A stretch of DNA of 64,000 nucleotides from Rectinemataceae bacterium. GTDB taxonomy: Bacteria; Spirochaetota; Spirochaetia; Treponematales; Rectinemataceae. The DNA lies in contig DATKTD010000340.1 in assembly GCA_035531315.1 (NCBI GenBank), forward strand, positions 4,731-68,730. Direction: 5' to 3'. The notes under the pieces were generated by a model. It saw nothing but the letters and a program-made list of their open reading frames with translations. It did no database searches and was not told the DNA's origin. Positions 1-64,000 of this stretch are shown here, in pieces. Within the stretch, counting starts at the first letter, position 1. Each line of letters begins with the position of its first letter. The translations under genes and the position numbers were made by a program.

Positions 1-308
1 ACGACGCTCACGGCGCATCCGTCGCCCGAGCGGAGCGACTCGCGGTAGTCGACTTCGATCCGGAAGACGATCGCGTCGAGGCCCTCTTCGTGCATCGCCA
101 CGAAGTCGACGCCGCGGGACCGGAGAAAGCTATGCCGCGCGTGTTCATAATAATGCAGATAATTAGCGTTGTTGACGATTCCCTGGGCGTCGAGCTCGCT
201 GTCCCGAACCTCGATATCGATGAAGAAGGGCCGACCGGCCCTCGCGCCTTCGACCGCGGCGGCCCCCGCCTCCCCGGCGGACTCCTTCGCGCCACCCTCA
301 GAGATCAT
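1..308 (-). CDS. acyl-CoA thioesterase, 4HBT/YbgC-like hot-dog fold (N-terminal part; gene runs off the left edge)
   Basis: Absent from the ORF track because it has no stop inside the window. My translation of the minus strand from ATG 308-306 is MISEGGAKESAGEAGAAAVEGARAGRPFFIDIEVRDSELDAQGIVNNANYLHYYEHARHSFLRSRGVDFVAMHEEGLDAIVFRIEVDYRESLRSGDGCAVSV, open to base 2. The core pattern V.R..D.D..G.V.NA.YL.Y.E.AR..FL is typical of 4-hydroxybenzoyl-CoA-thioesterase-family proteins. The ATG overlaps the end of the upstream gene by 11 nt. Confidence 0.7.
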   Translation of the reverse strand, partial: MISEGGAKESAGEAGAAAVEGARAGRPFFIDIEVRDSELDAQGIVNNANYLHYYEHARHSFLRSRGVDFVAMHEEGLDAIVFRIEVDYRESLRSGDGCAVSV

Positions 309-1707
309 ATACTTCCCCGTACTTCACCACCTGCACCTCCTTCACCCCCTTCTCGCGGAGGAAGGCCGCCTGGTGGGCGATGGCCGCGGGTTCGCCGTGG
401 ACGAGGAAGATCTTCTTGAGCCGCGACAGGTCGAGGCCCGAAAGCCAGTCCCAGACCTCCGAATAATCCGCATGGGCTGAGAAAGCGTTGATCTCCTCGA
501 CCCGCGCGTTGACCCGGAATATGTCGCCATGGATGCGCACCTCCTTTTCGCGGTCCCTGATGCGGCGACCGAGGGTGTGCTCGGCCATGAAGCCGACGAT
601 GAGGATGGTGTTGTTGGGGTCGGAGATGGTGTGGATGAGGTGATGCTGGATACGCCCCGCCTCGCACATGCCATCCGCGGAGATGATGATGGCCGGTCCC
701 TCGAGGTCGTTGAGGCGCTTGGAATCCTCGACGCTCTGGCTGAAATGGAGGCTGTTGAAGCCGAAGGGATTCTGATGGTGCTTGATGAAGGCCTCGTGGG
801 TTTCGCGGCCGTAGCATTCGGGATGGATCTGGAAGATGGAGGTCGCGTTGATGGCCATGGGGGAATCGACGAAGATGGGGATCTCGGGAATCCGCTTGGC
901 GTCGACCAGTACGTGGAAATAATAGACGAGCTCCTGCGTCCTTTCGATCGCGAAGGCAGGAATGACGATCTTGCCGCCGCGCTTGGCCGTTTCGTTGACG
1001 ATGTCGGCCAGGCTGTCGAGGGCCGCGGTCTGGGACTCGTGGAGGCGATCGCCATAGGTCGATTCGATGACGAGATAATCGCAGGGAGGCACGGGCTCGG
1101 GATCGGCGATGATGGGCTTGCCCTTTCGACCGAGGTCGCCCGTGAAGCCGATGGTGATCTCGCGGCCCGATCGATCCCTGGCATGCATGTAGGCGATGGC
1201 GGAGCCGAGGATGTGCCCCGCGTCGAAGAGCTCGATCTTCATCCCGTCGCCGATGGGCATGGGCCGGTGATAGGACACGGTGACGAACTGCCCCTCCACG
1301 GCGACGACGTCGTCCTCGTCATAGAGGGGCTTCCATTCGAATTTCTGTCCCTTCTTCGCCGCCTGCTTGCCCAGGTACTCCGCGTCGCGGGCCTGGATGG
1401 CGGCCGAGTCCATCATCACGAGGCCCGCGAGGTCGCGGGTCGCCGGCGTCGCGTAAACGTTCCCCCTGTAGCCCCGTTTCGCGAGGAGGGGCAGCATGCC
1501 GCAATGATCGAAGTGCGCGTGGGTGAGTACCACCGAGGCTATGCTCTCGGGGTCCTTCACGAGGGCGCGGTTCTTCTTTTCCGCCTCCTCGCGCCTGCCC
1601 TGGAAGGCTCCGCAGTCGATCAGGCAACGCGAGCCGTCGACCGAAATGATGTGCTTGGAGCCCGTGACTTCGCCGGCCCCGCCCTCGGAATGCAATCGTA
1701 TGCTCAT
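298..1707 (-). CDS. MBL-fold metallo-hydrolase with beta-CASP / RNA-specificity domain (RNase J / CPSF-like)
   Basis: Track ORF 298..1827, with the start trimmed to ATG 1707 (MSIRLHSEGGAGEVTGSKH). Motifs seen: THAHFDHCG (HxHxDH), ESTYGDR, FSAHADY. Confidence 0.85.
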   Translation of the reverse strand: MSIRLHSEGGAGEVTGSKHIISVDGSRCLIDCGAFQGRREEAEKKNRALVKDPESIASVVLTHAHFDHCGMLPLLAKRGYRGNVYATPATRDLAGLVMMDSAAIQARDAEYLGKQAAKKGQKFEWKPLYDEDDVVAVEGQFVTVSYHRPMPIGDGMKIELFDAGHILGSAIAYMHARDRSGREITIGFTGDLGRKGKPIIADPEPVPPCDYLVIESTYGDRLHESQTAALDSLADIVNETAKRGGKIVIPAFAIERTQELVYYFHVLVDAKRIPEIPIFVDSPMAINATSIFQIHPECYGRETHEAFIKHHQNPFGFNSLHFSQSVEDSKRLNDLEGPAIIISADGMCEAGRIQHHLIHTISDPNNTILIVGFMAEHTLGRRIRDREKEVRIHGDIFRVNARVEEINAFSAHADYSEVWDWLSGLDLSRLKKIFLVHGEPAAIAHQAAFLREKGVKEVQVVKYGEVYDL

Positions 1708-1897
1708 GGAGGCAATCCTAATCGAGGGGAGGCCGGGACGCAAACCCGAAGGGTGGGTGGAGGCCCGACGCCAGCGATGGACAGGCTTCCCCTCCTGCTG
1801 TAGATTGGCGTGGCGGCCCTCGCACAACGTGCGGAGGCCCCCCCTCGGGCGGCGCCATGCCGATAAACGGCGCCATCACATTTCCCGCCAGGGCGCG

Positions 1898-3241
1898 ATG
1901 CGCGATGCGATGGAGCGAAGATTTTATAAGCACACGATGAAAAACAGCCCACGAATGGGACCCTCCGCGAGGAGGGCTCCGAGACCACAGACGGGCAGCT
2001 CCCCGGCATGGATGGACAGACGGATTGGCGCTCTTGGCGCAAGAAAGGCGCTTAGAGAGAGTCAGTCGCGTTTCCGCCGAGTCATCGAGGACGCGGCGAT
2101 GCCCATCATGATCCACGCCGACGACCGGAGCATAGAACTCGTCAATCGAGCCTGGAGCGATCTCACGGGCTACAGCGCCGAATGCCTTCGCAACACGGTA
2201 GACTGGGCCCGCCTGGCATATGGCGAGCACGCCCAAAAGTACCTCGACGAGGCCAAACGACTCTTCACTTTAGCGGGCAGGGACGAGCCTCAAGAGCGCA
2301 AGATAAGGACCAAGGACGGTAGGGTCCTCGTCTGGATGGTCAGCTCAGCCATCCTCGATCGGCGCAGGGAAGGGAAGAAAACGATCATCACGACCGCCGT
2401 GGACATCACCGAGCGAGTCGCCGCGGAGCGCGAGGTCTTGCGGCAACAGCGTCTTCTCGTCCAGTCCGAGAAAATGGCCGCCCTCGGCGTCCTCGTGGCA
2501 GGCGTGGCCCACGAGATCAACAATCCCAACCACGCGGTGCGGATGGGCGCCACCCTGATCTCACGCATATGGAATTCGCTCCTCCCCATCCTCGACGAGG
2601 CCTTGGCCGGCGAACATGACAGCCTCGTCGGGGGCATCGAATACGGCGAGCTGAGGAAGCGGATGCCATCGCTTCTCAAGAGCATGACCGAGGCTTCCGG
2701 CCATATCGACAGCATCGTCCGCAGCCTCACGGACTATTCGCGAGCCGACGAAGGCGAGGCCATGGAGGAGATCGATATCGGAAAGGTGGTCAAGGCCTCG
2801 GTGGATCTTCTGCGCGGATACATCGAGCGCCTCGCCCCCGGATTCCGCCTCGAGCTCGCCCCCTCCCTGCCGACCGTACGGGCCGGTTTTCACGGTCTCG
2901 AACAGGTGCTGGTCAACCTCATCCAGAACGCCTGTCAGGCCCTCGACGATCCGGCGAAGGAGATAGTCGTCAGCAGTTCCTTCGAGGAGGCGTCCGGGCG
3001 GGTGAGGCTCGTCGTTCGCGACGAGGGGAGGGGGATGAGCAGGGAAGTGCTCGAGCATATCCGCGATCCCTTCTTCACCACCAAGGGGGGCCGGGAGGGC
3101 CTTGGACTCGGCATCACCATTTCTGCCGAGATCGTGGAGAAATTCGGCGGCAGCCTCGAGTTCGACTCCGCGCCCGGCATGGGCACCAGCGCCATCCTCG
3201 AATTGCCCATGGCGTCCGGCGCAGGAGAATCGGTGGCATGA
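1898..3241 (+). CDS. cytoplasmic PAS-domain sensor histidine kinase
   Basis: This is the 3' part of track ORF 1523..3241; the 5' part overlaps the divergent gene and is junk. PAS region: RFRRVIEDAAMPIMIHADDRSIELVNRAWSDLTGYS. H-box VAHEINNPNHAV, N-box LVNLIQNACQAL, G-boxes DEGRGM and GLGLGITI. The start is uncertain: in-frame ATGs lie at 1898, 1910, 1937 and 2012, and 1937 sits 6 nt after a TATAAG box. Confidence 0.85.
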   Translation: MRDAMERRFYKHTMKNSPRMGPSARRAPRPQTGSSPAWMDRRIGALGARKALRESQSRFRRVIEDAAMPIMIHADDRSIELVNRAWSDLTGYSAECLRNTVDWARLAYGEHAQKYLDEAKRLFTLAGRDEPQERKIRTKDGRVLVWMVSSAILDRRREGKKTIITTAVDITERVAAEREVLRQQRLLVQSEKMAALGVLVAGVAHEINNPNHAVRMGATLISRIWNSLLPILDEALAGEHDSLVGGIEYGELRKRMPSLLKSMTEASGHIDSIVRSLTDYSRADEGEAMEEIDIGKVVKASVDLLRGYIERLAPGFRLELAPSLPTVRAGFHGLEQVLVNLIQNACQALDDPAKEIVVSSSFEEASGRVRLVVRDEGRGMSREVLEHIRDPFFTTKGGREGLGLGITISAEIVEKFGGSLEFDSAPGMGTSAILELPMASGAGESVA

Positions 3242-4650
3242 GCGAGAGACCCTACCCCGCCTTCCCGATCGCGATCGTCGACGACGAGGAATACACCCTG
3301 GTCTGCGTCGAGGATCTCCTCCGGGCGGAGGGGATCACCAATGTCCTTCCCGTCAGGGATCCGAAGGCCCTGCCCGCCCTCATCGAGGAGTCGTCCATCG
3401 GCCTCGTCCTCCTCGATCTGGCTTTGCCCGGCATGGATGGGAGGGAGCTGCTGGCCCTCATCCGCAGGGACCATCCCCAGGTCGCCGTGATCGTCATAAC
3501 CGGCAACAGGGACATAGAACGCGCCGTCGAGTGCATGAGGCTTGGCGCCTCGGACTATCTGACCAAGCCCGTCGACGGGGCGAGGATGGTGATATCGCTC
3601 AGGCATCTCATCGAGATGCAGGAGCTTGTCAACGAGAACCTCGACATGCGCGATCGCCTTCTCTCCCCACGCCGGGAACGGTCCGCGGCCTTCGGTGCGA
3701 TCACCACGGCCGGGCAGACCATGGGCCCCATCCTCGACTACGCCGAAATGATAGCACCCAGTTCGCATCCCGTGCTGATAACGGGCGAAACCGGTGTCGG
3801 CAAGGAGCTATTCGCCAAGGCCATCCACGATCAGAGCGGCCGCGAAGGGGACTTCGTAGCGGTGAACGTCGCGGGCCTCGACGACGCCTTCTTTTCCGAC
3901 CTCCTGTTCGGCCACCGGGCGGGAGCCTACACCGGTTCGCAGGGCGGCCTCGAGGGCCTCATCGAACGCGCGAACAACGGCAGTCTCTTTCTCGACGAGA
4001 TAGGCGACCTTTCCCACTCCTCGCAGGTCAAGCTGCTTCGCGTCATCGAGTCGGGGGAGTACTACCCCCTCGGATCGGACCTCCTCAAGCGGAGCAAGGC
4101 CAGGATCATCGTCGCCACGAATCGCGATCTCCGCAAGGCCCTCGAATCGGGAGAGTTCAGGAAGGATCTCTTTTTCCGCCTCAACGGCCACCGCCTCCAC
4201 ATCCCGCCCCTGCGGGAGAGGAAGGAAGACATACCCTTTCTCGTGGAGCGTTTTTTCGCCGAATCCGCCGTGGAGCTTTCGAAAAAGTTCCCGAGCCTCC
4301 CTCCCGAACTCTCCGGCCTCCTTCGTTCCCACGATTTCCCCGGGAACGTGCGCGAGCTCCGGGCGATGATCTTCGATGCGGTCAATTGCCACAAAGGAGG
4401 AGTGCTGTCCCTTCGAAGCTTCAAAGAAGCCATCGACGAAAAACGGAGGACGGCGGTCGCGACTCCGGCCGGCATGGCCTTCCCCTGCCCCCTGCCCACT
4501 CTCAAGGAGCTTTCCGGGCTCCTCTTTGACGAGGCGCTCAGGCGGGCGGATGGCAATCAGAGTCTGGCGGCCCGTCTCCTCGGCATCAGTCCCCAGGCCG
4601 TCAGCAAACGCCTCAAAGCCAAACAGACGAAGGCCGACAACCTGGGTTGA
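3238..4650 (+). CDS. sigma-54-dependent response regulator (NtrC family: REC + AAA+ + Fis-type HTH)
   Basis: The ATG overlaps the kinase stop (ATGA). REC: IAIVDDEE...LVLLDLALPGMDG...DYLTKP. Walker A: GETGVGKELFAKAIH. GAFTGA-like loop GAYTGS, plus ESGEYYPLGS. C-terminal HTH: QSLAARLLGISPQAVSKRLK. Confidence 0.93.
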   Translation: MSERPYPAFPIAIVDDEEYTLVCVEDLLRAEGITNVLPVRDPKALPALIEESSIGLVLLDLALPGMDGRELLALIRRDHPQVAVIVITGNRDIERAVECMRLGASDYLTKPVDGARMVISLRHLIEMQELVNENLDMRDRLLSPRRERSAAFGAITTAGQTMGPILDYAEMIAPSSHPVLITGETGVGKELFAKAIHDQSGREGDFVAVNVAGLDDAFFSDLLFGHRAGAYTGSQGGLEGLIERANNGSLFLDEIGDLSHSSQVKLLRVIESGEYYPLGSDLLKRSKARIIVATNRDLRKALESGEFRKDLFFRLNGHRLHIPPLRERKEDIPFLVERFFAESAVELSKKFPSLPPELSGLLRSHDFPGNVRELRAMIFDAVNCHKGGVLSLRSFKEAIDEKRRTAVATPAGMAFPCPLPTLKELSGLLFDEALRRADGNQSLAARLLGISPQAVSKRLKAKQTKADNLG

Positions 4651-4813
4651 TACCTCAACCTCCCTACGCCAGCGCAAGTCGCTTCGCCGCCATCAATAAG
4701 CTTGCATTGGCTCAAGACCTTCAACCCCGATTGCAGCCCCGCGCTTGTCGATGGGCCTCCTCCACGGTGCCGAAGGCTTTATCCTGCATGCACTTCCCCG
4801 GCTTTCTCAGCCT

Positions 4814-4829
4814 TGGCATGAAGATTGCT
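4814..4829 (+). promoter_or_regulatory. sigma-54 (-24/-12) promoter upstream of the MCP gene
   Basis: TGGCAT-gaaga-TTGCT matches the TGGCAC-N5-TTGCW consensus with correct GG/GC spacing. It lies 65 nt upstream of ATG 4895 and directly downstream of a sigma-54 activator gene. Confidence 0.7.
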
Positions 4830-4894
4830 AAAAGGGTTGCGGGATTCGATCGGAACCTTGCCGAGACCTCGAAGCCGGCTGCAGGAGGATACGC

Positions 4895-6613
4895 ATGAAA
4901 ATAGGAATGAAGTTAATCATCGGATTTCTCGGAGTGGCGATCATCGCCTTTGGCGTGGGATTGTTCGGCGTCACCAGTCTTGCCCAGATATCCGCGCGTG
5001 GCATGCGGGCCTTCACCTATGATACGGCACCGCTCGGCAATCTTTCACGCATGACCGATTCGATGCTGAACGCCTTCATGGCCATGAAGGACATGGCCCA
5101 ATTCAAGGGCGACCAGGGAAGCGCCGCGAGGAATTCGATAGCCGGGTTCAGGGCCACCTTCGACAAGAACGCGGCGATCTACAAGCAAAGCATAACGGAT
5201 TCCGGGGATCAGCAGAATTTCGACAGCCTCATGGCCAAATGGAAGACCCTCAACGACCTGAGCGACAGGCTGGTCGTTTTCGACGCGGCGAACAAGGACT
5301 CCGAAGAACAGACCTTGATAGCTGCGGAGGGGGAGAAGGATGGCACGGCGGTGGAGGGAACGATCAGGGCCATGGTCGACGCCAACCTCGCGTCAGCGAA
5401 GACCCGCTCGGACAAGAACCTCGTCTTGGCCGCGGAAGCGAGACTCACCATGCTCCTGGTGCTGGGCCTCGAAACCATCGTCTCCATCCTCGTCGGACTC
5501 CTCCTCTCCCGCTCGATCACCAGACCCCTCGGCCAGGCCGTCGATCTGGCGGGAAGGATAGCGAAGGGCGATCTCCGGACGGATATCGACGAGAGGCACC
5601 AGACACGGAAGGACGAGGTGGGAGTCCTCGCCGGGGCCCTCACCGAAATGGTGACGAGCCTCAGGGACATCGTCATCTCCGTCACCACCTCGGCCGACAA
5701 CGTGAGCATCGGCAGTCAGGGCATCAGTTCGACGGCCCAGCAGCTTTCGCAGGGAGCCACCGAGCAGGCCTCCTCGGCCGAGGAGGTCAGCGCCTCGGTG
5801 GAGGAGATGGCGGCCACGATCAAGCAGAACGCGGACAATTCCCAGGCCGCCGAGGGAATCGCCCGGAAAAGTTCGGGCGACGCCAAGAAGGGCGGCAATT
5901 CCGTCGTCGAGACGGTGAGCGCCATGAAGGACATCGCTGGACGGATCGGCATCATCGAGGAGATAGCGAGGCAGACCAACCTCCTCGCCCTCAACGCGGC
6001 CATCGAGGCCGCGCGCGCGGGCGAGGCGGGGAAGGGCTTCGCCGTCGTCGCCAGCGAGGTGCGAAAGCTCGCCGAACGCTCGCAGAGCGCCTCCAAAGAT
6101 ATCTCCGAGCTATCGGGTAAGAGCGTTTCGGTCGCCGAGGAGGCGGGTGCCCTCATACAGTCGGTCGTTCCCGACATCCAGAAGACCGCCGAAGTCGTAC
6201 AGGAAATCTCCTCGGCAAGCAAGGAGCAAAGCACGGGCGTCGAGCAGATCGGCAAGGCCGTCGCCCAGCTCGATTCCGTGATTCAGCAGAACGCGGCGGC
6301 TTCGGAAGAACTTGCCTCTATGGCGGAAGAGCTCAACAGCCAGGCCACCCAGCTAGCCCGGACCCTGGCCTACTTCAAGCTGCCTTCCGAAATGAACGCC
6401 CATGAGGCCGGCTCGAGCGCCGGCACCACCTTGGCCCGGCATGAGGTGAGGGTCGCCCACGCCGCCAATGCCTCGGGCAGACTCGCCATCACCGCCTCCT
6501 CCGCGCAAGGAGGCTCAAAGGCCCATGGCGGCGAAAGGCCGGCGAGACAGCTGGCCAAGGCCGCCATCACTCCAGTCGGCAGCATTGCCGACTCGGATTT
6601 CGAATCATTCTGA
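4895..6613 (+). CDS. methyl-accepting chemotaxis protein (helical sensor domain, HAMP, MA domain)
   Basis: RBS GGAGGA lies 6 nt upstream. Two TM segments, then the signalling hairpin [39 protein letters not shown]. Confidence 0.93.
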
Positions 6614-6625
6614 AGGACCTCCGCA

Positions 6626-7108
6626 ATGCAGTACCTGAGCTTTCGATTAAATGGCGTCAGGTACGCCGTGGATGTCACCATCGTCGAGACCGTCGTCGAG
6701 GACAATGAGACGACGGCGGTCCCGAGCCCCGTGGAATACATGAAGGGAGTGATGGATCTCCGCGACCAGGTGATACCCGTCATCAACCTGCGCAAGAAGT
6801 TCGGTCTGGAGGACAGCCTCGGCAAGCACCGGGCGAGCATCATCGTCGCCAGGGTCGATGGCGGAGGAGGGAAGACCCTGATGGTGGGAGCCCTCGTCGA
6901 CGAGGTATCCGCCGTGGTGGATATCGATGAGACGAGCATCGAGGCTGCGCGATCCGAAGGAGCCGCGCTCTGGGAACGCTACGAGGGCCAGGCCTGCCGC
7001 CATGGTTTCGGTCCTGCCCTCAAATCCCGAAGCGCAGCACGAAGGAGCTGCCCGCCCCCGTGTCCAGCTCCAAGCTCCCTCTCAGCTCCTTCTCCACGAG
7101 GAGTCTGA
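6626..7108 (+). CDS. cheW: CheW-like coupling protein (atypical C-terminus)
   Basis: It starts 12 nt after the MCP stop. N-terminus: MQYLSFRLNGVRYAVDVTIVETVVE...VPSPVEYMKGVMDLRDQVIPVINLRKKFG. The last ~30 codons are P/S/C-rich and overlap the convergent kinase gene by 89 nt. Confidence 0.75.
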   Translation: MQYLSFRLNGVRYAVDVTIVETVVEDNETTAVPSPVEYMKGVMDLRDQVIPVINLRKKFGLEDSLGKHRASIIVARVDGGGGKTLMVGALVDEVSAVVDIDETSIEAARSEGAALWERYEGQACRHGFGPALKSRSAARRSCPPPCPAPSSLSAPSPRGV

Positions 7109-9170
7109 TGAGGGTCATGCCCATCGTCGACGAGCTTCCGGGCAGACGAGGATCGACGCCTATCCCGTCGTCGGAGACCAGGAGCCGCGCCTGGCCTTGG
7201 TCGACCTCGAGCGCGACTCTAATCGTGCCGCTGCGGCCGCCGGGAAAGGCGTACTTCGCGGCGTTCGTGAAAAGCTCGTTCACGATGAGGCCGAGGGCGA
7301 TGGCGCGTTTGGTGTCCAGCATCAGGGTCCCGGTCTCGACGAGGAGACGAACCCGCGACTGCCCCGCGAAGAAGGCGGCGAAGATCGACCTCGCGAGGCC
7401 CTCGAGGTAGACCCCGAAATCGAGCGAATCGACGCTTTCCGCCAGGTAGAGCCTCTCGTAGATCGCCGACATCGAATTGATGCGCGAACGCGTATCGTCG
7501 AGAACGTCGATGGCCCTCTGCTCCCTCAGTTCGCCCATGGCGATGCTAAGGAGGCTCGAGACGATGCCGAGGCTGTTCTTCACCCGGTGTTGGAGCTCCT
7601 TCATCAGGACCTCCTTGTTCCGGACGAGCTGGTTGAGGGCCTCGTTCGCCCGGAGCTCCTCGGTGATGTCCCTGAAGATCACCGTCGCGCCGGAGTATTC
7701 CCCGGTCGACCTGCCCAGCGGCGCGGCGTTGACCCTGAGCCATCTCCACTGGCCGTCTCGGCGTCTGACCCGCAGCGTGTAGTCCGAGGATTCGCCCTGG
7801 GCCCGTTTCGCGTTCTCCGCCTCGATGATCGCCCTGCCCTCGTCGTCGAGGTAGCTCAGGAAACAAGTCCCGAGCAGCTCCCCCGGACCGACGCCGAGGA
7901 CCCTCTCGCAGGAAGGATTGGCCATCCTGAAGACTTCCTTGTCGTCCACGTAACAGAAACCCACGCCGATCGAGTTGAGGAGGTCGGAGTAGCGTCTGTT
8001 CGCCTCCCGGAGTTCACCCTCCCGGCCTCGGGCCTCCGTGATGTCCACGATGTGCGAAATCAGGAAATTGGCGCCGTCGGCGTTCCGCACGAAGGCCGTG
8101 CTGACTTCCGTCCAGATGGCCCTGCCGTCCCGGTGGAGGTAGCGCTTCATGATGTGGCCGGTTCCGGAGCCCGCCGCGACGAGGCCGTCCAAGGACGCCT
8201 TGCTCATCGCGCGGTCGTCGGGGTGGGTGAGCTCCGCGAAATCCATCGCGTTTATCTCGGTCATCGAAAGCCCGAGCATGGCGCAGAAGGCGCGATTGAC
8301 CATGCGGAGCTGGTTGTCGAGGGTGGTGAGGACGATGCCGATGGGCGAATTCTCGAAGGCAAGCCTGAATTTACGCTCGCTCTCGTCGCGGTCCCTCTCG
8401 AGACTCTTCAGCTCGCTGACGTCCTTCGTGATCGAAATCACGCAGGCCTCGCCCTCGACCTCGATGAGGCGTGCCGACATCAGCCCCGTGATGACAGCGC
8501 CGTCCTTGCGCCGGAATTCGGCCTCGAGATTCAGGACCTCCCCGCCTCGCCGAAGGCCTTGGACGAGCCGAGCCCTGTCCTCGGCGCGCGCCCAGACCCC
8601 GAGATCGCCGGGGAGGGAGGAGCGACCGAGAACATCGGCCTTGGCGTAGCCGGTCATGTTGGTGAAACCCTGATTGACGTCCACATAGACGCCGTCGGAC
8701 AGGCGATTGATATTGATCGAATCGGGATTGAGGTAAAAGGCCTTGGCGAATTTCTCCTCGGACAGGGTGAGCCTTTCGTTCGCGCCGCGAAGCGAATCGA
8801 GACTCGCGTGGAGCTCCTTCGCGATCCTCTCGTGCTCCCCGCTCAGGGCAACGAGTCGCCTCTCCGCGTCGAGGAGTCCCCTTCCCAGTTCGCCCTCCAC
8901 GAGAAGAAAGTCGCTCGAGCCCTGGTTCCGATCGACGACCGCCTCCACCTCCCCGAGTTCCGAGGCGAGCAGCACGCGATAGCCGGCATCCTGGAGCCGC
9001 GCCCTCGTGATCGCGGCGGCCTCAAGATCGGTCTCGACGAGGAGTATGCTCCTACGCTCATCCACCGGGCTTCCTCCCGAAACGAGCAGCTCGTCCTTAC
9101 GGCGAGCGCCGAAGAGTCGACAGGGCCCCATGCCAGGGCATCGCTCAATCGGCGCAGATCGGGCGATCAC
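7020..9170 (-). CDS. REC-like + 3x PAS + HisKA_2-type histidine kinase
   Basis: GTG start at 9170, with an alternative ATG at 9131. N-terminal receiver-like segment: SILLVETD...DFLLVEGELG. Repeated PAS segments. H-box LQHRVKNSLGIVSSLLSI. ATPase motifs: LIVNELFTNAAKYAF, SDDGIG, GMTLI. Confidence 0.88.
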   Translation of the reverse strand: MIARSAPIERCPGMGPCRLFGARRKDELLVSGGSPVDERRSILLVETDLEAAAITRARLQDAGYRVLLASELGEVEAVVDRNQGSSDFLLVEGELGRGLLDAERRLVALSGEHERIAKELHASLDSLRGANERLTLSEEKFAKAFYLNPDSININRLSDGVYVDVNQGFTNMTGYAKADVLGRSSLPGDLGVWARAEDRARLVQGLRRGGEVLNLEAEFRRKDGAVITGLMSARLIEVEGEACVISITKDVSELKSLERDRDESERKFRLAFENSPIGIVLTTLDNQLRMVNRAFCAMLGLSMTEINAMDFAELTHPDDRAMSKASLDGLVAAGSGTGHIMKRYLHRDGRAIWTEVSTAFVRNADGANFLISHIVDITEARGREGELREANRRYSDLLNSIGVGFCYVDDKEVFRMANPSCERVLGVGPGELLGTCFLSYLDDEGRAIIEAENAKRAQGESSDYTLRVRRRDGQWRWLRVNAAPLGRSTGEYSGATVIFRDITEELRANEALNQLVRNKEVLMKELQHRVKNSLGIVSSLLSIAMGELREQRAIDVLDDTRSRINSMSAIYERLYLAESVDSLDFGVYLEGLARSIFAAFFAGQSRVRLLVETGTLMLDTKRAIALGLIVNELFTNAAKYAFPGGRSGTIRVALEVDQGQARLLVSDDGIGVDPRLPGSSSTMGMTLIRLLVEKELRGSLELDTGAGSSFVLRFGI

Positions 9171-9272
9171 TCCCGCCCATCCCAGTCTCGGCGGGATTAT
9201 GTCCCATTCTGAGCCTGATTTGAAGAGCGTCTCGAAAGGAGGTCTTGCCTTGGCGGCCCGGCAGCCGGCGGA

Positions 9273-10271
9273 TCAGGCCATGAAAAAGAGGGCTGTCCCT
9301 CCGACGGCAATGGCCGCCCCGACGACCTCCATCGCAGCCACCCGCTGACGCATGAGTAGGATGGCGGGAGCGATGATAAGGACGGGGGTGAGGGCCATCA
9401 GGCTGCTGGCGGTTCCGACATCGGTATGCTGAAGGGCGAACAAGGAAAGGACCACGCCGAGGAAGGGGCCGACGATGGAGCCGGCGGCGATGCGCATGGC
9501 CGCGCTCCGGTCCCGGAGTGCTTCGACGAAGACCTCGCGCCCGCGCCTGAGGATCAGTGCTTGCAAACCGAAACCCACGATGGCCGCGAGAACCCTGATC
9601 TGCGTGGCGGGGATCGCGCCGATGTCCGCGAGCCCCAGCTTGGATGTCACGAGGCCAAGGGCCTGGAAGACCGTCGAAAGGAAGGCGAAGACGTAGCCTT
9701 TGAGCTGCTGGCCCTCGCGGCTCCGCCTCCCGCCGACCCTGGCGACCGCCAGGTTCTCCGCCCCGGAATGGGGGCTCGCGACCGCCCCCGGTGCCTCCGC
9801 CCGGACCCTTTCCCCCGCCTCGGTCCGGGCCTTCGACGCGTTGCGCGCGATCACGAGGATGGTGATCCCCGAGACCACCGCGCCCATCCCCGCGAGGGAA
9901 CGAGCCTGCATCGCCTGTCCAAGGACGAGATAGCCGAAACCGGCCGCGAACAAGGGCGTCAGGGCCTGGAAGACGACGGTTACCCTCGAGCCGATCAGCA
10001 CATAGGCGTTGAAGAGGAAGTAGTCCGAGATCACGAAACCGATGAAGCCCGAGAGGGCCAGGAAGCGCCACGACGCGGCGGAAGCGTCGAGGGGCAGGGG
10101 GGAGCCCCGGATAAGGAGGCCGGAGAGGGCGAGGAGGAAGAAGGCGATCGTCACCTTCCAGAAATTGACCGCGAGGGCGCCTACCCGCTTCGAGGCTCCC
10201 TCGAAGGCGATGGCCGAAGCCGTCCAGAATACCGCCGTGCCAAATGCCGCGAAGGCGCCGAGTCTTTCCAT
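9273..10271 (-). CDS. EamA/DMT-family transporter
   Basis: Track ORF 9273..10331, trimmed to ATG 10271 (MERLGAFAAFGTAVFWTASAIAF). It has two 5-TM EamA-like halves joined by a charged linker. Confidence 0.8.
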   Translation of the reverse strand: MERLGAFAAFGTAVFWTASAIAFEGASKRVGALAVNFWKVTIAFFLLALSGLLIRGSPLPLDASAASWRFLALSGFIGFVISDYFLFNAYVLIGSRVTVVFQALTPLFAAGFGYLVLGQAMQARSLAGMGAVVSGITILVIARNASKARTEAGERVRAEAPGAVASPHSGAENLAVARVGGRRSREGQQLKGYVFAFLSTVFQALGLVTSKLGLADIGAIPATQIRVLAAIVGFGLQALILRRGREVFVEALRDRSAAMRIAAGSIVGPFLGVVLSLFALQHTDVGTASSLMALTPVLIIAPAILLMRQRVAAMEVVGAAIAVGGTALFFMA

Positions 10272-10382
10272 TGTGCGGCACTCTATCCCGAATGCCCCCG
10301 CCCTGCCCAGTTCGATTTGACTTCGAGCCATGGTCGCTCTATGTTTTCACTAAAGGGGACAGAGGTTCCCGGGGAGGCCGCA

Positions 10383-11207
10383 ATGGCAGTTTTCACGATA
10401 GCGCGCCAGTTCGCCGCCCTCGGCGATGAAGTCGCCCAGGAACTCGTCAAGCTGACCGGATATCGTCTCGTGGATCGCGAGTCCCTCGAAAAGCGCCTCG
10501 GCGATTTCGGCATCGACGCCGACAAGCGGCGCAAGTACGACGAGAAAAAGCCGGGCCTATGGGCCTCCCTGTCCCAGGAGCGGGACGATTACCTCCACTA
10601 TCTAAAGACGGCGATATTCGAGGAGGCGGGCAAGGGCGATTGCATCATCGTCGGCAGAGGAGGCTCGGCCATCCTCAAGAGCCTGCGCAACCTCGTGTCG
10701 ATCCGCGTCGTCGCCCCCCTATCCTCCCGCATCCGCCGCGTGATGGAACAGTACGCCTGCAACGAGCGCCACGCCCTCCAGCTCATCGAACAGAGCGACC
10801 GCGACAGGTCGGGCTTCCAGAAGTACTTCTTCTCAGTCGACTGGGCCGATCCCAGCGAATACTCCCTCTGCGTCACGATGGGCGATCGGCCACTCCCCGC
10901 CGAGGCCGTTGCCATCTTCGACGACTATCGCCGTCGCGTCATCGGGGCGGAGGCAGAGGTCGAGGGTCGCGCGCGCATCGCCGAACTCGTCCTGGGTCAG
11001 AAGGTCGTCACCGAGATCGTCTACGGCAGACGTCTGCCCCTCCACTTCCTCGAGGCCGACGTACGGGGAGGCCGCGTCATCCTCCATGGCGTTTCCAACA
11101 CCCAGACTGCCATCGAGGCCGCCATCGGCGCCGCCCGCTCCGTCCCCGGTGTCGACGAGGTCGAGAGCGCCATCCAGGTCGTGCAGGAATTCACCGTAAT
11201 GCCCTGA
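10383..11207 (+). CDS. cytidylate-kinase-like family protein with C-terminal BON domain
   Basis: This is the real 3' part of track ORF 9426..11207; upstream of 10383 that ORF is antisense to the EamA gene. It starts MAVFTIARQFAALGDEVAQELVKLTGYRLVDRESLEK, with a degenerate P-loop. The C-terminus VILHGVSNTQTAIEAAIGAARSVPGVDEVESAIQV is BON-like. Confidence 0.55.
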   Translation: MAVFTIARQFAALGDEVAQELVKLTGYRLVDRESLEKRLGDFGIDADKRRKYDEKKPGLWASLSQERDDYLHYLKTAIFEEAGKGDCIIVGRGGSAILKSLRNLVSIRVVAPLSSRIRRVMEQYACNERHALQLIEQSDRDRSGFQKYFFSVDWADPSEYSLCVTMGDRPLPAEAVAIFDDYRRRVIGAEAEVEGRARIAELVLGQKVVTEIVYGRRLPLHFLEADVRGGRVILHGVSNTQTAIEAAIGAARSVPGVDEVESAIQVVQEFTVMP

Positions 11208-11319
11208 TCGGCCTTCGCCCCCCCAGCGCGACGTCGTGCCGGGCCCAGCGCTTCACGCCCTTCTCGTTGCCTCGACCTCCCGTGGACACCCGCCCCCCCC
11301 GCCGCGTACTATCCCCCCC

Positions 11320-12048
11320 ATGCGACGCATCACCGGCTTCCACGCCATCGAGGAACTCTTCCGTTCGGGCAAGGCCATCCACGGCCGCCTTCTCATTTCG
11401 GGCTCGGGGCCGCGGATAAAGGCCATCCTCGAGATGGCCGCCAAGCAGGTCGTGCCCATCGCCCGCCTTTCCCAGGCGGAACTCGATCGCCTCGCCCCCG
11501 ACAACCGCGGCGTCGCCTTCGAGACCGACAGCTCCCAGAACCCGGCCGAGGCCGACCTCGACGAGTTCCTTTCGGAGGCCGAGGATCTCGAGGAAAGCCT
11601 CGTGCTCATCCTCGACCATATCGAGGATCCACAGAACTTCGGTGCCGTCCTTCGCTCGGCCGACGTATTCGCCTGCGACCTCGTGATCGCCCCCAAGCGC
11701 CGCGCCGCCCCCCTCTCCGAGGCGGCGGTCCGCGCCTCGGCCGGCGCCGCGGCCCACGTCCCCCTCGCCTGGGTGCCCAACCTCGCCGAGGCCCTTCGCC
11801 GCCTCAAGAAGGCCGGCTATTGGAGCTACGCGGCGGACATGGGCGGCGATCCCCTCCCGGAGGCCGAGCTTCCCCCCAAGACCGTCCTCGTCATGGGCAA
11901 CGAGGGCGAAGGCGTGTCGAAGCTCGTGCGCGAGCAATGCGACGGGAGCCTCGCCATACCCCAGGCGGGACACGTCGATTCCCTCAACGTGTCCGCGGCC
12001 ACGGCCGTCATGCTCTACGAGTACCGGAGGGGCCGCCCCGCGCGCTGA
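11320..12048 (+). CDS. rlmB: TrmH/SpoU-family 23S rRNA 2'-O-ribose methyltransferase (RlmB-like)
   Basis: Track ORF 11236..12048, trimmed to ATG 11320 (MRRITGFHAIEELFRSGK). Motifs: LDHIEDPQNFGAVLRSA, VLVMGNEGEGVS, IPQAGHVDSLNVSAATAVMLYE. Confidence 0.85.
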   Translation: MRRITGFHAIEELFRSGKAIHGRLLISGSGPRIKAILEMAAKQVVPIARLSQAELDRLAPDNRGVAFETDSSQNPAEADLDEFLSEAEDLEESLVLILDHIEDPQNFGAVLRSADVFACDLVIAPKRRAAPLSEAAVRASAGAAAHVPLAWVPNLAEALRRLKKAGYWSYAADMGGDPLPEAELPPKTVLVMGNEGEGVSKLVREQCDGSLAIPQAGHVDSLNVSAATAVMLYEYRRGRPAR

Positions 12049-12154
12049 GGCCGGGCGGCCTGGCGCCGACGGGGAATCTCGCCGGCGCCGACAAGAAGTC
12101 CCGCCGGGAGCGGCGCGGCGCCCCCGCCTCGCGCGGCGCCCTAAAGATCCCGCT

Positions 12155-13933
12155 TCAATACGGCCCGAAGTGCCGGATCGTCGCGAGGCTCGCGGCGTCG
12201 AGCGAGAGGAAGCCTCCGCCCGCCGCCTGCGCGACGATGCCATCGGCCCCCTTCACCATGAAGGTGAGGGGGTTGACCGCGTCCTTCGAGCGGGCCGTCT
12301 CCTTCAGATCGCTCCCGAATCTTCCCAAATAGTACTTTCCGTCGCCCGCCTTGATCACGGCATAATAGGCCCCGTCAATCTTGGCCACCAGGCTTTCGGG
12401 ATGGATGTCGACCGAGCTTTCGGCCACCTTGGCGAGACTCTTCCTGTCGAGGGCGACGAGGCGCACCGCCCCCGTCCCCCCCTCCTTGCCGGCGACCGCT
12501 ACGATGAGGCTTCCGTCGTCCACGATGGACCGCGAACGGATGCTGTTCAGGGTCGAGGCGCGGATGAGGGCCCCGGTCGTGGTGTCGACGAAATCGAGGC
12601 GCGCGAAGGGATAACCCGCGTCGACGATCTCGAAGAGGAGGATGCCCGCCGACTCGGCGGCGTTCGCCACGGCCACCTGCCCCGCTATCGCCGCGTTCTG
12701 GTCGGTGGCTATCGACTTCCTGTCGGCGGCGATTTCGGCCTGCTTCGAAGCCGCGGCCGCATCGGCCTTCTGGGCCTCGGCTGTCTTGGCAGCCTCCGTG
12801 GCCTGGGCCGTGTCGAGGGCCTTCTGCGCGTTGGCGACATTTTGCTCCGCGGCAGCGACGGCCGGCGTGGTGACGCTTGCCTGTTGAGCCTGTCCCTGGG
12901 GCGTGGCTGCCGGCGTCGCCGGGGCCGGGACCGTCGGGGCCGCGGCGGGAGGCGCCGCTGTCGTGGCCGCCGCCCCGGCCTGGGCAGTCTGGGCGGCAGG
13001 GGCCTGCGGCGTGGCGGACGGGGCGGCAGGCCCAGGAGCGGCTGCTTGGGCCGCCGGCGCCGCTGCTTGGGCCGCGGCGAGGTCCTTTTGCGCCTGGGCT
13101 AGCTGGGCCTTGGCGGCCTCGGCCTGGGCTGCGGCGGCGGCCGCCTCCTCCTTGGCCTTCGCTGCCTGGTCCTGGGACTGCGCGACTTCCTTTTGCTTGA
13201 TATCGACAAGGGCCTGGCGATCGGGAATGCCGCCGCCCTGCTCCGTCTTCATCCCCTGGGTGACCTCCTGGCCGGAGATCGTGCCCGTCGAAACGGCACC
13301 CGCAGCCCCGGGCTTGGCCCCCGAACTCAGGGGTATCAGGATGCGCGTCTTCCCCGGCCACTCGTCCCACTTCGTCGCGAGGCCGGCATTGTCGGGAGAG
13401 AGCTGAGCCAGCACCACGGCCTTGTACTTGGCGCTCAAATAGGCCATGTCCCCGCGATGGACGGCGTTATATACCGTGATGAACACGGAGAGGGTGGCGG
13501 CGTCGGCCCTGGAGTAGCCCCAGGCCTTCTCGAGATAGCCGGCGACGATACGTCGAACGTTGTCGATGTGATCGACCACGGCGTCCTTGCCTATCACGAT
13601 GATGTCCGCGTCGAGGCCGGCCTCGATCGAGGGGTCCACAGCCCTGATGACCGCGTAGCGGTCGAGGTCGCCCGCCCGAGCGATCGCCTGGCCCGGCGCC
13701 CCGATGGCGGTGGCTAGGCCCAGGCCGATGCCCCGGATCTCCGCGGCACTCTGCACGATGGACTGGGGACCCTCGTAATTCACGAAGCTGATCTTCGCCT
13801 CGCGCGTCGACTCGATTTCGCTCTTTGCCACATCCAGGGCGGAAAGTCCCAGGAGGGGAAGGATCGCCAGAAGGATCGTGGCGGCCGCGCGCGGCCCTCG
13901 ATCGCGATATGTCCGTCTGTTGCTGAAGTTCAC
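12155..13933 (-). CDS. P83/100-family secreted protein with A/P/Q-rich central linker
   Basis: GTG start at 13933 with AGGAGG 6 nt upstream, followed by a signal peptide. The N-terminal domain (ISFVNYEGPQSIVQSAAEIRGIG...RYAVIRAVDP...DIIVIGKDAVVDHIDNVRRIVAGYLEKAWGYSRADAATLSVFITVYNAVHR) resembles the spirochaetal P83/100 antigen family, from memory. The low-complexity AAQAAAPAA region lies at about 12880-13200. Confidence 0.7.
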   Translation of the reverse strand: MNFSNRRTYRDRGPRAAATILLAILPLLGLSALDVAKSEIESTREAKISFVNYEGPQSIVQSAAEIRGIGLGLATAIGAPGQAIARAGDLDRYAVIRAVDPSIEAGLDADIIVIGKDAVVDHIDNVRRIVAGYLEKAWGYSRADAATLSVFITVYNAVHRGDMAYLSAKYKAVVLAQLSPDNAGLATKWDEWPGKTRILIPLSSGAKPGAAGAVSTGTISGQEVTQGMKTEQGGGIPDRQALVDIKQKEVAQSQDQAAKAKEEAAAAAAQAEAAKAQLAQAQKDLAAAQAAAPAAQAAAPGPAAPSATPQAPAAQTAQAGAAATTAAPPAAAPTVPAPATPAATPQGQAQQASVTTPAVAAAEQNVANAQKALDTAQATEAAKTAEAQKADAAAASKQAEIAADRKSIATDQNAAIAGQVAVANAAESAGILLFEIVDAGYPFARLDFVDTTTGALIRASTLNSIRSRSIVDDGSLIVAVAGKEGGTGAVRLVALDRKSLAKVAESSVDIHPESLVAKIDGAYYAVIKAGDGKYYLGRFGSDLKETARSKDAVNPLTFMVKGADGIVAQAAGGGFLSLDAASLATIRHFGPY

Positions 13934-13951
13934 GATTCCTCCTCGGGCTTT

Positions 13952-15661
13952 TCAATCCATCTGCTGGGCGCGCACGAGGCGCCCGAGGACCGCACGGGCC
14001 CGGACGCTCACCGCGTTCGGGAAGGGCGGCCCGGAAAGGGCCATGAGCGAACGGACGACGGCGATCGAGGGACTCGCTCCCGAACCGAGGGCCTGCGACT
14101 CGATCGCGTCGACGAGGGCCCAGGCCACCTCATCGTCGAGATGCCCGCCCCATCCGCCGAGGGCGAGGGCGGGAGCGGCCAGGCCATCGGGATCGACGCC
14201 GATCGCGCCGATGGCCTCGAGTGCCGCGGCCCTGACGGCGGAATCCTCCCCCGAGACGGCGATGTCGGCCAGAGCCCCGAGGGCGGCGGGAGAGCCGATC
14301 TCGCCAAGGACCCGGCAGGCCTCGACACGGGGCCTCGCGAAGAGCCGGAATTTCTGTCTCGAGGCAGACTGACCGGCCGTAGACAGGCTTCCGGCGGCGA
14401 TCGCCTCGAGAATGGCCCGATCGCCCGCCTCGCTTCCCCCAATGGTAGCCGAATCGAGGCTTTTTTCAATATCGAGGACGAGGGCAAGCTGCCTATCCTC
14501 ATCCGCGGCCGAGGGATCGAAGAGCCCGAGTTCCCTGAGTGCCGAGGGATCGGAGGGACAGGCGGGCGGCCTGGTCGCCACCGCCGCGTCGAGGGGGCCC
14601 TCGTAGCGATAGGCGGCGAGCACCCAATCCTCGCCCGCGGAAAAGAGAAGACCCCCGGGCGTGAGGAGGGCGGGGGCGATCGCGTGCGAAATGCCCGCCG
14701 AGCGAAGAAGGAGGCCGGAGTTCGAATACGAGGTGGCCCTGCCCAGCCCCGTCACCACGATGCGCCCTGTCGACATGAGGACCGAGGCCTCGGCAATCGC
14801 GGTCGAAACGCCCCAGAGCCGCCGCCCCCTGCCGTCAAAGACCTCGAGATTCCCCTTTGCGTCTATCGCGGCTAGGATTCCCGCGGCCGGCCGCGCCGAT
14901 AAGGTCGAGGCAAGGGCCCGAGGCGCGGCCGCCATCGTAGCGAGGGAAAGCTCTGAGCCCGAGCCCTTCAGAAGGACAAGACGGCCGTCCTCATGGCCCA
15001 CGATAATATCGGCGCCGAAGCGCCCCAGGACCGAGACGGCCGAGCCCTCCCCCGCCGGAAACAGGGCCTTCTTTTCGCCATAAGGAGAGAGAAACAGCAG
15101 CCTCCCATCCGAAAGACCGATGAGGAAATTCCCCGAGGCGTCCAGAATTGCCGGGCAGGAGGGAGGGGTGGGAAGGGAATATCGCCAAAGCCTCCGTCCC
15201 GATGGGGCGAGACAGAGAAGACTTCTTCCGCTACCGAGGAGGTAGCGGCCGTCGGGACCGAAGGCGACGAGGTCCGGCATCTGCGATGGGTCGAGCCAGT
15301 CGCCGAGGGGAAGTCTCCACGCCAGATTCCCGGTGGCCGTGATGATGCCGAGATATGGCTGGCCTCCTCCATCGAGGAGGACGAGGGCCCTTCCGAAGGG
15401 GTCGAGGGCAAGCCAGGGCCTCGGTGAGGGAAGAGCCTGCTTCAAACGAAGTTCGCCGCCCTCGGAAAGGAGATAGAGCGAATCGTCCTCGGAGAGAAAC
15501 CAGACGGCCGCGCGGTTTCGACTCGTGTCGAGAAGGGGGGGGGCGAGGGGCCTCCCCCCCACGGATAGCCTGAAGAGGGGCGGCAGGTCCGCCGCAGATA
15601 GCGGGAGGCCGAAGGCCAGAAGACAGAGGGCTAAGGGGAGGGCCCGGAGGCTTCGCTTCAT
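13952..15661 (-). CDS. secreted beta-propeller (PQQ-like repeats) protein with C-terminal HEAT repeats
   Basis: Track ORF 13952..16837, trimmed to ATG 15661 (MKRSLRALPLALCLLAFGLPLSAADL, a signal peptide). The upstream 1.2 kb of that ORF is an R/G/P-rich alternate frame of the RNA methyltransferase gene. C-terminus: EACRVLGEIGSPAALGALADIAVSGEDSAVRAAALEAIGAIG. Confidence 0.7.
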   Translation of the reverse strand: MKRSLRALPLALCLLAFGLPLSAADLPPLFRLSVGGRPLAPPLLDTSRNRAAVWFLSEDDSLYLLSEGGELRLKQALPSPRPWLALDPFGRALVLLDGGGQPYLGIITATGNLAWRLPLGDWLDPSQMPDLVAFGPDGRYLLGSGRSLLCLAPSGRRLWRYSLPTPPSCPAILDASGNFLIGLSDGRLLFLSPYGEKKALFPAGEGSAVSVLGRFGADIIVGHEDGRLVLLKGSGSELSLATMAAAPRALASTLSARPAAGILAAIDAKGNLEVFDGRGRRLWGVSTAIAEASVLMSTGRIVVTGLGRATSYSNSGLLLRSAGISHAIAPALLTPGGLLFSAGEDWVLAAYRYEGPLDAAVATRPPACPSDPSALRELGLFDPSAADEDRQLALVLDIEKSLDSATIGGSEAGDRAILEAIAAGSLSTAGQSASRQKFRLFARPRVEACRVLGEIGSPAALGALADIAVSGEDSAVRAAALEAIGAIGVDPDGLAAPALALGGWGGHLDDEVAWALVDAIESQALGSGASPSIAVVRSLMALSGPPFPNAVSVRARAVLGRLVRAQQMD

Positions 15662-15672
15662 GGCCTGGAGGC

Positions 15673-16830
15673 TCAGGAGCCCGTTTCGGGGACGAAGCGG
15701 GCCAGCGATTCCACATGGCCCGTCTGGGGGTAAAAATCGAAGAGAACGAGGCTGTCGAGGCGATAGCCTCCCGCCACGAGCTCCTTGGCGTCGCGGGCGA
15801 GGGTGACGGGATCGCAGGACACGTAGGAGACCTGTGGCGGGCGGCTGCGAAGGATCCATGACCTGAGCGCCGGACTCAAGCCGCTGCGGGGCGGATCGAC
15901 GACGAGACTGTCGAAGCGGGCCCTCGCGCCTGGGCCTCGGCACCACTCGTCCACCGACTGCGCGTGCCATTGATGGACGGGACCGACGACATTCTTCCTG
16001 GCTTCGGCCAGGGACCTCGCGTCCTGCTCGACCATGACGACCCTGGCTCCTCCCTTCGCGAGGAAGTGGCCGAAAAGCCCCACCCCCGCGTAAAGATCGG
16101 CCGCCGTCCCTCCCTCGATGCCCGCGAGGGCGGCCTCGACCAGTTCGCCCAGAATGCCCAGATTGGACTGGAAAAAGGCCTCTATGTCGAAGAAGATCCG
16201 CTCGCCCAGAACTCCCACCGAAACCCGCCGATGCCTTCCCTCCAGGTAAGAGGCCCCTTCGGCCCCGTACACGATGAAGCGCGTGGCGTTTCCGATAAAA
16301 GGCCGGAGCTCCTCGCGGAGCGGCCCCCCGTGTTCGGCCAACCAGGTCTCGATCGCCGGATCGGCGATCGGGCAGGAAGCCACGGCGACGAGCTCCTCCG
16401 AATCCCTTTTCATGTAACCTACTCGACCCTGGCCGTCGAGATGGAACTGGACCCGATTCCGGTAGCCATAGGGTTTGGAGGCTACGATGCGGGGCAGGCC
16501 GGGATCGAAGCCCGCGCCACGCCGGAAAATTTCGCGGACGAAGGCCTGCTTTGCCGCAAGTTGGGCGGAATAGCCGGCGTGCTGTAGCCCGCAGCCGCCG
16601 CAAAGACCGAACAGGGGACATTCGGGATCGACCCGATCGGCGCTCGGTGCGAGTACCGCGAGGAGCTCGGCCCTCGCGTAGTCGCGACGTTCCTCGACTA
16701 TCCGGGCTTCGACCCTCTCTCCCGGCAAGACGAAGGGCACGAAGACCGCCCGGCCCTCGTGGAAGGCGATGCCCTCCCCCCCCGCTACCAGCTTTTCGAT
16801 GTCGAGCGTGACGCGTCCATCCCCAGCCAT
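15673..16830 (-). CDS. TRAM-domain 23S rRNA (uracil-5)-methyltransferase, RumA/RlmD family
   Basis: Track ORF 15673..17013, trimmed to ATG 16830 (MAGDGRVTLDIEKLVAGGEGIAFHEGRAVFVPFVLPGERVEARI, TRAM). Fe-S cysteines CPLFGLCGGCGLQH. DPPRSGL. Catalytic YVSCDPVTLARD. Confidence 0.88.
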   Translation of the reverse strand: MAGDGRVTLDIEKLVAGGEGIAFHEGRAVFVPFVLPGERVEARIVEERRDYARAELLAVLAPSADRVDPECPLFGLCGGCGLQHAGYSAQLAAKQAFVREIFRRGAGFDPGLPRIVASKPYGYRNRVQFHLDGQGRVGYMKRDSEELVAVASCPIADPAIETWLAEHGGPLREELRPFIGNATRFIVYGAEGASYLEGRHRRVSVGVLGERIFFDIEAFFQSNLGILGELVEAALAGIEGGTAADLYAGVGLFGHFLAKGGARVVMVEQDARSLAEARKNVVGPVHQWHAQSVDEWCRGPGARARFDSLVVDPPRSGLSPALRSWILRSRPPQVSYVSCDPVTLARDAKELVAGGYRLDSLVLFDFYPQTGHVESLARFVPETGS

Positions 16831-16965
16831 GGCCCAAGCCTCCCCTTCATGTATCGACGCGATGATCGGTAGATCCCAGCCTAATCGGCGGACCCAGCGG
16901 CCGCTCCCGAGGCTGCCGCGACGGGTCCGGGCGCCGTTCACGCGCTTCCAACATCGCTCTTTGTC

Positions 16966-16994
16966 TTCACACTCCGCGGAAATGGCCCTATAAT
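16966..16994 (+). promoter_or_regulatory. sigma-70-type promoter of tdh
   Basis: TTCACA (16966-16971), a 17-nt spacer, then TATAAT (16989-16994). AAGGAG is at 17002-17007 and the ATG at 17013. Confidence 0.55.
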
Positions 16995-17012
16995 CGGCCT
17001 CAAGGAGATTCA

Positions 17013-18035
17013 ATGAAAGCCCTCGTCAAACGAGTGCCCGGAGAAGGCATTTGGATGGAAGACGTCCCGATGCCCACGGTGGGGCTCTCGGATATATTGA
17101 TCAAAGTAAAGAAGACGGCGATCTGCGGCACCGATGTCCACATCTATCAGTGGAACGAATGGGCCCAGCGCACCATAAAGACCCCCATGGTCATCGGCCA
17201 CGAATTCGTCGGCGAAATCGTCGAAATCGGCAAGGACGTCAAGGGCTGGAAGGTCGGCGAGCGCGTCTCCGCCGAGGGCCACGTCGTCTGCGGCGAATGC
17301 CGCGCCTGCAAGGCCGGCAAGCGCCACCTCTGCCCCAACACCAAGGGCATCGGCGTCAACCGTCAGGGCTGCTTCGCCGAGTACGTTTCGGTACCCGCCA
17401 CCAACGTCTGGAAGGTCCACCCCTCCGTGCCCGACGACATCGCCGCCATCTTCGACCCCTACGGCAACGCCACCCACACCGCCCTCTCCTTCGACGTCGA
17501 CGGCGAGGACGTCCTCGTCACCGGCGCCGGCCCCATCGGCATCATGGCCGCAGCCATCGCCCGCCACAACGGGGCGCGCAACGTGGTCCTCACCGACGTT
17601 AATGACTGGCGCCTCGGCCTGGCCCGCAAGCTCGGCATCGAGAGCACCGTCAACGTGACCAAGCAGAGCCTCAAGGACGTCATGGACGGACTCGGTATGG
17701 TCGGCGGCTTCGATGTCGGTCTCGAAATGTCCGGCAGCCCCCAGGCCTTCGCCCAGATGCTCGACAGCATGTACAACGGCGGCCGCGTCGCCATGCTCGG
17801 CCTCATGCCCAACGGCGCCGGCATCGACTGGGACAAGGTCATCTTCAAAGGCCTCTTCATCAAGGGCATCTACGGCCGCGAAATCTTCGAGACCTGGTAC
17901 AAGATGGAAGCCATGATCCGAAGCGGCCTCGACATCTCCCCCATCATCACCCACCGCTACGCCTTCGACGACTTCCAGAAAGGCTTCGACGCGATGGTCA
18001 GCGGAGAATCCGGCAAGGTCGTGTTGAGTTTCTGA
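17013..18035 (+). CDS. tdh: L-threonine 3-dehydrogenase
   Basis: [21 protein letters not shown]..., [49 protein letters not shown]. Length 340 aa. Confidence 0.95.
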
Positions 18036-18074
18036 CCGCATCGGAGCTTCGCGTCGAAGGGCTTTGATTCGGTC

Positions 18075-18100
18075 GCCCGCCGAAAGGCGGGCATTTCAAT
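18075..18100 (+). terminator. GC hairpin with GAAA loop downstream of tdh
   Basis: GCCCGCC-GAAA-GGCGGGC (18075-18092) followed by ATTTCAAT. The T-tract is weak. Confidence 0.45.
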
Positions 18101-18134
18101 CCATTCCCTGCCGTACAAGGCGCGGAGCGCCTTA

Positions 18135-18179
18135 CGCGATGATCTCCGGAGAGTCCGGCAAGGTCGTACTGAGCCTCTG
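18135..18179 (+). pseudogene. relic second copy of the last 14 codons plus stop of tdh
   Basis: gcgatgatctccggagagtccggcaaggtcgtactgagcctctga aligns without gaps to tdh 17991-18035 (gcgatggtcagcggagaatccggcaaggtcgtgttgagtttctga), matching at 37 of 45 positions by my count. It encodes [13 protein letters not shown] versus [13 protein letters not shown]. Confidence 0.6.
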
Positions 18180-18318
18180 ATCGGGCCTTCCACCGCGCGC
18201 CCCTACGATTGCGCGCGCGGGGATTTTCGCTCCGATCCCAAACGCTCCGCTAGGCTAGGCCTGCGGTCCCTCCGCCCACCTATTTTTCCTTTTCGTTTCA
18301 TGCTACAGTTTTTGGACC

Positions 18319-20397
18319 GTGAAACCACGCAACTCCAGGCCCCGACAGGAGGCCGACGGAACGCGGGCAGAAAAGCCCGCGGATGAAGGCGCTCGCCTCC
18401 CCTTTTCCGATGACGCATCGTCACCGCTTCCGCGCTCCGCGGCACCCGGCAACGGCGATTCCGGCGAGGGGGGACAGGGCGGCCGCAGACGCCGCAGACG
18501 CAGACGCCATAGCGACGGCGGAGGCCAGGAACTCTTTCCCGAAGGCGCACAGGCGGAACGGCCCCCGGCACCCACCCAGCCGCAACAGGGCGGCGAGCCG
18601 ACGCAGGGGGAAAAGGCCGGTCGAAAGCGTCGGCGGAAACGCCATGATTCTGTCGAAGGCAAGGGCCAGGACCTAGGGCAAGGGCAAGGGCAAGGGCAAG
18701 GGCAGAGCAAGTACCAGGGACAAGGCCAGGGTCAAGACGTCCCCGGGACAGCCGCAAGACGAGGACCCCAGGATCCGTTCCGAAAAGGGGACCCCCGCCA
18801 GAAACGCCGCCTTGACGATGGCCACCGCGCGGGACCCCAGCCCGACTATCGCGGTAGACAGCAACGCCCCGGCCCCGAGGGACATCGCCGCCCCGAGGGC
18901 AATGACCGCGGCGACAGGGGAAGACCACAGCATTTCGCTCCGCCCCCGAGGCCGCCACGGATCGACGAGAGGGTCTCCGTCTTCGGCCAAGGCGAAGACG
19001 ACATCGAACTTCCCCCGGGCATAGCCGGCTTCGACGCCGAAGGAAGGCCCGTCTTCTCGAAACACGGGAGGCCGAGCGGCAAGAAACCCGTTTCGCCCGT
19101 GCGGACCCTCGAGTCCCTCTCGCCGGCGACGCCCAGCCTGGCCCTCCTCCAACGCCTTGATGAGGCCATCGACGAGGTGGCTCCCCTCCAGCCCAAACAC
19201 AAGGCCTCCCTGCGCGGCGATATCCGACAGCTCTGGGAAGACCTGACCTCCGATCGCGAACATCGCCCCGCCGACTACCTCGGGAACCCGGCTTCCCTCT
19301 CGGCCTATCTCCGCTACTTCCTCCCCTGGAATGTCTATCGCCTCTCGGCCATCCTCTCGAACGCGGACTTCTGCCTTCCCGACAAGGCGGTCATCGTCGA
19401 CATCGGCTCCGGGCCCCTCACCTTCATTATTGCGCTTTGGATCGCCCGCCCGGAACTCCGCGAGGTACCCCTCACGATCTATTGCCTCGACCGGGTCGAG
19501 CGCGTCATGGAGACGGGCCTCGCGATTTTCGAAACCCTCTGTCTCCGATCGGGATTCCCCGTCCCTCCCTGGAAGATAGATCTCCGCAAGGACGGCTTCG
19601 GCACGCCGGTACCCGAAAGGGCCCACCTCCTCGCCGCCGCCAACGTCTTCAACGAGTTCTTCTGGAAGGACAAGTCGAGCATTGGAGAGCGGGCCATCGA
19701 GATCGCGCGAAGCCTCCTCTCTTACCTCAGGCAGGACGGCAGCCTCTTCATCATGGAGCCGGGGGATCCCCGTTCGGGCGCCTTCATTTCCGCTTTGCGC
19801 GCCGGCCTGATCGCCGAGGGGGCGACCCCCCTCGGACCCTGTCCCCATGCCTACTCCTGCCCTTTCCCCGGCATCTTCAGGGGCTTGGCGCCCTTCGAAC
19901 AAAGGCCGCATCATCCCAAGGGCGATCCCAACGTCGCCCCCTCTCGATTTCATCTCCATCCGGTCGTCATGCCGAGGAAGCGCGATAAATTCCCCTGGTG
20001 CCATTTCGGCGTCGATACCGACAGGGCCCCAGCCTGGCTTCGCGAGCGATCGGAGGAGGCTGGGCTCCCCAAGGAACGGGCCGTGCTTTCGTATCTTTGG
20101 GCCGCCCGCGGGGTCCTCGCCCGCCCGGTCGCCGCCCCCATCGCCGATCATCAACCGAGCGAAAAGGAAAGACGCGCCAGGGCGATCAATCACGGCATCC
20201 TCGTGCGCGTGGTATCGGAACCCTTCGCCCTTCCCGACGGCTCCTTCGGCCAATACGGCTGCTCCAATCTCGGCTATTCGATGCTTCGTCGTCCCCACGA
20301 CGCGACGGCTTTCGAACCGGGCGACCTCCTCGAAGTCCAGGCCTCGCCGCTTCAGCGCAATGACGAAAAATCGGGTGCGGTAATCCTGCCCACTTGA
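18319..20397 (+). CDS. Rsm22-like SAM-dependent methyltransferase with ~260-aa basic, disordered N-terminal extension
   Basis: GTG start at 18319. The N-terminus is R/K/G/Q/P-rich (RRRRRRRRH, GQGQGQGQ). From about aa 265: LSAYLRYFLPWNVYRL, VIVDIGSGPLTF, NVFNEF, PCPHAYSCPF. There is no other in-frame ATG before the methyltransferase domain. Confidence 0.7.
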   Translation: MKPRNSRPRQEADGTRAEKPADEGARLPFSDDASSPLPRSAAPGNGDSGEGGQGGRRRRRRRRHSDGGGQELFPEGAQAERPPAPTQPQQGGEPTQGEKAGRKRRRKRHDSVEGKGQDLGQGQGQGQGQSKYQGQGQGQDVPGTAARRGPQDPFRKGDPRQKRRLDDGHRAGPQPDYRGRQQRPGPEGHRRPEGNDRGDRGRPQHFAPPPRPPRIDERVSVFGQGEDDIELPPGIAGFDAEGRPVFSKHGRPSGKKPVSPVRTLESLSPATPSLALLQRLDEAIDEVAPLQPKHKASLRGDIRQLWEDLTSDREHRPADYLGNPASLSAYLRYFLPWNVYRLSAILSNADFCLPDKAVIVDIGSGPLTFIIALWIARPELREVPLTIYCLDRVERVMETGLAIFETLCLRSGFPVPPWKIDLRKDGFGTPVPERAHLLAAANVFNEFFWKDKSSIGERAIEIARSLLSYLRQDGSLFIMEPGDPRSGAFISALRAGLIAEGATPLGPCPHAYSCPFPGIFRGLAPFEQRPHHPKGDPNVAPSRFHLHPVVMPRKRDKFPWCHFGVDTDRAPAWLRERSEEAGLPKERAVLSYLWAARGVLARPVAAPIADHQPSEKERRARAINHGILVRVVSEPFALPDGSFGQYGCSNLGYSMLRRPHDATAFEPGDLLEVQASPLQRNDEKSGAVILPT
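18676..18705 (+). repeat. hexanucleotide microsatellite (GGGCAA)4 GGGCAG inside the CDS
   Basis: gggcaagggcaagggcaagggcaagggcag encodes the (GQ)n run. Confidence 0.9.
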
Positions 20398-20422
20398 CAG
20401 TGAGGGCCTCCGTCAGCATAAT
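20394..20422 (+). promoter_or_regulatory. sigma-70-type promoter of the tRNA-Asp/tRNA-Pro pair
   Basis: TTGACA (20394-20399, containing the stop codon of the upstream gene), a 17-nt spacer, then CATAAT (20417-20422). The tRNA starts at 20445. Confidence 0.65.
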
Positions 20423-20444
20423 CCCTCTTCGTCGGTAACGACAC

Positions 20445-20519
20445 GGGGGCGTGGCGAAGCTGGTTTATCGCGCCGGCCTGTCAAGCCGGAGATCGCGGGT
20501 TCAAGCCCCGTCGCTCCCG
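20445..20519 (+). tRNA. tRNA-Asp (anticodon GUC)
   Basis: Hand-folded cloverleaf. Acceptor GGGGGCG/CGCTCCC (one G-U pair), D stem GCGA/TCGC, anticodon stem CCGGC/GCCGG with loop CTGTCAA, T arm GCGGG-TTCAAGC-CCCGT. No encoded CCA. Confidence 0.85.
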
Positions 20520-20521
20520 TA

Positions 20522-20549
20522 GCCCCGTCCTTCGACGGGGCTTTTTTTT
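20522..20549 (+). terminator. intrinsic-terminator-like hairpin between the two tRNA genes
   Basis: GCCCCGTC-CTTC-GACGGGGC followed by T8. The T-tract abuts base 1 of tRNA-Pro. Confidence 0.7.
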
Positions 20550-20622
20550 CGGGCTGTAGCGCAGGGGCTAGCGCGCTTGGTTCGGGACCAAGAGATCGAC
20601 GGTTCAAATCCGTCCAGCCCGA
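20550..20622 (+). tRNA. tRNA-Pro (anticodon CGG)
   Basis: Acceptor CGGGCTG/CAGCCCG, D stem GCGC/GCGC, anticodon stem CTTGG/CCAAG with loop TTCGGGA, T arm GACGG-TTCAAAT-CCGTC, discriminator A. Confidence 0.88.
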
Positions 20623-20627
20623 CTTTG

Positions 20628-20662
20628 AAAAAGAGCCATCCGCGAGGATGGCTCTTTTTTTT
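20628..20662. terminator. bidirectional intrinsic terminator (tRNA-Pro / dnaE2)
   Basis: A5-GAGCCATCC-GCGA-GGATGGCTC-T8. The T-run on the plus strand and the A-run (T-run on the minus strand) flank a 9-bp stem. The dnaE2 stop codon at 20662-20664 abuts it. Confidence 0.85.
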
Positions 20663-23622
20663 CAAGGATCGGACGGATTTGGGCTCGGCGTGGCCCTCGC
20701 CTTCTCGATACTCGAGATAGTGACCGTGATCGCCCCACGATCGTCTTCAACTAGTCCCCTGATGACGAGTGGCCGCTGTTCGAACAGAAGGTGCCGATAG
20801 AGCTCATACTCCTCGGGGAAGAGGGTCGTCTCGTAGAGCGCAGTCTCGTCCTCGAAGGAGAGGAACTCCATTGTCTCATCCTCGGAGGTCAGAACAGATT
20901 TTGCCGTTATCGGCCATCCGACGAGCTCGACTCGCCGACCTACGAGGGCGGGGATATCCTTGCCGAGCACCCTTGTCTTCGATACCAATAGGCCCGGCCA
21001 TAGCTCAAGGGGATGGACTTCCAGGGTCGTCCCCAAGTAGCGCATATCGGACTCGAGTTGCTTTCTTGCCGATTCGCGTTTCCGCTTCCGAAGCGGCACT
21101 ACCGGGCCATCGGCCTCGAAGAGTTCGCCTTGCTTATCGCTATGCCTTTCGCTGACCGCTTGGACCGAGAGTAGGCGCATGAGCTTGGCTGCGCTCGACA
21201 GTTCGCTCGAAACCGAGTCTACCGCGCCGGAACCGACAAGAGCTTCGGCGTCGTCTCGGCCGGGCCCTACCCGTCTCGCGAAGTCGTCGATTGAGACATA
21301 GCTGCCGCCACGCCTCCGCTCCTCGACGATCCTCTTCACGGTCGCTGAGTTGAGGGAGCCGATCATCTCGAGACCGAAGCGAATGGTCCTCCCCTTCCCT
21401 CTACACCGAAAATCGCTGTCGTTAATGTCTGGAGACAGCAGATTGAGTCCCATCCTGCGCGATTCGCTCGCATAGGCCAAAGTCGAGTAGAAGCCGCCGT
21501 GGTTCGACATAACCGCCGCCATGAACTCGGCCGGGTGATGCCTCCGAAGGTAAGCCGACTTGAAGGAGAGCATCGCGTAGCTCGCGCTATGCGCCTTGAC
21601 GAAGGAGTAACCGGAGAACGACTCGATCATGGCCCAGACATCGGCAACAGTCTTCTCGTCGACGCCTTTTGCCTTGGCTCCAGCGAAGAACTTTGCGCGA
21701 TACGTCTCGAGCCTGATCTTCACGTCTTTCTTCGAGAGGACCTTCCTGATGCCGTCCGCCTCGGCGGCCGTGAAGTCCGCCAAGGCCACGGCAGCTTTGC
21801 AGGTATCCTCCTGGTAGCACATGATCCCGTAGCTCTCGTCGAAGAGCCCAACGAGGAGGGGGTGGAGCGGAGGATACTTCTTCCCACGTAGCCTATCGAC
21901 GTACTCGTTGATGTACTTGTTGGCCGCGGGCCTGATGATCGACGAGTGGATCACGAGGTGCTCGAAGTCCCCGGCCTTCGTCTTCTTCTGCAGGAGGCGC
22001 ATCGCGGGCGACTCGACATAGAAGACGCCCATGGTGTCGCCCCGCGCTATCAGCTCTACGGTTTCGGGATCGTCTATGGGCATCCACGCCGTTTCGTCGA
22101 TCTCTGTTCCATTCTCTCGAAGGTTGGCGAGGGCGTCGCGGACTACCGCCAGGGAGCGATTGCCGAGAAGGTCGATCTTCACGAGCCCCGCGTCTTCGAC
22201 TCCTTCCTTGTCCCATGCCGTTACTCGGATACCCGTGCCCGTCCTCTCGAGCGGCACGTGACTCGACAGCTCATCCGGCACGATGATGACGCCGCCCGAG
22301 TGAACCCCCAGATGGCGAGGGAAGCCGACTATCCTGTGCGCGAGGCTCGCGATCTCCTTCCAGATCTCGTCGACATCGCCCATCGCCTTTTCCGCGTCGA
22401 TAGTCGTCGAGCGCTCGAAGGCTCCTATCTCACCGTCGGGCATTCCGTAGGCATGGGCGGCTTCCCTGAGCGCCGACCGCGACTGGAAGCAGACATGGTT
22501 GGCCACTCGCGAGGCCCGCGTCTCGCCATACTGGGCTATCACCTTGGCGAGCAGCTCATCGCGCTCGTCCCAGGCAAAGTCCACGTCTATATCCGGCGGG
22601 TCCTTCCGGCCGGGGTTGAGGAAGCGCTCGAAGTAGAGGCTATGTCGGATGGGGTCCACGTCCGTGATCCCGAGGCAGTAGGAGACGATGCTCGCGGCGG
22701 CGCTGCCCCTCCCGCATGTTCTCGACGCCTTCCGCGCGATCTCCCTAACGACGAGAAAGTAATCGGCGAAACGCTTCTCGTCGATGACCCCGAGTTCGTA
22801 CTCGACACGCTTTCGGATAGGCTCGGTGAGTTCCCCATAGCGCCGTCGCGCTCCCTCATAGACCAGCTCGCGCAGCATGGCCGTCGAGCCGCCATTCGTT
22901 TCAGCCGGACCAAAGGCCGGGAAGACGAATCCGCCGAAAAGGCTAGTCTTCACAACGCGTTCGACGAGGGCCTCGTTCTCCTCGAGGGCCTCGGGTAAGT
23001 CGGCATAGATCTTTAACAGGGTATCCGGGCTTGGCAGCAAAGACGAGTCGCTCGCGAGCTCCTCCTCGCGGACCTCCGATACGGTCTTCTTCTTTCCTAT
23101 GGCGACGAGGAGCCGCTGCAAGGACCTATCTTCCGGAACCAGGAAGCGGACCTCTCCCGTCGCCATGCAGGGCGAGCCCCTTGCCTTGAGACGCCGCCAT
23201 GAGGCTTTGTCGACGGAGGAAGCGAGCGCATAGAGTCCGCCGCGCCCCTGGCCCGTTTCTAGAAGCGCGATGTCGTCGGTGATTACCGCAAGGCCATCCA
23301 GGTCGGCGAGGATGGCCGCTCGGGCGTCGAAGGCTCCCGCCGCGCGCTCGGTGAGAAGGCGCGTTATGCGCGAGAATCCCCGATCGTTCTCCGCGATGAG
23401 GACGGCCCGTCCGCCCTCGTAGACGAGCTCCGTTCCGAGAATCGGCTTCAGGCCCGCGCTGTCGCAGGCCTCTATGAAGGTCGGCAGTCCATGGACGCCG
23501 TTACGGTCAGTCAGGGCGATGGCGCCATACCCCAGCTCCCTCGCCCGTTTGGCGAGGTCGGCGGGTGGGATCACGCCATAGTGGAAGGAGTAGGTCGAGG
23601 ACACGAGGAGCGGCGCGATCAT
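20662..23622 (-). CDS. dnaE2: error-prone DNA polymerase III alpha-like subunit DnaE2 (ImuC)
   Basis: 986 aa. PHP N-terminus: MIAPLLVSSTYSFHYGVIPPADLAKRARELGYGAIALTDRNGVHG. Pol III alpha core: GRGSAAASIVSYCLGITDVDP, PPDIDVDF, FSGYSFVKAHSASYA. Its ATG overlaps the imuB stop (ATGA). Confidence 0.92.
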   Translation of the reverse strand: MIAPLLVSSTYSFHYGVIPPADLAKRARELGYGAIALTDRNGVHGLPTFIEACDSAGLKPILGTELVYEGGRAVLIAENDRGFSRITRLLTERAAGAFDARAAILADLDGLAVITDDIALLETGQGRGGLYALASSVDKASWRRLKARGSPCMATGEVRFLVPEDRSLQRLLVAIGKKKTVSEVREEELASDSSLLPSPDTLLKIYADLPEALEENEALVERVVKTSLFGGFVFPAFGPAETNGGSTAMLRELVYEGARRRYGELTEPIRKRVEYELGVIDEKRFADYFLVVREIARKASRTCGRGSAAASIVSYCLGITDVDPIRHSLYFERFLNPGRKDPPDIDVDFAWDERDELLAKVIAQYGETRASRVANHVCFQSRSALREAAHAYGMPDGEIGAFERSTTIDAEKAMGDVDEIWKEIASLAHRIVGFPRHLGVHSGGVIIVPDELSSHVPLERTGTGIRVTAWDKEGVEDAGLVKIDLLGNRSLAVVRDALANLRENGTEIDETAWMPIDDPETVELIARGDTMGVFYVESPAMRLLQKKTKAGDFEHLVIHSSIIRPAANKYINEYVDRLRGKKYPPLHPLLVGLFDESYGIMCYQEDTCKAAVALADFTAAEADGIRKVLSKKDVKIRLETYRAKFFAGAKAKGVDEKTVADVWAMIESFSGYSFVKAHSASYAMLSFKSAYLRRHHPAEFMAAVMSNHGGFYSTLAYASESRRMGLNLLSPDINDSDFRCRGKGRTIRFGLEMIGSLNSATVKRIVEERRRGGSYVSIDDFARRVGPGRDDAEALVGSGAVDSVSSELSSAAKLMRLLSVQAVSERHSDKQGELFEADGPVVPLRKRKRESARKQLESDMRYLGTTLEVHPLELWPGLLVSKTRVLGKDIPALVGRRVELVGWPITAKSVLTSEDETMEFLSFEDETALYETTLFPEEYELYRHLLFEQRPLVIRGLVEDDRGAITVTISSIEKARATPSPNPSDP

Positions 23623-24944
23623 GACGAATTACCAGACCCTTCGATCGTAGTGCGACACGCGAGGTGTGTCGTGAAATTGAGGTGGGCCTTCGTGTAGCGG
23701 CTCCCAGCTTGACGAATCGCCGGCCGCGATTCGTCAAGCTGGCCAATGCGTATGTCGTGCAACTTTCGAAAGCCGCTATTGTCCTTCACCGTAAAAGTGG
23801 CGCAGGACTCTATCGCGTCGAGCCCGAAGCGGCCATGTATCTTGTCCAGGGCGTTTTGGAGCTTCGATAGCCTCGCGTCTCTAGGCTCGAAGAGATCGAG
23901 CTCAGGTCCGGCGGACTCTATCTCCGAAAGTCGGAGCCCGAGCCGCCTGATCCTCACGCGGCGCTTGCGCGCGGCTTCAAGCGCCGTCTTGGCTATCGCG
24001 GCCAGCTCATCGTCCCTTGCGACAACTCGCGCGATCCTCGCCCTCCCGTAGCTTCGCATCCCGTCGGTGTACCCCAGCTCGACGGAAGCCTGCCTCGCTC
24101 CCCGGCCTTCCTTACGCAACGCGAACCCCAGTTCCGCGACGAGGCCTTGGAGTCGCAGCCTCAGGACTTCCGGGTCGGTCGTGTCGGGCTCGAAGACGAG
24201 GTCGCCGGCGACCGCTCGCCGTTCGGGAGGCTCCGGGTCCACAGGCGATGTATCTACTCCCCGCGCCCTCGTCACAAGCTCGGGGCCTCGGGATCCTATC
24301 GCCCGCGCCTCGCGCTCGGATAGGTCCGCTAGGTCGCCTATCTCGTCGATATCCAACAGGCCGAAGCGCCCCAGCAGCGCGGGACCTACTCCGGGCAGGA
24401 GCCCGACGGGCTGCATGCGTATGAGTCCGCCCTCTTCGTTCGGCGAGAGAGCCACGAATCCGGCGGGGCGGAAGACCCGCGTCGCGACCTTGCTCACGGT
24501 CTTGTTCGTCGAGAGCGCGATGCTCGGCGACAAGCCCGTCTCTTCCCTGATGTCTCTCCGGAGCCTCTGCGCCGCATCCTCGGGAACGCCGAAGAGCCGA
24601 GTAGTGCCGCGGAGATCGATGAATAGGTGCCCTCGTCCCGCGCGCTCCACGATGGGCGTGTACTCGAGGCCGATGCGCCAGAGCCTCTCTTCGGCAGCGG
24701 TGTAGAGCTCGGGGCGCGGGGCCTTGACCTCGAGATCCCTACACAGGTTTCGCGCGAGCGAGAGAACCATGCCGCGACGCAGGCCCTCGCGATGCGCCTG
24801 GGGCGATAGATCGAGAACTACCGAGCGCGGCGCGTCCATGTTCGCCACGACGAAGGGCCGGCCGCGAAGCGACCTGTCGAGCCCTTCTTCGAGCGCGGCC
24901 ATGATGCCGACGGCATTGACGTGGAGGATCGTTCCCGACGACAT
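23619..24944 (-). CDS. imuB: ImuB-like Y-family polymerase homologue (catalytic acidic residues apparently missing)
   Basis: N-terminus ILHVNAVGIMAALEE, where active DinB-type enzymes have hVDhDAFFASVE. Also RGRPFVVAN, YTPIVERAG...LFIDLRGTTRLFG, LPGVGPALLGRFGLLDIDEIGDL. Translationally coupled to dnaE2. Confidence 0.85.
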   Translation of the reverse strand: MSSGTILHVNAVGIMAALEEGLDRSLRGRPFVVANMDAPRSVVLDLSPQAHREGLRRGMVLSLARNLCRDLEVKAPRPELYTAAEERLWRIGLEYTPIVERAGRGHLFIDLRGTTRLFGVPEDAAQRLRRDIREETGLSPSIALSTNKTVSKVATRVFRPAGFVALSPNEEGGLIRMQPVGLLPGVGPALLGRFGLLDIDEIGDLADLSEREARAIGSRGPELVTRARGVDTSPVDPEPPERRAVAGDLVFEPDTTDPEVLRLRLQGLVAELGFALRKEGRGARQASVELGYTDGMRSYGRARIARVVARDDELAAIAKTALEAARKRRVRIRRLGLRLSEIESAGPELDLFEPRDARLSKLQNALDKIHGRFGLDAIESCATFTVKDNSGFRKLHDIRIGQLDESRPAIRQAGSRYTKAHLNFTTHLACRTTIEGSGNSS

Positions 24945-24953
24945 CGGCCGATC

Positions 24954-25763
24954 CTAGATGAGCTTCGCGCCCGTCGCGAGGGCCACGAGTTCTTTCGCGT
25001 TTGTGGGCGCGGCGCCGTGCCTATGGTTGTTGAAGAAGACACGCAGCTTCTTCGCCTGCGTGCTCATGGCCTCGAGCCGAGGCACCCAGGCCGAAAGCTC
25101 GTCTTTCGAGTAAAGATACTCGTAGCGCGAGCCTGCGTCGCCGTTCCACCATGTCGCCTCGTTGCGGCCATGGAAGCGGACATAGGCGATATCGGAGGTG
25201 ACGAGATCGGAGAGAGGGGGTAGACCCTCGAGCCGCGGGACATCGACGGAGCAGAGCCCGACCCTTCGTTCCTTGAGTCCGTCGATCACCCTGGCGTTGA
25301 ACCAGTCGGCGCCACGGAACTCCACGACCAAGGGAAACGAGGATAAGGCCTTCAAGACCTTGTCGAGATACCGCCGCTCTTCGTCATTGTAGTGGAAGGA
25401 ATAAGGGAACTCGAGGAGAACGGCGCATAGCCGCCCTGATTCCTGGAGGGGAACGACCCCCCTCGAGAACTCCGCTACACTATCTCGCCAGGTCGCGGGA
25501 TCGATCTTGTGGGTGAGGGTCTTGTTGGCCTTGATCGCGAAGTCGATAGGCTTTCGCGTTTGACCGAGGAGTTTACGGATGTTTTCGGCCTTCGGCATTC
25601 CGTAGTAGCTGAAGTTGAGCTCGACCGAGCCAAATGCCTGGCTGTATGACCCCAGATACTCCCTCCGACCGATACCCTTGAGGTAGAGAACACCCTCCCA
25701 TTCGGGATAGTCGTAGCCCGATGTTCCGATGCGGATATCGGGCAGGCCTTCCGGATCAACCAT
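24954..25763 (-). CDS. DUF72 (YecE-like) family protein, first gene of the imuB-dnaE2 operon
   Basis: IRIGTSGYDYPEWEGVLY, VELNFSYYGMP, FAIKANKTLTHK, VEFRGADWF, VRFHGRN. The stop lies 9 nt before the imuB ATG. Confidence 0.85.
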   Translation of the reverse strand: MVDPEGLPDIRIGTSGYDYPEWEGVLYLKGIGRREYLGSYSQAFGSVELNFSYYGMPKAENIRKLLGQTRKPIDFAIKANKTLTHKIDPATWRDSVAEFSRGVVPLQESGRLCAVLLEFPYSFHYNDEERRYLDKVLKALSSFPLVVEFRGADWFNARVIDGLKERRVGLCSVDVPRLEGLPPLSDLVTSDIAYVRFHGRNEATWWNGDAGSRYEYLYSKDELSAWVPRLEAMSTQAKKLRVFFNNHRHGAAPTNAKELVALATGAKLI

Positions 25764-25768
25764 ACCAT

Positions 25769-25797
25769 ATTTTACTATACACCTGTATAGTCTTCAA
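25769..25797 (-). promoter_or_regulatory. promoter with an embedded perfect 18-bp palindromic operator; the predicted transcript is leaderless
   Basis: Minus strand: TTGAAG (25797-25792), a 17-nt spacer, TAAAAT (25774-25769), then atggt and ATG (25763). The spacer is essentially the palindrome ACTATACA-CC-TGTATAGT (25774-25791). Confidence 0.55.
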
Positions 25798-25864
25798 GGG
25801 CCGCGGGAGAAGCTAGGCACGATCCCCTTGTCTTCGCCTACAATGGCTTAGGGAGATACAAGCC

Positions 25865-26887
25865 ATGAATTCGATTCGCAGATCCGCCCTCGCGCTCATG
25901 CTGATATTCGCCTGCTTCTTCGCGGCCGACCTGGCTGCCCAAGGTTTCAAGCTGCCCGGGGTCACTCTGCCCGCCGCCGCCCCGCTTCCCACCGCCGAAA
26001 TCACCGGCTTCCAGCTCAAGGCCATCAGCCTCCGCGATGTCACCTTTCGCTTCGAGCTTACCGTCAAAAACCCCTACCCCGTTCAGCTGTCTTTTTCGGG
26101 CATGGACATGAATTTCTCGGTCGAGGGCCAGAGGGTCTTCTCCGCGAAGAGCCAGGGAGGTTTCGCGGTTCCTGCCGGCAATACGAAGACCAATAGCTTC
26201 GACGTAACCCTGACCTACGACAGCATCATCGCCCTGGTCAAGAATTATGTGGACAAGGACTGGCTCGACACCACCATCGACGGCCAGCTCACCATTCCCC
26301 TGCCGAGGATCGCCGCCTTCCCCACCCTGCCACCCGACGTCAGTTTCAGTTATAAACTCGACAAGAAGATCCCGGCCATCAAGCCCAAGGTCGAAATCCT
26401 GAATTTCACCGTCAAGGCGCCCAGCGCCGCCGAGGTTTCAAAGGGGCTGGCCAGTGCCGCCTCGAAGGCCAAGCCCGAGGCCGTGGCCAACTTCTTCGGC
26501 GCCCTCGCGGCCGGCAAAAAGCCCGAGGTGGCCCCCATCAAGCCGACGGACATCGACGTGCCCTTCACTGTGGGCTTTACCCTGGCCATCCAGAACGAAG
26601 CCAAGGCTCCCCTCGGTTTCGACAGCATGGACTACAGCCTGACCATCGGAGGCAATGACCTCCTTCAGGGCGGCAGCAGCCAGGTCCGCAGTGTCGGCAA
26701 CCTCACCATGGTCACCATCGAATCGACCTTCAGTTCGCGAAAGCTCGCCCAGGCGGTCATCGATGTCTTCTCGGCGAGGAAGGGAAGTTTCCGCGTCGTC
26801 GGCAAGGCGAGCCTCGTGCTGCCCAAGGAAGTCAGCGCCAGCCCCCTCCCCCTGAGCTTCGACGAATCCGGGAATTTCTCCATGTAG
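25865..26887 (+). CDS. secreted LEA-2 / WHy-domain protein (two repeats)
   Basis: Signal peptide MNSIRRSALALMLIFACFFAADLAAQG. Repeats: FELTVKNPYPVQLSFSGMDMNFSVEGQRVF and FTLAIQNEAKAPLGFDSMDYSLTIGGNDL. Confidence 0.6.
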   Translation: MNSIRRSALALMLIFACFFAADLAAQGFKLPGVTLPAAAPLPTAEITGFQLKAISLRDVTFRFELTVKNPYPVQLSFSGMDMNFSVEGQRVFSAKSQGGFAVPAGNTKTNSFDVTLTYDSIIALVKNYVDKDWLDTTIDGQLTIPLPRIAAFPTLPPDVSFSYKLDKKIPAIKPKVEILNFTVKAPSAAEVSKGLASAASKAKPEAVANFFGALAAGKKPEVAPIKPTDIDVPFTVGFTLAIQNEAKAPLGFDSMDYSLTIGGNDLLQGGSSQVRSVGNLTMVTIESTFSSRKLAQAVIDVFSARKGSFRVVGKASLVLPKEVSASPLPLSFDESGNFSM

Positions 26888-26923
26888 AGTAGCGGCTTCG
26901 CGATGGGAAGGCGGCCGGGACGT

Positions 26924-28831
26924 TCAGTCTCGGCCCGCCTCCGATCCGAGCACGATGCGATCGTCTCCGGATCGCCTAACGCGGCCATCGCGCTCCATGC
27001 GGTTGAGGAGTGGCAGTATCCACTTCCTCGAGAGCCCCGTCGCGGCCTTTGCCTCGCCGACGCCAAGACGGCTGCCCGCGGGCCTGTGCCCGACGAGGGC
27101 CTGGACGAAGGCCTGGTAGGCCTCCGGCGAGAGGAAGAGCCGTCCATCGAGGCTGATCGCCCGGCCCGCCCGACAGAGGACGCCGAGGGCGTTCTTCGCC
27201 CCCGCCGCGGCCTCGGGGCCCAGGTCCAGACCCTCGCTTCCCGCAGCCTCCAGTCTCCGGGCGAGTTCGGCGAGCGGCTTCGGCAGGGCCGGCGCGCCAG
27301 CCTCGGCCGCGGGCACTACCTGTTTGTTATTGACAATTATGATCTTTTCCGCCGCGAGCCGGCCGATCAAGGAGACCGCGGCCTCCAGGGGAATGCCGAG
27401 ACGGCCCGCGATGCCCTGTTCGGGAAAGCCGCCGGGCTCGCCAGCCGCGGCGACGACGGTGCGGACCGCCGATTTCCAGGATGTCTCCGAGAAGATCCAC
27501 TCGCCGGCCCTCTCACCCGAACGTGGCGCCACGATGCAGTCCTTGAACCGAAGGCATGCCGCGGCGCCCAGGTCGAAGTCCGCCTTCGCAAGGACCGTAT
27601 CGGGCAGATCCCCCTGGGCGAGGGCCAGGGCCTCCTCGATCTTCCGCCTCTCGCCGGCCTCGTGGCCGCCGATGAGAAAGGCGCTTCCCGAAGCCAGAAG
27701 CTCGGCTCCTCCCTTCTGGAGAAGCATCACGGCCTGGCCGAAGGCCACCGCCACCGACAGTTCCGGCGCCAGACGCAGAAAGCCTCCCGTACGCGACGGC
27801 CAGACCCGCGCGTCGCAATGAATGGTGCCGGTAGCCAACTCGAGGCTGACTCCCGCCCTCGGCCTGAATCCTCGCGATCCGGGATCGAGGGCCAGATATA
27901 GGGAACGCGCGGCGAAGTGACCGCTTCCCGCCGCGGCTAGGCAATTTCCGCGGCCGATCGAGGCTCCCGTTCTGGCGAAGGTGATGGCGACGCGGCTGCC
28001 GGGATCGGCGACGGCCACGGGTTCCCCGTATCGCTGGAGGCCGCGAACGCGCAACTTCTCGCCGGAAGGAAGGAGTTCGAGCTCGTCGCCTGCGCCGAGC
28101 CGCCCTCCCCTAAGGCTGCCGGCTACAACCTGTCCCGTCCCCGACAGAATGAATGAGCGATCCACATGGAGGAAGGGCGCGCCTTCGCTTCGCTTCGGAG
28201 CGAGCCTGGCGGGGGCGAAGGCAGGAACGGCGCCGAAGAAAGGGATGAGGCCGATTGGCGCCTTGCCGGAACGCCGATCCTCCGAGACGGCCTCCAGGTC
28301 GCGAATTCCCACGGCAAGCAGCGCGCGAAGCTCGGCTATGCCCTCGCCGCTCAGGGAATCGACGGCAATCCAGGGCGGGCTCCGACGGGTCTGCCCGGTG
28401 GCCCCCATAGCTCCCGTGGCCCCGATCTCGCCGAGCCGCGCCTCCGCCTCCTTGGCCACGAGCCTTGGCCGTCCTGGAGACACGATGGCGCTCTTGGTGA
28501 TGACGAGGGCGATGATGGGCACGCCGAGGGCGGCGAGCACCGCCGCGTGGCGCCTAGTCTGTTCCATCCAGCCATCGTCGGCGGCGATCACGAGCATGGC
28601 CCCGTCGACGCCCGAGGCACCCGCGACCATGTTGCGTATGTAGCGTTCATGCCCCGGGACGTCGATGACGCCGATCTGTATTCCCCCGCTTTCGAAGTGG
28701 GCGAAACCGAGGTCGGTGGTCATTCCCCGCGCCTTTTCCTCGGGAAGCCTGTCCGTGTCCATTCCCGTAAGGGCGGCGATGAGGGCCGTCTTGCCATGAT
28801 CGACATGGCCGGCCGTTCCGATGACGGGCAC
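26924..28831 (-). CDS. selB: selenocysteine-specific translation elongation factor SelB
   Basis: GTG start 2 nt after the selA stop. GTAGHVDHGKTALIAALTG, DVPGHERYIRNM, and a long C-terminal winged-helix region. 635 aa. Confidence 0.93.
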   Translation of the reverse strand: MPVIGTAGHVDHGKTALIAALTGMDTDRLPEEKARGMTTDLGFAHFESGGIQIGVIDVPGHERYIRNMVAGASGVDGAMLVIAADDGWMEQTRRHAAVLAALGVPIIALVITKSAIVSPGRPRLVAKEAEARLGEIGATGAMGATGQTRRSPPWIAVDSLSGEGIAELRALLAVGIRDLEAVSEDRRSGKAPIGLIPFFGAVPAFAPARLAPKRSEGAPFLHVDRSFILSGTGQVVAGSLRGGRLGAGDELELLPSGEKLRVRGLQRYGEPVAVADPGSRVAITFARTGASIGRGNCLAAAGSGHFAARSLYLALDPGSRGFRPRAGVSLELATGTIHCDARVWPSRTGGFLRLAPELSVAVAFGQAVMLLQKGGAELLASGSAFLIGGHEAGERRKIEEALALAQGDLPDTVLAKADFDLGAAACLRFKDCIVAPRSGERAGEWIFSETSWKSAVRTVVAAAGEPGGFPEQGIAGRLGIPLEAAVSLIGRLAAEKIIIVNNKQVVPAAEAGAPALPKPLAELARRLEAAGSEGLDLGPEAAAGAKNALGVLCRAGRAISLDGRLFLSPEAYQAFVQALVGHRPAGSRLGVGEAKAATGLSRKWILPLLNRMERDGRVRRSGDDRIVLGSEAGRD

Positions 28832-28833
28832 GT

Positions 28834-30288
28834 TCAGGAGCCTGCGGCCGGAATTTTTCCGCCGAGGGGGAATAGGGCGGCGCGAAGACTGTCGGCCACA
28901 AGGGCCGGATCCTCGCGATGGAGGGTGCCGAGATCGATGTGCAGCCTGCCCTCCCGTATCGTCGCGACGAGGGGCGGATCGACCGCGCGAAGGAGGGCGG
29001 CGGCCCGTGTCGGGCCTCCGAGCGCGGCGACCAAGACCTCATCGACGACGAGGGCGCGCGACGGGAAGCTCTCGTCGGGTTCCGTGCCTCCGCCCATCGT
29101 GCCGAGAGAGGGCACGAGACCGAAGGCTCCGCGGGGAAATCTTCGTCGCAGGGACCTGCCGAAGCGCTCCAGGACGGCGGTATCGGGAGGCATCGCCATG
29201 CCGACCTCCCCGTTGAGCCTCATAACCAGACGCCGCTCGAGGAGGGAGAGGATGGTCTTTCCGGGCCGAAGGGCCCTCGCCAAGGGATCGGCGGCCATGG
29301 CCGCGATGAGGTCGCGCCGTCCGGCGGCCAGACCCGCCTGTGGCCCTCCCAGGAGCTTGTCCCCCGAAAAGCAGACAAGGGTGGCTCCATCGCGGGCCAA
29401 ACGCGCAAGAGACGCCTCGCCGCCCCGGCCCTCCTCGCTGCAGCCCGAACCCTGATCCACGATGATGGGGAGTCCCGCGGGCAAGGCCGCCACCAGCTCG
29501 GCCAAGGTCGGCTTGGCGGTAAAACCGCGGATGGCGAAGTTGGAACCCTGCACGACGAGGACGCAGGCCGTGGCCTCGCCGACGGCCTTCCGGTAATCCG
29601 CGATCGTCGTCACGTTAGTCGTTCCCACTTCGACGAAGGATGCCCCCGAGAGGGCCAGAATCTCCGGAATGCGAAAGCCCCCGCCGATCTGCACCTGTTC
29701 GCCCCGAGAAACGATGACCTCCCGGCCCGAGGCCAGGGATCGCAGGGCCAGGAGGAGGGCACCAGCGTTATTGTTGAGGACGATGGCCGATTCCGCGCCC
29801 GCCAGTTCGGCGGCAAGGTCGGCGGCGAGGCCGCCGCGCCTGCCCCTCTCCCCGCTTTCGATATCCATCTCGAGATTGCAGTAGCCCGAGTTGACCCTCC
29901 AGGCGGCCTCCCATTCGTCGCGACCCAGGGGGCTTCGGCCGAGGTTGGTATGCAGCACCACCCCCGTGCCGTTGAGCACGGGGCGAAGGCCTCCCTTCGC
30001 CCGGGAGGCCAGGTCCGTGACGAGGGCGACGACGAAGGCATCGAGGTCCCGGGCCGCGTTCATGGACCGCCCGGAAAGGAGACTCGACGGCCGATCCCGA
30101 TCCGCGTCCGCAAGGTCGCGATGCCCGGAAAGCGAAGCATTGGGAACTTCGTCGCGCATCGCGGCCACCGCTTCGCGGACGAGGCGGGCAACCAGGGGCC
30201 GCGACAGGATGGGGAAGAAGGCGGCGATCTCGGGACGCTCGAGGAGGCGCCCGACCGCCGGTGGCCGCGACGAGGGGAGGTCTTTCAT
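28834..30288 (-). CDS. selA: L-seryl-tRNA(Sec) selenium transferase SelA
   Basis: Track ORF 28834..30360, trimmed to ATG 30288 (MKDLPSSRPPAVGRLLERPEIAAFF). LNGTGVVLHTNLGRSPL. FSGDKLLGGPQAGL (PLP lysine). Confidence 0.92.
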   Translation of the reverse strand: MKDLPSSRPPAVGRLLERPEIAAFFPILSRPLVARLVREAVAAMRDEVPNASLSGHRDLADADRDRPSSLLSGRSMNAARDLDAFVVALVTDLASRAKGGLRPVLNGTGVVLHTNLGRSPLGRDEWEAAWRVNSGYCNLEMDIESGERGRRGGLAADLAAELAGAESAIVLNNNAGALLLALRSLASGREVIVSRGEQVQIGGGFRIPEILALSGASFVEVGTTNVTTIADYRKAVGEATACVLVVQGSNFAIRGFTAKPTLAELVAALPAGLPIIVDQGSGCSEEGRGGEASLARLARDGATLVCFSGDKLLGGPQAGLAAGRRDLIAAMAADPLARALRPGKTILSLLERRLVMRLNGEVGMAMPPDTAVLERFGRSLRRRFPRGAFGLVPSLGTMGGGTEPDESFPSRALVVDEVLVAALGGPTRAAALLRAVDPPLVATIREGRLHIDLGTLHREDPALVADSLRAALFPLGGKIPAAGS

Positions 30289-30289
30289 A

Positions 30290-30378
30290 CGGAAGAGGCA
30301 GGAATCGGACCTGCCGTCGCGCGAGGCGCGACCGACGGTTTTGAAGACCGCGAGAGCCACCAGACCCCATCAACTTCC
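30290..30378 (-). tRNA. selC: tRNA-Sec (anticodon UCA), candidate
   Basis: Minus strand: GGAAGTTG-AT-GGGGTC-TGGT-GGCTCT-CG-CGGT-CTTCAAA-ACCG..-GTCGCGC-CTC-GCGCGAC-GG-CAGG-TCCGATT-CCTG-CCTCTTCC-G. It has a 6-bp D stem with a 4-nt loop, a UCA anticodon, a long variable arm and discriminator G. The acceptor stem has two internal mismatches (T-T, T-C) and the T-loop reads TCCGATT, so software confirmation is needed. Confidence 0.6.
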
Positions 30379-30384
30379 ATCATA

Positions 30385-30413
30385 ATTCTAAGAGTCGCCA
30401 TGAGCGGGGTCAA
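30385..30413 (-). promoter_or_regulatory. sigma-70-type promoter of selC
   Basis: Minus strand: TTGACC (30413-30408), a 17-nt spacer, TAGAAT (30390-30385), then 6 nt before the first G of the tRNA (30378). Confidence 0.65.
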
Positions 30414-30450
30414 GTGAAGGGCGGCCGAAGAGGGATGCCCGTGGAGACGC

Positions 30451-30476
30451 CCGGCGCGGGGGATTCCCCGCGCCGG
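30451..30476 (-). other. 11-bp GC hairpin without a U-tract between the rhodanese gene and selC
   Basis: CCGGCGCGGGG-GATT-CCCCGCGCCGG. It lies 17 nt downstream of the rhodanese stop on the minus strand. Confidence 0.5.
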
Positions 30477-30492
30477 CGAAATCCTCAATCGC

Positions 30493-31374
30493 TCAACGCC
30501 AGGTCAGGATGGCGAATTTGACGTTCGGATCGGCGGCCATCACCTGGGAAGAGCCGTCGAAGCTGCGGACGTCCTTCCAGCCGAGGCTCTCGGAGAGGAT
30601 CCACCACCAGGTCGTGGCGAGGACGCCCGAATCGCAATACACGATCGTCTCGACTCCCGGGGCGAGGCCCATTTTATTGACAATTCCCCCGAGTTCAGCC
30701 ACGGGTTTCACGAGGCCATCGGCCGTCGTGATCCAGCCGCTGGGCAGGGGGATGGCGCCGGGAAGATGGCCGGCCTGGGCCACGAAGGCCTGTTTGGTCA
30801 AGCCGAAATAGGTATCGTAGTTTCGGGCGTCCACGATCTGCGCGCCCTTGGCCCCGAGGATGGCGGCCTTGTCGGCGAAGTAGGCGGGGACCCACTTCAC
30901 GACGAAGCTGCCTTTCATCGCCTTGACCGGCTCTGTCTGCACCGCCTTCCCGGCCTTGATCCAGGCGGCGTAGCCCCCGTCGAGGATGGCCACGTTGTCG
31001 AGACCGGCATACTTGAGGGTCCAGCCGACGCGGGTGGCCCAGGCGAGACGGCTTCCGTCGCTCTCGACCACGACGACGAGAGAATCGGCCCCGACTCCCG
31101 CGGCCTGAAGGACGTCGGTGAGGTCGTCGGCGGGCGGAACCTCGTTGTTGATGCTGCCGTTCTTGACGTAGACGCTCGCGCCGATGACGTTGACCGAAGC
31201 GGGGATGTGACCCGCCTTGTAGTCCTCGACCTTGCGCATATCCATGATTACGAGCCGGGGATTGGACGCGGAGGCCTCGAGCCAGGCCGGATCCACGAAG
31301 GCCGCGATGTCCCGCGCCGAGGCCAACGGCGCGAGGACCGCCAGCCCGATCAACACTGCCAGTAGTTTCTTCAT
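30493..31374 (-). CDS. periplasmic two-domain rhodanese (thiosulfate sulfurtransferase-like)
   Basis: RBS GGAGGAGG. Signal peptide MKKLLAVLIGLAVLAPLASA. The N-terminal domain is inactive and the C-terminal domain has the catalytic loop VYCDSGVLAT. Confidence 0.85.
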   Translation of the reverse strand: MKKLLAVLIGLAVLAPLASARDIAAFVDPAWLEASASNPRLVIMDMRKVEDYKAGHIPASVNVIGASVYVKNGSINNEVPPADDLTDVLQAAGVGADSLVVVVESDGSRLAWATRVGWTLKYAGLDNVAILDGGYAAWIKAGKAVQTEPVKAMKGSFVVKWVPAYFADKAAILGAKGAQIVDARNYDTYFGLTKQAFVAQAGHLPGAIPLPSGWITTADGLVKPVAELGGIVNKMGLAPGVETIVYCDSGVLATTWWWILSESLGWKDVRSFDGSSQVMAADPNVKFAILTWR

Positions 31375-31386
31375 GTCACCCTCCTC

Positions 31387-32607
31387 CTATTTTTCGAAAG
31401 TGAAAATGAGCTTGTCGTTGGCCGCGGAGCCGCCCGCCGGCAGACTCCCGGCGTCCAGGAAATGCTCCCGCCTGTCGTGGCAGGTCGAGCAGTCGCGGGT
31501 CCTGTCCGTCCGCTTCTTCGTGTTATGCGGCACGGTGTCCCAGAAATTCGGAAGGGCGTCGAAGGAACTCGAGGCTATGCCCGCCTTCGCGAAAGTATCG
31601 CGGACCGCCGGCACCAGCCTCAGGGTGCTGAGCTGGCCGGGCTTCCTCGGATTGTTACCGAGCACGAACTGCGGGCTTGCGCTCGCCCCCTCGCCGAGAT
31701 GGCAGGAGGAGCAGCCCCTGTATTCGCTCGACGAATGGCAGGCCGAACAGGAAACCTTGTCGCCGTGGATCGCGTGGGCCTGACTGCCCTTGTCGGTCGT
31801 CTCGGAGCCGGGAGCGTGGCAGGCGGAGCAGCTCGGCTTCTCGGCGACCGACCTCCTGTCGGGATAGGCGACACCCCTGCCGTGGAGCTCGAGCGGGCGA
31901 TGGCAATCCACGCAGCCCATGCCGTTCTGGTAGTGGATGTCGGCGTTGCCGCCGTAATCGCCGGTGAATTCCGGATAGACCCTCCCGCCGTGACAGAGGG
32001 CGCAGGTCTTGCCCTCGTCCTTGCGGATGAACTTGTGTCCGGCGATGAGCCCGAGATCGACGCCGGAAACCGTGGGGCTCTTGACGTGGCAGTCGCCGCA
32101 GGTCGCGTGACAGGAGCGGCAGGATTGCTCGAAAACCTTCTTGTCAAAGATCGCCGACTCGGCCGCGGAAAAACGCGGACGAACGCCGTTTTTCATGCCG
32201 GAGTCCGTGAAATGAAGGGACAGGGAATAGTCGCGCGCGATGTCACCGTGGCAGGGAGCGCAGGTCGAGGGATTGTCCGAGGGCCTCTTGATGAGACCGA
32301 CATGGGCCTTCGCCTTTTCGCCGGCGCCTTCGTCACCTCCATGACAGGAGACGCAGCCTTGGCTGAGATGGGGATCGCTCTTGATCAGGGAGGCGTCGAC
32401 GACGAGTCCCTTGTATAGTTCTTCCGCCCGAACCGGGGGAGGAGCGCCAGCTCAGCCCTCGGCCTCGGACTCGACGATCGGAGGAGGCAGATAGAGGGCC
32501 TTCATCTTCGCGTCGTCCGAATGACAGGCGACGCAGGTAGACCCCCCGGCATAGGCGCCAATTCCCGCCAGGGCAAGTCCGGCCACCAGAAATATGGATC
32601 GTTTCAT
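31387..32607 (-). CDS. undecahaem c-type cytochrome with one in-frame UGA (candidate selenocysteine at residue 52)
   Basis: ATG 32607 has AGGAGG 8 nt upstream. Signal peptide MKRSIFLVAGLALAGIGAYA. The only in-frame stop is TGA at 32454-32452, and the frame continues into track ORF 31387..32196. There are 11 CxxCH motifs: CVACH, CVSCH, CAPCH, CRSCH, CGDCH, CALCH, CVDCH, CSACH x2, CSSCH, CSTCH. The C-terminal 269 aa is certainly a multihaem cytochrome; the read-through is inference. Confidence 0.72.
32422..32443 (-). promoter_or_regulatory. candidate SECIS-like hairpin downstream of the in-frame UGA
   Basis: mRNA: UGA GCU GGC GCU CCU CCC CCG GUU CGG GCG GAA. A CCC/GGG (or CCCG/CGGG) apical stem closes a GGUUC (or GUU) loop and is extended by CC/GG and U/A pairs across a bulged C. 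The loop starts ~17 nt after the UGA. The structure is weak and hand-folded. Confidence 0.35.
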
Positions 32608-32637
32608 CCACTACCTCCTGTGAGTGTCGTTGCCACA

Positions 32638-32665
32638 ACTATAGTAAAGAAAATATTAAATGCAA
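32638..32665 (-). promoter_or_regulatory. putative sigma-70-type promoter of the cytochrome-rhodanese operon inside an AT-rich island
   Basis: Minus strand: TTGCAT (32665-32660), a 16-nt spacer, TATAGT (32643-32638), leaving a ~25-nt leader with AGGAGG. Confidence 0.35.
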
Positions 32666-32762
32666 ATATATAAATATATTTTCATCTATATAAGTCCAAG
32701 ACCTTGTTGAACTCCCCAGACTTGGTCCCGAAAGTGGGGATCGGGGCAACAATTCACGATCC

Positions 32763-33635
32763 ATGCCAAGGATGCGATTGTGCGGTATATTCACGACCAT
32801 GCGTCACTACACAGCGCCGACCATTGCGGCGCGCCTCGGCATTTTTTTCCTTTTTCTGGCGATGGGCTTCGCCGCCTCGGCCCAGGCGGCAAGCGCGGCC
32901 CCCGGCCGGCTTCCTAGCGTCGCGGCCCTTCTTGGCGAAACCACGGCGGCCGAACTCGCCTCGGGGGGCAAAGCCACGCGGACGGACACCCATGGCTTCC
33001 TCGGCCTCCTCCCCAAGGATGCCGCGGCCGAATCGCTCCGGGCCCTCATCGCCGCCGACAAGCCGGCCATCCTCGTCGAATCCGTCTTCACCCTGCCCAG
33101 GGTCGCGCCGGAGGGCGCGGCAGGCATTGCCGCGGAAATGGCGCGCATCTACGGCCTGATGCGGTCCTTCTCGTCGCTCGAAGGCATCGAATACTACTCC
33201 GCCTCGCGGAAAAAGATGCGGACCTTCTATGCCGAGTCCTGGCCCATCGCGGATGCCGAGACCAAGACCCGTCTTCCCGATCTTCCGGCCCCCGAGGCAG
33301 GAGCCATCCCCGCCACGGAGCGCATCACCGTCTGGCAGAAGGATCTGACCTTCGGCGGCAACGTATACAGCTACGATTTCGCCTCGTCCGCCGGGACCCT
33401 CCGGGTCATGTCGACCAACCTGACGCGGATGAGCTATGGCCCCATCCCGCTGATCGCCCCCCTCGGTCTCAAGTCCCGCCTCCTCGTCATCCAGGCCGAG
33501 GACGCAATCGTGTTCTACGTCGAGAGCGACGCGAAGGCGCCCGGCCTCTTCTCGGGCCGGATAGGCGAATCCTTTTCCAACAGGGCCGCGGCCCTCTTCG
33601 CCTGGTTTTCGGACAGACTCCCGAAGTACCGCTAG
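32763..33635 (+). CDS. hypothetical secreted protein
   Basis: Signal peptide MRHYTAPTIAARLGIFFLFLAMGFAASAQA (alternative start ATG 32799). I recognised no motif. Composition is protein-like (SLEGIEYYSASRKKMRTFYAESWPI). Confidence 0.6.
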   Translation: MPRMRLCGIFTTMRHYTAPTIAARLGIFFLFLAMGFAASAQAASAAPGRLPSVAALLGETTAAELASGGKATRTDTHGFLGLLPKDAAAESLRALIAADKPAILVESVFTLPRVAPEGAAGIAAEMARIYGLMRSFSSLEGIEYYSASRKKMRTFYAESWPIADAETKTRLPDLPAPEAGAIPATERITVWQKDLTFGGNVYSYDFASSAGTLRVMSTNLTRMSYGPIPLIAPLGLKSRLLVIQAEDAIVFYVESDAKAPGLFSGRIGESFSNRAAALFAWFSDRLPKYR

Positions 33636-33737
33636 GACGGAATGGGCCGCGGTCTCCTGGGCCTCGGGAAACCGCGGAGAGCCGGCCGGTCGTGCTGCGC
33701 GCCTGGACGGCCGCGGGGGCCGGCCCGGGCCGAGCCC

Positions 33738-36700
33738 TCAGCGATAGTCCTCCCAGGGCCGTATCTCGAGGCCCATGTCCCTCTCGTGCCTGAGCGAATG
33801 GATGAAGCTCCGGGCAACCTTGATGTTGGTGATGAGGGGTATGTCGAAGTCGACGGCCTCCCGGCGTATCCGCCAGTCGTTTCGCAGCTCGCGCTCGCGG
33901 TTGTTCTTGGGCACGTTGATGACGAGGTCGAAGGCCCGCTCGCGCAGCATCGTCGCGATGTTCGGCTCCCTGCCCTCGAGGGGCCAGTGGAGGGCCGTCG
34001 CCGCCACGCCGTTCTCGCCGAGGAAGCGGGCCGTGCCGTGTGAGGCGAAGATCTCGCTTCCCATCTCGATAAGGGCGCGGGCGCTCTCGAGAAACTCGAC
34101 CTTGTCCGCGATGGGGCCGGTCGAGAGGAGGACCCTGCGGAGGGGTCTCCGATAGCCCACCGAAAGCATGGCCTTGAGGAAGGCGTCGTCGAGATCGGTG
34201 CCGATGCAGCCCACCTCGCCGGTGCTCGCCATCTCGACGCCGCTCACCGGATCGGCTCCGTGTATCCGCGAGAAACTGAACTGGGCGGCCTTGACGCCGA
34301 CCCAGCCCAGATCGAGGGCCGAGGACTCAACGCGCGAGACCTTCTCCCCGAGGATGGCCCTGGTCGCCAACTCGATCATGTTGACGCGGGAGACCTTCGA
34401 ACAGAAGGGGAAGCTCCGGCTCGCGCGGAGATTGAGCTCGATCACCATCACGCTGTTGTCGGTGGCGAGGAACTGGATGTTGAAGGGCCCGGTGATGTCG
34501 AGGGCCGTGGCGAGCCTCGCGGCGATGTCGCGGGCCTTGCGGGCCGTGGCGAGGTAGATGCGCTGGGCCGGAAGCACGACGGTGGCGTCGCCCGAATGGA
34601 TTCCCGCGTTCTCGACGTGCTCGGTGAGAGTATGGAAGAGAATCTCGCCCCGCTTCGCCACGGCGTCGATCTCGATCTCCTTGGCCCCCTCGACGAACTT
34701 CGTGACCACCACCGGGTGCTCGGCCGAAAGGCCCTCGGCCAGATCGAGGGCGGCGGAAAGGCTCGCGTCGTCCCAGGCGACCTTCATGGCCGCCCCGGAA
34801 AGGACATAACTGGGACGAACGAGGACTGGATAGCCGACGACGGCGGCGAAGGCGAGGGCCTCGGGGCGGCTCGAGAGTTCCTTCCAGGCGGGCTGATGGA
34901 CGCCGAGCTCGTCGCAGAGCGCCGAGAACTTGTGTCTGTCCTCGGCCCGGTCTATCGAAGAAGCCGGGGTCCCGAGGATGACCGATCCCGCCGTCTCGAG
35001 CCCGAGAGCCAGATTGTTCGGAACCTGGCCGCCCATCGATAGGAGGAGGCCCTCGGGGCGCTCGAAATCGCGGATGTCGAGGATCCGCTCGAGCGAGAGT
35101 TCCTCGAAGTAGAGGCGGTCGCAGACGTCCCAATCGGTGCTGACCGTCTCGGGGTTGCAGTTGACCATGATGGTGTGGCGGCCGGCCCGTCGGGCCGTCT
35201 CGACCGCGTTGACGCAGCACCAATCGAATTCGACGCTGGAGCCGATGCGATAGGGACCCGAGCCGAGGACCATCACGCCCTTCCCCGAGGGGCTCACGTC
35301 GCCCTCGCCGCCGCCGAGCCTCGCGTCGCCATAAGTCATGTAGAGGTAATTGGCACGGGCGGGGAATTCGGCGGCCAGGGTGTCGATCTGCCTGACGAGG
35401 GGCCGTATCCCGGCCTTTTCGCGCAGGGCGCGGACCGAGCTCTCGGCCATGCCGCAGAGGGCCCCGATCCGCGCGTCGGAGAAGCCACGGCGCTTGGCCT
35501 CGAGGATGAGTCCGGCCTCGGGAGGGCGGGCAAGTGGCTTCGCCCCCGAGCCCCGCCTCGGACCGGACCCGAGGCCCTCCTCGGCCGGTCCTTCCTCCCC
35601 GCCGAGAAGCCGCTCGATCCGGAGCACATTGGCCATCTTCGCGAGGAACCAGCGATCGATCCTCGTGATGGCGTGTATCTGGTCGACACTCATGCCTACC
35701 GCGAGGGCCCGATAGACGGCGAATATCCGTCTGTCCGTGGGGCTTCCCAGGGCTGCGCGAAGCTTGGGTCCCGGGGGGATGCTCTCGTCGGCGACCAGCC
35801 CCGAAACCCCGGTCTCGGTCATGCGGAGGGCCTTCTGGAGGGCTTCTTCGAAACTGCGGCCGATCGACATGACCTCGCCCACCGACTTCATCTCGCTGCC
35901 TATGCCCCTTTCGGCCTCGGGAAACTTGCCGAGGTCCCAGCGGGGGATCTTCACGACGCAGTAGTCGAGGGCCGGTTCGAAGCAGGACTTCGTGGCCCCC
36001 GTCATCCGGTTTTCGATGTCGACGAGGGCCTGGCCGAGGCCGAGCTTGGCGGCGACGAAGGCCAGGGGGAAGCCCGTCGCCTTCGAGGCCAGGGCCGAGC
36101 TCCGCGAGAGGCGGGCGTTCACCTCGATGACCCGGTAGGCCGCGGAATCGGGATCGAGGGCGAACTGGACATTGCACTCGCCCACTATGCCGAGGTGGCG
36201 AACGAGGCGGATCGAGACCGATCGGAGAAGCTGGTACTCGGCGTCGTTCAGGGTCTGGGAGGGGGCGACGACGATGCTCTCGCCCGTATGGATGCCGAGG
36301 GGATCGAAATTCTCCATGTTGCAGACGGTGATGCAGTTGTCGTGGCGGTCGCGGACAACCTCGTACTCGATCTCCTTCCAGCCGCCGAGCCACTCCTCGA
36401 CGAGAACCTGGGGCGACACGGCGAGGGCCCGCGCGCAGCGTCTTCGGAGTGACTTCTCGTCGCGACACATACCCGAGCCCGAGCCGCCGAGGGAATAGGC
36501 CGCCCGGAGCATCACCGGATAGCCGAGGCGGCCGGCCGCCGCGAGGGCCCCCTCGACATCGGTGGCGGCCTCGCTCCTGGGCGTGTCGATGCCGATCGAG
36601 GCGAGGGTGCGCGCGAAGAGGTCGCGGTCCTCCGTGAGCTCGATGGCGCGGACTGGGGTGCCGAGGACGCGGACGCCGAACTCCTCAAGGCTGCCGTCGC

Positions 36701-37013
36701 GATCGAGGGCGATGCCGCAGTTGAGGGCGGTCTGGCCGCCGAAGGAGAGGAGGATGCCGTCGGGTCTTTCTTTCTCGATGACCCGTCTCACGAATTCGGG
36801 CGTCACGGGGAGGAAGTAGGTCGCGTCCGCCATGCCTTCGCTGGTCTGGATGGTGGCGATGTTGGGGTTGACGAGGATGGTGGCGATGCCCTCCTCGCGC
36901 AGGGCCTTGAGGGCCTGCGAACCCGAGTAATCGAACTCCCCGGCCTGCCCGATCCGGAGGCCCCCGGAGCCGAGAACGAGCACCTTGCGCGGCGCGGTAA
37001 TGCTGTCGCTCAC
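33738..37013 (-). CDS. carB: carbamoyl-phosphate synthase large subunit
   Basis: 1091 aa. GTG start overlaps the carA stop. KVLVLGSGGLRIGQAGEFDYSGSQA, duplicated ATP-grasp halves, and a C-terminal MGS-like domain. Confidence 0.97.
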   Translation of the reverse strand: MSDSITAPRKVLVLGSGGLRIGQAGEFDYSGSQALKALREEGIATILVNPNIATIQTSEGMADATYFLPVTPEFVRRVIEKERPDGILLSFGGQTALNCGIALDRDGSLEEFGVRVLGTPVRAIELTEDRDLFARTLASIGIDTPRSEAATDVEGALAAAGRLGYPVMLRAAYSLGGSGSGMCRDEKSLRRRCARALAVSPQVLVEEWLGGWKEIEYEVVRDRHDNCITVCNMENFDPLGIHTGESIVVAPSQTLNDAEYQLLRSVSIRLVRHLGIVGECNVQFALDPDSAAYRVIEVNARLSRSSALASKATGFPLAFVAAKLGLGQALVDIENRMTGATKSCFEPALDYCVVKIPRWDLGKFPEAERGIGSEMKSVGEVMSIGRSFEEALQKALRMTETGVSGLVADESIPPGPKLRAALGSPTDRRIFAVYRALAVGMSVDQIHAITRIDRWFLAKMANVLRIERLLGGEEGPAEEGLGSGPRRGSGAKPLARPPEAGLILEAKRRGFSDARIGALCGMAESSVRALREKAGIRPLVRQIDTLAAEFPARANYLYMTYGDARLGGGEGDVSPSGKGVMVLGSGPYRIGSSVEFDWCCVNAVETARRAGRHTIMVNCNPETVSTDWDVCDRLYFEELSLERILDIRDFERPEGLLLSMGGQVPNNLALGLETAGSVILGTPASSIDRAEDRHKFSALCDELGVHQPAWKELSSRPEALAFAAVVGYPVLVRPSYVLSGAAMKVAWDDASLSAALDLAEGLSAEHPVVVTKFVEGAKEIEIDAVAKRGEILFHTLTEHVENAGIHSGDATVVLPAQRIYLATARKARDIAARLATALDITGPFNIQFLATDNSVMVIELNLRASRSFPFCSKVSRVNMIELATRAILGEKVSRVESSALDLGWVGVKAAQFSFSRIHGADPVSGVEMASTGEVGCIGTDLDDAFLKAMLSVGYRRPLRRVLLSTGPIADKVEFLESARALIEMGSEIFASHGTARFLGENGVAATALHWPLEGREPNIATMLRERAFDLVINVPKNNRERELRNDWRIRREAVDFDIPLITNIKVARSFIHSLRHERDMGLEIRPWEDYR

Positions 37014-38143
37014 TTCGTCCTCCTCGCGTCTTCGACATCGGCCAGGAAGTCGTCGATCAGGTACTCCGTATCCCTGGGGCCAGGGCAGCCCTCGGGATGG
37101 AACTGGACGGCGCGGAAGGGACCGCGCCTCGAACGTATGCCCTCGACGCTGCCGTCGTTGGCATTGACGAACCAGGGCTCCCAGTCGCGCGGTATGCTCT
37201 CCTCGCGGACCGCCCAGCCGTGGTTCTGGCTGGTGATGGAGCAGCGCCTGGTTCCCACTTCGATACAGGGTTGGTTGAGGCCTCGGTGACCGTAGGGCAG
37301 CTTGTAGGTGTCGGCGCCGGCGGCGAGGGCCATCAGCTGGTTTCCGAGACAGATGCCGAAGGTCGGTTTGTCATCCTTCAGGGCTCGCCGGATATTCGCT
37401 ATGGTCCGGCCGCAGGCCTTCGGATCGCCGGGGCCGTTCGAAAGAAATACGCCGTCGTGCTCGATGCCTTCGAGGTCGTGGTCCCAGGGCAGGCGGATCA
37501 CCGTGGCGCCCCGATCGAGGAGGACCCGGAGGATATTGGCCTTGGCGCCGCAATCGACGAGGGCGATGCGGGGAGCGGCCCTCCCCTCGCGATCCGGCGG
37601 CGATTCGTAGACGCGGAGCTCCTTCGGCGAGACCTCGGCGACCGGGTGGGCCAGATCCCCCGAGTCGAGATCGACGGGGAGCTCGCCATCGACGAGGATG
37701 GCCCCCCGCATCACCCCCGCCTCGCGGAGATGCCTGATGAGGCTCCTCGTGTCGATGCCGGCTATGCCCGGTACGCCCTCGCCCTCCAACCAGGAGCCGA
37801 GGGTCGAGGCGGAATCGCGGTGGCTCGGCTCTTCGCAGGCCTCCGACACGACGAGACCCGACACCTGAATGCGCTCCGATTCGAGCTCGAGGGGAAGGCC
37901 GCGGGAGTCGAGGCGGGGGCGAGCCTTCTCGTCGAGGGGAACGCCATAGTTGCCGGCCAGGGGCCAGGCCAGGACGAGGATCTGTCCGCGGAAGGATGGA
38001 TCGGTGAGGGACTGGGGATAGCCGGCCATGCCGGTGGAGAAGACGACCTCTCCGGCCCGCGGCGAGGCCGCTCCGAAGGACCAGCCTTCGAACTCCCTGC
38101 CGTCCTCGAGGACGAGGCGAGCCGCGCGGCGTTGTGTGGTCAC
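37010..38143 (-). CDS. carA: carbamoyl-phosphate synthase small (glutaminase) subunit
   Basis: GTG start with AAGGAGG upstream. LVLEDGREFEGWSFG. GICLGNQL (catalytic Cys). VQFHPE. Confidence 0.96.
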   Translation of the reverse strand: MTTQRRAARLVLEDGREFEGWSFGAASPRAGEVVFSTGMAGYPQSLTDPSFRGQILVLAWPLAGNYGVPLDEKARPRLDSRGLPLELESERIQVSGLVVSEACEEPSHRDSASTLGSWLEGEGVPGIAGIDTRSLIRHLREAGVMRGAILVDGELPVDLDSGDLAHPVAEVSPKELRVYESPPDREGRAAPRIALVDCGAKANILRVLLDRGATVIRLPWDHDLEGIEHDGVFLSNGPGDPKACGRTIANIRRALKDDKPTFGICLGNQLMALAAGADTYKLPYGHRGLNQPCIEVGTRRCSITSQNHGWAVREESIPRDWEPWFVNANDGSVEGIRSRRGPFRAVQFHPEGCPGPRDTEYLIDDFLADVEDARRTK

Positions 38144-38160
38144 GAAGCCTCCTTCCCGCT

Positions 38161-38195
38161 AAAAAGCGGAATGCCTTTCGGCAACCGCGATTCCG
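38161..38195 (-). terminator. terminator-like hairpin plus U5 in the carA leader (candidate attenuator)
   Basis: Minus strand: CGGAAT-CGCGGTT-GCC-GAAA-GGC-ATTCCG-C-TTTTT, ending 7 nt before the carA Shine-Dalgarno. An overlapping alternative pairing CCGC-TTTTTA-GCGG is possible. Confidence 0.4.
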
Positions 38196-38249
38196 TCGCC
38201 GGAAGGTAGGCAGAAAATATGCTAAAGGAGGGGCTTGCTCAAGGGGTTT

Positions 38250-38287
38250 TCTGCAAATTTATGCAGATTAATGTATATTTATGCAGA
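38250..38287. promoter_or_regulatory. AT-rich operator-like repeats upstream of carA
   Basis: Inverted repeat TCTGCA-N6-TGCAGA (38250-38267). An 11-nt direct repeat ATTTATGCAGA occurs at 38257-38267 and 38277-38287, with 20-nt phasing. Confidence 0.4.
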
Positions 38288-38356
38288 ATGGTCGCTCATT
38301 TACTGCCGCCAGGATCGAAGGGGCAAGGGATCGCGAGACCGAAGCCTGCCCTTGAC

Positions 38357-39133
38357 TCAGTCTCCTCCCTCATGGTCTCCGCCTTCGGCCGAAGGTCTTT
38401 CCGCCGTCGACTGGGGGCGGCTTTCAGTCTGGGTGCCTGCGCGAGCCTCGCCCCCAGCTCGACTTCTATCCTGGCTTGTTGCCGAAGGTTGGGCCTGGAA
38501 GGAGGCGATAAGGGCGATGGTCGCCTCTTCTGGCGTCATGTTCCTGGCAAGGAGGTCGGCGAGGGTCCCGCGAACTCCCCTAAAACGGGGCGTGGGCAGG
38601 GGGCTCGCCGCAAGGGCCCCGACAAGGGCAAAGCGCTGATCGGCGTTGAGCGAAAGGCCGGCGACCGCCGATAGGACGGCGACCGCGCGATCCCTCGTGG
38701 CCTGGCCGGAACCGACCCTTTTGACGGAACCGTCGAAGGCCGCGTCTATGTCTCGACGCTGGAGGCCGGCTCGCAGGGCGATGCCGACCTGGGACATCAG
38801 GTTGCCGGCCGAAGCCGAGTCGGTCGGGAGCAAGCCCCGGGCCTCGATATCGGCAGCTACCTCGAAGAGATGATTCATCTCCAGGCTAAGGGCCGAAAGG
38901 AGGCGGTCGGGGGCCACATGCTTGCGCGCGCCCTCGGCCAGGCGCTCGGCGAGGGGACGATCGCTATGCATGTCGCTGATCGAGCGCTCGGCGAGGAGGA
39001 CGAAATCCTGTCTCACGGATGCGTAGGCCTTCGCGTCGGAAGCGCGCGCGAACCAGGATTCCACGTCCTGGGCCGCGAGGGCGGTCGAACCGAGGAAGGC
39101 GAAGATGAGCCCCAGAAAAAGCCCTGGTTTCAT
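38357..39133 (-). CDS. secreted helical protein of unknown function (third gene of ECF module A; paralogue of 58560..59324)
   Basis: Track ORF 38357..39181, trimmed to ATG 39133 (MKPGLFLGLIFAFLGSTALAAQD). It shares blocks with 58560..59324: ERLAEGARKHVAPDRLLSAL vs ERLQEGALKNIRPALLGPAL, and ALVGALAAS vs ALGRALAAS. Confidence 0.65.
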   Translation of the reverse strand: MKPGLFLGLIFAFLGSTALAAQDVESWFARASDAKAYASVRQDFVLLAERSISDMHSDRPLAERLAEGARKHVAPDRLLSALSLEMNHLFEVAADIEARGLLPTDSASAGNLMSQVGIALRAGLQRRDIDAAFDGSVKRVGSGQATRDRAVAVLSAVAGLSLNADQRFALVGALAASPLPTPRFRGVRGTLADLLARNMTPEEATIALIASFQAQPSATSQDRSRAGGEARAGTQTESRPQSTAERPSAEGGDHEGGD

Positions 39134-39143
39134 CGATCCAACC

Positions 39144-39764
39144 TCACAGTCGGAGGAGGCTGCCCGAGCCCCCGAAGCCATCGTCGACCTTGGCCTCGAC
39201 CGAGGGGTCGGGAACCCAACGAACGCCGTCGATCACGAAGTCGTAGACGTACATCTTTCCCTTCGGCAGTTCGACCCTGAGTTCCCAGGGTTGGCCAGGA
39301 TCCTTACGCCGCAACTCATGGACGGCCGGATTCCATTTATTGAAGTCGCCGACGAGGGAGACCGTCTTGGCCGAAGGAGCGTTGAGGACGAAGAGCACCG
39401 AAACCGTGTTTCTCCGCTGAGGCGCGAGGACGCGGGAGCCGAAGCCGGCGCCGACGAGGAAGAGGGCCAGGGCCGCCGCCGCCGCCAAAACGAGGCCCCT
39501 CGAAGAAATGGAAGAATGCCGACGCGATTCGATCCGGCCAAGCACCCGGTCGGCATAGCCCGCGGGAAGGACCGCGGCAGGGAGGGCCGAGGCACCTTCG
39601 ACATCGCGGCCGATCAAAGCGAGGATCGCGTCGAAACGCGGGGCACAGGCGGCGCAACCACGCGCGTGGGTCCGGGCGGCGGCAAGGGATTCCGCCTCCG
39701 GCAAGCCTCCCGACTCCCAGGTCCGGACGAGGACTTCGACCTTCGCACACTCCATCATTTTCAA
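39144..39764 (-). CDS. anti-sigma factor: zf-HC2, one TM segment, periplasmic CBM48/AMPK-beta glycogen-binding-like domain
   Basis: MMECAKVEVL...HARGCAACAPRF (HxxxCxxC). TM: GLVLAAAAALALFLVGAGF. C-terminus: VSLVGDFNKWNP...WELRVELPKGKMYVYDFVIDGVRWVPDP. The start is TTG 39764 or ATG 39758 (by analogy with the paralogue MMRNC). Confidence 0.8.
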   Translation of the reverse strand: MKMMECAKVEVLVRTWESGGLPEAESLAAARTHARGCAACAPRFDAILALIGRDVEGASALPAAVLPAGYADRVLGRIESRRHSSISSRGLVLAAAAALALFLVGAGFGSRVLAPQRRNTVSVLFVLNAPSAKTVSLVGDFNKWNPAVHELRRKDPGQPWELRVELPKGKMYVYDFVIDGVRWVPDPSVEAKVDDGFGGSGSLLRL

Positions 39765-40336
39765 TTACTCCCCCCGGCTAGCTCCGGTTGTGACTTTTCG
39801 AGCTTTGTCCTGAGCTTTCCCCTCGCCCTGAAGAGCCGCGACTTCACGGCCTCCTCGCCGAGGCCGAGGGCCTTCGCCGTCTCGCGTATGTCGAGGCCCG
39901 CGAAGTAGTACAGCTCCACGACGCGGCGAAGATCCGTCGAAAGCGCGGCGACCGCCCCGCGGAGCTCCTCGGCCCTGAGCCCCTCGTGGGCGGCCTCGGT
40001 CGGATCCTCCTCCGGGGCCGCCGAGAGTTCGACGGCGACGGCCTGGTTCTTTCGGGTTTCGAAGGCCCTCGAACGCCAGCGGCTCCGCACATGGTTGGCG
40101 GCGATAGCGAAGAGCCAGGCGGCGAAACTTTCGCCGACGCGAAAACGCCCCAGGGCCGACCACACGCGCACGAAGACCTCCTGCGAGGCATCGAGGGCAT
40201 CCTCCTCGGAGTCGAGGCGGGAACGAAGATAGGAGACCAGCCTGGGCCCCCATTCCTCCACGATTTCCCTGAAGGCCCCTTCATCTCCCCCGCGGGCGCG
40301 GAGGATGCGGTCGTCGATCGTTGCTGCTTCGGACAT
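39761..40336 (-). CDS. ECF-type RNA polymerase sigma factor (module A)
   Basis: Track ORF 39761..40642, trimmed to ATG 40336 (MSEAATIDDRILRARGGDEGAFREIVEEW). Region 2: DASQEVFVRVWSALGRFRVGESFAAWLFAIAANHV. Region 4: VVELYYFAGLDIRETAKALGLGEEAVKSRLFRARGKL. Confidence 0.9.
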   Translation of the reverse strand: MSEAATIDDRILRARGGDEGAFREIVEEWGPRLVSYLRSRLDSEEDALDASQEVFVRVWSALGRFRVGESFAAWLFAIAANHVRSRWRSRAFETRKNQAVAVELSAAPEEDPTEAAHEGLRAEELRGAVAALSTDLRRVVELYYFAGLDIRETAKALGLGEEAVKSRLFRARGKLRTKLEKSQPELAGGSN

Positions 40337-40579
40337 TGCCGGAATTCTATCGACATTGCCGTCTTTCTTCCATACGTATCGCCACGGAGGGCTCGGAAAG
40401 CGATTCGGCCCGAGAGCCCGGACCCTTCTTTCATCCGAAGTTCCGCGGTCCGTCGCCGAGAAGCGGCGCGGGTGCATTTTTTTCCACGACCCTTTCGCAA
40501 CCGATTTCCGGGCGGCGAGTATCCCCTTGCGTCCGGACGCGAAGACGATACGAAGAGCGCCCGGCCAAAGGAGAAGACT

Positions 40580-41143
40580 TTGAAAAAGACCCTGGCTATT
40601 CTTATCACCCTGGCTATCTTCGGTTTCGGCGCCGCGGCGCAAGGCGCGACGAACTCCACGGGCAACAGCGAGCTGGACGCCTACCTCGCCCAGCTCAACC
40701 AGGCCGGGAGCGCGAACTCCAGCACCGTCCTCGCCCAGCTCGCCAACAAGTTCAAGGTGCCCGTATCGACCCTCGACACGCTCGCCAAGGAGGGCTACAA
40801 GCCCGGCGAGATCATGTTCGCCCTCGAGCTATCCAAGGCCTCGGGGAAGAGCCTCGGGCAGGTCGTCGCCCTCGCCAAGGGCAAGGGACACGAGTGGGGC
40901 CTCGTCGCCCAGTCCCTCGGCATCAAACCCGGCTCGAAGGATTTCAAGGAGCTCGTCGGCACGGCCAAGGACGACGCCGAGACCATCAAGACCCAGACCG
41001 AGACCAAGACCGAGGTCCAGGCCGAAAGCCCCGATAACGCCGACAAGCAGGACGTCGAGACGGAGAAATCGTCCGGCCATGGCGGCAAGACCGAAGGCTC
41101 GGGCCACGAAAGCGGATCGTCCGGAGCGGGAGAGAAGGACTGA
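40580..41143 (+). CDS. small secreted protein, unknown function (divergent from ECF sigma A)
   Basis: TTG start with AAGGAG 6 nt upstream. (M)KKTLAILITLAIFGFGAAAQG signal peptide. Acidic, T/E/K-rich tail. This is only the 3' part of track ORF 39986..41143. Confidence 0.6.
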   Translation: MKKTLAILITLAIFGFGAAAQGATNSTGNSELDAYLAQLNQAGSANSSTVLAQLANKFKVPVSTLDTLAKEGYKPGEIMFALELSKASGKSLGQVVALAKGKGHEWGLVAQSLGIKPGSKDFKELVGTAKDDAETIKTQTETKTEVQAESPDNADKQDVETEKSSGHGGKTEGSGHESGSSGAGEKD

Positions 41144-41167
41144 AGTAGGACTATTTCAAATAACCTG

Positions 41168-41201
41168 AGCCGCCGAAAGGCGGCTTGCCGAAAGGCGGCT
41201 T
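41168..41201. terminator. tandem GAAA-loop hairpins (15-nt unit GCCGAAAGGCGGCTT x2) between convergent genes
   Basis: AGCCGCC-GAAA-GGCGGCT, then the repeat GCC-GAAA-GGC GGCTT. Direct repeat units are at 41172-41186 and 41187-41201. Confidence 0.5.
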
Positions 41202-41279
41202 GCCGGTCAGGCCTTCATTCGGGGGAGGCCGGATCGGCGAGGGGGGCGGGGCGAGGGCCAAGAGGCCTTCCCCGCCCCT

Positions 41280-43421
41280 TCATTTTTTCTTCTCGATGAC
41301 CGATTGTTCCGCTCCCGTCAGCACGAAACCGTTGAGGAGGGCCTGGAGCCGGTCGACCACTTCCTTGTTCTCGTTGGTCACGGTCTTGAGGTGGCGGATG
41401 CCCGCTATGATGTCGCGGTTGCCCTCGGCCTGCCTCGTCGTGGCGGCCACGATGCGATCGAAGACCTGCACGAGGCGGCCGATGATGGCGCGCATCGCCT
41501 CGCCTTCGGCCTTCTGCGCCTCGGCTATCGTCCTGATGCCCTGGCTCTCCTCGACGAGTGAGGACATGGCCCGGACGATCTCGTCGGCCCCCTCGCCCTG
41601 CTCGCGCATGCCGGCCGCGATCTGGTCGATGAGGGCCGTCGTGCCTCCCACGTCGGCGGCGATCCGCTTGAGGGCCTCGCTCGCCTCCTCGGCGAGACGC
41701 ACGTCGTCCTCGATGAGGCTCCTCATGTCGCGGATCTGTGCGCCGATGTCCTTCGCGCTCTTCGCGCTCGACTCGGCGAGATTGCGCACCTCCGAGGCCA
41801 CCACGGCGAAACCCGCGCCGGCCTCCCCCGCGTGGGCGGCCTCGATGGCCGCGTTCATGGCCAGTAGGTTGGTCTGGGAGGCTATCTTCGAGATGACCTC
41901 GACGAAGGAGGCGACGCGTTGCGAGGCGGCGGCGACGTCGCGGATGGCCCGGGCCGCGTTCTCGACGGCCCTGTTGCCTCCCTCGGCGACGCTGCCCAGC
42001 TTCGATGCCACCTCGTTGGCGCGGGCGGTGGCGTTGCCCACGGATTGGATGTTGGCGGCCATCTCCGAGACGGCGGCCGAGGTCTGCTCGACCGCGCTGG
42101 CCTGGCCGTCCACGTGCTCCGAGATCTTCCTGAGCGAATCGAGGGTGTGGCCGAGGGAGGCGGAGGCCTCACCCACGAGGCCGGCCTGCCCCGAGGCGTC
42201 GGCGCTCGTGCCCTCGATCGACTCGACCATCATCTCCGTCGTCGCCATGGTCTCGGCGAGGACATCCCTCAGCGAAAGCGAGGATTTGGCGACCCGCTCG
42301 CCGGCCTCGGCGAAGCGGGAGAAGAGGTCCTTGAGCTTCTCGATGAAGACATTGATCGTGTCGGCGAGATCGCCTATCTCGTCGAACTGACCGATGACGA
42401 GGCGCTGCGTGAGGTCGGCCTTCCCCGCGATGATGCTCCGGAGCTTCTCCTGCAGCGAATTGTATTGCATGCGGCGATAGCGGCTCGACGCGAGCTGGAT
42501 GAACACGGCCAGGCCGACGAGGAAGACGAGGATGGGGATGTAGATCGCGAAGGGATTGACCGTGCCCTCCGTGGCCATCTCCGAGACGGCGATGTCCTTT
42601 TCGGGCACGCCGAGGTAGGCGGCCACGGCCCGTTTGTACTCCGCGCTGGCCGTCTCGAAGTCCTTCCCTCCCGAGGCGGTCGTCTGGTAGATCCGGTCGC
42701 GCATGATCGTCGCCTCGTTGATAGCCTGACCCACGCCGACGACGGTGAACATCGTGTACATGGCGAGGGCGATGGTGACGATCATCGAGCGCCGCCCCTC
42801 TGTCCATTCCCTGAAGCTGCCGACGAAGCGGACCCGGAGGAGGGCCCGGGGCGGAGAGAGGAGAAGGTTGTTGATCACGATCTGGACGGAGGCGCAGACC
42901 AGGGCTCCCGCGAGGTATTGGAGGAGGAAGACGACGAGCTGCGAGCCGCTGAGGATCGTCCCGCGGGCGCCCACGAAAAGGGCGAGGACGAAGCCGGCGA
43001 TGTTGAAGAGGATGATTATCCTGGGCAGGCTGACGACGGCGCGAAGGGCCCGATTGAAGGAGTCCACGCTTATCTTCCGCCCCGCCTCGATGTCGCCGAC
43101 CGCGGCCGAAAAGGGTCTCATCCAGAGGAGGATGCCCAGCACGGCGATGAGGACGGAGGGCAACACCGATATGATCGCATAGCGGGCGAGCCCGGCGAAG
43201 AAGACCCCGGAATCGAAGGTGTCATAGGCGATTTGAAAGGCGAACTCGTTGAGCAATTTCTGGGCGAAAAGGCTCACCGACATCAGAATGGCAGTACTAA
43301 GTGCGATACCGGAGCGCCAGGGCAGGCCGGAAGGCCTTGGCAGAGCGGCAGAATTGGCTGAATCATCCATTGGCGCGATTATAGCTTCAAGACTGAAATG
43401 ATGCCATACGACCAGCTTCAT
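41280..43421 (-). CDS. methyl-accepting chemotaxis protein with polytopic N-terminal membrane domain
   Basis: Several TM helices, a HAMP-like region, and the signalling hairpin [39 protein letters not shown]. Start options are TTG 43424, ATG 43421 and ATG 43370. Confidence 0.9.
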
Positions 43422-43468
43422 CAATCTTTGGCCTGTTGTGGGAGCCTCGCCTCGACTATACTTTCGGC

Positions 43469-43846
43469 ATGGACGCCAAAGTGCTCGTCGTCGACGACTC
43501 GATAGTCGCGCGCATGTCGCTCCGGGCGACCCTCAAGGATCTGGGTACGGAGACGACCGAGGCCCGCAGCGGCGAGGAGGCCCTCGCCCTGGTGGAGGCC
43601 GGCCTCGCCCCCGATGTCGTCTTCCTCGATCTGACCATGCCCGGTCTCGGAGGCATCGAGACCCTGAGGCGCCTGGTCGCGACCAGATCCTCCCTACCCA
43701 TCATCGTCGTCACGGCGGACCTCCAGGAAGGCACCAGGGAAGAGGTCCGCAGAGAAGGGGGCTTCGACATCGTACGAAAACCCGCCGATCCCGCCATCGT
43801 CCGCGATGCCCTGTCGCGCGCCCTGGGCGGAAGGTCTCGAAGCTGA
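43469..43846 (+). CDS. cheY: CheY-like single-domain response regulator
   Basis: [22 protein letters not shown]...[14 protein letters not shown]...IIVVTAD...DIVRKP. Track ORF 43436..43846, trimmed to ATG 43469. Confidence 0.88.
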
Positions 43847-45567
43847 TGGGCGAAGACATTCTCGAGGCCTTCGCCGCCGAAACGAGGGAATTGCTCGAAG
43901 GGATCGAACAGGCGACGGCCGACATCGAGCGTGGAATCGATAGGGCCGTGGATGCGCTTTTCCGGCACATCCACACGATCAAGGGATCCGCCGGCATCGT
44001 GGGTCTGTCGAGACTCGAGGCCTTCGCCCATGCCTGGGAAACGAGGCTCGGCAGGGTCCGGCAGGGACAGGCGGTCTTCGGCCCCGCCTCCTTCGGCGCC
44101 CTCGAGGCCTGCCGAGCGCGCATCTCGGCCATCCTCGACGAGTCGCGCCCGACGATAGGGTCGAAGAAGCAGCGGGATCTCCCGGGATCGGACGAGTCCG
44201 ATCTCGGCGCCCTCGACGCCCTCGACTCGACGATGAGCGAGGCCGGAATGCCCGCTGCGGAGGCGGGCGAAGGGGGCGAGGGGGCCGAGCTACAGGCCGC
44301 GAAGGCAGGACGAAACGCGACATCGGCCCAGGCGACCGATAGGCTGAAAAGCCTGCGCGAAAAGGTGCGCAACTCCGGCCCGGGGGAAAAGCTGAGCTCG
44401 GGCGACGCCTTCGCGAGGATACCCGCCTCCAAGCTCGAGAAGATCCAGTCCTATTCCAGCGAGATCGTGGTATCCCTCTCCAATTTCTCCCAGAGTCTCC
44501 GCGCCGTCGGAGCCGAAAGCCTCTCCGACGAGCTGGCCGCCCTCGAGTCCCTGGCGGCCTCCCTGTACCGGACCGTGCTCGAGACGAGAATGGTGCCCTT
44601 CGGCGAGATAGCCGGACGCTTCGTCAAGGCGGTGGAAGAGATAGCCCGCGATCGCGGCAAGCGCATACAATTCGTCCTTTCGGGGGCGGACACCGAGATA
44701 GACAAGAGCCTCGCCGACAGGATGATCGAGCCCCTCCTCCACCTGATACGCAACGCCGCAGACCACGGCATAGAGTCGCCGCAGGCCCGCGTCGCGGCGG
44801 GCAAGACGCCAGAGGGAAGGATCGCCCTCCGCGCGAGGCGGGAATCCGGGCTCCTCTCCGTGCGCATAGAGGACGACGGCAAGGGGATCGACCCCGCCGA
44901 GGTGCGCGCCATGGCCATCGAGCGCGGCAGGATCGGCGAGGACGATCGCCTCGATGAGGGGGAGCTTTTCGACCTCCTCTTCGAGGCGGGCTTTTCCCTG
45001 ACGACCGAGGTCACGCGCTGGTCGGGGCGCGGGGTCGGCCTGGACGTGGTGAAGAAGTCCGTCGAGGCGATGAGGGGCACGGTGCGCATCGAATCGAGCC
45101 CGGGACGAGGCTCTTCGGCCATCGTGCGACTCCCCCTCGCCCTCTCCCTCGTGGAAGGCTTCGTGGCCCGCGTCGGCGAGATCGATCTCCTCATCCCCTT
45201 CGACGTGACGGCCGCCTGTTTCGAATTCGTGGACGAGGAAGAAGCGACCTCGCCCTGGCGCACGGTGTCGTGGACCGGCAAGCTTGTCCCCGCGATCGAC
45301 CTCGGCATGCTTTACGGCGAGGTCGGCGGCGGGAAACGGCGGGTCGCCGTCATCCTCGAAGACCTGGATTCGCACAACGCGCTCATCGTCGACGGGGTCG
45401 GCGAGACCCTGTCGGCCGCGGTCAGGCCCCTGGACAGGAAGATGACCGACTCGCCGGGGATAGCGGGAAGCGCCATCCTCGGCGACGGTTCGATGGTCCT
45501 CGTCCTCGATACCGCGGAACTCGCCCTCATGGCGCAGCGCGGGCGCCGCTCCGCGCTGGGTCAATAG
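43846..45567 (+). CDS. cheA: chemotaxis histidine kinase CheA
   Basis: ATG overlaps the cheY stop (TGATG). Hpt: FRHIHTIKGSAG. N-box HLIRNAADHGIE. DDGKGID. GRGVGLDVV. C-terminal CheW-like domain. The upstream part of track ORF 43438..45567 is an alternate frame of cheY. Confidence 0.92.
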   Translation: MGEDILEAFAAETRELLEGIEQATADIERGIDRAVDALFRHIHTIKGSAGIVGLSRLEAFAHAWETRLGRVRQGQAVFGPASFGALEACRARISAILDESRPTIGSKKQRDLPGSDESDLGALDALDSTMSEAGMPAAEAGEGGEGAELQAAKAGRNATSAQATDRLKSLREKVRNSGPGEKLSSGDAFARIPASKLEKIQSYSSEIVVSLSNFSQSLRAVGAESLSDELAALESLAASLYRTVLETRMVPFGEIAGRFVKAVEEIARDRGKRIQFVLSGADTEIDKSLADRMIEPLLHLIRNAADHGIESPQARVAAGKTPEGRIALRARRESGLLSVRIEDDGKGIDPAEVRAMAIERGRIGEDDRLDEGELFDLLFEAGFSLTTEVTRWSGRGVGLDVVKKSVEAMRGTVRIESSPGRGSSAIVRLPLALSLVEGFVARVGEIDLLIPFDVTAACFEFVDEEEATSPWRTVSWTGKLVPAIDLGMLYGEVGGGKRRVAVILEDLDSHNALIVDGVGETLSAAVRPLDRKMTDSPGIAGSAILGDGSMVLVLDTAELALMAQRGRRSALGQ

Positions 45568-45571
45568 CCAG

Positions 45572-48500
45572 TCAGAGTTCCCGGATCTCCACGGTCTTGC
45601 CTTCCCCCGAATCCCCGTCGCCGCCCTTCCGAGCTTCGCCCGTTCCCGAAGCCTCCCCGCGGGAGCCGCCATGCGGCGCGGCGCGGCCGGCGGCCTGGGT
45701 CTCCTCCACCGTGGTCATGGCGACAGTCGGCAGGAGACCCTGCTCGACGTCCTCGACGGCGTGCTCGATTTCGGCCCTGGCGGCGTTGAAGTCGACCTGC
45801 CGATTCCTCTCGAAGAGGAAGAAGGCGGCGGGCACCACGAAGAAGGTGAGGATGGCGGAGAACATGATGCCGCCGAACATCACGATACCCATGCGTTGGC
45901 CGAACTCGGCGCCCTGGCCACGGGAGAAGACCAGGGGTCCCGAGATGACGAGGACCGTCAGCGTGGTCATGACGATGGGCCGGAATCGCAGGCGCGCGGC
46001 CTCGAGGAGGGCCTCGCGGATGGGCATCTTGCCGAGTCTTTCCACGACGAAATCGAGATAGAGGATGGCGTTCTTGGCGGAGAGACCGATGAGCATCAGC
46101 ATGCCCATGACGCCGAAGATGTCGAGGCCGCCGCCGACGATCCAGACGACGAGGATGGCGCCGACGATGGCCAGGGGCACCGGCATGAGGAGATAGATCG
46201 GGTAGCGCCAGGAATTGAACTGGGCCGCCATGACGAGGTAGGCGAGGAAGAAGGCGAGGAGAAAGACGATCACGCCCTGGCTCTGGAGCTGACCGGCGAG
46301 GGCCACCGGGCTGAAGGCGCTGCCGCTGGTGATCGAAATGCCCTTGTCGAGGAGGCCCCTGTCCTGGAGGTCCTTGATGATGGACTTCTGGACCTCGAGG
46401 ACGGTCGGCGCGTTGGGCTTCAGGTTGATGCTGAGCGAGCCCGTGTATTGGCGATTGTAGCGGGAGATCGACGTGGGCTTCTCGCTGAGCACGAAGGACC
46501 CAAGTTGACCGATCTGGAGATTGGTCTGCAAGGTCGACGAATAGATCGGCAGATCGAGGAGGGTCTGGCCGCCGTTCATCGCCGTCGGATCGAGCTGCAC
46601 CATGATCGGATAGGAAAGACCGTTGGTGACCACGTTCGAGGCCTGGGTGCCCGTGGTGTAGGTCTGGAGCGAGTTGGCGATCGACTGGGCAGTGATGCCG
46701 GTGCCCGACATCTTGGCCGGGTTGGGGACGAAGTCGTTTTCGAGCGAGGTGTCGGAAAGGCTCGAGCTCACGTCGGCCACGTAGGGGTTGGATTGGATGG
46801 CCGCCACGATGGCCGAATTTTCCTTGAGCAGCAGGTCCATGTTGAAAGACACGAGGCTGAGGGAGACCGAGGAGCCGCCGAAGCCGCCGCCGGGGCCCCC
46901 GCCGCCGAAGCCTCCGGTACCCACCGAGATGCGCGCCGTGGGAAAGTCCTTGAGGATGAGGGGCTGGAGGGCCGCCCGGTACATCGGCGCGAGCTTGCTG
47001 ACCCCGGGGCGCCTGTCGATGGGAACCAGGGTGAGGTTCTCGCTGACCCTGTTGCTGATTTCCGACTGGACGCTGGCGACCTCGGGCCGCGTCGCCAGAA
47101 AGGCCTCAACCCGGGCCGCCGCCATGTTGGCCGTGTACTGGGAGGTGCCCGGCGGGAAAAAGAGGTTGACGCTCATGGAGCCCGAGTCGGAGTTCGGCAC
47201 GAAGTTGAAGGAGATGTGGGGGGCCACGAGGATGACGATGGCCACGAAGCCCAGGCCGGCCGACACGAGCACGATGGCGCTGCGCTTGAGCATCCGCCCG
47301 AGGAGATTCACGTAGTGGTCGCGCACGAACTCCACGAAGCGCTCGGTCCATCCGTGCAGGACCTCGGAGATCGATTCGAAGAGGCTCAGGCCCATGAAGA
47401 TCACGTAGTTGGCCAGGCCGAGGGCCAGAGGGTAGAGGAGGAGGGCGGGAATGAAGACGGCATGGTGGGTGAAGGCCAGGCCTCCCGCGATCGCGAGGGC
47501 GAGGATGATTCCCGGCCCCTTCTTCCAGGACTTGAGTCCCCACCTGATGGCTTCGCCGAAGCGGCCGAAACTCCGGATGAAGTCCTTCCAGTGCAGGTCG
47601 CTCGAATCAGGGGTGTAGGCCAGGCGCACGGTGAGGAAGAGCACGGCCTCGAGGAGGGAAAGGGCGACGGCGGCGGCGAGGCCGAGGGAGAATTGCTTGA
47701 TGTACATGCCGATGAAGCCGCCCATGAAGCTGACCGGCATCAGGACCGACAGGAGCGACAGGGAAGCCGCGATGACGGCGCTGAAGACCTCGCTCGCCCC
47801 CTTGAGCACGGCCTCCTTGAGGGAATAGCCCATCTTCCTGTATCGATCCACGTTCTCGGCCACGACGATGGAATCGTCGACCACGATGCCGATCGCGGTG
47901 ACCATGGCGAGAAGGGATACGAGATTGAAGGAGAAGCCAGCGAGCTTATAGAGGATCGGCGAGGCCGAAATGGCGATGGGCACCGCGAGGATGACCGAGA
48001 AGGCCATGTTGGGTTTGCCGATGAACAGAAGGACGATGATCGCCACGACGAAGAGCGTCATGAAGAGCTCGTTGAAGGTGTTGTTGACCGAGGCGCGGAT
48101 CGATCCTGTCGTGTCGTTGCCCATCAGGACCTCGTAGCCCTTGGGCAGCTCGGTCTTCGCGAGCAACTTCTTGACGCCGTCGACCACCGAGATGGCGTTC
48201 GAATCCGCGGTGCGCTGGATCGAGAGGAGGACCGAGGGGATGCCGTTGATCCTCACATAGTCCTGCTCCGTCGCCATGTCCCGCACGACGGCGATGTCCC
48301 GCACGGCGATGCCCTTGTTCGAATCGACGAGGATGCGCTCGATCGAGGCCACGTCGGTGGGCGTATTCGAGGTGGAGAAGGTCAGGGAGGTCCTGTTCGT
48401 CGTGATGGTGCCGATCGGCTGGTTGAAGGCGCTGCCGGAGATGGCGGAGACGACCTGGGTGGGGCTCAAGGAGTAGAACTTGAGCTTGTTTGGGTCGAGG

Positions 48501-49165
48501 AGGACCTGGAACTCGCGGGACGGAGCTCCCGACACGTTGATGTTGGCGACGCCGTCGACACGCTCGAGGAGGGGAGCGAGACTGTTCTGGACGTAGTCGT
48601 TGACGTCGGACAGGGAGGCGCCTCCCCCGGTCACCCCGAATTCGATGACGGGTTGGGAGTTGGGATCGAAGGAACGCACCACCGGCGTCTGTACCCCCGA
48701 AGGCAGACGTCTCGACAGGGAATTGACGACGGCCGCCACCTGCTGGAGCACGGCGTTCTTGTCGACGCTCGTATCGAAGGACAGCACGACTCGACTCGAG
48801 CCCAGATTGCTCGACGAGTTCATGTCCGTGATGCCGGAGACAGTCGAGACGGCGTTCTCGACGACCTGGGTCACCTGCTGGTCGACGACCGTCGGATCGG
48901 AACCGGGATAGCTCGTGAAGACCGCGACGACGGGAATGCTCACCGAGGGCATGAGATCGACCCCCAGGGTCACCGTGCTCACGAGGCCGAAGGCGACGAT
49001 CGCCACGAAGATGCCGATGGCGAGCACGTAGCGCGTCACCGAGAATCTGACCGCGGGGTTGACCCGCGTGAAGATCTTGCTTTCGAAATCCCGAAGGGCC
49101 GTGCCGGGAACGGAAGCTCCCCCTTCCGTCTTGGCCGGAAGATTGTCCTTGGAATCGCTCATCAC
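45572..49165 (-). CDS. RND-family efflux transporter permease (AcrB-like) with ~90-aa acidic/G-rich C-terminal tail
   Basis: 1197 aa with 12-TM RND topology and large periplasmic loops. The start overlaps the adaptor gene stop (ATGA). The stop lies only 4 nt from the convergent cheA stop. Confidence 0.92.
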   Translation of the reverse strand: MMSDSKDNLPAKTEGGASVPGTALRDFESKIFTRVNPAVRFSVTRYVLAIGIFVAIVAFGLVSTVTLGVDLMPSVSIPVVAVFTSYPGSDPTVVDQQVTQVVENAVSTVSGITDMNSSSNLGSSRVVLSFDTSVDKNAVLQQVAAVVNSLSRRLPSGVQTPVVRSFDPNSQPVIEFGVTGGGASLSDVNDYVQNSLAPLLERVDGVANINVSGAPSREFQVLLDPNKLKFYSLSPTQVVSAISGSAFNQPIGTITTNRTSLTFSTSNTPTDVASIERILVDSNKGIAVRDIAVVRDMATEQDYVRINGIPSVLLSIQRTADSNAISVVDGVKKLLAKTELPKGYEVLMGNDTTGSIRASVNNTFNELFMTLFVVAIIVLLFIGKPNMAFSVILAVPIAISASPILYKLAGFSFNLVSLLAMVTAIGIVVDDSIVVAENVDRYRKMGYSLKEAVLKGASEVFSAVIAASLSLLSVLMPVSFMGGFIGMYIKQFSLGLAAAVALSLLEAVLFLTVRLAYTPDSSDLHWKDFIRSFGRFGEAIRWGLKSWKKGPGIILALAIAGGLAFTHHAVFIPALLLYPLALGLANYVIFMGLSLFESISEVLHGWTERFVEFVRDHYVNLLGRMLKRSAIVLVSAGLGFVAIVILVAPHISFNFVPNSDSGSMSVNLFFPPGTSQYTANMAAARVEAFLATRPEVASVQSEISNRVSENLTLVPIDRRPGVSKLAPMYRAALQPLILKDFPTARISVGTGGFGGGGPGGGFGGSSVSLSLVSFNMDLLLKENSAIVAAIQSNPYVADVSSSLSDTSLENDFVPNPAKMSGTGITAQSIANSLQTYTTGTQASNVVTNGLSYPIMVQLDPTAMNGGQTLLDLPIYSSTLQTNLQIGQLGSFVLSEKPTSISRYNRQYTGSLSINLKPNAPTVLEVQKSIIKDLQDRGLLDKGISITSGSAFSPVALAGQLQSQGVIVFLLAFFLAYLVMAAQFNSWRYPIYLLMPVPLAIVGAILVVWIVGGGLDIFGVMGMLMLIGLSAKNAILYLDFVVERLGKMPIREALLEAARLRFRPIVMTTLTVLVISGPLVFSRGQGAEFGQRMGIVMFGGIMFSAILTFFVVPAAFFLFERNRQVDFNAARAEIEHAVEDVEQGLLPTVAMTTVEETQAAGRAAPHGGSRGEASGTGEARKGGDGDSGEGKTVEIREL

Positions 49166-50757
49166 TGCCCGCTCCCCGTGGCCGGCGCGGTCGCCGTGCC
49201 GGAGCTGGAGGAGTACTGGGCGCCGGAGCCGGCAAGGCCGCTGCTTGTGCCGCCTTTGCGCTGCCCCGAATAGCCGCCGCTCCCGGTCTTGCCCTGGCCG
49301 GAATACTGGCCCGAGTACGAAGCGCCGCCCTGTTTGCCGACGCTTGTGGGATTGCCCTTTTGGGAACCCAGGGCCTGGCCATTCGCGGCCTGTCCAGAGG
49401 CTCCGCCTTGCTGGTCGATCATCATTGTTTGCACTTGGGATCCCGAGAGGAGGCCGGGAGGAGGACTCACGACGACGACCTCTCCATCCTGAAGCCCGAG
49501 GACGGCCGCGGATGTCCCCGACTCGGCGGCTATCGTCACGTCGAGGGTGGCGACCCTGCCGTTCCTGACGACATAGACGAAATTCTGGTTCTCGAGGGTA
49601 TCGAGCGAGGCGATGGGAATGATGGCGCCCTTGGCGAGGGGGATGCTGTAGTTGATTTCCCCCACCGATCCATATTGGAGTTCGATGCCGGCCGCGGAAG
49701 CCACCATGGGCAGGACGCCGGAAATAGGCGCCGCGGGAGCCTGACTGATGCGTACCGGATAATCCTTGCCCTGGAAATTGAATACGATCGGCATACCAGA
49801 CTTGAGGAAGGGGGCGTCGCTCGGCGGGACGTTGAAGGATATCTGCTTCGCGGCACTCACGAGGGTGAACACCGGCGCGCTGACGCTGGCGGACATGCCG
49901 GGCTGCACATTGATCGCGGAAATCTGGCCCGCGAAGGGAGCCCTGATGCTGGCATTCCGCAGATTGAGTTGGGCTTGATCGTAGTTGTTCTGAGCCTGCT
50001 GCACGGCGATCTTGAGCTGGGCGATGGTCTGGTCTCCGGCATTGTTGTTCTGGTCGAGGGCGGTCTTGGCCCCCTCGAGATTCGCCTGGGCGGCCGTAAG
50101 CTGGCTATTGGCCGTATCGAGTTGGGATGCGGAGATGCCCCCGAGATCGAAGAGGGCCTTTTGGGCGTCGTAATACTTTTTGGCCGAGTCGTAGGCCGAC
50201 TGCGCCGATTGGACCTGGAGGCCGAGCTTCGGGTTCGCCTGGCTCGAGTTGTCCTGACCCACCGAAAGGTTGATCTTCGCGTTTTCGAGGGCGGAGGCGG
50301 CGGTCGCGGCCGTCAGCTTGAGCTGCGAATCATCGAGCTGGATGACGATATCGCCTTGCCTTACCCATTCGCCGACGCTACGCGGCACCCTGGCCACGAA
50401 ACCGGCGACCTGGGTGGCGACCTGGCTTTGGACCGCGGGGATTATGACGCCCGCCGTCGTCCGATCGGCGTTGAGGAGGCCGATGTGGACGGTAAGGGCC
50501 TGGACGGGCACGACGGCGTTCCGGCGTCCGCCGAATTGTCCGCCTCCGGCGCCCTGTCCATTGCCCTGTCTGCCGCCGGAAGCGCCTCGCTCCCCCGCCT
50601 GGGCCGGTGCCGGGGCCCCGGCGGGAGCCTGGGCCCCGGCACCGGCCTGGCCGCCCTGGGAAGGCGCCCCCTCGGAACGGGAGCAGCCCGCGAGGACCAC
50701 CGCCCCGGAAAGGGCCAGGGCGACGATAGCAATTGTTATTGATTCGACCTTCTTCAC
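49162..50757 (-). CDS. RND efflux periplasmic adaptor (HlyD/MFP family) lipoprotein with G/S/Q/Y-rich C-terminal tail
   Basis: Track ORF 49162..51234, trimmed to GTG 50757 with AGGAG 6 nt upstream. (M)KKVESITIAIVALALSGAVVLAGC lipobox. Coiled-coil hairpin and beta-barrel regions. Confidence 0.85.
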   Translation of the reverse strand: MKKVESITIAIVALALSGAVVLAGCSRSEGAPSQGGQAGAGAQAPAGAPAPAQAGERGASGGRQGNGQGAGGGQFGGRRNAVVPVQALTVHIGLLNADRTTAGVIIPAVQSQVATQVAGFVARVPRSVGEWVRQGDIVIQLDDSQLKLTAATAASALENAKINLSVGQDNSSQANPKLGLQVQSAQSAYDSAKKYYDAQKALFDLGGISASQLDTANSQLTAAQANLEGAKTALDQNNNAGDQTIAQLKIAVQQAQNNYDQAQLNLRNASIRAPFAGQISAINVQPGMSASVSAPVFTLVSAAKQISFNVPPSDAPFLKSGMPIVFNFQGKDYPVRISQAPAAPISGVLPMVASAAGIELQYGSVGEINYSIPLAKGAIIPIASLDTLENQNFVYVVRNGRVATLDVTIAAESGTSAAVLGLQDGEVVVVSPPPGLLSGSQVQTMMIDQQGGASGQAANGQALGSQKGNPTSVGKQGGASYSGQYSGQGKTGSGGYSGQRKGGTSSGLAGSGAQYSSSSGTATAPATGSGQ

Positions 50758-50792
50758 TTCATGCTCCTGCGGGGACCCTTCGGCCGCCCTCG

Positions 50793-52406
50793 TCAAAGTC
50801 CCATCGCGGTCTCGAGGGAGAGTTCCGCGAGCAATTGGTTGCTTTTGGCCGTAAGCCAGGAGACCTCCGCGTTGGCTGCGTTCACCGAGGCGGTGAGCAG
50901 ATCCTGGTTCGTCGCCGTGCCGTATTTGACCTGGGCCTGCGTCAGGTCGAGCTGGTTCTGGGCGAGCTCGACGCTCTGCGCGGCGAGATCGGTGCGTTCG
51001 GCCAGGATCTGGAGGTTCCACCAGGCGTCGCGGATGTCGGCCTGGACGTTCTTGCGGAGCTGGGCCGCCTGGGTGGAGGCGACACCGGCGTTCGCGCTCG
51101 AGACTGCCTCGGCCGCCTTCGCCGCTCCGGCGTCGAGGATGGGCAGGCCTAGTTTCAGGCCCAGGCTTATGGACTGGCCGTTGGCCGCGGAAACCGAGGA
51201 AGTGCCGAGGACCGGATCGGCCGAGGCGCCCCAATTGAATCCGAGGCCGATGCCGCCCGTGGCGATCAGCGAGGGCTGGGCGGCTCCCCTTGCGAGGGCG
51301 GCGCCGATCAGGGCCTGTCGCTTGGCGATGTCGTACTGGGCTATGTCCGCCCTATTCGCGAGCCCCTTGGCGATCGCCTCGTCGAGGCTCGAAGCGGGGG
51401 GCTTCGGGGCGTCGATTTCCGCGACGCGGTAATCGGCCTCCGCGGGAAGACCGATGAGGGTGGCAAGCCGCTGTCTGGCCAGGGAATAGTCGTGGCGACT
51501 CGTCTCGACATCGAGTTCCGCGCTTCTCGCGTTGATCTGCGCGGTCTTGAGATCGATGGCGCTCGCCTGCTTGATCGCGTAGGTGGCACGGATCTGGGCG
51601 AGGAGGGATGCCTGTTTGCCCTGGATTCCCAGGCGGAGGGCCAGGGTGCGCTGGGCCACGAGGGCGCTTATGTATGCCTGCTTGACCTTGGCCGCGGCGG
51701 CCGATCGGGCCTGGCGGGCGGCGAGCTCCTTGCCCTGCAGGGTGAGGAGGCTCTGATCGACGACAGCCTTGGTCTGGCCGCCCAGGTAGCCGTCCCAAAT
51801 GGTCTGGCTGATGGTCGCCGAAACCAGGGTCGTCTGGGGCACCGCGACCTTGTTCGTCGCGCCGCCGCTCGTCCCCGTCTGGGGCGAGACGGGCAGGCTT
51901 TGGGTCGCGGTGAGGCCGATCCTCGTGCCCGAAGTCGCCGTGGCCGTGCCCTCGGCGAAGCTGAGGCCGCCCGATAGCACCTCGCCCAGGCCGATGCCGC
52001 TGGCCCCCGTGGCCTTGGCCTGGGTCTGGTCGCCGAAGCCTTCGGTCAGACCCGCCGAGGCGCTACCGGCCAGACTCGGCTCGGCCTTGGCCAGATTGGT
52101 GGCGTGGGTGGCGCGGGCCGCCGCCAGGTTCCCCTGGGCGATGGAGAGATCGTCGTTGCCCGCCATCGCCGCCGCCATCGCCTCTTCGAGACTGACGACG
52201 CGACTCCCCGCCTCGGTGGCGGGGAGGGGCGCGAGAAGGCTGGTCGCCGACGAAGGCTCCGGAAGAAGGGCCACGGAAGACGCTTGAGGCGCGGGCTCCG
52301 GCGCCGAAGCGGTACTTGCGACGCCGGGAGCCGGCCCGGTATCGGCCGCAAGGGTGACCGCGAAGGCGAAGGCGCACAATGACGCGCCGATGCTTTTCCT
52401 CGACAT
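50793..52406 (-). CDS. TolC-family outer-membrane efflux protein
   Basis: Signal peptide MSRKSIGASLCAFAFAVTLAA. Two internal TolC repeats (LSIAQGNLAAARA..., LDLTQAQVKYGTATNQDLL). Confidence 0.88.
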   Translation of the reverse strand: MSRKSIGASLCAFAFAVTLAADTGPAPGVASTASAPEPAPQASSVALLPEPSSATSLLAPLPATEAGSRVVSLEEAMAAAMAGNDDLSIAQGNLAAARATHATNLAKAEPSLAGSASAGLTEGFGDQTQAKATGASGIGLGEVLSGGLSFAEGTATATSGTRIGLTATQSLPVSPQTGTSGGATNKVAVPQTTLVSATISQTIWDGYLGGQTKAVVDQSLLTLQGKELAARQARSAAAAKVKQAYISALVAQRTLALRLGIQGKQASLLAQIRATYAIKQASAIDLKTAQINARSAELDVETSRHDYSLARQRLATLIGLPAEADYRVAEIDAPKPPASSLDEAIAKGLANRADIAQYDIAKRQALIGAALARGAAQPSLIATGGIGLGFNWGASADPVLGTSSVSAANGQSISLGLKLGLPILDAGAAKAAEAVSSANAGVASTQAAQLRKNVQADIRDAWWNLQILAERTDLAAQSVELAQNQLDLTQAQVKYGTATNQDLLTASVNAANAEVSWLTAKSNQLLAELSLETAMGL

Positions 52407-52563
52407 GCCTCGATCATAGTGGCGCGGGAATGAAGAACCTAGTTAAAAATGTAAAAGCAGGGATAATTCGACGTAAAGGGCCGACGGAGAAACCGCGGCG
52501 GCCGCAGCCCTCCGGGGACCAGGAGTTCCCGGGCGCGGCGTCCATGGAGGTCCTTCGGGAGGA

Positions 52564-53142
52564 TCAGAAACAGGAAAGGATGTACATCCCTATGACCGTC
52601 TCCATGGTAAGCAGCTCGTCCGGGCCCGACTCGGCCCGCACCTGCTCCTCCAACTCCTCGACGAACCAGAAGAAAAGCCCGAGCTTGGGATCGATGCGGA
52701 AAGCATAGGACAGGAAGTCGTCGGCCCTGCTCTGGGATCCGAAGAGGAGGTGGGCGATGGAGTGGCAGAGGAGCACGAAACGGCGGAAGGAGGCCTTGAC
52801 GGCCCCCTCGCGGAATTCGCGCTCGAAGGCCAGAATCTCCTCGATGAGTCTTTCCTTGCGTTTTTCGTCGCTCTTTTCGACCCAGGTCTTGTGCACGAGG
52901 AGTTCGGTGTTTTCCCGATAGACCTTGAGAAGATGATCGATGCGCGCGAGGCGATCGGCCATGCGGCCCTGCGCGTACTGTTTGAACTCCCCCGGGCTGC
53001 CGAGGCTGTCGGCGAAGGCAATGGCGGCGACGGAGAGCCCGTCGCCGGATTTCGCCGCGACGAGACGGTCGAAGGCCTCGAAAGCGACCTTCTCGGAGTC
53101 CGTTACGAGTCGCTCATCTGTCGCGAAATCGGGCAAAGGCAT
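52564..53142 (-). CDS. hypothetical helical protein (divergent partner of the DUF4954-like gene)
   Basis: This is the real 3' part of track ORF 52564..54633. MPLPDFATDERLVTDSEKVAFEAFDRL...EKSDEKRKERLIEEILAFEREFREG. No motif recognised. Confidence 0.55.
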   Translation of the reverse strand: MPLPDFATDERLVTDSEKVAFEAFDRLVAAKSGDGLSVAAIAFADSLGSPGEFKQYAQGRMADRLARIDHLLKVYRENTELLVHKTWVEKSDEKRKERLIEEILAFEREFREGAVKASFRRFVLLCHSIAHLLFGSQSRADDFLSYAFRIDPKLGLFFWFVEELEEQVRAESGPDELLTMETVIGMYILSCF

Positions 53143-53256
53143 GGCGTACCATGTCCCGAAGCGAACTTCCTTGTCAAGACGGGCCGCCGGCGACGAGCCC
53201 CGGATAACGGCCCACGACTTGCGCCAAGCCCTCTCCACGGGTAGGCTTCGGGCAAT

Positions 53257-55476
53257 ATGAACGACATACGACTCCTCGCCTCCGACGCAATCGGGACGGG
53301 CTTCGTCCCCGCCGAGTTCCTCCGCCCCGGCGAGGACGAATACAGGATCCGCAACGAACAGCTCTTGCTGGCGGGCAAGGCGCCCTCGGGCTACCGGAGG
53401 CTTCGCCCCTACGAGATCGAGAGCCTGGTCAAGAACGAGAACAACTGTCCCGACTGGAATTTTCTCCTCGTGAGCGACCCCTTCAACCCCGAACTCGTGA
53501 GACAGTCCTCCTTCGACGGCCTCGTGCGAATCGGCAGGCTCGAGCGGGCCGTCCTCGAGCACCACGACACGAGGGTGCCCGTGGGCATCTACCGTTCGCG
53601 GATCATCGCCTGCGACATCGGCGACAACTGCGCCATCCTCGATTGCGCCTACGTCGCCCACCAGGTGATCGGCGACGGCTGCATCCTCCTCAACAACGAC
53701 GAGATCGAGTGCTCGAACCACGCAAAGTTCGGCAATGGCATCGTGAAAGAAGGCGAGGACGAGGAGGTCCGCGTCGAGCTCGACGTCATGAACGAGGCGG
53801 GGGGCCGCTCGATCCTGCCCTTCGAGGGCATGCTCGCCGCCGACGCCTATCTCTGGGCCCGTCACAGGGACGATGCCCCCCTCATGGCGGCCTTCCGGGC
53901 CATGACGGACGCGATGTTCGACAGGAGGCGAGGCCGTTACGGAAGCATCGGCGCCTATTCGGTGCTCAAGTCGAACGGCATCCTCAAGGACGTCGCCATC
54001 GGTTCCTGCGCCTACATCAAGGGCGCCAACAAGCTGAAGAACCTCACCATCCGCTCGAGCGACGAGTCCCGGACCCAGATCGGCGAGGGCGTCGAGCTCG
54101 TGAACGGCATCGTGGGCTACGGCTGCCGCGTGTTCTACGGCTGCAAGGCCGTGCGCTTCGTCATGGGCGATAATTCGGCCCTCAAGTACGGGGCCCGTCT
54201 CATCCATTCCGTGCTCGGCGAAAACTCCACCGTCTCCTGCTGCGAGATCCTCAACAACCTCATCTTCCCCGCCCACGAGCAGCACCACAACACGAGCTTC
54301 CTCATCGCGAGCCTCGTGCGCGGTCAGTCGAACATGGCGGCCGGAGCGACCATCGGCTCGAACCACAATTCGCGGTCGAACGACGGCGAGATCGAGGCGG
54401 GTCGGGGCTTTTGGCCGGGCCTTTCCACCTCGGTCAAGCATTCCTCGCGCTTCGCCTCGTACTGCCTCCTGGCAAAGGGCAACTATCGTTTCGAGATCGA
54501 CCTCCCCCTCCCCTTTTGCCTGGTCGACGACGACCAGGCCCGCGACCGCCTCGTCCTCGTGCCCGGGTGGTGGTGGGCGAGCAACCTCTACGCCCTGATG
54601 AGGAACGAGGCCAAGTTCAAGGCCCGCGACCACCGCGCGTCAAAGAGCCTCCTCATCGAGTTTTCTCCCTTCGCCCCCGATACGGCCGAGGAGTGCGTGA
54701 AGGCCCTCGGTCTCATCGAGGAATGGACGGGAGCGGCCGTGGCGAGACAGGAGGGCGAAGACGCCGCCAAACTCGGCCGCGAGGCACTCCGCGAGCGTGG
54801 GAAGGCCGCCCTTTTCGATCCTCGTTTTGCCCTGCCCGCCGAGGTGGACGCCTGGGGAATCGAAAACTCGAGACGCCCCGTGGTCGTGTCCAAGCCGGGA
54901 AAGGCCTGGAAGGCCTATCGCGAAATCCTTCTCTGGTACGCCGCCTCGACCCTCGTCGCGGAGGAGGGTGCCACCTTCGAAAGCCTGGCCGGACGTCTCG
55001 CCCTCGACCCAGGCAGGGAGCCTCGCGAGGGCGGCTGGGAAAATCTGGGAGGCCAGCTCGTGCCGAGGGAGAAGGTCCAAGGCCTCCTCGCCAAGGCCCG
55101 AGAGGGGGCCATCCCCACCTGGAACGAGATGCACGAGGCCTACGCGGACTTCGCCGCCGACTATCCCCTCGACAGGTCCCGGCACGCCTGGGCCATCCTC
55201 GCCTGGCTGGCGGGCAAGACGGCCGCCGACCTCGACATCGCGGATCTCCGTGATGCCCTCGCCTCCTTCGGCCAGCTCTGCGACAAGGTCGCCGACGAGG
55301 TCTGGAAGTCGCGCAAAAAGGACCACGACAACCGCTTCCGCAAGGCCACCTACAGGAGCCAGGCGGAGCAGGATGCCGTCGTGGGAACGGCGGAGCGCAA
55401 TGTCTTCGTGCTCAAGACGAGGAAGGAAATGGCGGCCATGAAAGAGAGGGTCGCGGCCTTCGCCGCGGCGCTCTAG
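53257..55476 (+). CDS. DUF4954-like protein (left-handed beta-helix / hexapeptide-repeat core)
   Basis: 739 aa. Hexapeptide-type segments IGDNCAILDCAYVAHQVIGDGCILLNNDEI, IGSCAYIKGANKLKNLTIRS and VGYGCRVFYGCKAVRFVMGDNSAL. It resembles the DUF4954 family from memory. Protein-like composition, in contrast to the antisense ORF. Confidence 0.6.
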   Translation: MNDIRLLASDAIGTGFVPAEFLRPGEDEYRIRNEQLLLAGKAPSGYRRLRPYEIESLVKNENNCPDWNFLLVSDPFNPELVRQSSFDGLVRIGRLERAVLEHHDTRVPVGIYRSRIIACDIGDNCAILDCAYVAHQVIGDGCILLNNDEIECSNHAKFGNGIVKEGEDEEVRVELDVMNEAGGRSILPFEGMLAADAYLWARHRDDAPLMAAFRAMTDAMFDRRRGRYGSIGAYSVLKSNGILKDVAIGSCAYIKGANKLKNLTIRSSDESRTQIGEGVELVNGIVGYGCRVFYGCKAVRFVMGDNSALKYGARLIHSVLGENSTVSCCEILNNLIFPAHEQHHNTSFLIASLVRGQSNMAAGATIGSNHNSRSNDGEIEAGRGFWPGLSTSVKHSSRFASYCLLAKGNYRFEIDLPLPFCLVDDDQARDRLVLVPGWWWASNLYALMRNEAKFKARDHRASKSLLIEFSPFAPDTAEECVKALGLIEEWTGAAVARQEGEDAAKLGREALRERGKAALFDPRFALPAEVDAWGIENSRRPVVVSKPGKAWKAYREILLWYAASTLVAEEGATFESLAGRLALDPGREPREGGWENLGGQLVPREKVQGLLAKAREGAIPTWNEMHEAYADFAADYPLDRSRHAWAILAWLAGKTAADLDIADLRDALASFGQLCDKVADEVWKSRKKDHDNRFRKATYRSQAEQDAVVGTAERNVFVLKTRKEMAAMKERVAAFAAAL

Positions 55477-55532
55477 GCCCCCACAGCACGGCGCGGCGGC
55501 CCAAGGATCCTCCTGCGGGGGCGGCCCCACGC

Positions 55533-55569
55533 AAAAAAAAGTCGCCCGCCGGGGAGGCGGGCGGGCGAC
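55533..55569 (-). terminator. intrinsic terminator of the DUF4382-like lipoprotein gene
   Basis: Minus strand: GTCGCCCGCC-(9-nt loop)-GGCGGGCGAC followed by T8 (A8 at 55533-55540 on the plus strand). Confidence 0.75.
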
Positions 55570-55654
55570 TGGGGAGAAGCGCGTCGCGGGCAAGCGATCC
55601 GAGGGCCGTTCATCGGATGCGGCCCGCCCGCCGGCAAAATGGGACTTTGCCGTC

Positions 55655-56524
55655 TCAGGGAAGGGCTATGTTGAGGGTCGTCTCCTTCGCGCTCAGGACG
55701 CTCACTCCCACATAGCTCGTGGCGTCGGCCACCGTCGCGGCCGTCGTGTCGAAGACGACGAGGTCATAGGTCCCCGCCTCGAGGAAGGCGAGGGTATAGG
55801 TATAGCCCCCAATGCCATCGGACTTGGGCAGGGCGGCAGTTATCGCGTTCGCGAAGTAGGTGCCCTCCGCGTTCGGCAGGGCCTCCGCCGAGGTATAGGT
55901 TCCCGTCTTGTACGCGTAGACCATGTAACTGTCGGAGGCGGGGTTGGTGACGCCGGCCGTGGCGAAGCTTCCGAGGATCTTCCCCGCCTCGTTGTCGACG
56001 ACGGCGCGGAGCACCGGCGTCATCTTATAGCCGGTGGCGCTCGTAACGAGGGACTTCCTCGCGTCGAAGTCGACCGTCAGACTGAGCGTTCCGGTAAGGG
56101 GAATGGCGAAGGCCTTCACGATCTTGAGACTGCTCGAATTGAGCGTGCAGGGAAGCTGGGTCGTCGGATTGGCCGCCTCGACGACGGTCAGCACGGGGCT
56201 GGTGAACCTGATTTGATTGACCTGGGTGCCCGCTGTAAGCGGCACCGTTCCCAGTAGATCGGAGAGGCCCCCGGACAGGGCGAGGAGGTCGTAGACCTTC
56301 GTCGTGTCGATGGGTACCGAAATCCAGGACGATTCGGGCGCGGAAGCGCTGGCCGACTCGTTGACCGAGAGTCCGCCGAACTGGGCGTAAACATGAGCGA
56401 TCGTCGACGTATCCACGGGGGCGTCGGTAAGACTGAACGTGACGCTGGTCGTGCCGGGACTCGAGCAGCCCGCTATTAGCAGGACGGCCAGGACAAGCAT
56501 CCCCAATAGCTTCATGATCTTCAT
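55655..56524 (-). CDS. DUF4382-like lipoprotein
   Basis: AGGAGG 8 nt upstream. MKIMKLLGMLVLAVLLIAGCSSPG lipobox. SVTFSLTDAPVD...VYAQFGGLSVNE...YDLLALSGGLSDLLG. Confidence 0.7.
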   Translation of the reverse strand: MKIMKLLGMLVLAVLLIAGCSSPGTTSVTFSLTDAPVDTSTIAHVYAQFGGLSVNESASASAPESSWISVPIDTTKVYDLLALSGGLSDLLGTVPLTAGTQVNQIRFTSPVLTVVEAANPTTQLPCTLNSSSLKIVKAFAIPLTGTLSLTVDFDARKSLVTSATGYKMTPVLRAVVDNEAGKILGSFATAGVTNPASDSYMVYAYKTGTYTSAEALPNAEGTYFANAITAALPKSDGIGGYTYTLAFLEAGTYDLVVFDTTAATVADATSYVGVSVLSAKETTLNIALP

Positions 56525-56692
56525 GGAATTCCTCCTGTCTTGTCGCCGGCGCGGCGGTCGGGCCCAACCGATCCTCGTCGGGATTTCGCATAGGGCTACC
56601 TCGAGCCCTCGGGAAAGGTTGCGCGGGCTTCTTTCTTTTCGCAGCCCCCCCCTTCCTGCGCCCCGGCCCTGTTCGCGCTATAATCCCCTGCC

Positions 56693-57289
56693 GTGGACGA
56701 GGGTGACGCTCTTAGGGACATCGAGGACATCCACCGGGTTCTCGCCGGGGATAAAGGGGCCTTCAGGCCCCTCGTCGAGCGCTATGCCGACAGGGTCCTC
56801 GCCTTCTGCCGCTCGCGGAGGCTGGAAGAGGAGGAGGCCGCCGATATCTCGCAGGAGGTCTTCCTCCGAGCCTTTCGCTCGTTGCGAAGTTTCAGGATTG
56901 GGGAGAGCTTTCCCGCTTGGCTCATCGCCATCGCGGCCAACAGGGTAAGGACACGCGGCACGAAGCGGGGCAACGACGAGAGGAAGATCGCCGCCATCGG
57001 CGCCGAGACAGGGAGCGGAGCGGCGCCGGATTCTTCCATCGAGGTCGAGAAGAAACTCGAGGCCGAGGCGATCAGGGCCAGCGTCGCGAAACTGCCCGGC
57101 GACCAGCGAAATGTCGTGGAGCTCTACTATTTCGCCGAACTCCCCGTGGCCGATGTGGCGAGGATCCTCGGCCTCGGAGAGGAAGCGGTCAAATCGCGGC
57201 TATTCCGGGCCAGGAAAAAGCTCCGCAGCCTCCTCGGCGGCGACGAAGGTGAGCAACCGTCGGAAGCGGGAGGGGGTAACACTCGATGA
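56693..57289 (+). CDS. ECF-type RNA polymerase sigma factor (module B)
   Basis: GTG start 8 nt after a perfect TATAAT (56679-56684). ISQEVFLRAFRSLRSFRIGESFPAWLIAIAANRV. VVELYYFAELPVADVARILGLGEEAVKSRLFRARKKL. Confidence 0.9.
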   Translation: MDEGDALRDIEDIHRVLAGDKGAFRPLVERYADRVLAFCRSRRLEEEEAADISQEVFLRAFRSLRSFRIGESFPAWLIAIAANRVRTRGTKRGNDERKIAAIGAETGSGAAPDSSIEVEKKLEAEAIRASVAKLPGDQRNVVELYYFAELPVADVARILGLGEEAVKSRLFRARKKLRSLLGGDEGEQPSEAGGGNTR

Positions 57290-57924
57290 TGAGGAACTGC
57301 GCCGACCTTGAGGCCCTCGCCCGCTCATGGGATGAGGGTGGAACGGTGGAAGCCACGGAGCTCGCCTCGTTCCGGGAACATATCGGAACTTGCGCCGCTT
57401 GCAGAAAACGCCATGGCCTCGTCCTTTCCCTTATGGAGCGCGATGCCGCGGCCTCGACTTCCCGCGAGCCATCGGGGGCCGCCATGGCCCTCGCCGACAC
57501 TGTCATGGGCGCCCTCTTCCTCGAAGGCTCGCCCGAAGCCCTGCCCATCCTTCGACCGCCCCGGTCGCGTTGGCGCCTCCCCACCCTGGCCGCCGCCGCG
57601 GCGGCCCTCCTCGCCCTGGCCTTCACCATGGTCGCCCCGAGGCTCTTCCAGCCCTCCGACAGGGTCCTCGTCCGTTTCGTGATCGTCGAACCGAAGGCCA
57701 GCACCGTCAGCCTCGCCGGCGATTTCACGGGCTGGAAGACCGAGGGCTATTCCCTCCGTCCGGACGCCCAGAGGCGGGTTTGGGAAATCGACATCCCCCT
57801 CGAGCGGGGTAAGATATACCTGTACAATTTCGTCGTGGATGGCACGAAATGGGTGGGCGACCCGGCCGCTGTCGAAAGGGTCGATGATGGATTCGGAGGG
57901 TCGAGCGCCCTCTTGAGGCTCTAG
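57286..57924 (+). CDS. anti-sigma factor with periplasmic CBM48-like domain (paralogue of 39144..39764)
   Basis: ATGA overlap with the sigma gene. MMRNCADLEAL...HIGTCAACRKRH. TM: LPTLAAAAAALLALAFTMV. VSLAGDFTGWKTEGYSL...WEIDIPLERGKIYLYNFVVDGTKWVGDP...DDGFGGSSALLRL. Confidence 0.82.
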   Translation: MMRNCADLEALARSWDEGGTVEATELASFREHIGTCAACRKRHGLVLSLMERDAAASTSREPSGAAMALADTVMGALFLEGSPEALPILRPPRSRWRLPTLAAAAAALLALAFTMVAPRLFQPSDRVLVRFVIVEPKASTVSLAGDFTGWKTEGYSLRPDAQRRVWEIDIPLERGKIYLYNFVVDGTKWVGDPAAVERVDDGFGGSSALLRL

Positions 57925-57933
57925 GAGGCTGTC

Positions 57934-58563
57934 GTGAAACTGTCAGCGCTGACGGCATCGGGAAACCTGGGTCTCGCCGTCGCCCTCTTCGCCATGATGG
58001 GACTCGGCGCGGGCCTATCGGCGGAAAATTCCTTTTCCGCCCCATCCCCCGACGCCGGGCTCGCCGCGACAGGTCCTGCCGATAGTCGGACCGCGCCTTC
58101 TTACGCCGACATCGTGAGGGAGTCGGAAGAGGCAGGAAGGCCGGCCCCCTCCCCCCTCGCCTACCGCCTCGTCCTTCGATACGCCAGCCCGGCCGTCCTC
58201 GAGTCGCCGGGGCTTTTCGAGAAGCTCCTGGGCGAGGCCGACCGAGCCCTTCGCTTCGGGGCCTCGGCACAGGAGACGGGCCTGAGGCTCCGGAGGGAAG
58301 CCCAGCTTGCGACGCGAAGCCGGCAAGGGCCCCTCACCGAGGGGATGATGCGGCTCCTTCGCGAAGAGGAGAGAAGGAGTTTCTTGTATGGTTCTCCCTT
58401 CGGCGGTCCCGAAAGGGGGGCGGGCAGGCTGATCGGCAACTTCGACAACTTCATCGGGACACTCGGGGCGGGTAGCGTCATAGGCACGGGCGGCTGGGCG
58501 AGCGGCGGCGGATCCACGGGGCTGCCGATCGGCAGCGGCTCGGGTGGCGGAAAGGGACAATGA
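57934..58563 (+). CDS. hypothetical secreted protein (ECF module B)
   Basis: GTG start with AGGAGG 5 nt upstream. Signal-like segment GNLGLAVALFAMMGLGAGLSA. Gly-rich C-terminus. Confidence 0.55.
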   Translation: MKLSALTASGNLGLAVALFAMMGLGAGLSAENSFSAPSPDAGLAATGPADSRTAPSYADIVRESEEAGRPAPSPLAYRLVLRYASPAVLESPGLFEKLLGEADRALRFGASAQETGLRLRREAQLATRSRQGPLTEGMMRLLREEERRSFLYGSPFGGPERGAGRLIGNFDNFIGTLGAGSVIGTGGWASGGGSTGLPIGSGSGGGKGQ

Positions 58564-59324
58564 GTTCTCTTCGCCGCGCCGGCTCCATCCCGGCCCTCCT
58601 GATCCTCTGTTCGGCATCGCTCCAAGCCCTGCCCAATCTTCCTTCCAGCATCGCCGAATGGCTGGGCTCCCCGGCGGCCGCGGCCTACGCGCCGATAGCC
58701 GCCGAACTCGAGGCGATGGCCTCGACGGCACGATCATCGGGCATTCCCGAAATCGTCCTCGTGGAAAGACTCCAGGAAGGGGCGCTCAAGAATATCCGCC
58801 CCGCCCTGTTGGGTCCGGCCCTGCGCCTCGACCTGGGGCGCTTCACGGCCATGCGCGAGCTCCTCGCCCACTTCGATTGTCTGCCAGGGGATACGACATC
58901 CCTCGCCTCCCTCCTCAGACAGGGAGCCATCCTGATGAGGGCTGGCTATACAGATACCGAGCTGGAGACCATCCTGGCCGCAACGGGGAGCCAAGCGGCA
59001 GGGGGGGGCCAAGCCGCCACAGGCGGCTACGCATCCGACCCCGAGGCCAGGGGGCCGCGGGCCCTCCGCGCGGCCGCGGTGGCCCTCGACGCCAGCGGCC
59101 GTTTCGGCCTTTCTGTCCAGTCACGGCTCGCCTTGGGAAGGGCCCTTGCCGCCTCCGAGCTGTCTGCGAAACGTTTTGCCGAGCTACTATCGCTCCTGGC
59201 GAAGGCCCGGGGACTCGGCCTTTCAAGCGATGGGGCCATCGCGATCATAATACAGGGTCTCGAGCGAGGCGCCTCCCTCGATGCGCTCGAGCGCGACATA
59301 TCGAGGAGGACGATTAAACCATGA
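58560..59324 (+). CDS. secreted helical protein, paralogue of 38357..39133 (ECF module B)
   Basis: ATGA overlap with the upstream gene. Signal peptide SIPALLILCSASLQA. Shares blocks with the module A protein. Contains a G8 tract at 59001-59008. Confidence 0.65.
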   Translation: MSSLRRAGSIPALLILCSASLQALPNLPSSIAEWLGSPAAAAYAPIAAELEAMASTARSSGIPEIVLVERLQEGALKNIRPALLGPALRLDLGRFTAMRELLAHFDCLPGDTTSLASLLRQGAILMRAGYTDTELETILAATGSQAAGGGQAATGGYASDPEARGPRALRAAAVALDASGRFGLSVQSRLALGRALAASELSAKRFAELLSLLAKARGLGLSSDGAIAIIIQGLERGASLDALERDISRRTIKP

Positions 59325-60214
59325 TTTCCGCCACCATAGCCGCGACAGGTCGCGTCGCGGCCCTCGTCCTTCTCTGCAGCGCCTTCGGCGTCACGGCGGA
59401 GACGAGGGGGACCTTCTCCACCGAAGCCGGGGCCGCCTTCCTCGATGGATCGCCCGTCGCCGCGGCGGAGGCGGCGGCCAGCCTCGAACTGGCCGAGGGA
59501 AGGACGGCCTCGCGCTTCCTCTGCAACCTGCAAGGCAGGGCGGGTGCCCTCCTTTCGGGTTCGGCGGCGGCCCGGGCCGATTTCTCCTGGAATCCCGGCG
59601 AGCTCTCCACGGTCTGCAGCCTCGAAGGCGGCCTCTCCGGCACGGAGGGAGGCCTTCCCTCCTGGCGTTCGGCCCTGGGTCTCCTCGTTGCCATCGACGG
59701 AACGGAACTTTCCACCAAGGGAAGCCTCGGTCTCGAGCGACAATCGGTGGATGGACTTCTATCGACCATCGCCGACGCGGGTCTCGAGTTCTCCTATCTG
59801 GCCGGGGATTTTCTCCTCAAGCCGAAGGTGGACGGCTCGTTTGCCCTGGCCGACGCGGGGGGCACTACCCTCAGCATCCTGCCCGGCCTCGGTCTCTCGT
59901 GGTATCCGGGTCTCCCCGTCTCGGCATCCCTCGCGGGGGGCTGGAGCCGCAGCTACGCGGGCTCGACGCCGAGCGACAGCCTCGTAGCCGAGGCCGGTCT
60001 CTACGCCGCCCTCGGCCCGGCCTACGGCCGGATCGAGGGAAGCGCGACCATCGGAGCCGGCGGTTTGTCGGCGGGGGCGGCCGAGGCGGGCATCACTTTC
60101 GACATCGGCCGCATCGGCAAAAGCCGCCTGAGCCTGCCGACCCGTGCCTCATGGCTCCTTGGAGGGAGTCCCGTCTTCTCGCTCTTCGCCGGCCTCGGTC
60201 TGTCGATGGACTAG
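59321..60214 (+). CDS. hypothetical, possibly an outer-membrane beta-barrel protein (ECF module B)
   Basis: ATGA overlap. Signal peptide VAALVLLCSAFGVTA. Alternating G/S/A-rich beta-like segments. The 3' end overlaps the convergent kinase gene by 66 nt. Confidence 0.45.
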   Translation: MISATIAATGRVAALVLLCSAFGVTAETRGTFSTEAGAAFLDGSPVAAAEAAASLELAEGRTASRFLCNLQGRAGALLSGSAAARADFSWNPGELSTVCSLEGGLSGTEGGLPSWRSALGLLVAIDGTELSTKGSLGLERQSVDGLLSTIADAGLEFSYLAGDFLLKPKVDGSFALADAGGTTLSILPGLGLSWYPGLPVSASLAGGWSRSYAGSTPSDSLVAEAGLYAALGPAYGRIEGSATIGAGGLSAGAAEAGITFDIGRIGKSRLSLPTRASWLLGGSPVFSLFAGLGLSMD

Positions 60215-61519
60215 GCGGCGCCTCGTGACTTCGCCGGAGCCCGGGCCCGGCCTTCCCTTCTCGTTCGCGGGAAAGCGGATCTTCCAGGCGCTCCCCCCTC
60301 CGCCATGGAACTCCATCCTCCCTCCGACCTTGGTAACCATGGAGGCGATGACCGTGGCGCCGAAGCCCGGGTGGAGGGGGGGCCAAAGCGTCCCCACCCC
60401 GTCGTCGGAAATCTCGAGGCCGAGTTCTTCGCCGCTCGAGTAGAGGCGCAGGCGTATCGTCCCCTGCCTCCCGCCCGGAAAGGCGTGTTTGAGGGAGTTG
60501 GTGACGAGCTCGTTCATCACGAGACCGAGGGGAACGGCGCGGGGAAAGTCTATTTCGATCGGATCGAAGTCCACCTCGATGCGGATCCGCCCTCCGGGCT
60601 CCAGGGCCCGTGCCAGGTTTCCGAGATAGCCGTCGAGCCGTATCCTTCGGAGATCGGTCCCGACCGAGAGCAGTTCGTGGGCCGAAGCCAGACAGCGGAT
60701 CCTCTCGCGAAGCCTGTCCAGGCGTTCGGCCTCTCCCTCCCTCGGAAGCGAGTCCTGTTCGAGCGATATCAGGCCGTCGACTATGGCGAGATCGTTCTTG
60801 GTCCGATGCGCCATCTCGCGGAGGAGAATTTCGCGGTCTCGCACGGCTTCCTCGAGGCCCGCGTCGAGCCTCGCCGCGTGGATGAAAAGGATCGACAAGG
60901 CGAGCCCCACGAAGGCCGCGGCCGTCAGGATCTGGAGGGCCGAATCCCAGAGCGGGGCGGAGAGGAGGTCTTCCCCGATGCCGAAAAGGACGGAGAAGAG
61001 GACCCTCGTGGCCGCCAAGGCGGACAGGAAGATGAGGAAGAAGGCTCCAAGGAGGACGCTGCGCCCCTGCTTACCCCCCTGGCCCTCGGGCAGGCCAAGG
61101 AGGACGAGGGCCGCCACGAGGTTGGTGACGAAGCCCATCGAACCGAAGAAGACGACCCTGGCGAGGGTCGAGGGGGCGACGAGGCTCCAATAGCTCTGGA
61201 CGAGGAGGGTGAGGAGGAGGACGGCGACCGCGACGAGGGGCCGGAGACCCCGGCCCTTGAAAGCGAGGGCCCCGGCCACGAGGAGAAGATAGGCGGCCAC
61301 GAGGAGGAGGTTGCTCCCCAGAATAGAGACGAGTTCCGGCAGGGGCCCGCGGAGGGCGACGGCCAGATTGCCCGCGAGGAATACCGGGAAGGAGAGAGAC
61401 CAGAGGCCGAGATAACGATGGGCGCGCATCTCGGCGGAGGTCGCGAGGAAGGGGAAGAGCGAGAGGGCGACGAGGATGAGGCTGTTCTCGATGAAGATCG
61501 TCCTGAAATCGATGCCCAC
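60149..61519 (-). CDS. membrane sensor histidine kinase, HisKA_2 type (polytopic N-terminal domain)
   Basis: GTG start at 61519. About 7 TM helices. H-box LREMAHRTKNDLAIVDGLISLE. LVMNELVTNSLKHAF. ISDDGVG. Confidence 0.85.
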   Translation of the reverse strand: MGIDFRTIFIENSLILVALSLFPFLATSAEMRAHRYLGLWSLSFPVFLAGNLAVALRGPLPELVSILGSNLLLVAAYLLLVAGALAFKGRGLRPLVAVAVLLLTLLVQSYWSLVAPSTLARVVFFGSMGFVTNLVAALVLLGLPEGQGGKQGRSVLLGAFFLIFLSALAATRVLFSVLFGIGEDLLSAPLWDSALQILTAAAFVGLALSILFIHAARLDAGLEEAVRDREILLREMAHRTKNDLAIVDGLISLEQDSLPREGEAERLDRLRERIRCLASAHELLSVGTDLRRIRLDGYLGNLARALEPGGRIRIEVDFDPIEIDFPRAVPLGLVMNELVTNSLKHAFPGGRQGTIRLRLYSSGEELGLEISDDGVGTLWPPLHPGFGATVIASMVTKVGGRMEFHGGGGSAWKIRFPANEKGRPGPGSGEVTRRRLVHRQTEAGEEREDGTPSKEP

Positions 61520-61636
61520 GCCGATAGACCTCCCCCCGACAGGCGGGTGGCGGAATCTTAGCCCCGACTCGTCCGTCGCGCCAGGGCCGGGAGCCCGACA
61601 GCTGAGGACTTCTCTTCGGTTTTAGGAAGGAGGGGT

Positions 61637-61683
61637 CTGGGGAGGAAACCCTTTTGACCGGGACAAAAGGGTTTCTTCCCCAG
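61637..61683. other. 20-bp hairpin just downstream of serC (terminator-like, no U-tract)
   Basis: CTGGGGAGGAAACCCTTTTG-ACCGGGA-CAAAAGGGTTTCTTCCCCAG (one G-U pair). It ends 4 nt from the serC stop. Confidence 0.5.
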
Positions 61684-61687
61684 TATG

Positions 61688-62788
61688 TCAGCCGTTCTTC
61701 TTGCGGAACTCTTCCATGAACTGCACGGTCGTCTTGACCGCGTCGAGATTGACGGCGTTGTAGGCGGAGAGCCTGATGCCGCCCACCGTGCGGTAGCCCT
61801 TGACCTGGACGATGCCCGCGGTCTTGGCCTCCTTGATGAACTTTTCGTCGAGCTCGGGCGTGGGGAGCTTGAAGACGATGTTCATCCAGGAGCGGTCGCC
61901 GGGGGCCACGGGGCAGGAGTAGTAGCCGCTGGAGCCGTCGATGGCGGAGTAGAGGGCCTTCTGCTTGGCGTCGTTGACCCTGCCCATGGCCTCGAGACCG
62001 CCGTTCTTCTTGAGCCAGCGGAGGACGAGGTCGAGGATGTAGATCGAAAAGCAGGGCGGGGTGTTGAACATCGAGTCGTGCTCGTTGAAGACCTTGTACG
62101 ACATCATCGTAGGTAGGTCTTCTTTCGCCTTGGCGAGGAAGTCCTCCTTGATGGCGACGACCGTCACGCCCGATGGTCCGAGGTTCTTCTGGGCGCCGGC
62201 GTAGATCAGGGAGTGCTTGTTGAACTCCATCGGCCTCGAGAAGATGTCGCTGGACATGTCGGCGACGAGGGGCTTGCCCTTGGCGTCGGGAGTGTAATGG
62301 AACTCCGTGCCCTCGATGGTGTTGTTGGTGGTGTAGTGGAGGTACTCGGCGGCCGGATTGAGCTTGAGCTCGGCCTGCTTCGGGATGGCGTTGGGGGCCC
62401 CACCCTCGCGCTCCATGTTGGCGGGGAAGCTGATCGCGCCGAAGCGCTTAGCCTCCTTGATCGCGGCCTTCGACCAGTTGCCCGTGTTGATATAATCGGC
62501 CTGCTTGCCTTCGCCCGCGGCGCCGAGATAGTTCATCGGGAGCATGAGGAACTGGGTGGAGGCCCCGCCCGTGGTGAAGAGGATCTTCCACTCGGGCCCC
62601 ATGCCGGCGAGCTCGCGGAAGAGGTCCATCGCCCCGTGATGGAGGGCGTCGTATTCCTTGCCGCGGTGCGAGACTTCCATCACCGAGCAGCCGGTGCCCT
62701 GCCAGTCGAGCATTTCGTCGCGGGCCTGCTCGAGGACCTCGACGGGGATGGCGGCCGGACCGGCCGAAAAATTGATGACGCGCTTCAT
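61688..62788 (-). CDS. serC: phosphoserine aminotransferase
   Basis: Track ORF 61688..63001, trimmed to ATG 62788 (MKRVINFSAGPAAIPVEVLEQA). MEVSHRGKEY. YAGAQKNLGPSGVTVV (PLP lysine). Confidence 0.93.
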   Translation of the reverse strand: MKRVINFSAGPAAIPVEVLEQARDEMLDWQGTGCSVMEVSHRGKEYDALHHGAMDLFRELAGMGPEWKILFTTGGASTQFLMLPMNYLGAAGEGKQADYINTGNWSKAAIKEAKRFGAISFPANMEREGGAPNAIPKQAELKLNPAAEYLHYTTNNTIEGTEFHYTPDAKGKPLVADMSSDIFSRPMEFNKHSLIYAGAQKNLGPSGVTVVAIKEDFLAKAKEDLPTMMSYKVFNEHDSMFNTPPCFSIYILDLVLRWLKKNGGLEAMGRVNDAKQKALYSAIDGSSGYYSCPVAPGDRSWMNIVFKLPTPELDEKFIKEAKTAGIVQVKGYRTVGGIRLSAYNAVNLDAVKTTVQFMEEFRKKNG

Positions 62789-62801
62789 GCTGCTATCTCC
62801 T

Positions 62802-63677
62802 TCATTTGCCCGCGTACTTGGCGACGCGGGTGACGATCGAGTCGCCCAGGCGGAGGAGGTTCTCCCCGGTCGAGGCGCCGAGATGAGGCGTGAGGAGGAC
62901 ACGGGGGGCCGTGAGGAGGGGCGAACCCTCGGGCGGTTCCTTGAGGAAGACGTCGGAGGCGTAGCCGCCCAGCCTGCCCTCGTTGAGGGCGGCCGCGACA
63001 TCCTCCTCGACGATGACCTGGCCGCGGCAGGTGTTGATGATGTGGACGCCCTTTTTCATCGTGGCGATGGCCTTCGCGTCGATCATGCCCTTCGTCTCGG
63101 GGGTCAGGGGCACGTGGAGGGAAATGTAGTCGGAGCGGGCGTAGAGGCCATCGAGATCGCACATCTCGTCGGTGTCGGAGCAAGACGAGACGAAGCGGTC
63201 GTAGGCGATGACGCGCATGCCGAAGGCGCGGGCCCGGACGGCCAGCTCGCGGGCGATGCGGCCGATGCCGATGAGGCCGAGGGTCTTGCCGTAGAGCTCG
63301 GTGCGCTCGAGTTCCTTCTTGAGCCACTTGCCCTGCTTGATCGAGGTATCGGCCTCGACGAGGTGGGCGGGCATGGCGATCATCATCGCGAAGGCGAGCT
63401 CGGCCACGGCGAGGCTCGACGCCTCGGGGGTGTTGTCGACGTCGATGCCTTTCTGTTTCGCGTACTCGACATCGATCGTATCGACACCCACGCCGCCCCG
63501 GATGATGTACTTCAGCTTCGGCGCCTTGTCGATCATGGTCTTGTCGACCTTGGTCTTCGAGCGGACGATGACGACCTCGGCCTCGGCTATCCTGCCGAGA
63601 TCGCTGCTGAGCTCCCCGTAGGCGGCGAGCCGACCGGGCAGGTCCGGAGCGAAGGCGTCTGCGAGAAGGATGAGCAT
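62802..63677 (-). CDS. serA: D-3-phosphoglycerate dehydrogenase-like 2-hydroxyacid dehydrogenase (short form)
   Basis: RBS GGAGGA. GLIGIGRIARELAVRARAFGMRVIAYD (NAD fold). LHVPLTPETKGMI. LLTPHLGAST. Adjacent to serC. Confidence 0.82.
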   Translation of the reverse strand: MLILLADAFAPDLPGRLAAYGELSSDLGRIAEAEVVIVRSKTKVDKTMIDKAPKLKYIIRGGVGVDTIDVEYAKQKGIDVDNTPEASSLAVAELAFAMMIAMPAHLVEADTSIKQGKWLKKELERTELYGKTLGLIGIGRIARELAVRARAFGMRVIAYDRFVSSCSDTDEMCDLDGLYARSDYISLHVPLTPETKGMIDAKAIATMKKGVHIINTCRGQVIVEEDVAAALNEGRLGGYASDVFLKEPPEGSPLLTAPRVLLTPHLGASTGENLLRLGDSIVTRVAKYAGK

Positions 63678-63942
63678 ATATTCCTCCCGTATATGATTGA
63701 AAGCGGGCTGGGCCCGGGTCTCAGGGCCCGCGATCGAGGGGCCCTACCAGAGATTATTTTATTGTACCATAACCCCCGATAGTGTCAAGTTCGCATATCG
63801 AAATGATGTTTCAAAAATCGAACTTTTGACCATCTTCTATGCCATTTTCTCTATTTAAAAAAAAGGTCTTGCGGGGCGATGAAGCGCGGTCGATTCTTAC
63901 ATCCAAGTACCTACTTTTTCGACGCGAGCGGAAGGAGTTGTC

Positions 63943-64000
63943 ATGAGGAGCATCACCACAAAGATCATCGCCCTGGCTCTGACGACGGCCTTGGTCGTCT
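63943..64000 (+). CDS. start of a secreted or membrane protein (truncated by the window end)
   Basis: GAAGGAG 5 nt upstream of ATG 63943. MRSITTKIIALALTTALVV is signal-peptide-like. Only 19 codons are visible. Confidence 0.4.
   Translation, partial: MRSITTKIIALALTTALVV

Follow-up and report, generated by a model that had tools for sequence, protein, structure and literature searches.

A candidate selenocysteine-containing eleven-haem cytochrome, paired with a secreted rhodanese, adjoins the selenocysteine-insertion genes in a spirochaete genome

In a 64,000-nucleotide stretch of DNA from a Rectinemataceae bacterium (GCA_035531315.1, DATKTD010000340.1:4731-68730; here called the window), a multihaem cytochrome gene with an in-frame TGA and a rhodanese gene lie side by side with genes for selenocysteine (Sec) insertion. 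This arrangement raises the question of what the cytochrome and the rhodanese do together and how the neighbouring genes relate to them. The elements of the locus are laid out as follows.

32638-32666, minus strand: promoter-like site of the cytochrome gene, TTTGCA-17-TATAGT (9/12 positions, consensus scan), inside an AT-rich island
31387-32607, minus strand: gene for the 11-haem cytochrome, candidate Sec codon 52 (406 codons, translation)
32452-32454, minus strand: in-frame TGA in an EG-U-AGAPP motif (aligned codon in relatives)
32423-32440, minus strand: SECIS-like hairpin with GU in the apical loop, beginning 11 nt past the UGA (fold and alignment)
30493-31374, minus strand: gene for the tandem-domain rhodanese, 293 aa (PF00581 twice)
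30448-30478, minus strand: GC-rich hairpin 3' of the rhodanese gene (fold, z = -2.1)
30385-30413, minus strand: promoter-like site of selC, TTGACC-17-TAGAAT (10/12 positions, consensus scan)
30289-30379, minus strand: selC, tRNA-Sec with anticodon TCA (ARAGORN; Rfam RF01852)
28834-30288, minus strand: selA, selenocysteine synthase, 484 aa (TIGR00474, PF03841)
26924-28831, minus strand: selB, Sec-specific elongation factor, 635 aa (PF00009 and PF09107 pass; TIGR00475 below cut-off)

All five elements that the initial annotation had described here, i.e. the cytochrome, the rhodanese, selC, selA and selB, were found on the minus strand exactly where it had placed them. The genes are co-oriented with short gaps: an AGGAGG ribosome-binding site stands 8 nt ahead of the cytochrome ATG at 32607, the cytochrome stop codon is 12 nt from the rhodanese start, the selA start abuts the 3' end of tRNA-Sec (0-2 nt, by choice of the tRNA end) and 2 nt separate selA from selB. 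The rhodanese gene and selC are separated by a hairpin and a conserved promoter-like site. The GC-rich hairpin (30478 to 30448) is without a U tract, and the terminator scan made no call there; it may act as a weak terminator, mark a processing site or stabilise the mRNA. The promoter-like site of selC matches the consensus better than the site upstream of the cytochrome (10/12 against 9/12), and the pattern CTTGAC-N17-TAG[TGA]AT is kept ahead of tRNA-Sec in 13/14 related spirochaete loci. Because this conserved site lies directly before selC, the cytochrome-rhodanese pair and selC-selA-selB are, as judged from the sequence, probably two transcription units and not one operon. The co-orientation of the block as first described holds.

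The Sec-decoding set consists of a tRNA-Sec with a UCA anticodon (61.2 bits against an RF01852 gathering score of 47 in Rfam), a SelA equivalog (TIGR00474, 386.8 bits against a cut-off of 267.9; PF03841, 293 bits) and a SelB with GTPase and C-terminal winged-helix domains. SelB scores 213 bits with TIGR00475, under the cut-off of 242; its GTPase domain (PF00009) passes, as does its winged helix (PF09107) at 36.7 bits. The reported absence of selD from the window was confirmed by a tblastn probe, which found none in the 64 kb and matched selD in nine related loci.

The cytochrome gene encodes 11 CXXCH motifs within Cytochrome_C7 and c3_2 domains (Pfam) and contains only one in-frame TGA. Codon 52 almost certainly specifies Sec, as several features of the gene and its relatives suggest. 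TGA stands at the aligned codon in 80/80 species-level genomes from at least three phyla, within the motif (E)GEG-U-AG(A/P)PP, and is also present in four distant subfamilies (L091 and L095-L097; ~30-35% identity). An invariant EG-U-AG(A/P)PP loop, situated between the first and second haem motifs, contains the predicted Sec, and the in-frame peptide is conserved both upstream and downstream of the TGA. Since the signal peptide and haem motif 1 precede the TGA, and haem motifs 2 and 3 follow it but lie ahead of the next ATG, read-through would be needed for export and haem attachment. Among 28 distant full-length relatives, at least 10 have Cys at the aligned position; no Cys was found at this site in the core family. 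The genes for Sec decoding (selC, selA and selB) are present in the same genome and adjoin the cytochrome-rhodanese pair. TGA is used as an ordinary stop codon too; the rhodanese gene, for example, ends with it. These features make the cytochrome a strong selenoprotein candidate, and from them we infer that Sec is incorporated.

The SECIS-like hairpin starts 10-12 nt past the UGA in every core-family and distant-subfamily case, and among L091 and L095-L097 the stems are unrelated in sequence and alike in offset; that of L097 has a UCU apical loop. Within the core family, synonymous third positions in the hairpin are invariant or almost so (alignment columns 18, 30 and 33) and compensatory changes are few (three cells with double changes). 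The hairpin of the window is no stabler than shuffled sequence (z = -0.2).

Gene-caller output and GenBank both present the cytochrome gene as two ORFs, which GenBank names a 51-aa "hypothetical protein" and a 269-aa "cytochrome c3 family protein", as would be expected if the TGA were a true stop and the locus encoded a 51-aa peptide with one haem plus a cytochrome with its own start, or were a pseudogene. We regard a true stop as extremely improbable, as the downstream part has neither a signal peptide nor a conserved start codon and two invariant haem motifs precede its first ATG. Moreover, 84 independent sequences all have TGA at this site, never TAA or TAG, each with a downstream hairpin, and homologues carry Cys there. 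The conserved TGA (80/80), the downstream hairpins and the Cys homologues thus bear out the cytochrome as the selenoprotein candidate initially proposed.

All 11 CXXCH motifs are invariant among 73 full-length family members, and each of the 22 Cys residues sits in one of them, which leaves the predicted Sec as the sole non-haem-binding chalcogen residue. The family alignment contains only nine invariant His residues beyond CXXCH for 11 haems, so that two haems are without a conserved distal His. More than 500 homologues of the cytochrome were found, and 531 species-level genomes encode relatives; carriers of the core family belong to Spirochaetota, Desulfobacterota, Nitrospirota and others. 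The same cytochrome family, with its TGA retained, is spread over hundreds of species of anaerobic bacteria, in which annotation breaks it into fragments, and it is missing from a 2026 table of selenoprotein families. In a paralogous clade the Sec site is occupied by Ala or Arg and not by Cys, which indicates that the residue is dispensable in some contexts.

By profile and structure comparison, the cytochrome is a family distinct from MccSep/ExtKL, the octahaem tetrathionate reductases (OTR) and GSU2204. The model for MccSep/ExtKL (NF040886) does not match at E <= 0.01, and the cytochrome has 11 CXXCH motifs and not five, with a Sec that is not C-terminal. It likewise has no match to the GSU2204 model. 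OTR enzymes (TIGR04315; PDB 1sp3) are similar in being periplasmic multihaem cytochromes with activity on sulfur compounds, and annotation lists some of them as selenoproteins (PMC13188914). However, OTR has eight haems, the cytochrome scores 17.4 bits with TIGR04315 against a cut-off of 375, and 1sp3, the top Foldseek match, is non-significant (E = 0.24, TM 0.37). Foldseek returned no significant solved relative for the cytochrome model, and the AlphaFold model is unreliable right around the Sec site (pLDDT <50, residues 47-77).

The rhodanese has two PF00581 domains (E = 1.6e-28) and an N-terminal signal-peptide-like sequence. Its best solved relative is the sulfurtransferase 8k55 (E = 1e-21), and its other solved relatives are also sulfurtransferases. 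The catalytic Cys247 lies in a six-residue C-D-[ST]-G-x-x loop of the C-terminal domain and is invariant in 65/65 partners; with its two domains and C-terminal six-residue Cys loop the protein is of the tandem-domain TST/MST type, and it scores under the equivalog cut-offs for 3-MST (78.7 against 250) and ExtH (45 against 200). The rhodanese gene is directly downstream of the cytochrome gene in 64/80 loci and present anywhere in the locus in 72/80, and one protein (P0150) is a cytochrome-rhodanese fusion, all of which supports the initial view of the two proteins as a conserved periplasmic pair. In Syntrophorhabdaceae the pair stands alone amid housekeeping genes, and rhodanese genes also follow Cys-type relatives and distant Sec-type relatives of the cytochrome.

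Rhodaneses are able to mobilise selenium for SelD in vitro, a premise already named in the initial annotation. As a selenium donor the rhodanese would serve the sel genes by supplying selenium to selenophosphate synthetase, and not the cytochrome; the position of its gene between the cytochrome and the sel genes in the window would be consistent with this role. We nevertheless consider it very improbable: the signal peptide of the rhodanese is typical and SelD is cytoplasmic, at least 55 loci have the rhodanese together with the cytochrome but no sel gene nearby, the two are fused in P0150, and selC is preceded by a separate promoter. Since it has a signal peptide and remains with the cytochrome even at loci that lack sel genes nearby, we take the rhodanese to be the partner of the cytochrome and abandon the donor role.

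Our preferred reading, to which we give a probability of roughly 60% on the strength of sequence comparisons, is that the pair is a periplasmic sulfur/selenium-compound reductase module that uses Sec and rhodanese-bound sulfane sulfur and whose UGA is decoded by the sel unit. The first transcription unit would encode the two proteins of the redox module, the Sec52 11-haem cytochrome and the secreted tandem rhodanese, and the second (selC-selA-selB, with its own promoter) would decode the cytochrome UGA, with the hairpin 11 nt downstream acting as SECIS. Electrons may pass from a periplasmic or membrane electron-transfer chain through the haem chain to a catalytic haem beside Sec; no gene for a membrane quinol dehydrogenase or for another electron donor was linked to the pair in the loci examined. 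The selenolate could then attack a chalcogen-chalcogen or chalcogen-oxygen bond in the substrate, for which sulfane sulfur or polysulfide held as a persulfide on the rhodanese Cys, and possibly selenite, are candidates. The adduct would be reduced to sulfide or selenide, in a way comparable to MccSep, an unrelated selenoenzyme with five haems. What we infer here is the substrate, the direction in which the enzyme works and the part of the rhodanese as carrier of that substrate; thiosulfate, polysulfide, tetrathionate and selenite are each conceivable substrates, and the present evidence separates none of them. The absence of a conserved distal His for two haems and the confinement of all Cys to CXXCH were counted toward a catalytic and not a structural Sec.

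A precedent for the proposed function, the reduction of sulfur or selenium compounds in the periplasm, is MccSep/ExtKL (GSU2937-2936) of Geobacter sulfurreducens, a periplasmic selenoenzyme with several haems, which can reduce both polysulfide and selenite (PMC13510729). MccSep and the present cytochrome share the periplasmic location, multiple c-type haems, a single Sec encoded by UGA (predicted here) and a SECIS-like hairpin; both are mis-annotated as two ORFs, and both are found mainly in anaerobic Desulfobacterota and Nitrospirota; spirochaetes are unmentioned in the MccSep paper (PMC13510729). The ext cluster of G. sulfurreducens also encodes a rhodanese-like protein, ExtH, a further likeness to the present pair. 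However, MccSep has five haems, its Sec (Sec325, motif DGUP) belongs to an Ig-like domain at the C terminus and Cys239 ligates a haem, whereas the present family has 11 haems, Sec52 in an N-terminal EG-U-AG loop and no Cys outside CXXCH.

Three other functions were weighed against a sulfur/selenium-compound reductase. Periplasmic detoxification or respiration of selenite, tellurite or arsenic-sulfur compounds by a module recruited into metal(loid)-resistance islands would account for the arsenic or metal resistance genes found within 8 kb in 17/80 loci of several lineages (Spirochaetota, Geobacter sp. OR-1, Pelobacter, Deferrimicrobiaceae and other Desulfobacterota), a count that is inflated by the common ancestry of the spirochaete loci. 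These neighbours encode ArsR/SmtB, ACR3 (404 bits), thioredoxin-type ArsC or an SaoE/SO_0444-like permease; they are absent from most loci, the window included, and those in Geobacter sp. OR-1 are ATPase-subunit, SaoE-like permease and CDF-transporter genes, with no arr genes. MccSep also reduces selenite, and the weak NCBIfam matches of both proteins are to the selenite/tellurite-operon families ExtM, ExtN and ExtH, but the loop of the rhodanese is of the six-residue sulfurtransferase type and not the C-X5-R of rhodanese-fold arsenate reductases. We therefore judge a metalloid function to be unlikely. An oxidative function appears slightly less likely again. In this case thiosulfate, sulfide or persulfide would be oxidised in the manner of TsdA or SoxXA, with Sec as a haem-ligating residue and electrons entering the haem chain. 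Periplasmic rhodaneses accompany sulfur-oxidation systems, and the two haems lacking a conserved distal His, together with Sec as the only chalcogen residue free of haem binding, would suit such a ligand. TsdA and SoxXA themselves oxidise sulfur with a His/Cys-ligated haem (PMC13510729). Against oxidation, most carriers are strict anaerobes that live by fermentation, syntrophy or the reduction of metals or sulfur, the pair has no linked terminal oxidase or acceptor, and the sole characterised multihaem selenoenzyme is a reductase.

The remaining possibility, which we consider improbable, is that the cytochrome only transfers electrons, that Sec is a non-catalytic haem ligand or redox tuner and that the rhodanese catalyses the reaction. 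This would agree with the Ala/Arg paralogous clade, which keeps all haem motifs, and with the many distant relatives that have neither Sec nor Cys at the site. However, Sec is kept in 80/80 core-family genomes despite its cost, the alternation of Sec and Cys among relatives typically marks a catalytic redox residue, and the Ala/Arg clade lies in another operon with an extra cytochrome of 655-665 aa.

A reductase that receives its substrate from a rhodanese would have a counterpart in the Sud-PsrABC system for polysulfide respiration in Wolinella succinogenes, in which the periplasmic rhodanese-fold protein Sud binds sulfane sulfur on its Cys and is thought to pass it to the respiratory reductase. 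The present locus likewise has a periplasmic rhodanese-fold protein with a catalytic Cys beside a proposed respiratory-type reductase, but the reductase of W. succinogenes is a molybdopterin enzyme and Sud has a single domain, whereas here a haem selenoprotein is predicted beside a tandem TST/MST-type rhodanese. In TsdA and SoxXA a catalytic chalcogen residue is placed at a c-type haem and acts on sulfur substrates, a role that the Sec/Cys alternation seen here would fit. However, these proteins have one or two haems per subunit and are oxidative, whereas the present cytochrome has 11 haems, Sec-haem ligation is only a possibility, and no sequence relationship to TsdA or SoxXA was found.

Comparison of gene neighbourhoods revealed that the selC-selA-selB linkage recurs in related genomes, contrary to the lack of conserved linkage that the initial annotation had named as refuting its proposal. 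The sel genes adjoin the pair in 17 of ~27 informative Spirochaetota loci but in 0 of ~47 loci from other phyla; in the loci compared, the linkage is thus lineage-specific, and its conservation holds for Spirochaetota only. The initial expectation that selenoprotein genes are kept apart from sel genes is true of E. coli but not in general, as fdhA frequently shares an operon with selABC (PMC1794560). In organisms with a single selenoprotein, e.g. Pseudomonadales, the Sec-decoding genes lie beside or in an operon with their client, as here, a linkage taken to mean that the trait and its client were inherited or horizontally transferred as one (Zhang et al. 2006, PMC1794560). In contrast to fdhA-selABC, the predicted client here is a multihaem cytochrome and not a formate dehydrogenase, selC leads the order selC-selA-selB and has a putative promoter to itself, and the island of relatives adds a Sec-containing selD and the cytochrome c maturation genes ccsBA. 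In Spirochaetota, the module would thereby be bundled with the genes for its own synthesis as a self-sufficient island, comprising selC-selA-selB in the window and, in relatives, also selD and the haem-attachment genes ccsBA. Both selD and ccsBA are often part of the cluster in this phylum: ccsA and ccsB are divergently upstream in ~27 loci, and in spirochaete loci that extend that far selD, itself Sec-containing, lies between the rhodanese gene and selC.

The coordinates and spacings that the initial annotation had assigned to the block of cytochrome, rhodanese and sel genes proved correct. The block lies on the minus strand in a metagenome-assembled genome of the Rectinemataceae (Spirochaetota) and reads as follows.

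32666 to 32638, minus strand: promoter-like site in an AT-rich island
32607 to 31387, minus strand: cytochrome ORF of 406 codons with one TGA (32454-32452)
31374 to 30493, minus strand: rhodanese gene, 293 aa, 12 nt after the cytochrome
30478 to 30448, minus strand: GC-rich hairpin without a U tract (from folding)
30379 to 30289, minus strand: tRNA-Sec (ARAGORN; Rfam RF01852, 61 bits)
30288 to 28834, minus strand: selA (TIGR00474, 387 bits)
28831 to 26924, minus strand: selB, 2 nt past selA (TIGR00475, 213 bits, under the cut-off; SelB winged-helix domain present)

The source annotation breaks the cytochrome into a 51-aa ‘hypothetical protein’ and a 269-aa ‘cytochrome c3 family protein’. Housekeeping genes (carAB, DUF6675, LEA_2, DUF72 and dinB/dnaE2) flank the block, which shows no anomaly in GC content and no compositional evidence of recent horizontal transfer. 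The rest of the window was scanned for genes of cytochrome maturation, selD and sulfur metabolism and returned nothing relevant; that selD is missing from the window, as first reported, was borne out by a tblastn probe, which detected the gene in nine related loci and not here. The rhodanese stop codon is followed by a perfect GC stem of 11-13 bp (30448-30478), which was not called as an intrinsic terminator and may serve for processing or stabilisation at the junction of two units. At 20662-24944 on the minus strand, not far downstream of the sel genes, a gene for a Y-family polymerase with an IMS domain runs a few bases into the start of a gene for a DnaE-like protein (PHP/DNA_pol3_alpha), and the pair resembles a mutagenesis cassette of the imuB-dnaE2 type.

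The finding made on the window is real, and the feature beneath it is more general than the window alone reveals: the cytochrome belongs to a widespread family of multihaem cytochrome selenoproteins that annotation has missed and that is accompanied by a rhodanese in most loci. Of the more than 500 homologues found by a word-indexed protein search, nearly all start just past the position of the TGA, the expected signature of truncated gene calls. Relatives are encoded in 531 genomes (scan of one genome per species), and we inspected the best 80 of these at the DNA level. The TGA occupies the aligned codon in 80 of 80 loci, within the motif (E)GEG-U-AG(A/P)PP and with the peptide conserved in frame on both sides. 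These loci span Spirochaetota, Desulfobacterota (Syntrophales, Smithella, Syntrophorhabdaceae, Geobacter sp. OR-1 and Pelobacter), Nitrospirota and others. Since the signal peptide and haem motif 1 lie upstream of the TGA, and motifs 2 and 3 lie between it and the first downstream ATG, a c-type cytochrome can be made from this gene only by read-through.

A hairpin with GU in its loop starts 11 nt past the UGA. Across phyla, third codon positions within it vary little or not at all (columns 18, 30 and 33 of A2, our alignment of the hairpin region). Covariation within the core family is sparse and weak because the same stretch is also under strong protein-coding constraint, and our case for the hairpin is instead made by synonymous sites that do not vary and by the unrelated hairpins of distant subfamilies. 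Four such subfamilies (~30-35% identity) share the TGA at this site, each with a stable hairpin 10-12 nt later, and the hairpin sequences of the four are unrelated to one another. In one distant subfamily (L097, TGA at 1183) a Cys stands just before the Sec (GGC-U-GG), and the hairpin has the loop UCU, without GU; CU pairs of this sort are on record for several other families of selenoproteins.

Among 28 full-length distant relatives recovered by an exhaustive profile search, at least 10 have a Cys aligned with the Sec (motif E/G-G/S-C-G/A-G); a word-indexed search for Sec-site residues, for which 92 residues from the N terminus were the query, matched nothing beyond the 51-aa ORF of the window itself. 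We rejected Trp as a replacement in the homologue P0014 (L090 162-1385), in which the codon is TGA at the DNA level and the gene had been called with genetic code 4; the protein sequence of P0037 likewise shows Trp at the site. Code 4 gene calls turn the Sec codon into Trp and give apparently full-length ‘W’ homologues, which are a trap in any search for the residue replacing Sec. Ala (GCA) and Arg (CGA) in the homologues P0020 and P0042 are genuine on checking the DNA, and mark a paralogous clade with a different operon of cytochrome, 655-665-aa cytochrome and short rhodanese (L088 1142-2401; L089 5001-6257). The downstream hairpin sequence is kept in L088 despite the lost Sec codon, which suggests that Sec was lost recently there. 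Overall, every computational criterion that we applied identifies the cytochrome as a predicted selenoprotein.

Residue conservation was assessed over 73 full-length members. Their 22 Cys make up exactly 11 CXXCH motifs, all invariant, with no Cys beyond the haem motifs, and nine further His are invariant, which leaves two haems without a conserved distal His. Little or no variation is seen at Sec52 (the TGA codon), Met230, Lys200, Lys365, Tyr226 and Tyr296. Neither the model for ExtKL/MccSep, a five-haem Geobacter selenoenzyme, nor that for GSU2204 was among the matches for the cytochrome, the octahaem tetrathionate reductase model scored 17 bits against a cut-off of 375, and a sequence search of the PDB returned no close relative. 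An AlphaFold model of P0020, which has Ala at the Sec site, reached a mean pLDDT of 75 and fell below 50 around that site, so that we draw no conclusion from it on the distance between Sec and haem; Foldseek found no significant match for this model in the PDB. The only haem proteins in a table of prokaryotic selenoprotein families in a 2026 review are ExtKL, the GSU2204 family and the octahaem family, and our literature search, incomplete in coverage, found no earlier description of the present one. It is thus a separate family, not described as a selenoprotein as far as the available literature shows.

Of the 80 loci, 72 encode a rhodanese; in 64 its gene comes directly after that of the cytochrome, in the same orientation and no more than 500 nt away. 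The pair has no neighbours in Syntrophorhabdaceae other than housekeeping genes unrelated to it. Rhodaneses also follow the Cys-type relatives P0171 and P0132 and the distant Sec-type relatives in L091 and L095, and P0150 (715 aa) is a natural fusion of the cytochrome to a C-terminal tandem rhodanese. Several unfused cytochromes of the superfamily (P0005, P0011, P0077, P0111 and P0279) bear the IMG label ‘thiosulfate/3-mercaptopyruvate sulfurtransferase’, which we suspect was carried over from fused proteins. In the window, the rhodanese combines a typical signal peptide with two rhodanese domains. It contains only one Cys, the invariant Cys247, within a six-residue loop of the sulfurtransferase type, and among solved structures those of thiosulfate and mercaptopyruvate sulfurtransferases are closest to it. 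No linked electron donor or third gene is conserved across phyla among the 80 loci. At the level of sequence, the comparison establishes that a predicted periplasmic 11-haem selenoprotein and a putative periplasmic persulfide-carrying enzyme are encoded together across phyla, and are sometimes fused.

The proposal that linkage of the cytochrome to the sel genes is conserved in relatives held for Spirochaetota and failed elsewhere: sel genes (selD counted) occur in 17 of ~27 spirochaete loci with enough sequence and in 0 of ~47 from other phyla, and selC-selA-selB lies downstream of the pair in Spirochaetota only. In Treponemataceae-like loci selD lies on the opposite strand between the rhodanese gene and selC. 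In the selD genes of the islands the codon for the catalytic residue is TGA, in frame (LTSLCSAAG-U-AAK), which makes SelD a second selenoprotein of the island. Directly upstream of the cytochrome, in ~27 loci that are mostly from Spirochaetota, lies a divergent ccsB (ResB-like)/ccsA pair, the genes of system II cytochrome c maturation (TIGR03144, 188 bits), which is absent from the window.

L010 11947-12999, minus strand of the locus: selD with in-frame TGA; also on the minus strand of L004, L011, L013, L014, L023, L034 and L044
L002 6043-7769: ccsB/ccsA pair; the same in, for example, L003, L004, L013, L024, L035 and L044

From these placements the fullest island reads ccsA-ccsB, then cytochrome(U)-rhodanese, selD(U) and selC-selA-selB, a complete set for the production of one selenohaem protein; in the window the island is reduced and lacks ccsBA and selD. 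In spirochaetes the genes of the family sit together with those of the selenocysteine machinery and, in relatives of the window's locus, with those for haem attachment too. A strong promoter-like site (TTGACC-17-TAGAAT, with the TAGAAT at 30385) precedes selC and recurs in 13 of 14 loci from spirochaetes, so that the sel genes are probably a separate transcription unit. It is known that fdhA and selABC often form one operon, especially where FdhA is the sole selenoprotein (PMC1794560). What is new with respect to this precedent is the client and the added haem-maturation genes.

We considered how the pair might act. Electrons would move from haem to haem until they reach a catalytic one near Sec52, where the selenolate would attack selenite, or sulfane sulfur or polysulfide brought on the rhodanese cysteine, and the adduct would be reduced to sulfide or selenide. 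This proposed chemistry matches that shown for MccSep. However, the partner of Sec in MccSep is a Cys that ligates a haem. The 11-haem family has no spare Cys, and hence the second nucleophile would have to be the rhodanese cysteine, or Sec itself would be a haem ligand. The 11 invariant CXXCH motifs, the only nine further invariant His and the alternation of Sec and Cys among relatives led us to consider the bolder form of the latter, in which Sec would be the distal axial ligand of one c-type haem. Such a natural His/Sec-ligated haem, which we regard as unlikely, would be the selenium counterpart of the His/Cys haems in TsdA, SoxXA and MccSep; the covalent adduct of Sec and substrate (Se-S or Se-Se) would arise at the haem itself, with the rhodanese cysteine as the second nucleophile. 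Were it true, the spirochaete island (ccsBA, cytochrome, rhodanese, selD and selCAB) would be a transferable kit for one selenohaem enzyme and an example of the Sec-decoding trait kept without FdhA.

Reduction of sulfur or selenium compounds has to be weighed against three alternatives: oxidation by an enzyme like TsdA, a cytochrome that only transfers electrons, and a function directed at metalloids. The last is suggested by 17 of the 80 loci, from several lineages, in which genes for arsenic or metal resistance are found no more than 8 kb from the pair; these encode, among others, an ArsR/SmtB regulator, ACR3, a SaoE/SO_0444-like permease and an ArsC of the thioredoxin type. These neighbours are a possible clue to the substrate or to the context of the island.

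Loci with arsenic or metal resistance genes: L013, L015, L021, L023, L024, L028, L033, L035, L039, L042, L044, L045, L046, L052, L065, L078, L079

Multihaem selenoenzymes were established experimentally as a class only in 2026, through MccSep, a five-haem enzyme with Sec325 in its C-terminal domain beside a haem-ligating Cys; spirochaetes are not mentioned in that paper (PMC13510729). The 11-haem family would be the second of this kind, unlike MccSep in sequence and architecture: it has more haems, Sec is located elsewhere and the gene of a sulfur-carrier partner nearly always lies beside its own. We thus view it as a variant of a recently established kind of selenoenzyme, with a candidate function. 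The family is present in at least 531 species-level genomes, among them syntrophs (Syntrophales, Smithella and Syntrophorhabdaceae), Geobacter relatives, Nitrospirota and free-living spirochaetes, and because its genes are annotated as truncated fragments they are missed by surveys of cytochromes, selenoproteomes and sulfur and selenium cycling. Reading them correctly adds a candidate periplasmic reductase of sulfur, polysulfide or selenite where annotation predicts no sulfur metabolism, and bears on what maintains selenocysteine usage in the evolution of the Sec trait. Since Geobacter sp. OR-1, a cultured organism, has the pair, these predictions are directly testable.

Finally, the 3' end of the tRNA-Sec lies only 0-2 nt from the selA start codon in the window (30286-30291) and in the related loci L001 (10294-10297) and L002 (10234-10237), and 3-6 nt from it in L003, L032, L068 and L077. 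The abutting start leaves no space for a ribosome-binding site; processing of the tRNA 3' end would leave a leaderless or near-leaderless selA mRNA, and selA expression would thereby be coupled to tRNA-Sec maturation.

Follow-up and report, generated by a model that had tools for sequence, protein, structure and literature searches.

The UGA at codon 52 of a gene for a predicted periplasmic eleven-haem c-type cytochrome is almost certainly a genuine selenocysteine (Sec) codon, as judged from comparative sequence data; selenium itself has not been shown in the product. The gene lies in a stretch of 64,000 nucleotides from a Rectinemataceae bacterium (Spirochaetota), here called the window, and an initial annotation had proposed that its UGA encodes Sec in a multihaem cytochrome. 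Every comparative test available supports that proposal. The Sec reading rests on a TGA conserved across phyla, a constrained hairpin that follows it, Cys homologues that lack the hairpin, Sec machinery encoded next to the gene, and the use of TGA as a normal stop codon.

The cytochrome frame runs on the minus strand from ATG 32607 to TAG 31389-31387 and comprises 406 sense codons, with the TGA at 32454-32452 (codon 52) as its sole internal stop. It encodes 11 CxxCH motifs, one ahead of the TGA and ten beyond it. The first ATG, GTG or TTG after the TGA in the ORF listing is at 32196, and the 85 codons in between (32451-32197) contain two of the CxxCH motifs and no start codon. A signal-peptide-like stretch, read from the sequence as MKRSIFLVAGLALAGIGAYA/GG, is confined to the N-terminus, and the part of the protein ahead of the UGA also has a conserved lead-in, TMKxL..PP...EGEG. 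The initial annotation was right that a single frame with one in-frame TGA encodes all eleven haem motifs, that translation cannot start in the 85 codons after the TGA, and that no second signal peptide follows it; the distance from AGGAGG to the ATG, given there as 8 nt, is 6 nt (32619-32614). The promoter candidate of the gene sits within an AT-rich intergenic region upstream. Coordinates of all features are collected in the table.

Table. Features of the cytochrome locus in the window, all on the minus strand.
Feature	Position	Strand	Basis or remarks
Sigma-70-like promoter candidate, TTTGCA/17 nt spacer/TATAGT	32638..32666	-	9/12 consensus, consensus match only
Ribosome-binding site AGGAGG, 6 nt ahead of ATG 32607	32614..32619	-	Read from sequence
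Cytochrome CDS part 1, codons 1-51	32455..32607	-	Signal peptide at about residues 1-20; haem-1 motif C25-V-A-C-H29
In-frame UGA, Sec codon 52 (predicted)	32452..32454	-	TGA at the aligned codon in 80/80 genome loci
SECIS-like hairpin inside the CDS, UCCCCC-GGUUCG-GGCGGA	32423..32440	-	Comparative constraint
Cytochrome CDS part 2, codons 53-406 and TAG	31387..32451	-	Ten CxxCH, nine conserved distal His
Periplasmic tandem-rhodanese sulfurtransferase (predicted)	30493..31374	-	PF00581 twice, 99.6 bits; own signal peptide
Promoter-like site of selC	30385-30413	-	10/12 consensus match
tRNA-Sec (selC), anticodon UCA	30289..30379	-	ARAGORN; Rfam RF01852, 61.2 bits
selA, L-seryl-tRNA(Sec) selenium transferase	28834..30288	-	TIGR00474, 386.5 bits against a cutoff of 267.9
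selB, Sec-specific elongation factor	26924..28831	-	TIGR00475, 213 bits, best match though below the cutoff of 242

The competing explanation is that no Sec is inserted at all: the UGA could be a true stop, separating two genes, marking a pseudogene or arising from an assembly error, or it could be read through as Trp, Cys or Gly by a standard tRNA. Existing annotation points this way, as gene callers and NCBI annotate the downstream part alone. The public record of the window cytochrome (P0003, a 269-aa "cytochrome c3 family protein" from a Rectinemataceae MAG) corresponds to the shortened ORF 31387-32196. Some pipelines have rendered the TGA as Trp (P0014 and P0037), and one distant relative (L088) has a genuine TGG at this position. 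The "Trp" of P0014 and P0037 is in reality a TGA mistranslated by gene callers, however, and a terminated upstream gene is opposed by the stretch of 85 codons without a start that follows the TGA and by the lack of a second signal peptide. With the comparative evidence that follows, we regard the absence of Sec as very improbable.

TGA is kept at the aligned codon in all 80 of the best genome loci, which come from independent assemblies of Spirochaetota, Desulfobacterota and Nitrospirota. Both before and after it, reading frame and protein sequence are conserved, and such retention across 80 related loci is far beyond chance. The surrounding motif in these loci is EG-U-AGxPPxV, and that of the family as a whole is G-E-G-U-[A/G]-G-x-x-P. 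L083 and L084 also have TGA at the Sec codon, as do distant clades that include unnamed metagenome contigs: L086, L087, L089 (Phycisphaerae) and L090 (Eisenbacteria). Upstream of the TGA, the layout of a signal peptide plus CxxCH is common to 83 read-through homologues. The initial annotation held that its reading would fall if homologues terminated here ahead of a separately initiated gene; we found no pattern of termination and re-initiation.

Relatives with Cys at the aligned position also exist, together with those that have an in-frame TGA, and the second refuting outcome named in the initial annotation, an absence of any Cys- or Sec-aligned homologue, is not what we observe. The Sec column is Cys in 9 distant full-length relatives, among them L091/P0184, in which the codon is TGT. 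These are the only Cys forms among 34 full-length members of the superfamily, the others having Ala, Tyr, Trp, Ser and further residues. Three close homologues have no chalcogen at this position (Ala in L082 and L085, Arg in L081), and evidently some members either work without one or are decaying.

A short hairpin spans positions 15-32, numbered from the U of the UGA, with its onset 12-15 nt past the UGA, and carries an invariant G22-U23 in its apical loop. Base pairs 16:31, 17:30 and 20:27 are invariant among the loci, while pair 19:28 occurs as CG (49), UG (18) or GC (2) and pair 18:29 as GC (46) or UA (1). Wobble positions in the stem do not vary: G stands in 75/75 at column 27, where six codons are in use, and in 75/75 at column 30, where 67 of 67 Ala codons are GCG. 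By contrast, all four synonymous Ala codons occur at columns 4-6. Compensatory changes were found in L037 and L061, where C19-G28 becomes G-C through a swap of Pro to Ala and Ala to Pro, in L060, where G18-C29 becomes U-A, and between L089 and L090, which have G-C and A-U, respectively. The distant clades have other stem sequences at the same place after the UGA, and the stem is broken in the non-Sec forms L081, L085 and L091, the last of which is the Cys form. A hairpin constrained at the RNA level directly after the TGA is hard to reconcile with a stop or with decoding by a standard tRNA.

The thermodynamic and formal statistical evidence for this hairpin is weaker. The hairpin is the minimum free energy (MFE) fold in every variant tested, but its folding energy is no better than that of shuffled sequence (z of -0.35 to -1.4), and a longer 66-nt piece gave an MFE z of +1.25 against shuffles. 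The case for a SECIS element rests on the comparative data, since the MFE z score is uninformative for a short GC-rich RNA. Formal covariation is modest: only the covariation score beat the shuffles (1 of 500), and counts of pair types failed to, as most pairs do not vary. RNAalifold recovers just the invariant core of the stem, and a search of Rfam returned nothing relevant for the hairpin at the gathering threshold or at E up to 10.

In the fdhF-type SECIS of E. coli, the hairpin lies within the open reading frame, begins about 11-12 nt past the UGA, carries a conserved G-U in its apical loop about 17-20 nt downstream, and constrains the encoded peptide. The cytochrome element resembles it in being an in-frame hairpin shortly after the UGA, with an apical-loop G-U and a constraint on the peptide. 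It differs in its very short (5-7 bp), G+C-rich stem without an evident bulged U, and it has neither an Rfam model nor SelB-binding data.

As the initial annotation stated, selC, selA and selB follow downstream on the same strand. The probable start of selA is ATG 30288, directly after the tRNA-Sec, and the selB product contains GTP_EFTU and SelB winged-helix (PF09107) domains. We found no selD in the 64 kb window. TGA terminates the rhodanese, selA, selB, carA and carB genes and closes 64 of 104 long open frames in the window, more than any other stop codon. This agrees with the earlier observation that it is an ordinary stop elsewhere, and a genetic code with TGA as a sense codon was rejected on this ground. 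Sec machinery adjoining the gene, and neighbouring genes that end in TGA, are again not what would be expected if the UGA of the cytochrome were a stop or were read by a standard tRNA.

The predicted selenoprotein family is large and is undescribed in the papers and libraries that could be searched. It was found in at least 482 species-level genomes of several phyla, which is a lower bound. NCBIfam holds no model for the family, and our literature search for it retrieved only work on MccSep/ExtKL. Its members are almost universally annotated as truncated proteins without a signal peptide, so that they are missing from censuses of selenoproteomes, from counts of cytochromes and from reconstructions of metabolism. 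The misannotation touches Syntrophales, Syntrophorhabdaceae, Geobacterales, Nitrospirota and, above all, Spirochaetota.

The rhodanese gene begins 12 nt after the cytochrome stop. In 75 of 83 loci a rhodanese gene directly follows that of the cytochrome in the same orientation, and the partner is also present at L083, L086, L087, L089 and L090. Two natural fusions of cytochrome and rhodanese were identified (P0149 and P0174). Every rhodanese carries a signal peptide, and Cys247 in its YCDxG loop is invariant. This comparative evidence establishes a partnership between the predicted cytochrome and the rhodanese; the constancy of this partner, together with the fusions, points to a role in the sulfur or selenium chemistry of the periplasm, which is testable. 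ResB and CcsA adjoin the module in 22-26 related spirochaete loci and are absent from the 64 kb window. No conserved electron donor, whether a quinol dehydrogenase or another, was found beside the module in the loci of Geobacter sp. OR-1, Syntrophorhabdaceae and Nitrospirota, which leaves undecided whether the enzyme acts as a reductase or an oxidase. Geobacter sp. OR-1 is a cultured organism that carries the module, which opens the question to experiment.

Eleven CxxCH motifs are present in 82/83 homologues as well, as against nine distal His conserved across the whole superfamily, a mismatch that suggests an enzyme-like character. M230, K200 and K365 were considered as universal haem ligands and rejected, since their conservation does not extend to the whole superfamily. 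The cytochrome matches Cytochrome_C7 and Cytochrom_c3_2 in Pfam, and sequence and profile searches against the PDB gave only local matches to arrays of haem motifs (5ze8, UndA 3ucp and NrfB). An AlphaFold2 model reached a pLDDT of 74.7 and a pTM of 0.70, with residues 41-68 below a pLDDT of 50; residues 1-68 are unreliable, so that the model does not locate Sec. Foldseek found nothing significant for this model in the PDB, the best match being the OTR structure 1sp3 (E 1.3, TM 0.27).

Sec52 may serve as a haem ligand or as a nucleophile. As an axial ligand of one of the two haems without a conserved distal His, it would form a natural His/Sec haem c, the first known in nature, with a very low potential or a catalytic role like that of the His/Cys haems of TsdA, SoxAX and haem 2 of MccSep. 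The excess of CxxCH motifs over distal His is compatible with such a ligand. No conserved non-haem Cys was found in the homologue or superfamily alignments, which leaves Sec, or the aligned Cys of the Cys-type relatives, as the one chalcogen that could serve, and His/Cys-ligated haems are a catalytic feature of these sulfur enzymes (PMC13510729). A structurally required ligand would nevertheless be less dispensable than this residue, given the Ala of L082 and L085 and the minority of Cys forms in the superfamily; the Sec of MccSep is no ligand; and the Sec region lacks a structural model of usable confidence. We consider ligation by Sec52 quite doubtful. The superfamily pattern, in which the column is not universally Sec or Cys, leans towards a nucleophile, and the question remains open.

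The function that we infer as most likely, by analogy only, is that of a Sec-dependent periplasmic reductase of sulfane sulfur or polysulfide, possibly also of selenite. SelB and tRNA-Sec would decode UGA-52 under the direction of the short SECIS hairpin in the coding sequence, and the cytochrome and rhodanese together would form a periplasmic chalcogen reductase. Cys247 of the rhodanese would hold sulfane sulfur as a persulfide, or alternatively polysulfide or selenite-derived selenium. The selenolate of Sec52, on a flexible Gly/Pro-rich loop by haem 1, would then attack the S-S (or S-Se) bond to give a Se-S adduct, and electrons supplied by the eleven-haem chain would reduce this adduct and free sulfide (or selenide). 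No biochemical evidence exists for any family member, and the proposed substrate, reaction direction and chemical role of Sec rest on inference from the analogy with MccSep/ExtH and Sud/Psr. In its entirety, this explanation (a Sec cytochrome, SECIS-directed decoding, a rhodanese partner and chalcogen reduction) is one that we favour with moderate confidence.

The same pair could instead serve selenium acquisition, with periplasmic reduction of selenite, or of Se(0)/selenotrisulfides, and selenium passed on for uptake as a rhodanese-bound perselenide, which would feed SelD and Sec synthesis. This would explain why the module lies beside selC-selA-selB(-selD) in spirochaetes: the three genes lie directly downstream in the window, and in related loci the module adjoins tRNA-Sec (12/60 scanned, all 12 in spirochaetes), SelA (11 loci), SelB (9) and SelD (8), with an ArsP_1-type permease close by in 11. 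Weak NCBIfam matches of the cytochrome and the rhodanese carry the label "selenite/tellurite reduction operon" (ExtM, ExtN and ExtH), and MccSep reduces selenite in vitro (PMC13510729). Yet the sel linkage is restricted to one phylum, with none in Desulfobacterota, Nitrospirota, Phycisphaerae or Eisenbacteria, and would arise equally well if a selenoprotein gene were transferred along with the machinery on which it depends. Eleven haems also make a large chain for the assimilation of a trace element, and the enzyme would need selenium to acquire selenium. Selenium acquisition appears unlikely beside the sulfane sulfur or polysulfide reductase that we prefer.

We also entertain, tentatively, a reading in which the family represents a second, independent pairing of Sec with multihaem chains, its active site split over two proteins (Sec52 and rhodanese Cys247), or else with Sec52 ligating a haem. 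With a split site, a transient intermolecular Se-S(n)-S bridge would form and then be reduced by the eleven-haem wire, and the spirochaete module, with ResB/CcsA and the Sec-insertion genes, would be a self-contained island. If true, nominally fermentative spirochaete lineages would have a capability for periplasmic chalcogen redox chemistry.

According to the initial annotation, multihaem cytochromes are not known among the established bacterial selenoprotein families, a statement that no longer holds. MccSep/ExtKL (GSU2937-2936) of Geobacter sulfurreducens is a polysulfide reductase of the multihaem cytochrome c kind that contains Sec (Mihara et al., Sci Adv 2026, PMC13510729), and a 2026 review lists two further cytochrome-type selenoprotein families, the GenBank-annotated Sec form of the tetrathionate-reductase-family octahaem proteins (TIGR04315) and the GSU2204-family CXXCH proteins (NF041027) (PMC13188914). 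By profile comparison the predicted window cytochrome is a member of none of the three, with which it shares c-type haems and a single Sec. The MccSep profile (NF040886) did not match it at E up to 0.01; the MccSep structures 9wt8 and 9wt9, which were in the PDB set searched, went unmatched by single-sequence phmmer at E up to 10 and were absent from the best 60 matches listed for a 108-sequence family profile against the PDB. These searches leave the window family without detectable homology to MccSep. TIGR04315, whose cutoff is 375 bits, matched at 17.4 bits over only 70 residues, and NF041027 gave no match. Membership in ExtM (NF040943) or ExtN (NF040967) was likewise rejected, at 33.6 bits against 800 and 27.9 against 200.

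Outside the selenoproteins, the proposed chemistry resembles that of TsdA, SoxAX and the Sud/Psr system, in which a chalcogen nucleophile and c-type haems, or a rhodanese-type carrier, act on S-S bonds. In Wolinella, Sud is a periplasmic rhodanese-type carrier that presents polysulfide sulfur to the reductase Psr (cited in PMC13510729). No sequence relationship links these proteins to the window cytochrome, whose chalcogen is predicted to be Sec and whose haem ligation is unproven. Psr is a molybdoenzyme, whereas the reductase proposed here is an eleven-haem cytochrome.

The closest parallel is MccSep, so far the one characterised family in haem-selenium enzymology (published 2025-2026). Both are periplasmic multihaem c-type cytochromes with a single Sec at an in-frame UGA, placed in a Gly-U-(Pro-rich) loop and followed by a SECIS-like hairpin. 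Both have genes that annotators split in two, Sec forms that dominate over rare Cys offshoots, a rhodanese-like protein nearby and a distribution among anaerobes of the sulfur cycle. For MccSep this rhodanese-like protein is ExtH, encoded in the same ext cluster (PMC13510729; PMC5877670). MccSep has 5 haems rather than 11, and its Sec325 lies in a D-G-U-P loop of a C-terminal Ig-like domain (PMC13510729), whereas Sec52 follows just past haem 1. A strictly conserved Cys239 of MccSep ligates haem 2 beside the Sec (PMC13510729); the window family has no such Cys, and the MccSep mechanism of a Cys-ligated haem beside Sec cannot apply as such. The range of the window family includes Spirochaetota, Phycisphaerae and Eisenbacteria. 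An unrelated and larger family of different architecture indicates that Sec and multihaem wires have been paired more than once in nature, and it offers a second system in which to ask what selenium does beside haems.

The cytochrome frame of the window holds in all essentials as first read: it spans 406 sense codons, carries eleven CxxCH motifs and has the TGA at codon 52 as its sole internal stop. The earliest possible start after this TGA lies 85 codons further on, with two haem motifs in between, and signal-peptide-like sequence is confined to the true N-terminus (MKRSIFLVAGLALAGIGAYA), so the claims that the post-UGA part has neither a nearby start nor a signal peptide of its own also stand. 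The proposed AGGAGG is present upstream of the ATG at a spacing of 6 nt rather than 8 nt. In the public annotation of the contig, a Rectinemataceae MAG (Spirochaetota), only a 269-residue tail is called, as 'cytochrome c3 family protein'. A gene for a DUF6675 protein (178 bits), function unknown, diverges from the cytochrome promoter region; its place next to the module of cytochrome and downstream rhodanese is not conserved in other loci.

Coordinates of features in the window and in related genome loci (L-numbers)
Feature	Position	Strand	Remark
Cytochrome frame	ATG 32607 to TAG 31389-31387	-	
In-frame TGA, codon 52	32454-32452	-	
Ribosome-binding site	6 nt before ATG 32607	-	AGGAGG
Promoter-like site	32666-32638	-	TTTGCA-17-TATAGT, upstream of cytochrome ATG
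DUF6675 gene	32763-33635	+	
Tandem-rhodanese gene	30493-31374	-	
tRNA-Sec promoter-like site	30385-30413	-	TTGACC, 17 nt spacer, TAGAAT; 10/12 matches
tRNA-Sec (selC)	30289-30379	-	followed by selA, selB
selA likely ATG	30288	-	one base past tRNA-Sec 3' end
ResB/CcsA example	L022:2055-3017	-	
ResB/CcsA example	L017:3991-4791	-	
Rhodanese-cytochrome c fusion	L089:4131-5342	+	Phycisphaerae MAG
ArsP_1 permease example	L038:9116-10063	+	
ArsP_1 permease example	L074:7435-8466	-	
ArsP_1 permease, others			9 further loci

Over 500 clusters of homologues came out of a protein search; with few exceptions they are annotated at ~340 residues and start just past the UGA position, and for these the DNA itself was inspected. 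A scan of one genome per species found relatives in at least 482 genomes. The aligned codon is TGA in 80 of the 80 best loci (context ...EGEG-TGA-AG[A/P/T]PP[P/S]V...), with a signal peptide and the first CxxCH in frame ahead of it; these loci belong to Rectinemataceae, Treponemataceae, Syntrophales/Smithella, Syntrophorhabdaceae, Geobacteraceae/Desulfuromonadales and Nitrospirota. Distant clades at ~35-45% identity (two metagenome contigs, one Phycisphaerae MAG and one Eisenbacteria MAG) retain the in-frame signal peptide, CxxCH and GEG-TGA-GG layout. Two 'full-length' database proteins, P0014 and P0037, show Trp at the Sec position, and their DNA reads TGA (L083:315-317 and L084:216-218), indicating that gene callers had applied a TGA-sense code; such entries could mislead searches for non-Sec homologues. 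The frame of one Spirochaetota MAG (L019:~200-280) is broken by another stop towards its N-terminus (…NPATM*KLV…), at a Gln of its relatives, which is probably a sequencing error or the mark of a decaying copy.

For the window itself a TGA-sense code is ruled out, since the rhodanese, selA, selB, carA and carB genes all terminate in TGA and no other stop is as common, in agreement with the initial annotation. The selC, selA and selB genes do follow downstream on the same strand as claimed. Because selC has its own strong promoter-like site and the selA start abuts the tRNA, the three look like a compact unit behind the cytochrome-rhodanese pair.

An alignment of 75 distinct sequences from the UGA onwards, numbered from its U, has a common hairpin at positions 15-32 with the loop at 21-26, in which G22-U23 is invariant. 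Pairs 16:31, 17:30 and 20:27 are invariant; at 19:28, 49 sequences have C-G, 18 have U-G and 2 have G-C. At 18:29, 46 sequences have G-C and 1 has U-A; those with CCC as their Pro codon, 28 in number and including the window's, have a C·C mismatch there, and their MFE fold is an alternative register with a bulged C29. The G-C swap at 19:28 (loci L037 and L061) is made by simultaneous Pro-to-Ala and Ala-to-Pro changes; as read from the alignment, the peptide has bent to preserve the RNA pair. Column 27 is G in 75/75 although the codons vary (CGG, CCG, AAG, TCG, AGG, CAG), and so is column 30, where Ala is always GCG. Wobble bases outside the stem are near random (1.4-2.0 bits), and all four Ala codons occur at columns 4-6. 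The frozen synonymous sites within the stem are the clearest comparative signal for the putative hairpin. Stems of the distant clades lie at the same place and differ in sequence, each with G-U in the loop: GGCUCC/GGAGCC, CCCCC/GGGGG, GCCUC/GAGGC and UACCUC/GAGGUA, the last two showing a compensatory G-C to A-U difference. Homologues without Sec have decayed stems (L081, CGA, Arg; L085, GCA, Ala; L091, TGT, Cys). The E. coli fdhF SECIS has its stem ~11-12 nt after the UGA and G-U in the apical loop, a geometry that the cytochrome hairpin matches. Folding energies are not distinctive for this short, GC-rich RNA and Rfam holds no model for it, so the assignment as a SECIS element rests on comparative evidence, which is strong.

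A family-profile scan of 1.84 billion representative proteins found 954 relatives. Cys falls exactly in the Sec column in nine distant full-length members (for example GEG-C-GGTVPEMEAW) and within two columns of it in three more; homologues with in-frame TGA or with Cys, the two outcomes that the initial annotation had proposed to look for, thus both exist. A search seeded from one Cys form returned mostly shortened annotations again, and the two inspected as DNA had in-frame TGA. Cys forms thus resemble rare side branches of a family in which Sec dominates. A few close homologues replace Sec by residues other than Cys (L081:5178, L082:1325, L085:823 and L088, protein P0152), namely Arg (CGA), Ala (GCA) or Trp (TGG), CGA and TGG being one base from TGA; L081 and L082 lie in a different operon, where a 655-residue multihaem cytochrome comes after them. 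The conserved TGA, the hairpin, the Cys forms and the sel genes together bear out the proposed selenocysteine-containing multihaem cytochrome: this is a real selenoprotein gene, we hold U52 to be real with little reservation, and the absence of any Sec at UGA-52 is very unlikely.

Eleven CxxCH motifs are present in 82 of 83 reconstructed read-through proteins. Nine identical non-motif His are conserved, each in at least 32 of 34 full-length superfamily members, leaving two haems without a conserved His distal ligand, as is typical of multihaem proteins that catalyse rather than merely conduct electrons. Among the same 34 members no non-haem Cys is conserved, nor are K200 and K365; M230 is conserved in 25. 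The Sec lies on a Gly/Pro-rich loop, 22 residues past haem 1. It had been suggested to be either a haem ligand or a catalytic chalcogen. A His/Sec-ligated haem is a rival reading. Across the superfamily, Ala, Tyr, Ser and other residues can stand in place of Sec or Cys, which argues from sequence alone against an obligatory structural ligand and favours a catalytic role specific to the subfamily. Confidence in the AlphaFold2 model is moderate overall and poor for residues 1-68, and no PDB structure resembles it significantly.

In 75 of 83 loci the next gene downstream, on the same strand, encodes a tandem rhodanese that has a signal peptide of its own, and this holds in every distant Sec-type locus examined; Cys247 of the rhodanese, in the YCDxG loop of the C-terminal domain, never varies. 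Two distant relatives (P0149, P0174) are natural cytochrome-rhodanese fusions. The rhodanese of L089 carries monohaem cytochrome c domains (PF00034, PF13442) as fusion partners, a hint that it takes part in electron transfer. JGI/IMG names many shortened cytochromes 'thiosulfate/3-mercaptopyruvate sulfurtransferase' (P0005, P0011, P0077, P0111, P0259, P0287 and others); these contain no rhodanese domain, and the name was probably carried over from rhodanese genes that are fused or adjacent. Other neighbours are lineage-specific. In 22-26 spirochaete loci (among L002-L077), ResB-like and CcsA-like genes for cytochrome c biogenesis are found upstream in divergent orientation, selA/selB/selD adjoin the module in about 8-11 loci, and tRNA-Sec does so in 12 of 60 loci scanned, spirochaetes only. 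With ResB/CcsA and selC/A/B/D the cytochrome forms a self-sufficient island in spirochaete loci; the 64 kb window contains no ResB, CcsA or SelD. The 655-residue cytochrome occurs in 11 loci, mostly deltaproteobacterial (Desulfobacterota), and no electron donor near the module is conserved across phyla. An ArsP_1-family permease (PF03773) lies within a few kb in 11 loci, one of them from the isolate Geobacter sp. OR-1, and an ACR3-like arsenite carrier is nearby in 8; this may connect the module to transport of arsenic or selenium, but only weakly, as strand and distance vary.

All functional statements here are inferences. From what is shown, namely the periplasmic location, the eleven haems with two lacking a conserved His, the Sec loop and the obligate rhodanese partner with its catalytic Cys, we infer that cytochrome and rhodanese form a periplasmic chalcogen reductase. 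The rhodanese would present sulfane sulfur, the selenolate of Sec52 would attack it, and the haem chain would reduce the Se-S adduct and release sulfide; a thiol partner may come in trans from the rhodanese. The linkage of the module to sel genes could instead point to a role in selenium acquisition, but that linkage is confined to spirochaetes.

The initial annotation named no multihaem cytochromes among established selenoprotein families. This needs adjusting: three families of cytochrome type appear in a 2026 review of prokaryotic selenoproteomes, namely ExtKL (NF040886), the GSU2204 family (NF041027) and an OTR-family octahaem (TIGR04315) (PMC13188914), and GSU2937+2936 was the only such find of a 2007 stop-codon mining paper. 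The cytochrome matches neither NF040886 nor NF041027 and scores 17 bits against TIGR04315 (cutoff 375); NCBIfam release 20 and Pfam hold no specific model for the eleven-haem Sec family. The only names found for it were 'cytochrome c3 family protein', 'hypothetical protein' and, oddly, the sulfurtransferase name. Within the open-access literature and libraries searched, these rhodanese-partnered eleven-haem Sec cytochromes make up an apparently undescribed and widespread family, of which the window's gene serves here as founding example; multihaem selenoproteins as such are known, and the novelty lies in the family itself, in its architecture and in where its Sec sits.

The proposed delivery of sulfur from rhodanese to cytochrome parallels the Sud-Psr system. 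The structures of MccSep (ExtKL, GSU2937-2936; PDB 9wt8, 9wt9), present in the PDB set, were not detected by the single sequence or among the matches listed for the 108-sequence profile. MccSep is a pentahaem selenoenzyme of G. sulfurreducens, shown to be the polysulfide reductase of that species and also to reduce selenite (PMC13510729), and its ext gene cluster also encodes the rhodanese-like ExtH (PMC13510729; PMC5877670). Its chalcogen-reductase logic and rhodanese-like neighbour parallel what is inferred for the cytochrome-rhodanese pair, and its Cys forms are likewise reported as rare offshoots of a Sec-dominated family. A haem-ligating Cys is a feature of MccSep that the eleven-haem cytochrome lacks, which prevents a direct transfer of the MccSep mechanism; the cytochrome is like MccSep in broad logic and is not a member of its family.
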